The notes under the pieces are model-generated. The model was not told where the DNA came from. It saw nothing but the letters and a program-made list of their open reading frames with translations, and ran no database searches. Position numbers and translations under genes: made by a program. Of a stretch of DNA of 41,578 bases, positions 1-41,578 are shown piece after piece. Every line of letters begins with the position of its first letter. Within the stretch, counting starts at the first letter, position 1. Origin of the DNA: Solirubrobacteraceae bacterium (GTDB lineage: Bacteria; Actinomycetota; Thermoleophilia; Solirubrobacterales; Solirubrobacteraceae); the NCBI GenBank assembly GCA_039922645.1, contig JBDTEE010000151.1:1-41578 (forward strand), written 5' to 3'.

Positions 1-242
1 AGGAAGTAGGTGTCGTCGAGCGGCTTTCGCTATCCGTCGATCCAGCCATGGCAGATCGCCGAGTCGAGTACCTCGGGGTAGACCACCGTGGTGACCGGGG
101 CTGCCTTCTTGGCGATCCTCAGCCACACCCCGGGGGAATCGGAATGGTGCTCCGCCAGCCACCGCTCCCAGGCCCGCTGGTCGGCGAACTCGAGGATCGC
201 GAGCTCGGGGGACTGGTTGGGGCCCGACCTCCGTGTTGCCAT
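1..242 (-). pseudogene. YdeI/OmpD-associated family protein, 5' part, with in-frame TAG; runs off window start
   Basis: Translation ...FADQRAWERWLAEHH..GVWLRIAKK..AICHGWIDG*RKPLDDTYFL; family-like sequence continues in frame past TAG at 30-32, where Gln is expected. Confidence 0.75.
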
Positions 243-297
243 CCGGTCATGTTGCCAGCCGCTATAGTCGGCCGCCGCCCTGGTTGGGCGATTCCCC

Positions 298-663
298 ATG
301 CCCGCCGTCCCCCATCTCTACGACCTGATGCTTGTGATCTCGACGACCGTCGAGGACGAACGTCGCGCCAAGATCCTCGTCGACGTGGAGGCCCAGATCT
401 CCTCCGGCGGTGGGCTCATCGAGCGCAACGACGACTGGCATACGCGCACGCTGGCCTACGAGATCCGCCATCAGCGCGAGGGTGAGTACCACCTGATCCA
501 GTTCAGCACCGGATCGACCGAGCTGCTGGACTCGCTCTCTCACACCCTCCGCATCGATGACGCCGTGCTTCGCTTCCGGGTCATCAAGAGCCTGCCCGGG
601 ACGCCTCCGCCCCCGGACGCTGTGCCCCCCGTGACCGCTGCCGCGGTCACCCCTGAGTCCTAA
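298..663 (+). CDS. rpsF: 30S ribosomal protein S6
   Basis: YDLMLVI..DDWHTRTLAYEI..EGEYHL..LRIDDAVLRFRVIK; upstream of ssb-rpsR-rplI. Confidence 0.93.
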   Translation: MPAVPHLYDLMLVISTTVEDERRAKILVDVEAQISSGGGLIERNDDWHTRTLAYEIRHQREGEYHLIQFSTGSTELLDSLSHTLRIDDAVLRFRVIKSLPGTPPPPDAVPPVTAAAVTPES

Positions 664-895
664 GCCTGCTTTCGGCGCGCCGGTTTCGGTGCGTCTCACC
701 GGCGCCCCGACCCGCCAGCTGCCCGGCCAACGCGGCATCTCTTTCTACATACGGCCAATGACGATGGGTGCTGCGGCGGCCAGCCTCGAACGCGTGTACG
801 GAAACCTCGCCCCCACCGGAGGCCTGTCGCCCTTTCGGAGTCATCACCAGTCCGTGTCCGCTCGCGGCTTCAGGCGAAGCTGAAATGGGAGACGC

Positions 896-1429
896 ATGGA
901 CCCCGGACTCGAGGATGGCGGCTCGGTCCGCTGCCCCAACGTGGCCATGCTGCTGGACGGCGGCGGCGCCGCTGCACCCCTCTACACCCGTCTGCGCGAG
1001 GACGAGGAGCTCGGGACGGTCCCGATTGTGGTCAGTGTGGAGCCCGACCGCCTGGCCCTCAGCGAGGAGATGCTCGAGGTGCACGAGCTGATCGTCTCGC
1101 CGTTCACGGCCGCGGAGTTGAGTACCCGGATCGCCCGCGCTCGCCTGGTGGTTCACGGCGTCGGAGAGCACGAGGCGATCCGCGAGGACGGGCTGGAGCT
1201 CCACCTGGCCGCCCATCAGGCCAAGCGCGACGGCGAATCTCTCGAACTGACCTTTATGGAGTACGAGCTACTCAAGTTCCTCATCACCCATCCGGCCCGC
1301 GCGTTCTCCCGCGAGGCGCTGCTGACCAGCGTCTGGGGTTACGACTTCTTTGGGGGCGCACGCCCACCAGCGCCGGCGGACCGTGCGGCGGGTTGGCTAC
1401 CGGTGGGAGGCCTAGTAGCCGAGCGCTGA
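896..1429 (+). pseudogene. Truncated OmpR-family (GlnR-like) winged-helix regulator
   Basis: LELTFMEYELLKFL..RAFSREALLTSVWGYDFFGGAR then loses the expected TVDVH.RRLR recognition helix; receiver N-terminus degenerate. Confidence 0.7.
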
Positions 1430-1644
1430 AGGGCCGGTCCGGGTCCGTGGTGGGTCCCGGGCCGGCCGGGGCGAGACGGGCGGGATGCCGCGCTCTGGGT
1501 GTGACCAAAGTGCGACGTTCGTGCCCAGGCGTGCCGGAAGCGCAACGTTTCTGACCATTTTCCGGGGACCACGCGGGCAGTCGTCTGGACCAGCCATAGA
1601 CTCGGATGCGAGTTTTCAACGTTCCTGGAAAGGAGCCACCAGCA

Positions 1645-2115
1645 ATGGCAGGCAGCAACATCAACCGCGTGACCATCACCGGAAACCTGACTCGGGATCC
1701 GGAGCTGAGCACGCTGCCCACGAGCGGCACGACGGTGTGCTCGCTGCGCGTGGCCTGCAACGGCCGCCGCAAGAACAGCGAGTCCGGCCAGTGGGAAGAC
1801 CAGCCCAACTACTTCGACGTCACCGTCTGGGGCGCCCAGGGCGAGAACTGCTCGCGGTATCTGAGCAAGGGGCGCCCGGTGGCCATCGACGGCCGGCTGC
1901 GCTGGCGCGAGTGGACCACCCAGGAGGGCCAGAAGCGCCAGGCGGTGGATATCATCGCTGAAACCGTACAGTTCCTCGGCGGGCGTGATGACGCTGGGAA
2001 CGGGAACGGGTTCTCGAGCGGTCCACGGGCCACCGAGAGCGACGTCCCGATCGACACCGGCGATTTCGATCGCACCCCGGTGAACGCGGGAGCCGACGAG
2101 GACATCCCGTTCTAG
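1645..2115 (+). CDS. ssb: Single-stranded DNA-binding protein
   Basis: NINRVTITGNLTRDPEL, GRLRWREW, acidic C-terminal DEDIPF; SD AAGGAG upstream of ATG 1645. Confidence 0.97.
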   Translation: MAGSNINRVTITGNLTRDPELSTLPTSGTTVCSLRVACNGRRKNSESGQWEDQPNYFDVTVWGAQGENCSRYLSKGRPVAIDGRLRWREWTTQEGQKRQAVDIIAETVQFLGGRDDAGNGNGFSSGPRATESDVPIDTGDFDRTPVNAGADEDIPF

Positions 2116-2159
2116 AGGCACGGATCGCTTTATTGGGTAACTCGCTAGGCTGAGAGACG

Positions 2160-2483
2160 ATGGCTAAGCAACGTAGACGACCGGTCCGCCGGCGCGATAG
2201 GAAGGGCGGGCCGACTTCGACCCGCCGTAAGTCGTGCCCGTATTGCCGCGACAAGGTCGAGCAGGTCGACTACAAGGACATCGGCACGCTGCGCCGGTTC
2301 ATCTCCGAGCGTGGCAAGATCCGGTCCCGCCGCATCACGGGCGCCTGCCGTCGTCACCAGAGTCAGGTCGCCCGCGCAGTCAAGCGGGCCCGCGAGCTCG
2401 CTCTGCTCCCGTACGTCGCTGAATCCAGTGGCGGCGATCACCGGGAGCGGGGCCGCGACCGAGACCGCGACCGCGACCGCTAG
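2160..2483 (+). CDS. rpsR: 30S ribosomal protein S18, Zn-binding (C+) form with RD-rich tail
   Basis: [47 protein letters not shown]. Confidence 0.97.
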
Positions 2484-2492
2484 GAGGCCAGG

Positions 2493-2942
2493 ATGGCCCA
2501 GGCGATTCTGCTCCAGGACGTGGAGAAGCTCGGTGAGCGCGGGATGGTCGTCGACGTCTCCAACGGCTACCTGCGCAACTACCTTCTGCCTCGCAAGCTG
2601 GCCGAGCCCGCCACCTCATCCTCCATTCGCGTGGCTGAGAAGCGCCGGCAGGAGGCCGAGCGGGCGGTCCAGGAGGCCGAGGAGCGAGCGCGAGAGAGCG
2701 CCTCGGTGCTCGGGCGGACCGTGCTCACGATTCCCCAGCAGGCGGGCGATGACGGCCGTCTGTTCGGTTCGGTGACCACCCAGGACATCGCTGATGCCAT
2801 CCGCGACGCCCGGGGGATCCGCATCGATCGCCGCAAGATCCACCTCGAGGACCCGATTCGCAACGTCGGGACCTACATGGTGGTGGTCGAGATCGCCGAC
2901 GACGTAACCACGGCGGTCAAGACCATGGTCGTCGCCTCCTAG
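2493..2942 (+). CDS. rplI: 50S ribosomal protein L9
   Basis: ILLQDVEKLG..VSNGYLRNYLLPRKLA..GRLFGSVT; SD AGGAGG overlapping the rpsR stop. Confidence 0.97.
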   Translation: MAQAILLQDVEKLGERGMVVDVSNGYLRNYLLPRKLAEPATSSSIRVAEKRRQEAERAVQEAEERARESASVLGRTVLTIPQQAGDDGRLFGSVTTQDIADAIRDARGIRIDRRKIHLEDPIRNVGTYMVVVEIADDVTTAVKTMVVAS

Positions 2943-3056
2943 CTTCCGCACTCCGGCCGCCGTTACACGACCGTGTGACGGGTTGAAAACAAACGGTCGC
3001 AGAGTGCGGGATGACTTCGGCGAAGCCGCCTGTCGCGAACCTATATTCGGTGAGCC

Positions 3057-4418
3057 ATGAGCGCGGTTCAGAACATCGCCGTCCCCCCGCACAACCTCGA
3101 GGCCGAGAAGTCTGTGCTCGGCGCGGTGCTCCTGGACGAGCGGCATCTGCAGTCGCTGCTGGTCGAGGAGCAGCTTCGACCCGAGCACTTCTACCGAGAG
3201 CAGTACGGCGCGGTGTTCGCGGCCATGCTGTCCCTCTACCAGCACGATCGCAAGATCGACCACCTGACCGTCGCCGAGACGCTGCGCCAGAACGGCAAGC
3301 TCGAGGAGGTCGGCGGTCCCGAGACGATCGACGAGCTCTCGGGTTGGGTACCGGCCGCCGGGCATTCGCGCGAGTACGGGCGGATCGTCCGCGACAACGC
3401 CCAGATGCGGGCCCTGCTCACGACCTCGTACGAGATTCAGGCCAGCGTGCTCGCTCGCGAGGCGCCGGCACGAGAGCTGGTCGAGAAGGCCGAGCGCTCC
3501 GTGCTCGAGGTGGCCCAGGATGATCGCCAGAAGAAGATCCGTTCGATCGCGGACATCCTGGATGAGGAGACGGAGAAGCTTCACCGCCTTTCGGTCTCCA
3601 AGACCGCGCTGACCGGCACCCCGTCGGGATTCAAGGATCTGGACGAGAAGACGGGCGGCTTCCAGCCCGGCAACCTGATCGTGCTGGCCGCCCGGCCGTC
3701 AATGGGCAAATCCGCGCTGGTGGCCAACATCGCCGAGAACGCTGCACTGGCCGAACAGCCGGTGGTCCTGTTCTCGCTCGAGATGTCCGAGTCGGAGTTG
3801 GCCCAGCGCTTCGTCGCCTCGCAGGCCCGAATCCACGGCGAGGACCTGCGCCGGGGCAAGGTGGCCGAGTCGCGCTGGCCGAAGATCCTCGAGGCCTGCC
3901 AGCGCCTCGCTGCGGCACCCCTGTATGTCGATGACTCAAGCGACACCGGCGTGCTCGAGGTGCGGGCCAAGGCGCGGCGACTGCATGGGAAGATCCCCGG
4001 CGGCCTGGGGCTGATCATCATCGACTACCTGCAGCTGATGCGTCATGAGGGCCGGGTCGAGAGCCGGGTCGAGCAGGTGGGCCAGATCAGCCGTGGTCTG
4101 AAGGGCCTGGCCCGTGAACTCAACGTCCCGGTTATCGCGCTCTCCCAGCTCAGCCGCGCCGTCGAGCAGCGCGGCGGGGATGAGAAGAGGCCGATCCTCT
4201 CCGACCTGCGCGAATCCGGGCAGATCGAGCAGGACGCGGACCTGGTCATGTTCATCTACCGCGACGAGTACTACAAGAAGGCCGAGTCCGAGCGCCCGGG
4301 CGAGGCCGACATCATCATCGCCAAGCACCGCAACGGGCCGGTGGGTGAGGTCGTCCTGACCTTCCAGAAGGAGTACCCGAAGTTCATGAACTACGCCGGT
4401 GAGCGGTTCTCTCAGTGA
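3057..4418 (+). CDS. dnaB: Replicative DNA helicase
   Basis: PPHNLEAEKSVLG, AARPSMGKS, FSLEMS, IIIDYLQLM, LSQLSR, SDLRESGQIEQDAD, IIAKHRNGP; no intein. Confidence 0.98.
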   Translation: MSAVQNIAVPPHNLEAEKSVLGAVLLDERHLQSLLVEEQLRPEHFYREQYGAVFAAMLSLYQHDRKIDHLTVAETLRQNGKLEEVGGPETIDELSGWVPAAGHSREYGRIVRDNAQMRALLTTSYEIQASVLAREAPARELVEKAERSVLEVAQDDRQKKIRSIADILDEETEKLHRLSVSKTALTGTPSGFKDLDEKTGGFQPGNLIVLAARPSMGKSALVANIAENAALAEQPVVLFSLEMSESELAQRFVASQARIHGEDLRRGKVAESRWPKILEACQRLAAAPLYVDDSSDTGVLEVRAKARRLHGKIPGGLGLIIIDYLQLMRHEGRVESRVEQVGQISRGLKGLARELNVPVIALSQLSRAVEQRGGDEKRPILSDLRESGQIEQDADLVMFIYRDEYYKKAESERPGEADIIIAKHRNGPVGEVVLTFQKEYPKFMNYAGERFSQ

Positions 4419-5101
4419 TTGACGAGTGCCCCTTCGGCCTCTGCGACGGTACTGGCTTTCAGTACGACGAGGAGACCAACACTGCGTTTGACTGCCGATG
4501 CCGGCCCCAGCGGGTGTCGCAGGCCAAAGCCCGCAGCCTCTCCGCGGTTATCCCGCGCCGCTACCGCGACGTGGCCTTCGACCGCCCGCCGGCAAGCGAC
4601 ATGGAGCCGACCATTGTGGCTGCGGCGCGCCGGTACGCGAGCACGATCGAAGATCAGCTCGACGCCGGCCGCGGGCTGTGGTTCATGGGCCCGCCCGGCA
4701 CGGGCAAGACCACGCTGTCCATGCTGGTCTCCAAGGCGGCGATCAAGGCCGGGCGATCCGTGGCCATCTACTCGCTGCCCCGGCTGCTCAACGAGATCCG
4801 CGACACGCACCGCTCCGAGCGCTCACATGTCGCCCTGCTCGACCGGCTGACCGAGGTGGACCTGCTCCACGTCGATGATGTCGGCGCGGAGCGCACCACC
4901 GATTGGGTGCTCGAGGAGCTCTACTCGATCGTCAACGGCCGCTATGAGGACCAGCGCTCAATGGTCATCACCACCAACATCCTCGATCGCGAGGCGCTGT
5001 GCGCTCAACTCACAGCCCGCACGGTCTCCCGCCTGACCGAGATGTGTGACGAGCTGCCACTGCTCGGCCACGACCACCGGATGGACCTGCGCTCCGCCTG
5101 A
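4415..5101 (+). CDS. DnaC/DnaI/IstB-family AAA+ ATPase with N-terminal Cys4 motif (candidate helicase loader)
   Basis: CPFGLCDGTG..CRC, Walker A GPPGTGKT, Walker B LLHVDDVG, ITTN, RTVSRL; GTG overlaps dnaB TGA (GTGA 4415-4418). Confidence 0.88.
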   Translation: MIDECPFGLCDGTGFQYDEETNTAFDCRCRPQRVSQAKARSLSAVIPRRYRDVAFDRPPASDMEPTIVAAARRYASTIEDQLDAGRGLWFMGPPGTGKTTLSMLVSKAAIKAGRSVAIYSLPRLLNEIRDTHRSERSHVALLDRLTEVDLLHVDDVGAERTTDWVLEELYSIVNGRYEDQRSMVITTNILDREALCAQLTARTVSRLTEMCDELPLLGHDHRMDLRSA

Positions 5102-5238
5102 GGCGCGTAACCGGTGGACGCAGCCCCCGCGTAGGCTCACGCGGTCAAGCCTGGCCCGATGCGACGCTGCCTTAGGGGGTGTTCTTCGCGATTACGCGCT
5201 AGAGGCGTAAACGCGAAGAAGGCCCCACGGCGGAACGG

Positions 5239-5877
5239 TCAGCCGGCGGCCTGGACCGGACCCACGTGCAGGTTGCAGAAGCTCCCACTGTGGGGCACGT
5301 CAAGGGCGGCGCGCTGATTGGGCGGGAACACCTGCAGCGTCGTTCCCGTGAAAGCGTGCGGGCAGCCCGGGCTCGGGATGACATCGCTGCTGGTGACGAT
5401 GAAGTGCGCCGCGTGCCCCGGCGCCAGAGTGACCAGCCGGACCGTCGTGGGAGCCTGGATCCCGCCCCGCTGAGCCGGTTGCTGCACGAGGTGCCCGCTG
5501 GCATCGAGGATCGCGACGCCCGGATATCCGTAGAGCGTGCACGTGCTCCCGCCGGCGTTGGTCAGCGCGTAGGTCATGTAGGCCGTACCGGCCGCGCCCT
5601 GTCCGGAGACAAACGCAAGATGAAGGCTCGACGTCGGGCAGGCCGAGCCCCCGACCACCCCGGTCGAGGACGTCGTCGTCGTGGTGGAGCTGGTCCCCGT
5701 CGTTCCCGAGCCGCTGGACCCGGTTGACGTGGTCGAGCTGGTAGTGGATGAGCTGGCAGGCGTGCTGCTGTGGGCAGCTGTGCTGGAGGTCGAGCTCTGA
5801 CCGCCGCAGGCGGCCAGGCCAAAGGCCACGGCCAGGGTCGCCAGGGCAAATTTGAACTTGGGGAGCAGTGCGTTCAC
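5239..5877 (-). CDS. DUF4232-like lipoprotein with Ser/Thr-rich linker
   Basis: Lipobox LAAC, S/T-rich linker, C..LTNAGGSTCTLYGYPGV..VTLAPG..VFPP; start uncertain (GTG 5877 or 5886). Confidence 0.8.
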   Translation of the reverse strand: MNALLPKFKFALATLAVAFGLAACGGQSSTSSTAAHSSTPASSSTTSSTTSTGSSGSGTTGTSSTTTTTSSTGVVGGSACPTSSLHLAFVSGQGAAGTAYMTYALTNAGGSTCTLYGYPGVAILDASGHLVQQPAQRGGIQAPTTVRLVTLAPGHAAHFIVTSSDVIPSPGCPHAFTGTTLQVFPPNQRAALDVPHSGSFCNLHVGPVQAAG

Positions 5878-5958
5878 CCGGCGCACGTTAGCCAAGCCGG
5901 CCCCCGGAAGGCCCGGTCGTCCCCGAGTCGGCAACCGCGGAGGAGGCCCAGACGGCGC

Positions 5959-6825
5959 CTAGTCGGCTAGCGGGGACCAGAGGCCGAGGTAGCGGCCGAG
6001 CGTGGCAAATCCAAGCAGGCAGAGCAGCCCGTCGGCGATACCGCGGACCGCGCCATCGGGTCCGTCGGAGGCCAGCACACCGGCCACGGTCATCAGTACG
6101 AAGATGGCTCCGGCAACAACGAGGGCGAACCGCCACGGCCGGCCGTCGAGACTGCGTGGCAGCCACGCCCCGACGTCGTCAAACAGATCGCCGGCCGAAC
6201 CCTCGGCCAGGGACGGCAACCTTTGCGCTGCGAGCAATACCGGCGTCGAGGCCAGAAGCGCGACCGCTCCCACTCCCGCGCACACCCAGGCCAGGGTGAC
6301 CCACCAGCCAGGCAGGTACGGGCGAAGCTCCTCGGCAAGCAGCGCCAGGCCGATCATGCTGGCCAGACCGGCGAAGACGCCTACTGTGGCCCGGCGCAGA
6401 ATCATTCGCGTCTCGGCAGCGGCGATGACGCGCTGGGTACGGCGACGCAACGCGCGCAAAAGCGCCAGCAGGCCAGCGGCAAAGGCGATCTGTGGGGCGA
6501 TGACCGCAACCCAGTTGCCGACGCGGCCCGGCCAGGACACCGCGCCCGGAATGGACCCGAAGGCATGTCCGGGGGCGGTCACGAAGGCGACGCCGAACAA
6601 CACGCCGGCCAGGGCGAGGGCGGCGAAGCCGGCGAATCCGGCCCGCCGAGCCCGGGCAGTCCCGAGCTCATCGGCGAACTGACGGGCCACCAGCTGCGGC
6701 GCGCCGAGGTCCGCCTTCGGATCGCACTGAAGGTGATCCTCGATCTCGTCAGTGATCCGGCTGCGCTGCCGACCGGTGATCCCGACCGCGGTCAGCTCGC
6801 GGTGAAGGTCATCGCGGTAGCTCAT
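5959..6825 (-). CDS. Membrane protein with N-terminal HAAS/permease-prefix-like domain (PadR partner)
   Basis: RITDEIEDHL..LGAPQLVARQFADEL then multiple TM helices; ATGA overlap with the padR stop. Confidence 0.8.
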   Translation of the reverse strand: MSYRDDLHRELTAVGITGRQRSRITDEIEDHLQCDPKADLGAPQLVARQFADELGTARARRAGFAGFAALALAGVLFGVAFVTAPGHAFGSIPGAVSWPGRVGNWVAVIAPQIAFAAGLLALLRALRRRTQRVIAAAETRMILRRATVGVFAGLASMIGLALLAEELRPYLPGWWVTLAWVCAGVGAVALLASTPVLLAAQRLPSLAEGSAGDLFDDVGAWLPRSLDGRPWRFALVVAGAIFVLMTVAGVLASDGPDGAVRGIADGLLCLLGFATLGRYLGLWSPLAD

Positions 6826-7136
6826 GCCAGCACCGACTCCACCGCGCGGGAGAAGTCGCGCCATTCACTCCGGCGCACGCCCAGCTCACGCTGGCCCCGC
6901 CGCGTCAGCTCGTAGATCCGGCGGCGGCGGCCGCTGTCCTTGCTCCAGGAGCTGCGCAGCAGACCGCCCTCCTCTAGGCGGTGCAGGGCCGGATAGACCG
7001 TACCCTCGGGCAGGTCCAGAGAGCCGCCGCTGCGCTGCTTGAGCTCTTCGATGATCGCGTAGCCATGGCAAGGGCCAGCTCCGACAACGGCCAGGATCAG
7101 GGCGTCGAGATGGCCCTTGAGTGATTCGGCTCTCAT
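6822..7136 (-). CDS. PadR-family transcriptional regulator
   Basis: KGHLDALIL..HGYAII..LPEGTVYPALHRLE..RRRIYELT. Confidence 0.93.
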   Translation of the reverse strand: MRAESLKGHLDALILAVVGAGPCHGYAIIEELKQRSGGSLDLPEGTVYPALHRLEEGGLLRSSWSKDSGRRRRIYELTRRGQRELGVRRSEWRDFSRAVESVLA

Positions 7137-7173
7137 ACCTAGTGAGGCTATACCTAGTCTTGCTGGGTGTCAA
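7135..7173 (-). promoter_or_regulatory. padR promoter with overlapping direct-repeat operator
   Basis: Minus strand TTGACA (7168-7173)-17 nt-TAGCCT (7145-7150), 8 nt before ATG; ATACCTAGT direct repeat at 7135-7143 and 7150-7158. Confidence 0.7.
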
Positions 7174-7219
7174 GGCGCGGCTGGACGCTCGGGCGGCGGA
7201 GGCGTCTGTGCCCGCCTAA

Positions 7220-8554
<1,335 letters not shown>

Positions 8555-8627
8555 ATGCGCGGAGGGTCGGTCGCTGGCGGGCGCCTGCACGGACCACGCG
8601 GAGCGGTCATCGCGGAGGCTCTTGCTG

Positions 8628-9341
8628 TCATGCGAGGGGTCTGGTGGGGCCCGGGTCTCCGCGCCTAAATGAGATGACACTGGTCACGAGGACGAAGACC
8701 AGGAAGAGCACGAAGCCGATGATGTCGAGAACCAGCCCGAACGAGCCGATCACGCCGCCGAGGCCGAAGCCTTGAAGGAAGAACAGGGTCCCGACCGCGA
8801 TCAGAACCCACCCGAGCCAGCGCGGAAAGACGCCGCTCTTGAACACGAGCAAGCCTGCTGCGAGAGCAAAGAGACTGCCGAAGACGTCGCCGACGCTGTC
8901 CAATGCATACGTCACGAGGAACAGCGCGTAAGTCACGCCCTGATCGTGGTGATGGCCGAACGACGCAAGCTTCGCGCCGACCAGGCCGGTGATGCCGATA
9001 TCGCTGACGGCATGCAGGGCAATAAACAGCACTCCGCCGACCAACACCAAGGAGCTGAGGATCTGCGGCCGGCCGGGGTCCCCGCGCAGCAGGTTGTACA
9101 GACTCCAGAGGTAGATCACGAACATGACGGCGTAGACCACCGACAGGCATGCGATCACCACCAGCCGCGTGCGGTGCTCGTAGAGTGCGTTCGTCATCTT
9201 CGCGGCTGAGTTGTTCAAATTCGGTCCGACTCCGACCGCGACCACAGACTCCGCGACCAGCGCGATGATGTACACGATCCCCGCCACCCAGGCATACCGC
9301 TCCCACCCGCGAATCGGCCGCGTTGCTTCTACTGTGCTCAT
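8628..9341 (-). CDS. Integral membrane protein (DUF4386-like)
   Basis: About 6 hydrophobic helices, PRWLGW motif; family assignment tentative. Confidence 0.7.
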   Translation of the reverse strand: MSTVEATRPIRGWERYAWVAGIVYIIALVAESVVAVGVGPNLNNSAAKMTNALYEHRTRLVVIACLSVVYAVMFVIYLWSLYNLLRGDPGRPQILSSLVLVGGVLFIALHAVSDIGITGLVGAKLASFGHHHDQGVTYALFLVTYALDSVGDVFGSLFALAAGLLVFKSGVFPRWLGWVLIAVGTLFFLQGFGLGGVIGSFGLVLDIIGFVLFLVFVLVTSVISFRRGDPGPTRPLA

Positions 9342-9458
9342 GGGGGACCCCCATTCGTTCGTTCGGCCCTCGCGCGCAGCCTAACCGTTCGACCCTCGCC
9401 GGTCCGGGAAATCACCCGTCGGCGCGGTATCCCGGCTTGAGCGGGTGCCGGCGGCCGG

Positions 9459-10121
9459 TCAGGCCTTACCCCGGAGCTGTTCGAGGCCGTCGAGGATGAG
9501 ATCGAGCCCCCATGCGAACTCGAGTGCGGGGTCGTAGCCGGTTTCGGGGAGCCTCGTGACGACCTCGACGAGGTAGGGGTAGTCGTCGGGGGTGCCGACC
9601 GTCTCGGCCCTTCTCTGCGCGGCTTCTCCGGCGCTTTGGGGTGTCTCGAATCCGAGGTCCCGTTCCTGCAGGGCGAAGCCGTAGATGTAGGCGTCCTGGA
9701 CTGAGTAGGCGTGGATTGCCATCTCGAAGGAGAAGCCTGCCTCTCGCAGGCAGCCCATCGTGGCGTTGTGGTGTCGCAGGTTCGCCGGCCCGGGGTGCCG
9801 GGACTCCATCCGTCCAATTGCCCAACTGTGGCGCTTCAGCGCCTCTCGCGCCGAGATCGCCCGGCCGCGCAGTGCGGAGCGCCAGTCCTCACCGGCGGAA
9901 GGAGAGTCCATCTCGGCAAAGACGATGTCGACCATGCCGTCGAGCAGCTCCTCCTTGTTGGCGACGTGCTTGTAGAGCGCCATCGGCACGACACCGAGCT
10001 CCTGCGCGAGCCCGCGCATGCTGAACCCGTCGAGCCCGGTCTCGTCGGCGAGCTCAACGGCAGCCTGCAGCACGCGAGCTCTGCTCAGCCGTGTCCGGGG
10101 GGTTTTTGTCCGTTGCGTCAT
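9459..10121 (-). CDS. TetR/AcrR-family regulator with TetR_C domain
   Basis: LSRARVLQAAVELADETGLDGFSMRGLAQELGVVPMALYKHVANKEEL; EFAWGLDLILDG. Confidence 0.93.
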   Translation of the reverse strand: MTQRTKTPRTRLSRARVLQAAVELADETGLDGFSMRGLAQELGVVPMALYKHVANKEELLDGMVDIVFAEMDSPSAGEDWRSALRGRAISAREALKRHSWAIGRMESRHPGPANLRHHNATMGCLREAGFSFEMAIHAYSVQDAYIYGFALQERDLGFETPQSAGEAAQRRAETVGTPDDYPYLVEVVTRLPETGYDPALEFAWGLDLILDGLEQLRGKA

Positions 10122-10126
10122 TGCGC

Positions 10127-10180
10127 TTGACAAGTGTACGACGTACACCTATGCTCCACCACCAGACTGTACGCCGTACA
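10127..10180 (+). promoter_or_regulatory. Sigma70 promoter with two TetR-type palindromic operators
   Basis: TTGACA (10127-32)-17 nt-TATGCT (10150-55); GTGTACG-A-CGTACAC (10134-48) and TGTACG-C-CGTACA (10168-80). Confidence 0.85.
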
Positions 10181-10201
10181 CCAAACCGAAGAGGGATCGT
10201 C

Positions 10202-10873
10202 ATGAACCAGCCCAATCCACCCCAGCCACCGGCAAGGCCGCCAGGCCCGGCCTCGCCCTATCCCGTCCAGTACTCGGTCGACTACCCAGACCGGCCGCTG
10301 AACCGTCTGACTACGTTCTTTCGCCTGCTCGTGGTCATCCCGATCGTGATCGTGCTCTCCCTCATGGAGGGCGGCTTCACCTACGGCTACGGCCAAGGGC
10401 GGAACAGCACGCTCGTGGCCGCCGGCGGCCTGCTCGTGCTGCCCCCGCTGCTGATGATCTTGTTTCGCCGGAAGTACCCGCGTTGGTGGTTTGACTGGAA
10501 CCTCGAGCTGATGCGCTTCTCCGCCCGAGTCGGCGTCTTTCTGACGCTGATGGACGACCGGTATCCCTCCACCGACGAACACCAGGCAGTGCATCTCGAC
10601 TTCCCATATCCGGACGCGCGCAACGGCCTCAACCGCTGGCTGCCCCTGGTCAAGTGGCTGCTGGCGATCCCGCATTACGTGGTGCTGTTCTCCCTCTACA
10701 TCGCGTCGCTTTTCGTGGTCATCGCGACCTGGTTCGTGATCCTGGCCACCGGTCGCTTCCCACGCCCGATGTTCGACTTCCTCGTCGGCGTCGGCCGCTG
10801 GACAAACCGGGTGATCGCGTACGCCCACGTGCTGGTCACCGATCGCTACCCGCCATTCCGCCTCGCCCCGTAG
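10202..10873 (+). CDS. DUF4389 domain membrane protein
   Basis: Two repeats: LNRLTTFFRLL..YPRWWFD..DRYP and LNRWLPLVKWLLAIPH..TGRFPR..TDRYPPF. Confidence 0.88.
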   Translation: MNQPNPPQPPARPPGPASPYPVQYSVDYPDRPLNRLTTFFRLLVVIPIVIVLSLMEGGFTYGYGQGRNSTLVAAGGLLVLPPLLMILFRRKYPRWWFDWNLELMRFSARVGVFLTLMDDRYPSTDEHQAVHLDFPYPDARNGLNRWLPLVKWLLAIPHYVVLFSLYIASLFVVIATWFVILATGRFPRPMFDFLVGVGRWTNRVIAYAHVLVTDRYPPFRLAP

Positions 10874-10918
10874 ATCCCGGGGCTCGTCAGCGGACGGGCT
10901 CACGACCGCTGGCGGACC

Positions 10919-11160
10919 CTAGGTTCCCGGGAACCCGCACGCCTGCGCAGCTTGCTTGAACGTAGGCGACTGCACGTCGATCGTGTCCGGGATCGCGACG
11001 AACGCGCCGGGGCGGCCGAACGCCAAGCGAAAGCCGGCGGGGCTCGACGGAGGCGAGCTGGTCGGGTCGGGGAAGCTCGGCACCCCGTGCGACCGCATGC
11101 AGCCGGTAGGCCAGGTAGAAGTGCCCTGCTGCGGCGGGTAGGAGCAGAGGCCTCCGCCAG
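10919..11160 (-). pseudogene. C-terminal remnant of actinobacterial lipoprotein (CMRSHGV..FPDP type)
   Basis: CMRSHGVPSFPDP..IDVQSPTFKQAAQAC; no plausible start or signal peptide. Confidence 0.6.
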
Positions 11161-11183
11161 CCACCACCCTCATCAGCTGGCTG

Positions 11184-11387
11184 TCAGGCGCCCCGGGTGG
11201 GAGGCCGGCCGCGTCGGGGTATGGCGTTTGCCTGCTTGGGCATCCGGCCGGCGTCATCGAGGGCTCGCCTAAGCAGCACCTCGATCTGGGCATTGAGGCT
11301 GCGCAACTCATCAGCGGCCCACCGGGTCAGCGCATCATGGACGGCGGGATCCAGGCGCAGCGGGACCTGCTTGCGCTCGCGGCTCAC
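11184..11387 (-). CDS. Arc/ribbon-helix-helix DNA-binding protein
   Basis: [36 protein letters not shown]; GTGA overlap with SPFH gene. Confidence 0.88.
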
Positions 11388-12301
11388 GTATACAGCGAGC
11401 CGGTGTTGACGACCGGAGAGGCCGGTTGGTCACCGCACAGGACGACCAGCAGGTTGCTGACCATCGCCGCCTTGCGCTCCTCGTCGAGCTCGACGATCCC
11501 CTCCTCATCCAAGCGTGACAGGGCGAGCTGGACCATCCCGACAGCGCCGTCGACGATCCGCGAGCGGGCCGCAACGACCGCGTTGGCTTGCTGGCGGCGC
11601 AGCATCGCCTGGGCGATCTCCGACGCATAGGCAAGATGGCTGATGCGCACCTCGACGATCTCCACCCCCGCGATCGCCACCCGCTGGGCGACCTCCTCGG
11701 CGAGTTCCCCGGCAACGACGTCCGTCGAGCCGCGCAGCGAAATGCCCTCGGCGGCGGGATTGTCGTAGGGATGGGTGGTCGCGACGTGGCGCAACGCCGA
11801 CTCGGCCTGAACCTCAATGAAGTTGATGTAGTCATCCACGGCGTACACCGCCCGCGAGGTATCGGCCACCTGCCATACGACGATGCAGGCGATCTCTACC
11901 GGATTGCCATCGGCGTCGTTGACCTTCAGATGGTTGGTCTCGAAGTTGCGGACCCTGATGCTCAGGCTCCTCCGGTCCGCCAGCGGCACGATCCACCACA
12001 GGCCGGTACGCCGCAGGGTCCCGACATAGCTCCCGAAGAACCGCACGACCTTCGTGTGGCCGGGCTGGACGATCACCAACGAGGTCAGGATCACCACGCC
12101 GACCACGCCCGGCACGACAGCGGTCGCTGGCGCCGAGGTTCCGCCGAGCACGACCGCAGCCGCGACGCACACCGCGACGATGAGCACGCCGATCCAGCCG
12201 TTGATCGCCCAGGCCGGGCGCTCACGAATCTCGACACGGGCCCCGGAATGCCCGACCGGGGTGGCCTCGGGTTGGCGGTACGGCTGGACGTCCTGGCTCA
12301 T
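11384..12301 (-). CDS. SPFH (band 7) domain membrane protein
   Basis: Two TM helices, [48 protein letters not shown]. Confidence 0.93.
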
Positions 12302-12331
12302 GATGTCTCCACGTGAACTATCTCATAAAAA

Positions 12332-12350
12332 TGATGTCAATAAGATATCA
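12332..12350. promoter_or_regulatory. Imperfect palindrome, probable RHH operator of the SPFH operon
   Basis: TGATGTC-AATAA-GATATCA in an AT-rich patch 30 nt upstream of the SPFH start. Confidence 0.6.
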
Positions 12351-12590
12351 CTTTCCGCTCGGTTGTGCACGTCACTCCCGCTCTGGCTCTTGCGCCACCG
12401 GGCCCTCGGGTGTCGCCGCCCTTACGTGATGAAGCACGAAATCAGCGTCGGCGGCACGGTGCGCGAGTACTACTTTGCCGGCCTCCTCGATAGAGACGAC
12501 CAGGCCAAGTGGAACACGGAAATCGGATGGCCAATCTTCCGCTCCGATCCCCAAGCATGTCTCGGTAGCCCGAAGCCGTCGGTCCCCGCC

Positions 12591-13235
12591 TTAGCCGTAG
12601 CTGCGCGTGACGCGTACTTCCTCGCGAGCGTCGTTGAGCGTAACCAGCCAGCACTTCCCGGGGCGAAACCCTCGTCTCGGGCTGCTGACCGTGATCGAGC
12701 AGACACTAAGGTGCTGGTCGAGCCGCAGGACAGGGATCGTCCGGCGACACTCGCCGCGAGTGTCCTGCGCCATCCGTTCAGCGGTTTGCTCGATTTGCCA
12801 CTGAAGGACGTCTCGCTGTCGAACGAGAGCCTCACGCTCGGCGGCCAATCTGTCGCGCTGCGCGGCCAATCTGTCCCGCTGTTCACGGGCGGCGGCTTCT
12901 TGTCGTTCAAGTTCCTTGAGGCGACCGGCAAGCGCTGAGCGCCATGCCTCGGCATCGGCCCGCAGGGTCAAGGCAAACGACAACAGCGTCGCCAATTCGG
13001 CGCGCAACATGATCTGATCCTCACTGCGAGATTGCGCGCGAGCCACGTGGTCGCCCAGAGCGGCGAGTTGCCGGTTGAGGTCTCGATATCCCGGCACCCC
13101 CGCTCCGAGACAGTCGTGCTCAGACGCCAACGGATGCTCGTTCAACATCCGGTTGGACGCAGCCGCCTCGCGATCTATCGCCGTCCGTAACCGGTCGATT
13201 TCAGAGACGACGTCGGTTCGAGGCTCATCCGGCAA
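12591..13235 (-). CDS. Hypothetical coiled-coil protein (possibly interrupted)
   Basis: Heptad-rich LKELERQEAAAREQRDRLAAQRDRLAAERE; AAGGAG upstream; frame stays open after the TAA to 12372. Confidence 0.5.
   Translation of the reverse strand: MPDEPRTDVVSEIDRLRTAIDREAAASNRMLNEHPLASEHDCLGAGVPGYRDLNRQLAALGDHVARAQSRSEDQIMLRAELATLLSFALTLRADAEAWRSALAGRLKELERQEAAAREQRDRLAAQRDRLAAEREALVRQRDVLQWQIEQTAERMAQDTRGECRRTIPVLRLDQHLSVCSITVSSPRRGFRPGKCWLVTLNDAREEVRVTRSYG
12841..12882. repeat. 21-bp tandem duplication encoding QRDRLAA x2
   Basis: gcggccaatctgtcgcgctgc / gcggccaatctgtcccgctgt. Confidence 0.8.
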
Positions 13236-13581
13236 AGGCAGGCTCCTTCGCTCACCCGGGAAGCTAGAAGAAGAACAGGCAGTTCCATAGTTTTGCTCAC
13301 AGTGACGCGCTTGTCAGCATCCGATTCACCTGGGCACTCTTTGCCGCTGCAGCGCTGGCCGTGGCCCTGGCCATCCGGTACGTCATACGACGCGGTCCAC
13401 ACCCTCGGCTGATCGCCGTCGCGATCCTCTCAGGAGCGGTCATCGTCAATGCCGTCGTGCTGTTCTCGCTGCCCGCGGTGAGCCCCCCGTGAGGCTTCGG
13501 GATCCAGGCGAGGATCCCCGCCCCTCCGGTCGCACGCGTGCGGACGGCGCCGCGGCGAGCCCAACTGAGCGCCGGCCCGAC

Positions 13582-14334
13582 CTAGCGCCAGTGCTCGAGC
13601 AGGTCCGCCTCGGGAACCTCGCGAACCACCCGGGCGGGCACACCCATCACCACCGTGCGGGGCTCGACATCGCGGGTGACCACCGCACCGGCGGCAACGT
13701 AGGCCTCCTCGCCGATGACCACGCCTGGGGTGAGAACCGCGCCGGCCCCCACTCGGCAGGCACGGCGGAACACCGGGCCGGCCAGGCCTGACCCGCGGGG
13801 ATGGCGGCCCATCGTGTCGTCGTTGCTCGTATAGACGCCGGGCCCGAGGAAAACGTCGTCCTCGATGACCGCGCCGCCGGTCACGTAGACCCCGGTCTGG
13901 ATCAGAACCCGGTCGCCGATCACACAGTCGAAGTCAACTGTCGACGCGCGTCCGATCACCGAACCCACCCCGACCATCGAGCGCTCGCGCACTGAGGCCT
14001 GATCACCGATGATCGCCCGGGAGCCGATCCGCGCCGCCGCATACAGGACCGCCCCACAGCACACGGTGACCCCATCGCCGAGCACGAGAGCGTCGGGAAC
14101 GCCGGCCACAGCGGCACTCGAGCCCGGGCGCAGCCGGGGGGACTTGCCCAGCAGCGCCCCCTCCTCGATCACGCAGCCCGCGCCGATCGAGACCCCGGGG
14201 CGGATCACCGCTCCGGCGCCGACCGTCGTTCCGGCTCCCAGCGAGGCCCCGGCCCCGATCACCGCACCGGGGGCGACCTCCACATCGGCGGCCAGCTCAG
14301 CCCCGGGATCGACAAAGGCACCGTCAGCGACCAC
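13582..14334 (-). CDS. Hexapeptide-repeat N-acetyltransferase (WbpD/WlbB-like)
   Basis: Left-handed beta-helix repeats, IEDDVFLGPGVYTSND, VAAGAVVTRDV..VMGVPARV. Confidence 0.88.
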   Translation of the reverse strand: MVADGAFVDPGAELAADVEVAPGAVIGAGASLGAGTTVGAGAVIRPGVSIGAGCVIEEGALLGKSPRLRPGSSAAVAGVPDALVLGDGVTVCCGAVLYAAARIGSRAIIGDQASVRERSMVGVGSVIGRASTVDFDCVIGDRVLIQTGVYVTGGAVIEDDVFLGPGVYTSNDDTMGRHPRGSGLAGPVFRRACRVGAGAVLTPGVVIGEEAYVAAGAVVTRDVEPRTVVMGVPARVVREVPEADLLEHWR

Positions 14335-15340
14335 GGACCGCCGCCTGGCGCCGCGAAGCCTCCAGCGAGTTCTGCAGGGCCTCAAGCACACGCACCACGC
14401 GCAGCCCACTAGCCCCATCGGAACGGGGCTTGGTGCCGTCGCGCGCGCAGCGGACGAAATGCTCGCATTCCACCCGAAGCGGCTCCACGTTGGCGATCCG
14501 GGGGGAGAAGATGTCCCCGCTGCGGGTTATGTACTCGCCGTAGGTGCGCGCGTCCTCATCAAAGCCCTTGTCGTAAATGGTCAGCTTGCGCTCCAGGTCC
14601 ATGTCGTCGAAGGTCGCCATCCGCCGCGAGCCGACGACCGTGAAGCGCCGCTCCTTGTGGGGGTCAAGCCACGACAGATGAAGGTGAGCGGACAGCCCCG
14701 AGGGAAAGCGCAGGAAGCAGAAGACGACATCCTCGACCTCGGGCCGGACGTAGGCCTCGCCATGGGCCACGACCTCGGTGGGTTCCTCGCCGGCCAGGTA
14801 CAGCACCACCGAGACGTCGTGCGCGCCGAGGCTCCAGAGCGCGTTCTCGTCCGCCCTGAGCTTGCCCAGGTTCAGGCGGTTGCCGTAGATGTAATAGATC
14901 TCGCCGAGTTCGCCGGACTCGGTCAGATCCTTCAGCTTCTGCACACCCGGGTGGTACTCGAGCAGATGCCCGACCATGAGGATCCGCCCGGCTTCCTCCG
15001 CCGCCGCCACGGCCTGCTCGGCCTCGGCCACGGACTGGGCCAGCGGCTTCTCGACGAAGCAGTGCTTGCCCGCGCGCAGAACGGCGACGGCAAGCTCCGC
15101 GTGGGTGGGGACGGGTGTGGCCAGCACGACCGCGTCGAGCTCTGGATCGGCCAGCAGGTCACCGAGCTCCGCGGTCACCCGAGCCGTGGGATGCACCACC
15201 GCGGCGCGGGCCCGAGCCTCAGGCGAGGCATCGCAGCACCAGGTGATCTCGCAGCCGTCAATGGCAGCGAAGTTCCGGGCCAGATTCGGACCCCAGTAGC
15301 CGAGGCCGGCAACGCCGACCCGGAACGGTTCATCGCTCAT
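14324..15340 (-). CDS. Gfo/Idh/MocA oxidoreductase (WbpB/WlbA-like)
   Basis: GLGYWG, GKHCFVEKP, LMVGH, WSLGAHD, HLSWLDP. Confidence 0.9.
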   Translation of the reverse strand: MSDEPFRVGVAGLGYWGPNLARNFAAIDGCEITWCCDASPEARARAAVVHPTARVTAELGDLLADPELDAVVLATPVPTHAELAVAVLRAGKHCFVEKPLAQSVAEAEQAVAAAEEAGRILMVGHLLEYHPGVQKLKDLTESGELGEIYYIYGNRLNLGKLRADENALWSLGAHDVSVVLYLAGEEPTEVVAHGEAYVRPEVEDVVFCFLRFPSGLSAHLHLSWLDPHKERRFTVVGSRRMATFDDMDLERKLTIYDKGFDEDARTYGEYITRSGDIFSPRIANVEPLRVECEHFVRCARDGTKPRSDGASGLRVVRVLEALQNSLEASRRQAAVRGR

Positions 15341-16407
15341 GGCTGCAGGAGTCTAAGCGCCGCTACGACGCGCTGAGCAGCTCGTCCGTCTCCGTACAGA
15401 GCCGGGCGCAGGACGGGAACCTCGCGCTCCAGCGCGGCGCGAGCGGCAGCGGCATCCAGATCCACAAGCACGTTCCACCCCTGCTCAACCGTCTCGGTCC
15501 ACTCGGTGCTGGGGCGCATGGTCACGCAGGGGACCCCGGCCAGGTAGGCCTCCTTCTGCAGGCCACCGGAGTCGGTCAGCACCGCGCGAGCGTGACACAG
15601 CAGAGTGGTCGTCTCGAAGTAGCCCAGTGGCGACTCGACGTGGACTCCGGGGGCGTCGCGTAGCGGCTGGAGCATTCCCGCAGCCTCCAGGCGAGCCTCG
15701 GTGCGGGGGTGCAGCGGGAGCAGCACCGGGAGCGGCATTGTCGTCAAGACCTCAAGCAGCTCGTGGAGGCGGGCGGGATCATCCACGTTCCCGGCGCGAT
15801 GGGCGGTCGCCAGCAGATATTCCCCCGGCTCGAGACCCCGCGCACGGACCAGATCCGCCCGCTCCCGCGCCCGGGGCTGCGCGACCAGCGCCACATCGAC
15901 CATCACATCACCGACCATCTCGCTGCGGCCGGCCGCCGCTTCGTGGCGCAGATTGGCCATCGCCACATCGGTCGAGCAGAGCAGGAGGGCGCTGGCGTGG
16001 TCGACCAGGACACGGTTGAGCTCCTCGGGCATCGTGCGGTCAAAGGAGCGCATCCCCGCTTCGACGTGAGCCACGGGCACCCCGGCCTGGGCTGCGGCCA
16101 GCGCGCCGGCGAGGGTCGAGCTGGTGTCGCCGTAGACGAGGACCACGTCGGGCGCCGTCCGGGCCAGTACGGGCTCGAGCGCGGTCAGCATGCGGGCGGT
16201 CTGAGACGTGGTCGAGCCCAGCGCCACACCGAGCTGCTCATCGGGAGCCGGCAGTCCCAGCTCGGCGAAGAAGACGGCTGAGAGCTGATCGTCGAAATGC
16301 TGCCCGGTGTGAACGAGCAGCTCGTCGTGCTCGGCGCGCAGCACCGGGGAGACCGCCGCCGCCTTGATGAACTGAGGCCGGTTGCCGATCACCGTCAGGA
16401 CCTTCAC
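15337..16407 (-). CDS. wecB: Non-hydrolysing UDP-GlcNAc 2-epimerase family (WecB/WbpI-like)
   Basis: GNRPQFIK, HTGQH, VYGDT, HVEAGMRS, MPEE.NR, TDSGGLQKEA, LYGDG. Confidence 0.92.
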   Translation of the reverse strand: MKVLTVIGNRPQFIKAAAVSPVLRAEHDELLVHTGQHFDDQLSAVFFAELGLPAPDEQLGVALGSTTSQTARMLTALEPVLARTAPDVVLVYGDTSSTLAGALAAAQAGVPVAHVEAGMRSFDRTMPEELNRVLVDHASALLLCSTDVAMANLRHEAAAGRSEMVGDVMVDVALVAQPRARERADLVRARGLEPGEYLLATAHRAGNVDDPARLHELLEVLTTMPLPVLLPLHPRTEARLEAAGMLQPLRDAPGVHVESPLGYFETTTLLCHARAVLTDSGGLQKEAYLAGVPCVTMRPSTEWTETVEQGWNVLVDLDAAAARAALEREVPVLRPALYGDGRAAQRVVAALRLLQP

Positions 16408-16424
16408 GAGGCTGATCGGCTCCG

Positions 16425-17225
16425 CTAGCGGGCGAGCTCGGCGCGAATGCGCGCCTCGACCTCGACGGCGGCTCGCGCGGTTACCGCATTGTCGGGGGCA
16501 TAGGTGATCTCGTCCACCGCGACCACCGGCTGCACTTCCCGCGTCGTGGAGGCGATGAAGACCGCGTCGGCCGCTCGCAGGCGCTCGATCGGACAGGTCT
16601 GCTCCTCGGCACCGGCAACCTCAACGACCAGGGCGCGGGTGATGGAGGCCAGGATGTGCTCATCCAGCGGTGGGGTCAGCAGCTGCTCGCCTTCGATCCA
16701 GAACACGGAGCTGGTCGGCGCCTCGAGCACCCGGCCGTGGGGGGTGACGAGCAGAGCCTCGTCAAAGCCCTCTTCGCGGGCCAGCCGCCCAGCCAGCATG
16801 TTGGCCGCGTAGGAGAGCGACTTGACCCCGTCCAGGAGCCGGGTCGGCGCGTAGGTGACCGTCTTCAGGCGCATGTGGTCAGGAGTGCGGGGTAGCGGCT
16901 CGGTCATCAGCAGGCGCCGGCCACCGCGCGTGATGATTATCCGCAGCAGATCGTGGTCGGGGCCGGAGCCGGTCTGAGCGATCAGCCGATAGGCGTCAGC
17001 GCGCACCGCCTCGAGGTCGATGGGCAGGCGCAGGTTGCGCCCCGAGCGCTCCAGACGGGCCATGTGCTGCTCGAAGGCGTATAGCTGGCCGTCATAGACG
17101 CGCACGACCTCGAAGGCGCCGTCGCCACGGATGAGTCCTTCGTCGGTGGCGGGGATGAGTGCCTCGCCGGCCGGCGTGATCTCGCCGTCGAGCGAGGCGA
17201 GCGAGGTGGGACCCGGAGCGGTCAT
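16425..17225 (-). CDS. PLP-dependent aminotransferase class IV
   Basis: DEGLIRGDGAFE, HMARL, KSLSY, GFDEAL, EAPTSS, ILASITR; ATGA overlap with pepT. Confidence 0.9.
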   Translation of the reverse strand: MTAPGPTSLASLDGEITPAGEALIPATDEGLIRGDGAFEVVRVYDGQLYAFEQHMARLERSGRNLRLPIDLEAVRADAYRLIAQTGSGPDHDLLRIIITRGGRRLLMTEPLPRTPDHMRLKTVTYAPTRLLDGVKSLSYAANMLAGRLAREEGFDEALLVTPHGRVLEAPTSSVFWIEGEQLLTPPLDEHILASITRALVVEVAGAEEQTCPIERLRAADAVFIASTTREVQPVVAVDEITYAPDNAVTARAAVEVEARIRAELAR

Positions 17226-18502
17226 GCTGCCGGCACCTGCGTTCCAACGCGCGTCCAGACCTCGGCCAGCCGGACCACCATCGCCGCCGCCGAGGCCATG
17301 TCCTGCAGCGATGCCCATTCCCGTGGCGAGTGGTACTCGTGGCCACCGGTGAACAGGTTTGGTGTCGGCAGTCCCATCTCGCTGAGACGCGAGCCATCCG
17401 TCCCGCCCCGGATCGCCGTCCGGCGTGGCTCAAGTCCCTCGGCCCGGATGGCCTGCACCGCGGCGGCCAGGACGTGCGGCACCTCATCGATATAGGCGCG
17501 CATGTTGCGGTACTGGACGTGCTCGTCGACTTCGGCCTCCGCACCCGGCTCGGCGGCCACGACGTCGGCGACTGTCCGGCGGAAGAGCTCAACGTGCTCG
17601 TCGAGCTTCTCGTCGTCGAAGTCCCGCACGATGGCGCGCAGCTGCGCCTCCCCGGCGCTACCCCGAATCAGGTAGGGATGGATGAACCCGTCCCGCCCGG
17701 AGGTGGTCTCGGGTGCCAGCTCGTCGGCCGGGAGAGCAGCAAGAACCCGGCCGGCCAACCGCAGGGCGTTGACCAGCTTGCCGGTGGCCTGACCTGGATG
17801 GACCTCGACGCCGCGAATGGTGGCCGTCACCTCGATGGCCGAGAAGGTCTCGTCCTGGACCTCGCCAACCTCCGAGCCGTCGAGCGTGTACGCGCACGAG
17901 GCACCGAAGGTGGGGATGTCGAACAGCGTCGCACCCTCGCCGATCTCCTCATCCGGGGTGAAGCAGATGCGCAGCGTGGGCCGGGGGCTGCCCGGATGGG
18001 CAGCGAGGTAGGCCGCGGCGGTGACGATCTCGGCCACCCCCGCCTTGTCATCGGCCCCGAGCAGAGTGTCGCCGCTGGAGGTGACGATGTCGTGGCCGAG
18101 CTTGGCCGAGAGCTCGGGCATGGCCGCCGGGTCGAGTCGCGTCGCTCCTCTCGGCAGCTCAATCACGCCGCCGTCGTAGTCGCGGTGCACGATCGGCTCC
18201 ACACCGGCCCCCGGAGCGTCGGGGGACGTGTCCATGTGGGCGATCAACCCAACCACATGCTCAACCCCGGGAGATCCCGGCACGGTGGCCGTGACGTATC
18301 CGTTCTCGTCCAGGGCCGCATCCTCGCAGCCGGCCTGATCCAGTTCGGTGACGAGGACCCGGGCCAGCTCCAGCTGGCCGGGGGTGCTCGGCGAGTCCGT
18401 CCGGTCGCGGCGGGACTGGGTGTCTACCCGGACATAGCGCTCGAAGCGTTCGAGCAGACCTGGCGCCAACTCGCGGGCCAGCTCAGAGCTGTAATCGGTC
18501 AT
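17222..18502 (-). CDS. pepT: Peptidase T
   Basis: PSTPGQ, IAHMDT, LGADDKAG, FTPDEEIG, AYTLDG, IRGGTDG, PNLFTGG. Confidence 0.96.
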   Translation of the reverse strand: MTDYSSELARELAPGLLERFERYVRVDTQSRRDRTDSPSTPGQLELARVLVTELDQAGCEDAALDENGYVTATVPGSPGVEHVVGLIAHMDTSPDAPGAGVEPIVHRDYDGGVIELPRGATRLDPAAMPELSAKLGHDIVTSSGDTLLGADDKAGVAEIVTAAAYLAAHPGSPRPTLRICFTPDEEIGEGATLFDIPTFGASCAYTLDGSEVGEVQDETFSAIEVTATIRGVEVHPGQATGKLVNALRLAGRVLAALPADELAPETTSGRDGFIHPYLIRGSAGEAQLRAIVRDFDDEKLDEHVELFRRTVADVVAAEPGAEAEVDEHVQYRNMRAYIDEVPHVLAAAVQAIRAEGLEPRRTAIRGGTDGSRLSEMGLPTPNLFTGGHEYHSPREWASLQDMASAAAMVVRLAEVWTRVGTQVPAA

Positions 18503-18664
18503 CGCTCCAGTATTCCAATCCGTCGTCCTCCGGGTCGTTGGGGGTCCGTCGCGTTGAGCGGCGATCAGGCGGGTAGAGAACCTGCTGCGGCCCGAACGGG
18601 AGCACGCCCGGGGTAGAGGTGAGTGGCCGTGTTCACACCGTCATAGCCAAGCAGGAGATCCAAT

Positions 18665-19747
18665 TTGACCACCGTCACTTCGCGACGTCCGAGGTTGCGC
18701 CGCTCGGACTGTTCCCGGCCCGGCCTCACCCGGGTCAAGCGCGGCCGCGGCTTTTCCTACCTCGACGCCGACGGCCGCCCGCTGAAGGATCCCGAGGAGA
18801 TTCTGCGGCTCAAGGGCCTGGCCATCCCGCCGGCTTGGCAGGAGGTCTGGATCTGCCCGGATCCGGGCGGCCATCTCCAGGCCACCGGCGTCGACGCCGC
18901 CGGGCGCAAGCAATACCTCTACCACCCGCGCTGGCGCGAGCTGCAGGACCGGCGGAAGTTCGATCACATGATCGATTTCGCGCACGCACTACCTCGGCTG
19001 CGCAAGCGCGTCCTGAAGGAGCTGGCCGGCGAGAGCCTGAACGAGCAGCGCGTGCTGGCCTGCGCCATCCGGCTGCTCGACGTCGGCATGTTCCGGATCG
19101 GCAGTGAGCAGTACGCCGACGAGGAGGGCGGGGTTGGCCTGGCTACGGTGGAGAAGGCCCACGTCCACCTCAGCGCTGATGAGGTTGTGTTCGACTACCT
19201 GGCCAAGAGTGGAGTGCATCGAGTCCAAGCGGTGCGGGACCCCATGAGCTACGAGGTGGCCGCGGCGCTCAAGCGCCGGCGCGGCGGCGCCCCCCAGCTC
19301 CTGGCCTACCGTGAGGGCCGCCGCTGGCATGGCGTCCGCTCCGAGCAGATCAACGACTTTCTCAAGGCGCGCATGGGCGAGGACTTCAGCGCCAAGGACT
19401 TCCGCACCTGGAATGCCACCGTGCTGGCCGCGGTGGCGCTGGCCGTCGACGGCCGCCAGGCCACGAGCGCCACGGTGCGCAAGCGGGCCATCAACGGCGC
19501 GATCCGGGGCGTGGCCGATGTCCTGGGTAACACGCCGGCCGTAGCGCGGCGCTCCTACATCGATCCTCGGGTTTTTGACCGCTACCTGTCGGGCTGGACG
19601 ATCGGCGGAGAGGTGGACCGCATCGGCGAGCTGCGGGGTCCGGACGACCGTCGGCGCAGCCGGCTGGAGAAGGCGGTCCTCGACCTCCTGGACGACGATC
19701 GCCGCTCCCCGGCGGTCGAGCAGTTTGCCGCTCACCAGGCGGCCTGA
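18665..19747 (+). CDS. Bacterial DNA topoisomerase IB
   Basis: LAIPPAW..VWIC, ATGVDAAGRKQYLYH, FRIGS, AKSG, SAKDFRTW, LGNTPAVARRSYIDP (catalytic Tyr). Confidence 0.95.
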   Translation: MTTVTSRRPRLRRSDCSRPGLTRVKRGRGFSYLDADGRPLKDPEEILRLKGLAIPPAWQEVWICPDPGGHLQATGVDAAGRKQYLYHPRWRELQDRRKFDHMIDFAHALPRLRKRVLKELAGESLNEQRVLACAIRLLDVGMFRIGSEQYADEEGGVGLATVEKAHVHLSADEVVFDYLAKSGVHRVQAVRDPMSYEVAAALKRRRGGAPQLLAYREGRRWHGVRSEQINDFLKARMGEDFSAKDFRTWNATVLAAVALAVDGRQATSATVRKRAINGAIRGVADVLGNTPAVARRSYIDPRVFDRYLSGWTIGGEVDRIGELRGPDDRRRSRLEKAVLDLLDDDRRSPAVEQFAAHQAA

Positions 19748-19832
19748 AACCCGGACAAAAGCTCCTCACGGCGGCCGGACGTCGACCGGCCTGTGATAGA
19801 AACCCCGGGGTCTGCGATTCAGGAGGTCGGCT

Positions 19833-20597
19833 ATGGCGGTGACATCAGGCACCGATCCATTGGCAGGGCCCGTAGGGTCTGGCGTGCTGTTCAAGCGGTG
19901 GCAGGGATCTCGCGATCGACGTGCTCGGGACACGCTGATCGAGCGTTTTCTTCCCCTGGCCCGCAAGCTCGCTCGCCGCTACGCGGCGTCCAACGAGCCC
20001 TACGACGATCTGGTTCAGGTGGCGAGCCTCGGCTTGGTCAAGGCTGTGGAGCGCTTCGATCCCGACCGTGGCTTCGCCTTCACCTCGTTCGCCGTCCCGA
20101 CTATTGTTGGCGAGCTCAAGCGGTACTTCCGAGACACCGGGTGGGCGTTGCACGTGGACCGCAGCGCCCAGGAGCGGGCGCGTAGGATCGCCGATGCGCG
20201 GCGGGAGATCGCCGGGCGTCTGCGTCGAGGCCCGACCGTGGTCGAGCTGGCCGAGTATCTGGAGTGCAGCACGGGGGAGGTGCTGGACGGACTGCAGGTG
20301 GGCGAGGCCTACGACACGGTCTCGCTGGACGCTCCGCGGCCCAACGATGACGGCGGCGCGGTCAGCCGACTGGAAGCACTCGGCGATGAGGATGACCGGC
20401 TGGTCATGGTCGACGAGCAGGCAACGATATTTACCGCCGCCCAGGACCTGCCCGAGCGTGAGCGGCAAATTCTCTTCCTGCGCTTCAGTCAGGACCTCAC
20501 GCAGACCGAGATCGCCGAGCGCGTCGGCGTATCCCAGATGCAGGTTTCCCGGCTGCTCAGGCGCTCCCTACAGCGCCTGCGCGATGCCTGCAGTTAG
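19833..20597 (+). CDS. SigB/SigF/SigG-family sigma factor
   Basis: DDLVQVASLGLVKAVERFDP..FAVPTIVGELKRYFRD; TQTEIAERVGVSQMQVSR; SD AGGAGG. Confidence 0.95.
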   Translation: MAVTSGTDPLAGPVGSGVLFKRWQGSRDRRARDTLIERFLPLARKLARRYAASNEPYDDLVQVASLGLVKAVERFDPDRGFAFTSFAVPTIVGELKRYFRDTGWALHVDRSAQERARRIADARREIAGRLRRGPTVVELAEYLECSTGEVLDGLQVGEAYDTVSLDAPRPNDDGGAVSRLEALGDEDDRLVMVDEQATIFTAAQDLPERERQILFLRFSQDLTQTEIAERVGVSQMQVSRLLRRSLQRLRDACS

Positions 20598-20619
20598 CCC
20601 CCCGGAGAGGCGGGGCCGG

Positions 20620-20943
20620 CTAGCGCTCCTCGTCGGGCCCTTCGCTGGTGTGCTCCTCGTCGGCTTCGGCGCCGTCATTCTGCCGGGAATCCTCATCCTG
20701 ATATGAGGCGTCCTGGAGAATCCGGCCGGCTGAGTATTCGTCGCCATGGCTGGCGTGCTCGATCAGCTCCTCCTCGGCGAGCTCGAAGCCTTCTGACTCG
20801 CCCTCGCCGGCCTCGATGAGCGGCGCCTGGGCGGGGTCCAGCTCGTCGGCATCGACGCCGGGCGGCTCAGAGCTGGGACGGCCGCCGATCGCGCGCGCCT
20901 CAGCGGCGGCCGCGTCCTCCTGCTCGCGCTCGAACTCGCTCAT
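20620..20943 (-). CDS. Small highly acidic hypothetical protein
   Basis: D/E-rich 107 aa, PLIEAGEGESEGFELAEEELIEHASHGD; ATGA coupling to upstream oxidoreductase. Confidence 0.75.
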   Translation of the reverse strand: MSEFEREQEDAAAAEARAIGGRPSSEPPGVDADELDPAQAPLIEAGEGESEGFELAEEELIEHASHGDEYSAGRILQDASYQDEDSRQNDGAEADEEHTSEGPDEER

Positions 20944-21815
20944 CGGTTCTCCGCCGAAGGGGCACTGGCCCAGTAGGTGGCGGCCATGTCCTCATTGCCG
21001 TGGCCAGCGTTCTCAACCGTACGCATGCGGGCGACGATAGCGTCCATGATCGGTAGCTGCAGCCCCGCATCGGCAGCGGCGGCCAAGAGCAAATCCCCAT
21101 CCTTGCGGGCCAGGGCGAGCTTGAAGGAAGCGGCGCTGAAGTCGTGGCTCATCATCATCCTGCCCTTCAGCGGGGCATAGGGCAAATCGAGGGAGCCGCC
21201 CTCGATGGCGTCGAAGAACACCTGAGGATCGAGGTCCAGTGCCTCAGCCAATGTGATCACCTCGGCCAGCACGCCGACCACGCCAACGACCCATCCGTTG
21301 ACCACAACCTTGGCCCGCGAACCGGTCCCGGCCTCGCCGAGCCACAGCGTGCGCGAGCCCACGGCGTCGAACACGGGCGCGACACGATCCCGAGCCGACT
21401 CGGGGCCCGAGGCGAGGACGATCAGCTTGCCCTGTTCAGCCGGGTCGCGGGTGCCCAGCACGGGCGCGTCGACAAAGCTCACGCCGGCCGTCGAGGCCAG
21501 CTCGGCGCAGCGCTCCGTGGCCTTGATGCCGATCGTGCTCATCTGGATCCAGATCGCGTCATCGGCCAAAGCCGAGAGCGCCTTCTCAGCGGTCTCGATG
21601 ACCGCATCCCCATCGCTGAGCATGGTCACCAGCAGGCGACACCCCTCAGCGGCGTTACGAGGATCAGAGGCCACCTCGGCCCCGTCCTCCGCCAGCGGTT
21701 GCGCGCGCTCGGGTGTGCGGTTCCAGACCCGCACGGAGAATCGGCCGGACTTGATCACGTTGCGGGCCATCGGCAGACCCATCGTGCCGGTGCCCAGGAA
21801 GGCTAGTTCAGTCAC
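20940..21815 (-). CDS. NAD(P)-dependent oxidoreductase, beta-hydroxyacid dehydrogenase family
   Basis: AFLGTGTMG..WNRT, FVDAPVLG, KVVVN, FKLALARKD. Confidence 0.92.
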   Translation of the reverse strand: MTELAFLGTGTMGLPMARNVIKSGRFSVRVWNRTPERAQPLAEDGAEVASDPRNAAEGCRLLVTMLSDGDAVIETAEKALSALADDAIWIQMSTIGIKATERCAELASTAGVSFVDAPVLGTRDPAEQGKLIVLASGPESARDRVAPVFDAVGSRTLWLGEAGTGSRAKVVVNGWVVGVVGVLAEVITLAEALDLDPQVFFDAIEGGSLDLPYAPLKGRMMMSHDFSAASFKLALARKDGDLLLAAAADAGLQLPIMDAIVARMRTVENAGHGNEDMAATYWASAPSAENR

Positions 21816-21824
21816 AGTCGTTGG

Positions 21825-21849
21825 GTACCCCGGCGAATGCCACGCAAAC
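21825..21849 (-). promoter_or_regulatory. SigB/SigF-type promoter
   Basis: GTTT-N15-GGGTAC ending 9 nt before GTG 21815. Confidence 0.7.
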
Positions 21850-21859
21850 GCGGCGGCAG

Positions 21860-22807
21860 TCAGGTCCCGTAGCGCAGGTGCATCCGTAGCCGGGTCCCAC
21901 CCTCCCCAGTGCGCAGCTCGACCAGGTCGCAGAGCTGGTTGATCAGCCACAGTCCGCGGCCTCCCGCGGCGTCGGTAGGAGGCCGGCGCCGTCCGACCAG
22001 GGCGTCACCAAGCCGCGAACTGGTTACCACCTCCGAAACCACGGTGTCGCCGTCGTTCCAGAGCCGGGTCGTGCAGCGTCCGTCCCCATGTTTCACGGCG
22101 TTGGTAGCCGCCTCGTTGATTACGAAGATGAGATCCGCACGGCGCTCGCGATCAAGTGACTCGGCCACTGGATCAGCGGCGATGGCGGCACGCAACGACT
22201 GGAGATCCCCGCCGAAGTCGAACTCGGAGATCGGTTCGCGGCCCTCTTCGAGGGGCCAGCGCGTGCCCTCCAGCACCTCCAACGGATCGGCGTACAGGTC
22301 GCTGGTTCGTCGGGTGCCGTTGGTCACCAACCGCGGATGGGTCAGGGCTGCGCCCTCCAGGGTCTCGGGCTCGAGGCGGTGAGCGTGATAGGCGGACAGG
22401 ATGGAGGCCTGGCGCGGAGCGAGCACGTGGTTCAGCAGCGCCTCATGGCGCAGCACCTCGACCACTTCAGCGTGCCGGCGACCTGGCCACACAGGCTCGT
22501 CGATCATCCGGACCGGACCGTCATGGTCCTCGATCCAATCCGCAAACAGGTCGAGCAGGCACGCGGGATTCCGTCCGCATGCGGACATGTCCTCGAAGTG
22601 CAACTCGGCCCCGCTGTCGCAGACCGCGCTGCGAACGACGTTCTCGCTGGCGGCGGGCAGCACCACCAGCACCGGCTCGCCGGCCCGGGCCGCCTGGACG
22701 GCGAAATCCGAGACAACATCGCCAAGATGCCCGTCGTTTCGGTATAACAGGGCTTCGTGGATCAGGGCCGGACTGGTCTGCGCTTCGGTTGTTCGCTGCT
22801 CGTTCAC
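21860..22807 (-). CDS. MEDS-domain sensor fused to RsbW-like anti-sigma kinase
   Basis: HEALLY..GRNPA..EPVWPGR..HEALLN (MEDS); NEAATNAVKHG..GGRGLWLINQLCD (HATPase). Confidence 0.9.
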   Translation of the reverse strand: MNEQRTTEAQTSPALIHEALLYRNDGHLGDVVSDFAVQAARAGEPVLVVLPAASENVVRSAVCDSGAELHFEDMSACGRNPACLLDLFADWIEDHDGPVRMIDEPVWPGRRHAEVVEVLRHEALLNHVLAPRQASILSAYHAHRLEPETLEGAALTHPRLVTNGTRRTSDLYADPLEVLEGTRWPLEEGREPISEFDFGGDLQSLRAAIAADPVAESLDRERRADLIFVINEAATNAVKHGDGRCTTRLWNDGDTVVSEVVTSSRLGDALVGRRRPPTDAAGGRGLWLINQLCDLVELRTGEGGTRLRMHLRYGT

Positions 22808-22927
22808 GTCACCCGCCGTCCTCAGCTGTACCTTACGTACCGTTTCCAGGTGGATCGAGTTCCAAACTCCTTGCCCCCCTCAGATCGGCGACAAGCAACG
22901 CCGCTTACCAGTAGGCTCGACGCCAGC

Positions 22928-23272
22928 GTGCAGAGCGAGTTTCGGGTAGATGTGCGTACCGAGGGCCAGACGGCGATTGTTGTCGTGCGCGGTGAGCTCG
23001 ACTTGGCCACGAGTCCGGAGCTCGAAGCGCAGCTGCAAAAGGTCTGGGACTCCGGCAACGAGCAGCTGGTCATTGACCTGCGCGAGCTCGAGTTCATGGA
23101 CTCGACCGGCCTCAGCATCATCGTCAAGGCTCATCAGCGCCTCACTGAGGGCGGTCGTCAACTCAGCATCGTCCGAGGCTCGCAGCAGGTTCAGCGGCTG
23201 CTCGACCTGACCGGGGTATCCGAGCGTCTCCAGCTTGTCGATACCCCAGAGGAGATCCTCGACGGTGTCTGA
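22928..23272 (+). CDS. STAS-domain anti-sigma factor antagonist (RsbV-like)
   Basis: VRGELDLAT..LVIDLRELEFMDSTGL (phospho-Ser)..RLLDLTG. Confidence 0.93.
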   Translation: MQSEFRVDVRTEGQTAIVVVRGELDLATSPELEAQLQKVWDSGNEQLVIDLRELEFMDSTGLSIIVKAHQRLTEGGRQLSIVRGSQQVQRLLDLTGVSERLQLVDTPEEILDGV

Positions 23273-23368
23273 GGACTCCGCCTCGGGGTAGGAGGCAAGG
23301 ACCTGCTCGACGCAGCGGCACTCGGGGCGCGACTTCTAAGCGGGAACGAACCGGAGTTCGTCGAGCTG

Positions 23369-24997
23369 TTGGAGACACTCGGTGAGGCGGTCACCATCCG
23401 CGACAGCGGCGACGCGCTGGTCTACGCCAACCGCGCCGCCCTGCACCACCTCGGCTTCGAGACCCTGGCTGAGCTCCAGGACCAGGGGCTGCACGCGGTC
23501 ATGGACGAATACATCGTGCATGACGAGCACGGGCGGCGACTGACCATGGCCGACATCCCATCGGTCCGGCTGTTACACGGCGAGAGGCCCGAGCCGCTGT
23601 TGCTTCAGTCCGTACACCGGGTCAGCGGCGAGGCGCGGTGGGAGCTGCTCAAAACGGCCGGACTGCGCGATGCCGACGGGCGTCCGACCGTCGCCATCAC
23701 CGTGATCGAGGATCTGACTGCCGTCAAGACGGCTGAGGTGCATATGCGGGTGCTCTCCGAGTCGGGGCGCATCTTCGCCGCCTCGCTGGACTCGCTCCAG
23801 ACGCTCCGCAACGTGGCCGAGGTCGCCGTTCCCGGTCTGGCTGACTGGTGCGTAGTGGATGTGCTCGGGTCGAGCGGTCAGCGCGAGCGCGTGGGCACCG
23901 CCCATCGGGACCCGGCGAGGCGAGCGCTCATGGCCGAGCTACGGCGCGGAGAACCTGATCCCATTGATCCGACGTCGACGCTTGGTCGGGTGATCCGCAA
24001 CGGGGCATCGGAGCTCTACACGGAGATGAGCGAGGAGTATCTGGTCCAGGTGGCCCGTAGCCCGGCCCAGCTCGAGGCGCTGCGAGCCCTGGCCATCCGC
24101 TCAGCGATGGTCATACCGATGCGGGTCCATTCACGAACCGTCGGCGTGATGACCTTTGGTACCTCGGAGGAGTGGGGGCGCCAGCTGGGCGAGGATGACG
24201 TTGCCCTGGCCGAGCAGCTCGCTGCCCGAGCCGCCATCGCCGTCGAGAACTCGCGCCTGCACACCACCCTGCGCCGGGTCTCGGAAACGCTGCAGCAGAG
24301 CCTTCTGCCTCAGGAGCCACCCGAAGTCCCGGGCTGGGACATCGCCGCCCTGTACCGGCCCGCCGGGGAGAGTCAGCGAGTTGAGGTGGGCGGTGATTTC
24401 TACGACGTGTTCGAGACCGAGACAGCGGCGCTGGCGGTGATCGGGGACGTGACCGGCCACGGCGTAACGGCCGCCACCACCACATCGCTGTTACGGCACG
24501 GAGCCCGGTTCGCCAGCCGGCTCGAGCCATATCCGGCCGCCATCCTCCATCGCCTCGACGAGGAGCTTCGCCAGAGCACGGCGAGCACGCTGGCCACCGC
24601 TCTGTGCGCGCGCATCACCCCCGGGCGGCTAGCGCTGAGCTCGGCCGGGCACCCACCCGCTCTGCTTCTCGACACCGAAGGCAACGTGCACGAGATAACC
24701 ACCGCGGGTCCGCTGCTCGGTGCGTTTGCCGACGCGCAATGGACTGAGGAGACCGTGCCGGTAACTGCGGGCCAGCTCGTGCTCCTCTACACCGACGGCG
24801 TCACCGAGACGGTCGGGAAGGAAAGCCGGTTCGGAGCCGAGCGGCTGAAGCAACTCGTCAGAGCGCACCGGAACAACAGCCCGGCCCAGCTGCTCGACGC
24901 GCTGGACCGCGCCTTGACCGACTTCCGCGACGACGACGCGGCCGACGATGTCGCCGCCCTGGCTCTGGCCCCCAGAGCTAGCGACGGTGGTCAATAA
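23369..24997 (+). CDS. PAS-GAF-PP2C (SpoIIE/RsbU-like) phosphatase; true start probably further upstream
   Basis: LVYANRAA (PAS), VPGLADWC..AIAVENSRL (GAF), VGGDFYD, IGDVTGHG, SAGHPP, LYTDGVTE, DDVA. Confidence 0.92.
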   Translation: METLGEAVTIRDSGDALVYANRAALHHLGFETLAELQDQGLHAVMDEYIVHDEHGRRLTMADIPSVRLLHGERPEPLLLQSVHRVSGEARWELLKTAGLRDADGRPTVAITVIEDLTAVKTAEVHMRVLSESGRIFAASLDSLQTLRNVAEVAVPGLADWCVVDVLGSSGQRERVGTAHRDPARRALMAELRRGEPDPIDPTSTLGRVIRNGASELYTEMSEEYLVQVARSPAQLEALRALAIRSAMVIPMRVHSRTVGVMTFGTSEEWGRQLGEDDVALAEQLAARAAIAVENSRLHTTLRRVSETLQQSLLPQEPPEVPGWDIAALYRPAGESQRVEVGGDFYDVFETETAALAVIGDVTGHGVTAATTTSLLRHGARFASRLEPYPAAILHRLDEELRQSTASTLATALCARITPGRLALSSAGHPPALLLDTEGNVHEITTAGPLLGAFADAQWTEETVPVTAGQLVLLYTDGVTETVGKESRFGAERLKQLVRAHRNNSPAQLLDALDRALTDFRDDDAADDVAALALAPRASDGGQ

Positions 24998-25817
24998 CGA
25001 CAACGCGCAGCAGCTCGCCGGCGCCATCGGGCACGATGCTGACCTCGTCGCTGAGCAGCGCCAACGGCGACCGCGCACCCTCGCCGGACCCGGCCTGAAG
25101 AACGTCGCTGGCCCCGGTCCGAAAGGGTCCGACGGTCAGCTCGAGCCGGCGTTCGGCCGAAGCCAACCTAGCGTGGACCCGTGAGCCGGAGCCCGCGCGC
25201 GAGGCGTGCGCGGCCAGCGTGTCGGTGACCAGATAGACGTCTGAGAAACGATCCAGGGAGAAATGGGCCGTCGCCGCCAGGGTCCGGGCCAGGCGGCCAA
25301 GCACGGCGGGGAGCAGCGTCACCGGAGAAAGCGAGACCACCAGCTCGTCAATGCCGGGCCGCGCCCACGGCTCCTCGGGCCCAGCGCTCACGGGGGCGTT
25401 GAGCAGCACATCTGAGCCCCGGCGACTGGCGAAATCCATCTGCACCCGCGTTCCTGCGCCGGGGCTCGATTCGAGAATGACGTCCTGCGCGAGAGCCCGA
25501 ATAACCGACAGGCCTATGCCCTCGGCGGGCTCGGCCGCCGCCAGGCCTGCGCCGCGATCCTCGACGTTGACGCGGATCTTCTCCTCGTCGATGAACAGGC
25601 TCACCGACATCGGGCCAGCCTCGCCACCGTAGGCGTGAAGGACAACGTTGTTGCAGGCCTCGCTGATCGCCGTCTTGAGATCATCGAGCAGCTCAGGATC
25701 GACAGCGAGAAGCTCGGCTACCCCAGCCAGCATCCCCCGAACGATGGTCAGTGTCTGGGGCCGGCTGGTGAGGTCGAGGCGGACGGTGGGTGCGTCAGTG
25801 CTCACTCCGGCTTCCAC
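24978..25817 (-). CDS. RsbW-like anti-sigma kinase with extra C-terminal domain
   Basis: DLKTAISEACNNVVLHAY..VEDRGAG..GIGLSVI..GTRV; start 25817 or 25805. Confidence 0.88.
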   Translation of the reverse strand: MEAGVSTDAPTVRLDLTSRPQTLTIVRGMLAGVAELLAVDPELLDDLKTAISEACNNVVLHAYGGEAGPMSVSLFIDEEKIRVNVEDRGAGLAAAEPAEGIGLSVIRALAQDVILESSPGAGTRVQMDFASRRGSDVLLNAPVSAGPEEPWARPGIDELVVSLSPVTLLPAVLGRLARTLAATAHFSLDRFSDVYLVTDTLAAHASRAGSGSRVHARLASAERRLELTVGPFRTGASDVLQAGSGEGARSPLALLSDEVSIVPDGAGELLRVVVIDHRR

Positions 25818-25862
25818 GAGGTACCAAACGCCGCGCCCGCCCCGATCGACGCATGTGGGGGC

Positions 25863-26675
25863 TCAGCGCCGGTGCGGGGGCGAATCGAGCTCGGTGAGCT
25901 CTGACAACTGGGCGATAGACCGGCGCAGGATACGAGAGACCTGCATTTGAGAGACGCCTATACTCTTCGCGATCTGGGTCTGCGTCAAGTCGTGGACGAA
26001 GCGGAGCGCCAGCACTTCGCGCTCCCGATCCGACAGCTGCCGCGCGGCGGTGCCAACCGTGACGCGCTCGTCGGCCAGTCGCAACTTGGGATCTTCGGCG
26101 CCGAACGCATCGACAACCGTCCCACTCTCGCCTTCGCCGTCGTCATACGGCGCATCGAGAGAAGAAGCATGGTGAGCGCGCGAGGTCTCAAGGGCCTCGA
26201 GAACCTCCTCGATGCTGAACTCGAGATATTCGGCGATCGCGGTAACGGTGGGAGCATGGCCGGTCTTGGCGCTCAGCTGCTGCTGAGCCTCCTCGACCTT
26301 CACCGCTCGCTCCTGTGCGCCGCGGGGCACGTGAACCGCCCAGCCGAGATCGCGAAAGTAACGCTTGAGCTCGCCGAGAATCGTCGGCACGGCGAACGAC
26401 GAGAACGCCGTGCCGCGGCTCGTGTCGTATCGGTCCACGGCCTTGACCAAGCCGAGGCTCGCCACCTGCAAGAGGTCCTCGAAGGGCTCGCGGGCGCCGC
26501 TATAGCGGCGGGCCAGCTTGCGGGCCAACGGCAGGAAGCGCTCAACGAGCTCATCTCGTGCGCTGCGATCACCGCCCTGCTGCCAACGGCCGAAGAGAAC
26601 CTCCACTTCCCGGCGGGTGAGAATCCGCGTGCGGCTGGGGCGGACGGCCTCCGGCCTTAGCGTCGAGGTCGGCAT
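25863..26675 (-). CDS. SigB/SigF/SigG-family sigma factor (paralogue 2)
   Basis: EDLLQVASLGLVKAVDRYD..FAVPTILGELKRYFRD..VHVPR; TQTQIAKSIGVSQMQVSR. Confidence 0.95.
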   Translation of the reverse strand: MPTSTLRPEAVRPSRTRILTRREVEVLFGRWQQGGDRSARDELVERFLPLARKLARRYSGAREPFEDLLQVASLGLVKAVDRYDTSRGTAFSSFAVPTILGELKRYFRDLGWAVHVPRGAQERAVKVEEAQQQLSAKTGHAPTVTAIAEYLEFSIEEVLEALETSRAHHASSLDAPYDDGEGESGTVVDAFGAEDPKLRLADERVTVGTAARQLSDREREVLALRFVHDLTQTQIAKSIGVSQMQVSRILRRSIAQLSELTELDSPPHRR

Positions 26676-26685
26676 CTGGGTAGTG

Positions 26686-26711
26686 ATACCCCATCCGGCG
26701 GCCCTCAATCC
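26686..26711 (-). promoter_or_regulatory. SigB/SigF-type promoter of the sigma gene
   Basis: GGATT-N15-GGGTAT ending 10 nt before ATG 26675. Confidence 0.7.
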
Positions 26712-26808
26712 GTTCGGTCAGAACTAGTGGCTCCCACCGGAACGGCGAGACCCACTCGGAGCAACCAGTTCTCATTCTTTCTGATCAAACGCTAGGCAAC
26801 CTCCCAGG

Positions 26809-27440
26809 TTGGGAGCGGAAGATGCAAGCTCGCCGGAAGAGACCGAGCCGGTCCGCGTGCTCGTCGTGGATGACGAGCCAAGCCTCGTTGACGTGATCTG
26901 CATGGCCCTGCGCCATCAGGGCTTAAAGGTCGCCGCAGCCGAGACGGGCAGCGAGGCGCTCAACGAGGCCCGGGCCTGGCGCCCCCACGCCATGGTCCTC
27001 GACGTGACGCCGCCCGACATGGATGGGTTCGAGGTAGCTCGCCGTCTCTCCGCCGAGCGGGCCGGGGTCCCGATCCTGTTTCTGAGCGCGCGCGACAACG
27101 CGGCCGACAAGGTCCGCGGGCTGACCACCGGCGGCGATGACTACGTGACCAAGCCCTTCTCTCTCGAGGAGCTGATTGCCGGCTGCGCAACATCTTGCGT
27201 CGCACCGGTGCCTACGGCGAGGAGCCCAGCCGACTCAGCTTCGCCGATCTGGAGATGGACGAGGAGACCCGGGAGGTGAACCGTGGGGGCCAGCCGATCG
27301 AGTTGACGGCGACCGAATATTGCCTCCTGCTCTACCTGCTCCTGAATCCCCGCCGAGTCCTCACCCGCGTACCGCTGCTCGATCACGTCTGGAGCTACGA
27401 CTTCGGGGGCGACGCCCGGGGTGCTTGAGACCTACGTCCA
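26809..27440 (+). pseudogene. OmpR/PhoP-family response regulator, two frameshifts and truncated
   Basis: VLVVDDE..LD..GGDDYVTKPFSLEELIA | RLRNILRR..LTATEY..VWSYDFGGDAR | VLETYV; shifts near 27180 and 27418-27421. Confidence 0.85.
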
Positions 27441-27672
27441 CCCCGGCTCGCTGCATCCCGGTGACACCGTCGTCGTCCGCGGGGTGGCCAACTCCTCGGG
27501 GACTCTCGTCGCCGCGACCGTCAGCGACTCTGGATCCGGATCCGTGTCCGGGTCCGGACGCGCTGGGACCTCGAGCTCCGGCGGCTCTGGGGGCGGCGGC
27601 GGGGGCCTCAGCTCACTCTTCTCGGCCGGCGGCGAAGCCGGCCCTTCGACAAAAGGACCGCATCAACATTGA
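27441..27672 (+). pseudogene. C-terminal remnant of an exported Gly/Ser-rich protein
   Basis: LHPGDTVVVRG..SGTLVAATVSD then G/S-rich tail, fused to the regulator remnant. Confidence 0.45.
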
Positions 27673-28070
27673 ACAGGACGCTTCTCCCCTTGCTAGCCGT
27701 GCTGGCCCTGGCCGGACTGCTGGCCGGTTGTGGCAGTAGCTCGAGCAGCTCGTCAAGCACTGTGGCTTCGGCAGCTGGCAGGAGCGGCGCGGGCAGGGCG
27801 ACGCGCACGAAGCTTGTCACCTGCCTGAAGGCGCACGGCCTGACCCTGCCCTCCCGACCGGCGGGCGCCAAGCGGCCGCCGGGGGGCGCCCCTGGCTTCT
27901 TCGGAGGGTTCGGCGACCAGCTGCCGGCCCCCAACCTGTCCGGGCACCGCGCGGTCTTCCCGACCCGCATCTCTACCGACGCCAAGGTCCGCGCGGCCGG
28001 TCGCGCGTGCGTGAGTCTGTTGCGGCCAGCGAGAGCGGGCGGCGGTCCTGGAGCGCCGCCAAGTGCGTGA
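27669..28070 (+). CDS. Putative lipoprotein (possibly degenerate)
   Basis: Signal peptide with lipobox LAGC, poly-Ser, CLKAHG..AC motif. Confidence 0.6.
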   Translation: MNRTLLPLLAVLALAGLLAGCGSSSSSSSSTVASAAGRSGAGRATRTKLVTCLKAHGLTLPSRPAGAKRPPGGAPGFFGGFGDQLPAPNLSGHRAVFPTRISTDAKVRAAGRACVSLLRPARAGGGPGAPPSA

Positions 28071-28135
28071 GGTGAGGTGCGGTGCGTAAAGGGCAGCCGG
28101 AGAGGGAGGAGAGTGCCCGCCGCCGTGTGGCGGGC

Positions 28136-28370
28136 ATGCAGTTCGCGACAAATCCGCCGGCTCGCTTTGGGATTTGCCCGGTAGCGCGCGCTCAGCCCCA
28201 ACTTTGCGCCAAAGCCGCTGGGCGGAGCCGGATTTGTCCGCCTTTGCATGGTCGGCTGGAGTTTCCGGAAAACTGATCACCCCGACCCCACTTTTCCGGA
28301 AACAGCAGCCTGAGCCCCACGTTTTCGGAAAACGCGGACCGGCCAAAACAGTTTTCCGATTTCTGCAGGC
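28136..28370. repeat. Non-coding palindromic repeat element with 30-nt periodicity
   Basis: Perfect 10-bp IRs 28147-56/28229-38 and 28266-75/28349-58; TTT(T/C)CGGAAA-like palindromes at 28261, 28292, 28321, 28351. Confidence 0.75.
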
Positions 28371-28498
28371 CGGGAAGCGCACACTCCTTCTCCCTCCCAG
28401 CTGCCGTTACCCCACCGCGCCCCGAACTCCGACCGAGGATCCAGGGGAAACCGGCCGCCCCACCCCAACAGCGCGTGTAGCTACGCTGCACGAAGCGT

Positions 28499-29329
28499 AT
28501 GGATAACTCCTCTACTCCGCCCGGCCACTTCACCAACGATTCCATGATCCGCCGTGTCCAGCGCGAACGGGCGGTGGCGCTGGCCGGGCCGCGGGCGCTG
28601 CTCATGCAGGCCGCTCATCCATTGGCGGTGGCCGGCCTGCTCGCCCACTCGGGATCACTCGACGATCCCTACGTCCGCCTCGCCCGCACCGCTGAGGTCC
28701 TGAGGTTGATCACGTTCGGTCCCCGGGCCGAGGCCGACAGGATGGCTCGCCGGGTGCGGAGCATGCATCGCAGCGTGAGGGGCCGCCTGCCCGAGAGCGT
28801 GGGCCGCTATCCGGCCGGAACCCCCTACCGCGCCGACGACTCCGCGCTGCTCATGTGGATCCTCTACACGCTGGTCGACTCCTCGATCGTCCTCTACCGG
28901 ACCTACGTGGGTCGCCTCAGTCGCGACGAGTGTGAGCGCCTGTGGGTCGACTACCGGGTACTCGGTCGCCTGTTCGGATTGCGGGTGACGCAGATGCCTC
29001 GGACGCTGGCCGATCTCGAGGCCTACGGCCAGGCCATGCTCGACGGGGACGAGCTCAGCGTCGGCGACTGGGCCCGCCGCCGGGCCCGGGAGATCGTGCT
29101 CGAGCCGCCGGTCCCGACGCTGGCCCGACCGCTCCTGGAAACGGCGAACTTCATCACCATCGCCCTGTTGCCCGACCGGATCCGCTCCGAGTACGGCTTC
29201 GCACCCCTGCCGCCCATCCCCGTGCGGCGAGCCCTGGTGAGCGCCGGAGCGGTGTACATCCGCCGTGGCCTGCTGCCCCTGCTGCCGCCCAATGTGCGCC
29301 AGGTGCCGGCCTCCCGCCGCGCGGCTTAG
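28499..29329 (+). CDS. MpaB/rubber-oxygenase-like (DUF2236) protein
   Basis: GPRALLMQAAHP, RLART, VRSMH..V.G, YRADDSALLMW. Confidence 0.9.
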   Translation: MDNSSTPPGHFTNDSMIRRVQRERAVALAGPRALLMQAAHPLAVAGLLAHSGSLDDPYVRLARTAEVLRLITFGPRAEADRMARRVRSMHRSVRGRLPESVGRYPAGTPYRADDSALLMWILYTLVDSSIVLYRTYVGRLSRDECERLWVDYRVLGRLFGLRVTQMPRTLADLEAYGQAMLDGDELSVGDWARRRAREIVLEPPVPTLARPLLETANFITIALLPDRIRSEYGFAPLPPIPVRRALVSAGAVYIRRGLLPLLPPNVRQVPASRRAA

Positions 29330-29395
29330 GCCGACCCGGAGGAGTAGGTCACAAGAGGGACCCGACGTGGACCCCGCCCGGCTAGCCTGGCGGGT

Positions 29396-30196
29396 GTGAC
29401 CAAGGTCGCCGTCGTAGGGCATGTCGAGTGGGTGGAGTTTGTCCGCGTGGCAGGCTTCCCGGAGCGCGGGGCGGTTACCCACGCTGAGTCCGCCTTCACC
29501 CACGCCGGCGGCGGCGCGGTGGTGGCGGCGGCGGTGCTCGCTGACCTGGGCGCCGAGGTGGACCTGTTCTGCGCCCTCGGGCGCGACGCCAATGGCGAGG
29601 CGGCAGCCGCAGAGCTCACGCGACGCGGCGTGAACGTCCAGGCGGCGTGGCGGGCGGAGCCGACCCGTCGGGTGATCACGCTGCTCGAAACGGCAGGCGA
29701 GCGGACGATCGTCACGATCGGCGAGCGGATTCAGCCTCACGGCGATGACGCGCTGGACTGGGACCGGCTCGACGCGGCCGATGGCGTCTACTTCACTGCG
29801 GGCGACGCGGGCGCGGCGGCCATGGCGCGAAGAGCCGGCGTGATGGTCACCACCCCCCGGGCACGAGCGCCGCTGGCTGAGGGGGCACTCACCGTGGACG
29901 CGCTGATGTTCAGCGCCGGCGACGGCGACGAGGCCCAATGGGCCGCGCGCCTTGAGCCGCATACCCGCCTGATGGTGGCCACCGAGGGCGCCAAGGGTGG
30001 GCGCTGGTGGGGGGAGACGAGCGGTCGCTGGCCGGCTGCCGAGTTACCCGGTGAGCCCCAGGACGATTACGGCTGCGGCGACTCGTTCGCCGCCGGCTTC
30101 ACCCTCGGGCTGGCCCGCGGCCTGTCGGTCGAGGAGGCCGCCGGGATCGGAGCCGAGCGCGGCGCCTGGGCGCTCACGCAGGTCGGCGCTCCCTAG
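29396..30196 (+). CDS. PfkB-family carbohydrate kinase
   Basis: AGGGAV, TEGAKG, DDYGCGDSFAAGF. Confidence 0.9.
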   Translation: MTKVAVVGHVEWVEFVRVAGFPERGAVTHAESAFTHAGGGAVVAAAVLADLGAEVDLFCALGRDANGEAAAAELTRRGVNVQAAWRAEPTRRVITLLETAGERTIVTIGERIQPHGDDALDWDRLDAADGVYFTAGDAGAAAMARRAGVMVTTPRARAPLAEGALTVDALMFSAGDGDEAQWAARLEPHTRLMVATEGAKGGRWWGETSGRWPAAELPGEPQDDYGCGDSFAAGFTLGLARGLSVEEAAGIGAERGAWALTQVGAP

Positions 30197-30201
30197 CGGA
30201 T

Positions 30202-30597
30202 TTACGCCTCCGGCGTGCGCGGCGCGTAACGGTGGTGGAGCATCAGGGAATTCCCGTCCGGGTCGGAGAAGAAGGCCATGTGGCATACGCCGGTGTCGAA
30301 GGTATCGCCGACGAAGTTCACGCCCGCGGCCTCGAGCTGTGACCTCGCCGCCTCCATGTCCTCGACGTGGAGAGCCACCGGGTTGGCGTTGACGTGGTGC
30401 TCCCTACCCATGCGCTCGAAGTTCGCCAGCGACAGGGTCACGTTCCCGGTTTCGAACTCGGCGAAGCCGCGGTCCGGCACGTACGCGGAGCGACGGAGGC
30501 CAAGCGTGTTGCCGTAGAACTCCACCGCCTGGTCAAGATCGCGGATCGGTACGGAAACGAAATCGACTCCGGTCACCAGCTGCTCGACGGTTGCCAT
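30202..30597 (-). CDS. VOC/glyoxalase family protein
   Basis: VPIRDLDQAVEFYGNTLGL..FFSDPDGNSLMLH. Confidence 0.92.
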   Translation of the reverse strand: MATVEQLVTGVDFVSVPIRDLDQAVEFYGNTLGLRRSAYVPDRGFAEFETGNVTLSLANFERMGREHHVNANPVALHVEDMEAARSQLEAAGVNFVGDTFDTGVCHMAFFSDPDGNSLMLHHRYAPRTPEA

Positions 30598-30693
30598 GGC
30601 GGCTCTCCCTGATCGTTGTTCTCGCCTGCGCTGTCGACCCTACACCCGGCTCCTTGGATGGATCCGCGCTCGGCTTTCCGTCCGCACCTTATA

Positions 30694-30707
30694 CGAACAT
30701 GCGTTCG
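30694..30707 (+). promoter_or_regulatory. LexA (SOS) box
   Basis: Perfect CGAAC-ATGC-GTTCG (Gram-positive GAAC-N4-GTTC) overlapping the dinB GTG. Confidence 0.9.
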
Positions 30708-31891
30708 TGCTCAAGTGGCCCACCATAATCCACGCGGACCTCGATTCTTTCTACGCCTCGGTGGAGCAGCGCGATGACCCGACTCTCCGCGGGCGCCCGG
30801 TAATCGTGGGGATGGGCGTAGTACTGGCGGCCAGCTACGAGGCCAAGGCCTGCGGGGTGCGGACGGCCATGGGCGGGCGCCGGGCCTGCGCGCTTTGCCC
30901 CGCGGCGGCGGTCGTCTCTCCGCGCATGTCGGCCTACACCGAGGCCAGCAAGGCCGTGTTCGCCGTGTTCGAGCGCACGTCACCACTGGTTGAAGCGCTG
31001 TCGATCGACGAGGCATTTCTCGATGTGCGTGGTCTCGAGCACATCTTGGGGACGCCTCGTGAGATCGCGATCCGCCTGCGCCACGAGGTGCGAGAGGAAG
31101 TGGGCCTGGCCATCAGCGTCGGTCTCGCCGGCACGAAGTTCCTGGCCAAGGTGGCCAGCGCGGTGGCCAAGCCCGACGGCCTCCTGATCATCCCGCCCGG
31201 ATCGGAGCTGGCCTTCCTGCATCCCCTTCCGGTGGAGCGCCTGTGGGGCGTGGGACGGGTCACCTCCGAGCGGCTGCGCGGCCACGGGATCACCACGGTG
31301 CGACAGGTGGCCCGGCTCGAACAGGAGCAGCTCGTCGCGATGCTCGGCCCGGCCGCGGGGCGTCAGCTGCACGCCCTGGCCCACAACCGCGACCCGCGGG
31401 CGGTCCACCGCCGGCCGCGTCGTCGCTCCATCGGTGCCCAGCGGGCCCTGGGTCGCCGGGGAGGGGATCCCGTCGAGGTCCAGGCGGCGCTGATGACCGT
31501 CGTCGATCGGGTCGCCCGGCGTTTGCGAGCGGCGCGACGGGCGGCGCGTACGGTCGTCCTGCGCCTGCGCTTTGAGGACTTCGTGCGGGCCACGCGCTCG
31601 CGCACCCTGGCTGAGGCGACGACTCGGACTGCCACGCTGTTGCGAGTCGCGCGGGGGCTATTGCGGGACGCCGAGCTGCTGATCCAGCGCCGCGGACTGA
31701 CGCTCATCGGAGTGGCGCTGACCAACCTCTGTGACCAGGACGCCGTCCAGCTGGCCCTGCCCTTCGACCGGATCTCTGAGCTTGATCGGACGCTCGATGA
31801 GCTCCGGGAGCGCTTTGGCTCCGGCGTGATCGCGCGGGCTTCGTTGGTGGATCGCGACGCGGCCCCCTGGGTCCCGCTACTTCCTGACTGA
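30707..31891 (+). CDS. dinB: DNA polymerase IV (Y family)
   Basis: IIHADLDSFYASVEQ, AASYEA, SIDEAFLD, KFLAKVAS..KPDG, LWGVG. Confidence 0.95.
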   Translation: MLKWPTIIHADLDSFYASVEQRDDPTLRGRPVIVGMGVVLAASYEAKACGVRTAMGGRRACALCPAAAVVSPRMSAYTEASKAVFAVFERTSPLVEALSIDEAFLDVRGLEHILGTPREIAIRLRHEVREEVGLAISVGLAGTKFLAKVASAVAKPDGLLIIPPGSELAFLHPLPVERLWGVGRVTSERLRGHGITTVRQVARLEQEQLVAMLGPAAGRQLHALAHNRDPRAVHRRPRRRSIGAQRALGRRGGDPVEVQAALMTVVDRVARRLRAARRAARTVVLRLRFEDFVRATRSRTLAEATTRTATLLRVARGLLRDAELLIQRRGLTLIGVALTNLCDQDAVQLALPFDRISELDRTLDELRERFGSGVIARASLVDRDAAPWVPLLPD

Positions 31892-31905
31892 TGCCCAGCT
31901 CGGTG

Positions 31906-32589
31906 CTATTGACCCCACGGAGGCCCCGGCGGGGTGTCGGGCGCGTCCTCGTAAAGCATGAGGACGATCTTGGCCTCTCTGGGGGCGCCGCGGCCGGTCG
32001 CCGCGGTCGCGCCCGCGTCGCTCGGCGCGACCTCGGCCCCGCTGGCGTTGCCGTCCCGGCCGGCAATCGGTCGCACCGCGGGATCGGCAAGGCGCTGGCG
32101 GCTCTCGGCCTCGATCTCCTGCACTCGGGTAGAGAGCGAAGCCAGCTCCGCGGCCAGCTCGCGCCAGCCCTGCTCATCGACGGTCACACCCGCCTCGCTG
32201 AGGCGAGCCTCGGGGGCGCTGAAGCCGCCGGCGCTGGCCGCGGCGGACACGTGGGAGCCGACCTGGTCCAGCGCCCCGGCTATCGATGCATCTTTCACCG
32301 ACTCGGGCGTGGCCTTCCAGGCCGCATCGGTGAGCGGCGGCCGCACTGTCGCCGTGTAGTAGTGCTCGACCGCCCCACGGCGCGGGACGCGCTGCACCAG
32401 CTTGAGGAAACCGAGAGCGTTCAGCCGCCGGATGTGGTAGCTGAGGACCCCCAGGGGGACGTCCAGCTCGGCGGCCAGCTCACTGGGGCTGGCCGTGCGG
32501 TCTTCAAGCGCGACGAGCAGCCGCGTCCGCAAGGGGTGGGCCAGAGCCTTGGCGACGGTCGGGTCGGTGATGTCGTGAAACGGCTTCAT
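31906..32589 (-). CDS. ArsR-like winged-helix regulator
   Basis: KALAHPLRTRLL..SPSELAAEL..LSYHIRRL..RRGAVEHYY. Confidence 0.88.
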   Translation of the reverse strand: MKPFHDITDPTVAKALAHPLRTRLLVALEDRTASPSELAAELDVPLGVLSYHIRRLNALGFLKLVQRVPRRGAVEHYYTATVRPPLTDAAWKATPESVKDASIAGALDQVGSHVSAAASAGGFSAPEARLSEAGVTVDEQGWRELAAELASLSTRVQEIEAESRQRLADPAVRPIAGRDGNASGAEVAPSDAGATAATGRGAPREAKIVLMLYEDAPDTPPGPPWGQ

Positions 32590-32813
32590 CGAAAAGCGAC
32601 GAACGTCCCAGGCATGAACGGGGCGCGCCCGGTGCGGGCTCCGTCTCCTTGGCGCAGACCAAAAATTGAACCGCGCTTCGGTACTGGGCCGCAAATAATC
32701 GCACTCCGGGCATGCTTAACGGTGCCTCACCGGACGAGGCCTCCTGAGGAAACCACAAACGATCGGGCCAGCGCTCGCCCGAAGTCGCTGGCAGGCCGTA
32801 ATCTGGAGCCCGG

Positions 32814-33929
32814 ATGAGTGGCGAGCGAATCGAGGGCGCCAGCGCTGTCGCGGGGCGGTTGGGTCGGGCTCAGGAAGGGGATGAGGATGCCTTCCGGGCG
32901 CTGGTTGAGCCGCATCAAGGAGAGCTGCACGCTCACTGCTATCGGATGCTCGGGTCGGTCTACGACGCCGAGGATGCGGTGCAGGACGCGATGCTTCGGG
33001 CCTGGCGTGGCCTGCCCCGGTTTGACGGACGCGGGTCACTGCGTTCATGGCTCTACACGATTGCCACCAACTCCTGTTTGGACCAGCTGGGGCGCCGCTC
33101 CAAACGTGTGCTGCCGATGGACTTCGGCCCGGCATCCGATCCGCAGATCGCGCCTGGTGAACCGATCGTCGAGTCCACGTGGCTCGAGCCCTACCCCGAT
33201 CAGGCCTTCGGCCTGCAGGACGGGTACTCGGCGCCCGAGGCCCGCTACGAGCGGCGCGAGAGCGTCGAACTGGCCTTCATCGCCGCGCTACAGCACCTGC
33301 CCGCCAATCAGCGGGCCGTCCTGCTCCTGCGCGAGGTGCTCGGATTCTCGGCCAAGGAGACCGCCGAGATGCTCGACACCACGGTGGCCTCGGTCAACAG
33401 CGCCATGCAGCGTGCCCGGGCAACCGTCGATGAGCGGGTTCCGACGTCCAGCCAACAGGCCACGCTTCGCACACTCGGTGACGAGACGCTGCGCAAGCTC
33501 GTCGACCGCTATGTCGAGGCCTGGGAGCGATGTGACGTGCAGGCGTTCGCCAGCATGCTCACCGAGGAGGCGAGCTTCGCCATGCCGCCGCTGGCCCGCT
33601 GGTACCACGGGCGCGAGGGGATCGCCACCTGGGCCTCCCAGTCGCCTCTGTCCGGTCAGTGGCGCTGGCGAACGCTGCTCACCCGGGCCAATGGCCAGCC
33701 CGCGCTCGGCTTCTACTCCTGGAATGACGAGGCCGGCGCCTACATCGCCTTCGCTCTCAACGTCCTCACCTTCGAGGGGGAATTGATCAGTGGCGTGACC
33801 GCGTTCGTGGCCCGCTCGATCGAGCGCGAGGACAGCGAGGCCTACGAGAACTGGCCTGCCCACGCCGCCGACGATAAGCGCCTGGCCGGGACCTTCGCCC
33901 GGTTCGGTCTGCCCGACCGCCTGAGCTGA
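32814..33929 (+). CDS. ECF sigma factor with C-terminal SnoaL-like domain (SigG-like)
   Basis: HCYRMLGS..AEDAVQD..WLYTIATN; WLEPYPD; LP.NQRAVLLLREVLG; ANGQPA. Confidence 0.93.
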   Translation: MSGERIEGASAVAGRLGRAQEGDEDAFRALVEPHQGELHAHCYRMLGSVYDAEDAVQDAMLRAWRGLPRFDGRGSLRSWLYTIATNSCLDQLGRRSKRVLPMDFGPASDPQIAPGEPIVESTWLEPYPDQAFGLQDGYSAPEARYERRESVELAFIAALQHLPANQRAVLLLREVLGFSAKETAEMLDTTVASVNSAMQRARATVDERVPTSSQQATLRTLGDETLRKLVDRYVEAWERCDVQAFASMLTEEASFAMPPLARWYHGREGIATWASQSPLSGQWRWRTLLTRANGQPALGFYSWNDEAGAYIAFALNVLTFEGELISGVTAFVARSIEREDSEAYENWPAHAADDKRLAGTFARFGLPDRLS

Positions 33930-33974
33930 GCGTCGCGCAGCGACCTTCGAACGCCGATCCCAGGGAGGACCAAG

Positions 33975-34376
33975 ATGAACTGGAAACTCGAGGTGGTGGT
34001 GGTTCCCGTCACCGACGTGGATCAATCGAAACGGTTCTACTCCGAACAACTGCCGTTCGACGTGGACGTGGACTACCGCGCCGGGGACGACTTCCGCGTC
34101 GTCCAGTTGACCCCACCGGGATCGGCCTGCTCGGTTTCGCTGATGCGCGACGAGGGCCGCGCCGGGCAGCTCCGCGGCCTGCACCTGATCGTCCCCGATA
34201 TCGAGGCCGCCCAGCAGGAGCTCTCGCGTGGTGGCGTCAAGGTGGACGGTCCGTTCTTCTTCGAGGATGGCGAGCAACGCCCAGGGCTGCACCCCGAGCG
34301 GGCCGACTACGGCTCCTTCCTTTCGTTCAGCGACCCGGACGGAAATGCCTGGATGGTTCAGGAGGTGCGGGCGTAA
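33975..34376 (+). CDS. VOC/glyoxalase family protein
   Basis: LEVVVVPVTDVDQSKRFY..VQLTPPGS..FSDPDGNAW; SD GGAGG. Confidence 0.92.
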   Translation: MNWKLEVVVVPVTDVDQSKRFYSEQLPFDVDVDYRAGDDFRVVQLTPPGSACSVSLMRDEGRAGQLRGLHLIVPDIEAAQQELSRGGVKVDGPFFFEDGEQRPGLHPERADYGSFLSFSDPDGNAWMVQEVRA

Positions 34377-34860
34377 TGAATCCGACGATGAAGAAGAAGG
34401 GCAGTCCATCCACCATCCGCCCCAGGGTGCGGACCATGACCTGGGGGGTCGAAGCGGCGTGACCATCGAGGTCGACGACCTGGATGCCGAGCATCATCTT
34501 GCCCATCGTCTGGCCAAGCATCGACTCGAGCACGAAGTAGTAGCCCAGGGAGAGGGCACCGAAGACCAGCACCGTGGTCCCGCTGATCGCGGCGGTATGC
34601 GTGGTCACCGGGTAACCGCGCGGGCCGTAGAGGGGCTGCGCGCGGGTGCCGTGAGTGATCACACTCAGGAACCCGAAAACCACGCCCAGCATCAGCCCGT
34701 CGACCATCGCCGCCCAGAAGCGCCGGCCGAGCACGTCGGTGTGTATGTCGGCCGGAGGCGGGGCGCTGGCGCGCCCAAGGGCCCCTGGCCCAGATGACTT
34801 GCTTCCATGACCACGGCGATCGGCACCCACGCTACGGACCTTTAGTATTTTCACCATCAC
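34327..34860 (-). pseudogene. RDD-family membrane protein, C-terminally truncated
   Basis: LGRRFWAAMVDG..GQTMGKMMLGIQVV..RTLGRMVDG; lacks the final QR.GD..A.T.V segment and runs into the VOC gene. Confidence 0.7.
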
Positions 34861-35008
34861 TCCGGAATCCGTCCGGTCAGGGTCGTCACAACTCCATCCA
34901 GACCCGCGGGACGGAAGTAGTTTGCGTACTCGATCGGCGTGCCTGAAGGCTATGGCGCGCTAGGAATAGCTCCACCGGATCGCGGCCAGAGTCAACGGGA
35001 GGTAGGCG

Positions 35009-35551
35009 ATGCAGGAAGCGCGCACAGAAGACACGCCGGCGGGGAAAGTCGTCGCCGATGACGGCTGGTTCATCCTCAATCTCGCCGAGATTGGCTGGGA
35101 CCGCGTGCCGGGGGGAGGCACGTGGTGCGTGTTTGAGTCCCCGGACGCGCGCTCGCAGCGTCTGGGCATCGGGGTGCACGTTTTGCAGCCCGGCGAGAGC
35201 CCCGGCTTCTACCACTCCGAAAACGAGCAGGAAGGCTTCCTGGTCCTCTCCGGAGAGTGCGTGGCGGTGGTCGAGGGGCAGGAGCGACGCATGCGGGCCT
35301 GGGACTATCTGCATTGCCCGCCCGGGACCGCCCACATCACCGTCGGGGCGGGCGATGGGCCCTGCGCGATCCTCATGGTGGGCACGCGTTCGCCCGACCA
35401 CGGCATTCACTACCTCGTCGACCCGGTGGCCGCGCGGCATGGTGTCAGCGTGACCAAGGCCACGGATTTGGCGACCGAGGCCTACGCCGGCCGGCCACCC
35501 TTTGGTCCCTCCTCAGCCCGGAGCCGTTCGCCGGAGGTTGAGTCGGCCTGA
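35009..35551 (+). CDS. Cupin domain protein
   Basis: VLQPGE..YHSENEQEGFLVLSG..HCPPGTAH; SD GGAGG. Confidence 0.9.
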   Translation: MQEARTEDTPAGKVVADDGWFILNLAEIGWDRVPGGGTWCVFESPDARSQRLGIGVHVLQPGESPGFYHSENEQEGFLVLSGECVAVVEGQERRMRAWDYLHCPPGTAHITVGAGDGPCAILMVGTRSPDHGIHYLVDPVAARHGVSVTKATDLATEAYAGRPPFGPSSARSRSPEVESA

Positions 35552-35789
35552 CCGGCCGGCGGCTCGTACGCCTGCGCATCCCCAGCGAAGGACGTCAAGT
35601 CATATCCGGCTGATGCCGACCCGTCCTCTGTGGGGCGGGAGACGATCAACTTCAAAGACACGCCTTGAGGCGTCGCCGGCGCCGCTCGGTCGGCCTCGAT
35701 GAGAGCGGCGCGCCCCGGGACCAGCACGTCTTCAGTCTGCTCCTCGAGGACTTGGCCGCGGCGGTGCCGTTCCGATCTGGGAGCGCGAG

Positions 35790-36455
35790 CTACTCAAGCC
35801 AGCCCGGCCGGACCAGCCCTGTCTCGTAAGCGAGCACGACCAGCTGGGCGCGGTCGCGCACGCCGAGCTTGACCATCGCACGGCTGACGTGGGTCTTGGC
35901 CGTCGCGACGCTGACCACCAGCCGCTCGGCGATCTGCTCGTTCGAGAGCCCGCCGGCCGCCAGCGCCATCACTTCGCGCTCGCGGTCGGTCAGCTCCTCG
36001 AGCGCGGCTGAATTCGGCGGCTGCTTCGCCCGCGCCGCGAACTCGGCGATCAGCCGACTGGTGACCGACGGCGACAGCAGCGCCTCACCGCCCGCGACCA
36101 CCCGCACGGCCTCGATCAGCTCAGCCGGCTTGGTGTCCTTGACGAGGAATCCGGCGGCGCCGGCCCGGATCGCATCAAACACGTACTCGTCGAGCTCGAA
36201 CGTGGTCAGAATCACGATCCGCACACCGTCGAGCTTGCCATCGCTGGCGATCTCGCGCGTTGCCTGAAGGCCGTCGAGCACCGGCATCCGAATGTCCATC
36301 AGGATCACGTCGGGCTTGAATCTGCGTGTCAGCTCGATCGCCTCGCGGCCGTCCGCCGCCGAGCCAACCACATCGATCCCGTCCTGAGCGTCGAGCAGGG
36401 CCTGAAAGCCGGCGCGCACCAGCTCCTGATCGTCAGCCAAGAGCACCCGGATCAT
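35790..36455 (-). CDS. NarL/LuxR-family response regulator
   Basis: LADDQ, LMDIRMP, LTTF, GFLVKD, LTDREREV..GLSN..TAKTHVS. Confidence 0.96.
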   Translation of the reverse strand: MIRVLLADDQELVRAGFQALLDAQDGIDVVGSAADGREAIELTRRFKPDVILMDIRMPVLDGLQATREIASDGKLDGVRIVILTTFELDEYVFDAIRAGAAGFLVKDTKPAELIEAVRVVAGGEALLSPSVTSRLIAEFAARAKQPPNSAALEELTDREREVMALAAGGLSNEQIAERLVVSVATAKTHVSRAMVKLGVRDRAQLVVLAYETGLVRPGWLE

Positions 36456-37681
36456 CGCCCGACCTCCAGCGGCAACGGCAGGTGGGCCCGCACGCGGAAG
36501 CCGCCGGCGGACAGCGGACCCGCGTCGAGCGAGCCGCCGAGGGCCGTCGCCCGCTCGCGCATACCGGCGATCCCGCTTCCCATCCCCTCCCCGGCGCCAG
36601 CCGCGCCCGCACAGCTGTCGGCCCCGCGGCCGTCGTTGTCAACCTGCACGGTCAGCTCGGAGCCCAAATAGGTGAGCGTCACGGTGGCCGCTCCGGCCCC
36701 CGCGTGACGGACGACGTTGGTCAGCGACTCCTGCACGATCCGGAACGCTGCCAGGTCGATGCTGGCCGGGAGCGGCCGCCGCTCCCCGCTGATGTCGAGC
36801 CACACCTCGATCCCGGCCGCCGTCGCGCGCGAAACCAGGTCGTCGAGCCGGTCCAGGCCGGCTGTCGGCGCACGCGGAGGCTGCTCGCCGGTGCCGCGCA
36901 GCACCCCGAGCACCGATCGCACCTCGCGCAGCGCGTCGGCGCTGGCGTCGTTGATCGCCGCCAGGGCGGTCCGCGCCTGCTCGGGCTGCTCGTCGATCAG
37001 GTGCAGCGCGACCCCTGACTGAACGTTGATCAGCGAAATGCTGTGCGCCAGCACGTCGTGCAGTTCGCGCGCGATCCGCAGCCGCTCCTCGTCAGCCTGG
37101 TTTCGGGCCTGGAGCTCCCGCGCCCGCCGCGCCTCCACGAACCGCTCGCGCCGCGCACGCATCCCCTCCGTGCCGGCGAGCAGCACCAGCAGCCAGGCGG
37201 TAATCGCGAGCGCAGCCAGCACCGTCGGCGCTCCGGTGATCCCAAGGGCCACCGGAAGCCACAGAAACGCGACCCAGCCGGCGAGGACCACGACCAATGC
37301 GGCGATCCGGTCGCCGGCCATCGCCGCCGCCACCACCGCGAGTACCAGCGACAGGTAGTTCGCGCCCTGAACGTAGCCAAGGGCCACATACACCAGCGTC
37401 ACGCCGAACACGAACGCCAGCACGGCTCGCGGATGGTGGCGCCGGAGGACCAGCGCCGCCGGGCCCAGCGCCAGCAGCACGTACGCCAGCGCGTCGAGAT
37501 GGCTCGGGGTCTGGCACGACGACGCCCACCAGCAGCTGTGGCCGCCGTGGCCGTGGCGGTGCGCCGAGGACCCGGCGGTGGCACCGATCTGCACCACCGC
37601 GGCAATCATCGCGATGCGGACATCGCTCCGCCGCAGTCCGCCCCGCCACACAGGCCTGAGATTGCTCTGCCAGTTGCTCAC
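36452..37681 (-). CDS. Membrane sensor histidine kinase (HisKA_3)
   Basis: TM helices, ERLRIARELHDVLAH, RIVQESLTNVVRHA, GSGIAGMRER. Confidence 0.95.
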   Translation of the reverse strand: MSNWQSNLRPVWRGGLRRSDVRIAMIAAVVQIGATAGSSAHRHGHGGHSCWWASSCQTPSHLDALAYVLLALGPAALVLRRHHPRAVLAFVFGVTLVYVALGYVQGANYLSLVLAVVAAAMAGDRIAALVVVLAGWVAFLWLPVALGITGAPTVLAALAITAWLLVLLAGTEGMRARRERFVEARRARELQARNQADEERLRIARELHDVLAHSISLINVQSGVALHLIDEQPEQARTALAAINDASADALREVRSVLGVLRGTGEQPPRAPTAGLDRLDDLVSRATAAGIEVWLDISGERRPLPASIDLAAFRIVQESLTNVVRHAGAGAATVTLTYLGSELTVQVDNDGRGADSCAGAAGAGEGMGSGIAGMRERATALGGSLDAGPLSAGGFRVRAHLPLPLEVGR

Positions 37682-37879
37682 AGCGGCACCTTAGCCCCGC
37701 GCGGACGCCGCGTCATCGCCTACCGGGCGCACCCCGCGCTACCACGTAGGGAGTAGCGCGGGCCGCGCCGCTCAGCCCGCAGACGCAGCGCAGAAGCATC
37801 TCCGCAGCCGATGACGCCGGGGCCTGCGAGCGGGACGATGGCTGCAGTCGAAACTACCGGCAGAACCGAAGGAGAAGCT

Positions 37880-38308
37880 ATGTATGGGTACGACGGATAT
37901 GACTACGGCACCACCCCCGACCCGAGCGTGCGCGCCGCCGACGCCGACCGCGAGGCAACCGCGGATCGGTTGCGCCAGCACCACGCCGAGGGCCGGATCG
38001 ATGTGACCGAGTTCCAGGAGCGGCTCGACCGCACGTACGAGGCCAAGACCGTCGGCGAGCTGCGCCAGCTCGTCACCGACCTCCCCCGCGACCCGCAGCC
38101 CGGGCCGTTCGGCCGGGGTCCTCACCTGCGATCGGTGTTGATGGGCCCGTGGATCCCGATCCTGTTCCTGATCATCGCCATCTCGGCGCTAAGCGGGCAC
38201 CATCACGGCGGCCTGTGGGTGCTGATCCCGCTGTTCTTCGTAGCGCGTTTGCTCTTTTGGGGCCACCGGCCGTGGAGCCGTCGTCGCTACGGCAACCCAC
38301 AGGCCTAG
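37880..38308 (+). CDS. DUF1707 (SHOCT-like) domain membrane protein
   Basis: RAADADRE..L..HHAEGRI...EFQERL..AKTVGEL..LVTDLP plus two short TM segments; SD AAGGAG. Confidence 0.88.
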   Translation: MYGYDGYDYGTTPDPSVRAADADREATADRLRQHHAEGRIDVTEFQERLDRTYEAKTVGELRQLVTDLPRDPQPGPFGRGPHLRSVLMGPWIPILFLIIAISALSGHHHGGLWVLIPLFFVARLLFWGHRPWSRRRYGNPQA

Positions 38309-38451
38309 ACGCGGCGTGGCCCGGAGTGGGCTTCGAGCATCTCGAGCACGCAGACCAGCTCGGCGAGCCCGGCAAACCTTCGGGGATCGTGAGGGGTGCT
38401 CGCGGCGATCCGCACGAGCCGGTAACGGACCGTGTTCGGGTGGACGTACAT
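38305..38451 (-). pseudogene. C-terminal HTH remnant of PucR/CdaR-family regulator
   Basis: YVHPNTVRYRLVRIAASTPHDPR; rest of gene absent. Confidence 0.7.
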
Positions 38452-38893
38452 CGCCGAACTCGATGTCGACACGTTTGATGCGATGTTCGCCAGCAACGTC
38501 CGCGCGCCTTTCCTGCTCGTCGCTGCCTTGGCTCCGGGGATGGCTGCCAAAGGCAACGGCAGCATCATCAACGTCAGCAGCATGGCCGCCCAGATCGGGC
38601 TGGCAGGCGGAGCGGCCTATGGAGCCACCAAGGCGAGCCTGTGCTCGATGACGCGGGCGTGCGCCGCCGAGTACAGCCCCAGCGGTGTGCGCATGAACGC
38701 GATTGCACCCGGCCCGGTTCAGAAGGAACGCTCGGACAACGGGCTCATCGACGCGCTCGGTGCGACCCCCCCGTTCAACCGCGCTGCGAGCCCGCCCGAG
38801 ATCGCTGAGGTCGTCGGATTCCTCGCCTCCCCCCGGCCCAGCTACATCACCGGCGCGGTCGTCGCCGCCGACGGGGGCCGCGCGGCAATCTGA
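38450..38893 (+). pseudogene. SDR oxidoreductase, N-terminally truncated
   Basis: FDAMFASNVRAPF..IINVSS..YGATK..NAIAPG..YITG..DGG; GxxxGxG and NNAG motifs absent. Confidence 0.8.
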
Positions 38894-38926
38894 AACCCCA
38901 GCCACCGCGGTCGTCCAGCCCGGGCG

Positions 38927-40297
38927 TCAAGCGTGGGGCGTGTAGAACGCGCGGTCCATTGGGTATCGGCCCTGCACGAACCCGAGTCGCTCGTAGAACG
39001 CGCGCGTGCCGCGTGTCGGAGCAAGCACGGCCGCGCCGCAGCCGGCGCGACTGCCATCACTCAGCGCCCGCAGGACAAGCGCTCGGCCGATCCCGCCGCG
39101 CCGTGCGGTTGGGGCAACAGCCAGCTCATCCAGCAGCAGCGCCGGCGGCGAGTGGAACGCGCTGGCGAACCCCACCGCTACACCGGCGTGCAGGGCGACG
39201 TAGTGCCGGAGCGGGCGGTCGGGCTCCAACCCGAGCGATATCAGTAGCGCCAGCTCGCGGTCGCGCTCGCCCGGATCTGCCTCGGGAAATGCCTCCCCGG
39301 ACGCCAATGCCTGCGCCAGGGTTGAGGCATCGTCGATCAACTCGATCTCAACCGCGTCGGGAACCATCGTCGGCATGGGCGCCTCCAGTCGCGCGGCCAT
39401 GAACACGGCCGAGCGCTCGGGCCGACAGCCGGCGCGTTCCAGGCGCGCCCCCAGGTTGGGCGGCGCCGGGTCGTGGCGGACCAGCCATTGCCCAGACACG
39501 CCATTACCACTAAGCCAGCTCAGCGCCTCGGCGATCTCGCGGTCGGCTGCCTGCGAGGTGAGCCGGCTGCAGACAACGCCGTTGCGATCGTTGCGTGAGA
39601 GTCTCGTGCAGAACGCGAACCCGTCGCCAACCCGGTGCCGCTGAACGACCTCTGAGCCTGCCAGGTAGGTGAACAGCGCGGCGTCAGCCCTCCACGCCAG
39701 CTCCGCGAGCTCAGGCGCCGGCTCGACCGCTTCGGGCGGGTCAGTCAGCCAGCGCCGGAGCAGCGTGGCGAGCTCGGGCGTGGCCTGCCTGGCCATCGCC
39801 CGATCGGGCCGCAGCCCGTTCGCCAGCAGCACCTGGGCTACCAGCAGATGGTCGCCTCCAGCGGCGACCGATCCCTTCGCGCACGCTCCCAGTGCGGTAT
39901 CGCCACGGTCATCGAGCGCGTGGCGATCGAGCGGGATCCACTCGACCAGCGTGCCCACCGTGTCGACCCAGCCGTGCAGCGCGGCCACGTGCAAAGCCGT
40001 CCCGCCGGTGTCCGGATCACGCGCGCCGGCGGGCGCGCCCTGCTCCAGCAGCAGCTGCACGTCCCGCACCCGCCCCTCCGCGGCCGCCCGGATCAGCGGC
40101 GGGACCGAGGCGCGGCGCACGAGTGCCGGCCAACTCGGCTCGCCCAACTCCAGCGCCACAGCCCGTTGCGCGTCGGCCAGACACGGCTCCCGGTCCGGGC
40201 GCATCCGCGGGAGTGCCTCCGGGTCTCCGGCGCGGGCCGCTCGGAGCAGAGCCTTCGCATCGCACCGGGCCCGCTCGAGATCGAATGAGTCCTTCAT
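38927..40297 (-). CDS. Fusion protein: small helical N-terminal domain + ankyrin repeats + GNAT acetyltransferase
   Basis: LERARCDAKALL..LADAQRAVALELGEPSWPAL; PLIRAA, TALHVAA, GDTAL ankyrin motifs; LAVAPTARRGGIG..FYERLGF. Confidence 0.88.
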   Translation of the reverse strand: MKDSFDLERARCDAKALLRAARAGDPEALPRMRPDREPCLADAQRAVALELGEPSWPALVRRASVPPLIRAAAEGRVRDVQLLLEQGAPAGARDPDTGGTALHVAALHGWVDTVGTLVEWIPLDRHALDDRGDTALGACAKGSVAAGGDHLLVAQVLLANGLRPDRAMARQATPELATLLRRWLTDPPEAVEPAPELAELAWRADAALFTYLAGSEVVQRHRVGDGFAFCTRLSRNDRNGVVCSRLTSQAADREIAEALSWLSGNGVSGQWLVRHDPAPPNLGARLERAGCRPERSAVFMAARLEAPMPTMVPDAVEIELIDDASTLAQALASGEAFPEADPGERDRELALLISLGLEPDRPLRHYVALHAGVAVGFASAFHSPPALLLDELAVAPTARRGGIGRALVLRALSDGSRAGCGAAVLAPTRGTRAFYERLGFVQGRYPMDRAFYTPHA

Positions 40298-40423
40298 CTG
40301 ACGATCACCTCTTAGGTGCCCGCGGCCCGCAACGCCGAGCGAGCTGATCGCACGATCCCGTCATCTACAGCTTGCGAGGTGGGCCCGAGGCCCTGCCCGC
40401 GGACTGGATGCGCGCTCGCGCGC
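40298..40423 (-). ncRNA. Putative structured 5' leader RNA of the ankyrin-GNAT gene
   Basis: -10 TACGCT at 40430-35; several nested helices; CACCT-AAG-AGGTG hairpin covers the SD; folded by eye only. Confidence 0.5.
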
Positions 40424-40555
40424 ACGGCCAGCGTAGCTCCGCCTCCCTTCACCGGCAAGTCCCCCTCAAAGGACCGAGATGCTCGTCGCGACGGAAGCGC
40501 AGGTCCGGAGCGATTGGTCGCCGTGCTAATGGCCGGTCCCGTAAGCTGCGTTGTC

Positions 40556-40978
40556 GTGAGCCTTACGGGCCAGGTGCTCCGCCTCCATGAGGAGTTGTAC
40601 AAGCGAACCGACGGACGGCTCGGGCACCGGATGATTGGCGTTCCCACGCTCTTGCTGCGGACAACGGGTCGTCGCTCCGGGGCAACTCGAACCAACGGCT
40701 TGGTTTACGCCCGAGACGGCGACGGCTACCTCGTGGTCGCCTCGAATGGTGGCGCGGACCGCCCGCCGGCGTGGCTGCACAACCTGAGAGCGCATCCAGA
40801 CGTCGAGATTCAGATGGGGCGCGAGCGTCGACGGGCCACGGCCAGAATCATCGAGCCGTCCGATCCCAGCTACGAGCGTCTGTGGAAGCTGGTCAACGCA
40901 GACAACCGCGACCGCTACAGCGCCTACCAGCAAAAGACGACCAGGCCGATACCCGTAGTCGCGATCACACCTAGCTGA
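40556..40978 (+). CDS. Deazaflavin (F420)-dependent nitroreductase family protein
   Basis: LLLRTTGRRSG..VVASNGG..PAWLHNLRAHP..YQQKTTRPIPVV; -10 TAAGCT just upstream. Confidence 0.92.
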   Translation: MSLTGQVLRLHEELYKRTDGRLGHRMIGVPTLLLRTTGRRSGATRTNGLVYARDGDGYLVVASNGGADRPPAWLHNLRAHPDVEIQMGRERRRATARIIEPSDPSYERLWKLVNADNRDRYSAYQQKTTRPIPVVAITPS

Positions 40979-41009
40979 TCGCTGTCGCCGTCCGCTACGC
41001 CGCCTCTAG

Positions 41010-41153
41010 GACCAGATCGCCGACGAGCTGCTCCCGGCCACGGTCGGCGAGGTCCGTGATTTCGGGGACACCTATCGGCTCTGCTATGTCCGCAGTCCTG
41101 AAGGACTGATCGTCGAACTCGCCGAGCAGATCGCCTCCCAGGGAGCGAGCTAG
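41010..41153 (+). pseudogene. C-terminal remnant of VOC-family gene
   Basis: Read from sequence: TVGEVRDFGDTYRLCYVRSPEGLIVELAEQI*; in-frame TAG upstream at 41007, no start. Confidence 0.7.
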
Positions 41154-41207
41154 GCGGCCGTACGACTCCCCGACACCGGTGTCGGTCACGGGTGCGAGCA
41201 TGGCCGT

Positions 41208-41578
41208 ATGGCGGGATGGCACGACGTCGAACAGGCAGAGCCGGAGTTCGCGCAGCGCGTGCGGGCGCTGTTCGATGCTCGCAGGCACAAGACAATTGCC
41301 ACCTTGCGAGCGGACGGGTCGCCGCGGATCTCCGGGATCGAGGCGGTCTTCGAGGACGGCGAGCTGGTTTTGGGCTCGATGCCGAACGCGCGCAAGGGCG
41401 CTGATCTCCGTCGCGATCCGCGCTTCGCCCTGCACAGCGCCACGGTCGACCCGGTCGAGGGCTCTGAGGCGCAGTGGCCGGGCGAAGCGAAGATCTCGGG
41501 GCGGGCGATCGCTGCCGGACCGATCACCGAAGGACCGGACGGCGACCGCTTCCGGGCAGACATCGCCGAGGTCGTGCA
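41208..41578 (+). CDS. Pyridoxamine 5'-phosphate oxidase-like (FMN/F420 split-barrel) protein, partial
   Basis: Read from sequence: MAGWHDVEQAEPEFA..IATLRADGSPRISGIE..KGADLRRDPRFALHS; runs off window end. Confidence 0.88.
   Translation, partial: MAGWHDVEQAEPEFAQRVRALFDARRHKTIATLRADGSPRISGIEAVFEDGELVLGSMPNARKGADLRRDPRFALHSATVDPVEGSEAQWPGEAKISGRAIAAGPITEGPDGDRFRADIAEVV

What the first reader, a model, noticed from the sequence alone, without database searches (positions are those of the whole stretch)
3057..5101. dnaB translationally coupled to a Zn-finger DnaC/DnaI-like ATPase: candidate domesticated helicase loader in an actinobacterial lineage
Seen: the chromosomal dnaB, in its core position after rplI, overlaps by GTGA a 228-aa AAA+ ATPase. 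The ATPase has an N-terminal CxxxxCxGxG..CxC motif, intact Walker A/B, TTN and SRL motifs. No IstA transposase, terminal repeats or phage genes are nearby. Established: most bacteria, including mycobacteria, load DnaB with DciA; DnaC (enterobacteria) and DnaI (Firmicutes) are thought to be phage-derived replacements. Inference: an independent helicase-loader capture fixed in the core locus, possibly with helicase replacement and loss of dciA. I cannot verify whether it has been described.
Basis: partly seen in the sequence, partly recalled or inferred. Interest (0 to 1): 0.8.

Follow-up and report, generated by a model that had tools for sequence, protein, structure and literature searches.

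The report
Captured helicase loader beside shortened DciA
An entire order of soil actinobacteria has fixed a phage-type ATPase next to its replicative helicase gene, where it likely loads the helicase, yet it keeps a shortened form of the ancestral loader DciA, although the two kinds of loader were reported never to coexist.

Summary
dnaB (3057-4418) overlaps a 228-aa Zn-finger DnaC-type AAA+ ATPase (4415-5101) by GTGA. It is not IstB: it has the Arg-coupler, falls in a separate clade and has no IstA beside it.

The gene is a core gene of Solirubrobacterales: 300 of 301 genomes, dN/dS about 0.15, inserted into the ancestral rplI-dnaB-purA order and kept even where it has moved away from dnaB.

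dciA is intact between recF and gyrB here and present in 201 of 201 class genomes. But all 35 order DciA proteins examined lack the C-terminal DnaB-docking lasso that most sister families keep. One sister family has bare DciA without any fixed loader, which is a counterexample.

In Gaiellaceae, a related ATPase moves between genera together with its own dnaB allele (AU p about 1e-4). Rubrobacteraceae carry a separate DnaD/DnaI-type capture and lack dciA (0 of 41).

Best reading: a domesticated helicase loader that is co-maintained with a lasso-less DciA. This breaks the published mutual-exclusion rule, and I found no report of it. Binding to DnaB is untested.

The parts
298..663 (+). rpsF (S6), first gene of the core cluster
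   Evidence: Pfam PF01250
1645..2115 (+). ssb
   Evidence: Pfam PF00436
2160..2483 (+). rpsR (S18), named from sequence and position
   Evidence: ORF; conserved in order in related loci; not scanned against Pfam
2493..2942 (+). rplI (L9)
   Evidence: Pfam PF01281/PF03948
3057..4418 (+). dnaB, the only replicative helicase found in the genome (453 aa, no intein)
   Evidence: TIGR00665 510 bits; single DnaB_C hit
3537..3599 (+). DnaB linker helix (LH, about residues 161-181), half of the known loader-docking module; E171 in 23 of 23 order DnaBs, mostly S/G/T in sister families
   Evidence: alignment; role of the module from PMC9912922 passages
3864..3914 (+). DnaB docking/determinant helix (DH, about residues 270-286, W274)
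   Evidence: alignment; PMC8216460 passages
4415..4418 (+). GTGA: dnaB stop overlapping the ATPase start (translational coupling inferred)
   Evidence: sequence; kept in frame in 69 of 110 loci
4415..5101 (+). DnaC-type AAA+ ATPase, 228 aa, likely domesticated helicase loader
   Evidence: phrog_50 6.6e-45; fold closest to DnaC 3ecc; 300 of 301 order genomes
4427..4501 (+). N-terminal four-cysteine motif (C5, C10, C27, C29), predicted Zn finger
   Evidence: all four invariant in 40 of 40 rows, (C10 at least 90% in the 83-row set); beta hairpin in model; zinc binding not tested
4502..4537 (+). helix 30-41, basic; candidate DnaB-binding helix by position (inferred)
   Evidence: AF2 helix H30-41; composition; analogy to the E. 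coli DnaC helix, PMC9912922
4688..4711 (+). Walker A GPPGTGKT (K98 = E. coli DnaC K112)
4868..4879 (+). Walker B HVDD (D154/D155 = DnaC D169/E170)
4976..4978 (+). Sensor I N188 (= DnaC N203)
5018..5032 (+). Arg-coupler R202 and Arg finger R206 (= DnaC R216/R220); the coupler is absent from IstB
   Evidence: invariant in 83 of 83 rows; PMC8213410 passages
5078..5080 (+). Sensor II R222 (= DnaC R237)
5176..5226 (.). 22-bp hairpin between the ATPase and the convergent gene; possible terminator (inferred)
   Evidence: inverted repeat I5; not called by the terminator scan
7226..8554 (+). purA, the ancestral downstream neighbour of dnaB (here separated from the ATPase by about 2 kb of other genes)
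   Evidence: ORF; dnaB-purA adjacency in sister families

Best explanation
The 228-aa ATPase is a core gene of Solirubrobacterales and is likely a domesticated phage-type helicase loader that docks on the chromosomal DnaB and helps open and load it, probably alongside a retained DciA that has lost its own DnaB-docking tail. Shown: DnaC-type fold and catalytic residues, order-wide fixation, insertion between dnaB and purA, purifying selection, retention of dciA, and absence of the DciA lasso. Inferred: the Zn finger plus helix 30-41 binds DnaB's LH-DH module as E. coli DnaC's N-terminal helix does; up to six copies would oligomerise behind the DnaB C-terminal ring and release on ssDNA-triggered ATP hydrolysis gated by R202. 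The ATPase would have taken over docking from the lost lasso, and the remaining KH domain of DciA would still be used, as a ring-opening wedge or ssDNA binder.
For: Family: phrog_50 DnaC-like loader 155 bits, PRK08116 136 bits, against IstB NF038214 70 bits with cut-off 200. AF2 model pLDDT 88.5; best solved match is DnaC 3ecc, E 5.5e-11. All six DnaC catalytic positions are present, including the Arg-coupler that IstB lacks. Fixation: 300 of 301 order genomes at E<=1e-40; the miss holds a frameshifted copy. No comparable hit in 164 genomes of other orders (best 1.6e-17). dN/dS median 0.15 against 0.13 for DnaB over 82 pairs. ATPase and DnaB distances are correlated (rho 0.71, 23 genomes). dnaB is directly upstream in 32 of 36 order genomes; where the gene has moved (G053, G182, G706, G745) it is still kept. 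DciA has no C-terminal tail in 35 of 35 order genomes, against full tails in f6 5/5, f8 10/10, f12 1/1, f9 22/23 and f7 4/6. The lasso is the main DnaB-binding element (PMC9912922; PMC13501899). Natural experiment in Gaiellaceae: a related ATPase in the same slot co-segregates strictly with a distinct dnaB allele across genera (13 of 13 with the ATPase, 0 of 26 without seen within 1.5 kb downstream). The rplI tree rejects that grouping (AU p=1e-4) and the DnaB tree has it at 100. SOL DnaB is least like Gaiellaceae DnaB in LH and DH (20% and 32% identity, against 34% and 52% for the DciA-only control pair f6/f8).
Against: No binding, loading or essentiality data. Family f10 has equally bare DciA in 11 of 11 genomes and no fixed DnaC-like gene, and single bare or shortened DciAs occur in f9 and f7. 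Bare DciA is common elsewhere (Group 4, bioRxiv 2022.01.24.477630), and the Vibrio KH domain alone loads at about 60% (PMC13696075). So lasso loss does not require the ATPase; it is one evolutionary event, not 35. Gaiellaceae ATPase carriers keep the full lasso (5 of 5). Foldseek scores for IstB (8q4d, E 3.8e-10) and DnaC are close. No DnaD-like partner was found in the genome (77% complete). No close phage donor was found (<=35% identity among the top rows; 29-30% in viral contigs). The determinant position (W+5) is not diagnostic here: f6 and f10 also carry large residues. LH and DH are variable everywhere (39% within the order).
Confidence: 0.58

Rival explanations
1. Bare DciA still loads DnaB at oriC on its own, and the ATPase is an auxiliary DnaB factor for fork restart, or a shield against phage hijacking of the helicase.
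For: dciA is universal and under purifying selection (dN/dS 0.19-0.30 in 4 pairs). f10 lives with bare DciA and no fixed loader. The KH domain alone can load. E. coli DnaC acts in restart (PMC8213410), and an anti-hijack role is proposed for captured loaders (PMC11087808).
Against: 300 of 301 retention, including after relocation, is the pattern of an essential gene. dciA evolves faster than the ATPase in the same genome pairs (dN 0.15-0.29 against 0.045-0.16).
Confidence: 0.22
2. Replacement is functionally complete: the ATPase is the sole loader, and the residual DciA KH domain is kept for a job unrelated to DnaB loading, or because it is embedded in the recF-gyrB operon.
For: The lasso is missing in 35 of 35, with no separate lasso ORF in this genome. 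The isolated KH domain binds DnaB weakly or not at all in Vibrio and Mycobacterium.
Against: dciA is intact in 37 of 37 order genomes with dN/dS well below 1, whereas other captures lost dciA quickly (PMC5109545; Rubrobacteraceae 0 of 41).
Confidence: 0.12
3. The ATPase is a resident gene whose client is not DnaB (for example a DnaA or origin regulator); its place behind dnaB is historical.
For: It belongs to the initiator clade, with weak DnaA/Hda matches. It is uncoupled from dnaB in at least three genera.
Against: It co-transfers strictly with a dnaB allele in Gaiellaceae; the overlap is conserved; its closest families are helicase loaders.
Confidence: 0.06
4. It is an orphan IS21 IstB or a passive prophage relic.
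For: Its best Pfam hit is PF01695 IstB_IS21, which DnaC and DnaI share; the folds are similar.
Against: It scores far below the IstB cut-off and forms its own clade apart from IstB (100/100 against 100/93). It has the Arg-coupler and a Zn finger in place of the IstB N-terminus. The genome's two true IstBs look different, and one sits next to IstA. It is single-copy, order-wide and under purifying selection.
Confidence: 0.02

Closest known systems
Domesticated dna[CI] loaders (Brezellec et al. 2016, PMC5109545; passages, Discussion and part of Supplementary Data 1 read)
   Same: PF01695 ATPase of phage type, resident, single-copy, present across a whole order, under purifying selection
   Different: Not among the seven events named in the text, none of which is actinobacterial. 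dciA is kept, whereas the paper states that none of 1,426 genomes co-maintained both. Its table lists Conexibacter woesei with one PF01695 protein and one dciA; that this protein is the orthologue is my inference.
E. coli DnaC
   Same: All catalytic positions align, including the Arg-coupler; fold E 1.9e-10
   Different: 22% identity; Zn-finger N-terminus in place of DnaC's long helical arm; encoded with dnaB, not with dnaT; host keeps dciA
Aquifex DnaC (3ecc) and Aquificae-type Zn-finger loaders
   Same: Best solved match (E 5.5e-11, 27% identity). The Persephonella plasmid homologue has the same CxxC-x-GxG...CxC start.
   Different: Not grouped with them in trees; the solved structure covers only the AAA+ domain
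Bacillus DnaI
   Same: Zn-binding N-terminal helicase-interaction module plus AAA+ (abstract start of PMC1636449)
   Different: PRK08939 52 bits against cut-off 228; 228 aa against about 310; different Zn ligands; no DnaD/DnaB_2 partner found in this genome
Vibrionaceae VdhL1/2 loader replacements (PMC11087808; passages read)
   Same: Repeated capture of viral loaders, with DnaB changes at the docking surface
   Different: Lambda-P-like and not AAA+; described as replacing dciA; the passages read describe no co-transfer of dnaB
IS21 IstB
   Same: Same Pfam family and fold
   Different: No IstA, no terminal repeats, Arg-coupler present, separate clade, single-copy core gene

Membership tests
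DnaC/DnaI-type helicase loader | Initiator-clade AAA+ domain (PF01695) with Walker A/B, sensor I, Arg finger, sensor II | tested here: met
DnaC/DnaI-type helicase loader | Arg-coupler four residues before the Arg finger | tested here: met
   R202 invariant in 83 of 83 rows, aligned to DnaC R216; criterion from PMC8213410. Some other DnaC-like proteins lack it, so only its presence is informative.
DnaC/DnaI-type helicase loader | N-terminal domain that binds the DnaB LH-DH module | not testable with these tools
   The complex-prediction service was unavailable. A candidate helix 30-41 follows the Zn finger.
DnaC/DnaI-type helicase loader | Stimulates loading of DnaB on ssDNA; needed for initiation | not testable with these tools
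   needs biochemistry and genetics
E. coli DnaC or Bacillus DnaI equivalog | Reaches the NCBIfam cut-off (PRK07952 357, PRK08939 228) | tested here: not met
   53.9 and 52.3 bits: works-like, not an orthologue
Domesticated (resident) dna[CI] sensu Brezellec 2016 | Present throughout a clade, outside mobile elements, under strong selection, vertical | tested here: met
   300 of 301; core neighbours; dN/dS 0.15; distance correlation with DnaB. Tree congruence with a species tree was not formally tested.
Domesticated (resident) dna[CI] sensu Brezellec 2016 | Acquired at the expense of dciA (dciA lost) | tested here: not met
   dciA in 37 of 37 order genomes, intact between recF and gyrB; only its C-terminal lasso is missing
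Domesticated (resident) dna[CI] sensu Brezellec 2016 | Phage origin: nests among phage loaders | tested here: inconclusive
   Closest families are phage loaders, but no close donor was found and deep nodes are unresolved
IS21 helper ATPase IstB | Adjacent istA and terminal inverted repeats | tested here: not met
   contrast L083 in the same genome
IS21 helper ATPase IstB | NF038214 cut-off; groups with IstB; small residue at the coupler position | tested here: not met
   69.8 bits against 200; separate clades; R202

The most novel reading that the evidence does not exclude
Solirubrobacterales use a hybrid two-part helicase loader. The captured AAA+ ATPase supplies the DnaB docking and oligomerisation that DciA's lost lasso once supplied, and the retained DciA KH domain supplies the ring-opening wedge, so the replacement froze half-way for a whole order. 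With the mobile dnaB-plus-loader cassette in Gaiellaceae (full DciA kept) and the complete DnaD/DnaI-type takeover in Rubrobacteraceae (dciA gone), one branch of Actinomycetota would show three stages of loader replacement, and helicase-plus-loader co-transfer would be the way in.
Probability: 0.3. Interest if true: 0.87.

Novelty: new variant of a known kind. Interest (0 to 1): 0.72.

Why it matters
Helicase loading is essential, and the accepted picture is that DciA and phage-derived DnaC/DnaI exclude each other, for reasons the original paper calls unknown. An order that has stably kept both, with DciA trimmed at its DnaB-docking part, is an exception that makes the question testable. It suggests the conflict may be competition for the LH-DH site, resolved by losing the lasso. 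The Gaiellaceae cassette shows that an essential helicase gene can be swapped together with its loader between genera, which offers a route for domestication. Rubrobacteraceae add a further capture not named in the paper's text. The order has cultured members, so the proteins can be assayed.

Tried and rejected
Complex prediction of two DnaB LH-CTD copies with the ATPase: the service was not available, so there is no result either way.

Search for a phage donor. The window protein and P0421 and P0308 found nothing in viral contigs, and P0311 gave only a short Walker A match. Profile A1 gave only distant loaders at about 30%. The metagenome scan gave two short matches. Searching the order with P0421 returned only the resident gene. 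The context of the divergent 'halo' homologues is therefore unknown.

Foreign origin of this order's DnaB: the best phage-collection hit is 45.6%, below Gaiellaceae at 48-50%. The trees lack other phyla, so this is neither shown nor excluded.

Shared origin of the Solirubrobacterales and Gaiellaceae ATPases: not sisters in the best trees, but monophyly is not rejected (AU p=0.32).

Charge complementarity between the basic ATPase helix and an acidic LH: rejected, since LH net charge is -2 in carriers and non-carriers alike.

Determinant residue W+5 as a class-wide marker: rejected. It differs only within Gaiellaceae (A/T in 26 of 26 non-carriers, K/Q in 12 of 13 carriers).

Expression: no RNA holder listed; the one run laid is probably DNA.

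Single-sequence fold of DciA was low confidence (pLDDT 59) and was not used. No sigma-70 promoter was found. Earlier-findings look-ups returned nothing. The review PMC10128896 was not held.

Full report
Observation. The window holds rpsF, ssb, rpsR, rplI, dnaB (3057-4418) and a 228-aa ORF (4415-5101) that overlaps the dnaB stop by GTGA; purA follows at 7226 after about 2 kb of other genes. The host is a Solirubrobacterales genome, judged from record titles of the 80 closest loci. The assembly is 77% complete and holds one DnaB.

What the protein is. The best family matches are phage DnaC-like loaders (phrog_50, 155 bits) and PRK08116 (136 bits, under its cut-off). IstB, E. coli DnaC and DnaI models score 70, 54 and 52 bits, all far under cut-off. 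The AF2 model (pLDDT 88.5) has a Cys4 hairpin, helix 30-41 and an AAA+ domain. Foldseek ranks DnaC 3ecc first, with E. coli DnaC and IstB close behind, so fold alone does not decide. Sequence does. K98, D154/D155, N188, R202, R206 and R222 align to E. coli DnaC K112, D169/E170, N203, R216, R220 and R237; all but D154 are invariant in both alignments. R216 is the Arg-coupler, which IstB lacks (PMC8213410, passages). In a 61-row tree the orthologues form their own clade (100/100), apart from IstB (100/93), the Gaiellaceae group and the Rubrobacteraceae group; deep nodes are unresolved. The genome's two real IstBs are different proteins, one beside IstA.

It is a core gene. A profile finds it in 300 of 301 order genomes at E<=1e-40. 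Three genomes had two matches: one a split gene, one two partial contig-edge pieces, one two full copies. The single miss has a frameshifted copy; four of the 150 listed matches have an internal stop, which may be assembly error. Among 164 genomes of other orders of the class, the best hit was 1.6e-17. Median dN/dS against the window gene is 0.15 over 82 pairs, with DnaB at 0.13 (these pairs are not independent). GC3 matches its neighbours. The order rplI-dnaB-purA without the ATPase occurs in 17 of 60 outgroup dnaB loci, across eight families, so the gene is an insertion. In 32 of 36 order genomes dnaB is directly upstream. In two more the ATPase still precedes purA, and in G053 and G182 it sits elsewhere among housekeeping genes while dnaB and purA are adjacent; G706 and G745 from a later sample show the same. 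Retention after relocation argues against mere hitch-hiking.

dciA is not lost. PF05258 hits the own genome at 58.8 bits, between recF and gyrB, and 201 of 201 class genomes. It has dN/dS 0.19-0.30 in four pairs. What differs is its architecture. In all 35 order proteins examined (of the 37 genomes) the chain ends 32-51 residues after the conserved Trp. Tails of 75 or more residues with a helical hairpin occur in f6 5/5, f8 10/10, f12 1/1, f9 22/23 and f7 4/6. An HMM built from those tails hits none of the 35 and finds no separate ORF in this genome; it is circular for the positives. In Vibrio that hairpin or lasso docks on DnaB's LH-DH module, the same site DnaC's N-terminal helix uses (PMC9912922, passages). 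In Mycobacterium the lasso is the main binding element (PMC13501899, passages). That the Thermoleophilia tail is the equivalent lasso is inferred from position and helix pattern.

Against over-reading the lasso loss. Family f10 has bare DciA in 11 of 11 genomes, and its only universal phrog_50 hit lies at the dnaA position, the rest being sporadic IstB-like genes. Bare DciA is common in other phyla (bioRxiv 2022.01.24.477630, passages). The Vibrio KH domain alone loads at about 60% and is the ring-opening wedge (PMC13696075, passages). The last point also gives a reason to keep the domain.

A natural experiment in Gaiellaceae (f8, named). A related ATPase (28-33% identical, with a different Cys spacing and no Arg-coupler) sits in the same dnaB-purA slot in 5 of 151 genomes. 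Within one genus, 9 of 25 loci carry it (G640 was not examined; one non-carrier is an unpublished genome, left out of trees). Their DnaB is 94-100% identical among carriers but only 60-63% identical to non-carrier congeners, while rplI (78-93%) and purA (84-90%) stay high. The 13 carrier DnaBs form one clade across three genera (100/99). On 31 genomes, the rplI tree needs six changes of carrier state and rejects a carrier clade (AU p=1.0e-4), while the DnaB tree needs one change and rejects the genus g59 that rplI supports (p=1.3e-4) (groups were named after a first tree had been seen). So dnaB and this ATPase move as a cassette that replaces the resident helicase gene. This is the best available evidence that such ATPases serve DnaB. 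These carriers keep full-length DciA (5 of 5). Whether the Solirubrobacterales gene shares an origin with the cassette is open (AU p=0.32). Their DnaB is monophyletic on a long stem with no resolved sister, so helicase replacement in this order is neither shown nor excluded.

A third case. Family f23 (proteins cluster with Rubrobacter entries, including Q1B006) carries a DnaD-like gene followed by a DnaC/I-like gene in 24 of 24 genomes for the ATPase, away from dnaB. It has no dciA over cut-off in 41 of 41 genomes. This is a classical replacement.

What is in print. [quoted passage not shown] Its table gives Conexibacter woesei one PF01695 protein and one dciA, and Rubrobacter xylanophilus one and none. 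The colour marking of resident genes in that table is not visible in the text copy, so I cannot see how those two were classed. Seven searches listed no paper on a loader in Solirubrobacterales, Gaiellaceae or Rubrobacter; the library lacks most subscription papers, and a 2023 review was not held. JGI pipelines already label many homologues 'DNA replication protein DnaC' automatically.

Verdict. This is a real, order-wide, apparently undescribed capture of a DnaC-type ATPase that most likely loads the chromosomal DnaB. I put about 0.9 on DnaB being its client and 0.58 on it sharing the loading job with a lasso-less DciA. The true state, co-maintenance with a trimmed DciA, is the more surprising one. 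All mechanistic steps remain inferred until binding and loading are measured.

Noticed in passing
L151, L163-L172 (family f23, Rubrobacteraceae): Fixed DnaD-like + DnaC/I-like + unknown phage-family gene module near a second ssb, away from dnaB; no dciA over cut-off in 41 of 41 genomes. A separate, apparently unlisted loader domestication.
   Followed up: partly
L177, L178, L250-L252, L368-L376 (Gaiellaceae): dnaB + DnaC-like ATPase cassette exchanged between genera at the rplI-purA slot, replacing the resident dnaB; full DciA kept.
   Followed up: yes
L275-L285 (family f10): Bare 98-108 aa DciA with a basic C-terminal end and no fixed DnaC-like gene; another loader was not looked for.
   Followed up: partly
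P0288-P0419: About 30 divergent Zn-finger ATPases branch around and within the resident clade; one cluster has a member on a Solirubrobacteraceae MAG contig. Possibly the mobile donor pool; context unknown.
   Followed up: partly
L410, L413, L416, L417 (G706, G182, G053): ATPase relocated away from dnaB (next to a mislocated aconitase-type cluster, or between lepA-like and murJ-like genes, named by eye); G706 has two full copies in similar contexts, possibly a binning duplicate.
   Followed up: partly
L014, L029, L030, L038, L058, L060, L098, L418: dnaB of several relatives is interrupted near residue 387 by in-frame insertions of about 0.6-1.25 kb, likely inteins.
   Followed up: no
L183 and L188 (G039, G063): 66-78 aa Cys/His-containing ORFs directly after dnaB in ATPase-less Gaiellaceae; relation to the cassette unknown.
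   Followed up: no
window 768-1429: Apparently broken response-regulator-like ORF between rpsF and ssb (only 41 of 77 positions of Trans_reg_C).
   Followed up: no
window 2400-2483: rpsR ends in a Asp-Arg repeat tail.
   Followed up: no
L083, L084 (own genome C47, C114): Two IS21-type IstB genes, one directly after an IstA-like transposase; used as internal controls.
   Followed up: yes
P0391 cluster: Homologues with the same Cys-motif start in Candidatus Sumerlaeota, on long contigs; whether resident and whether dciA is present was not checked.
   Followed up: no
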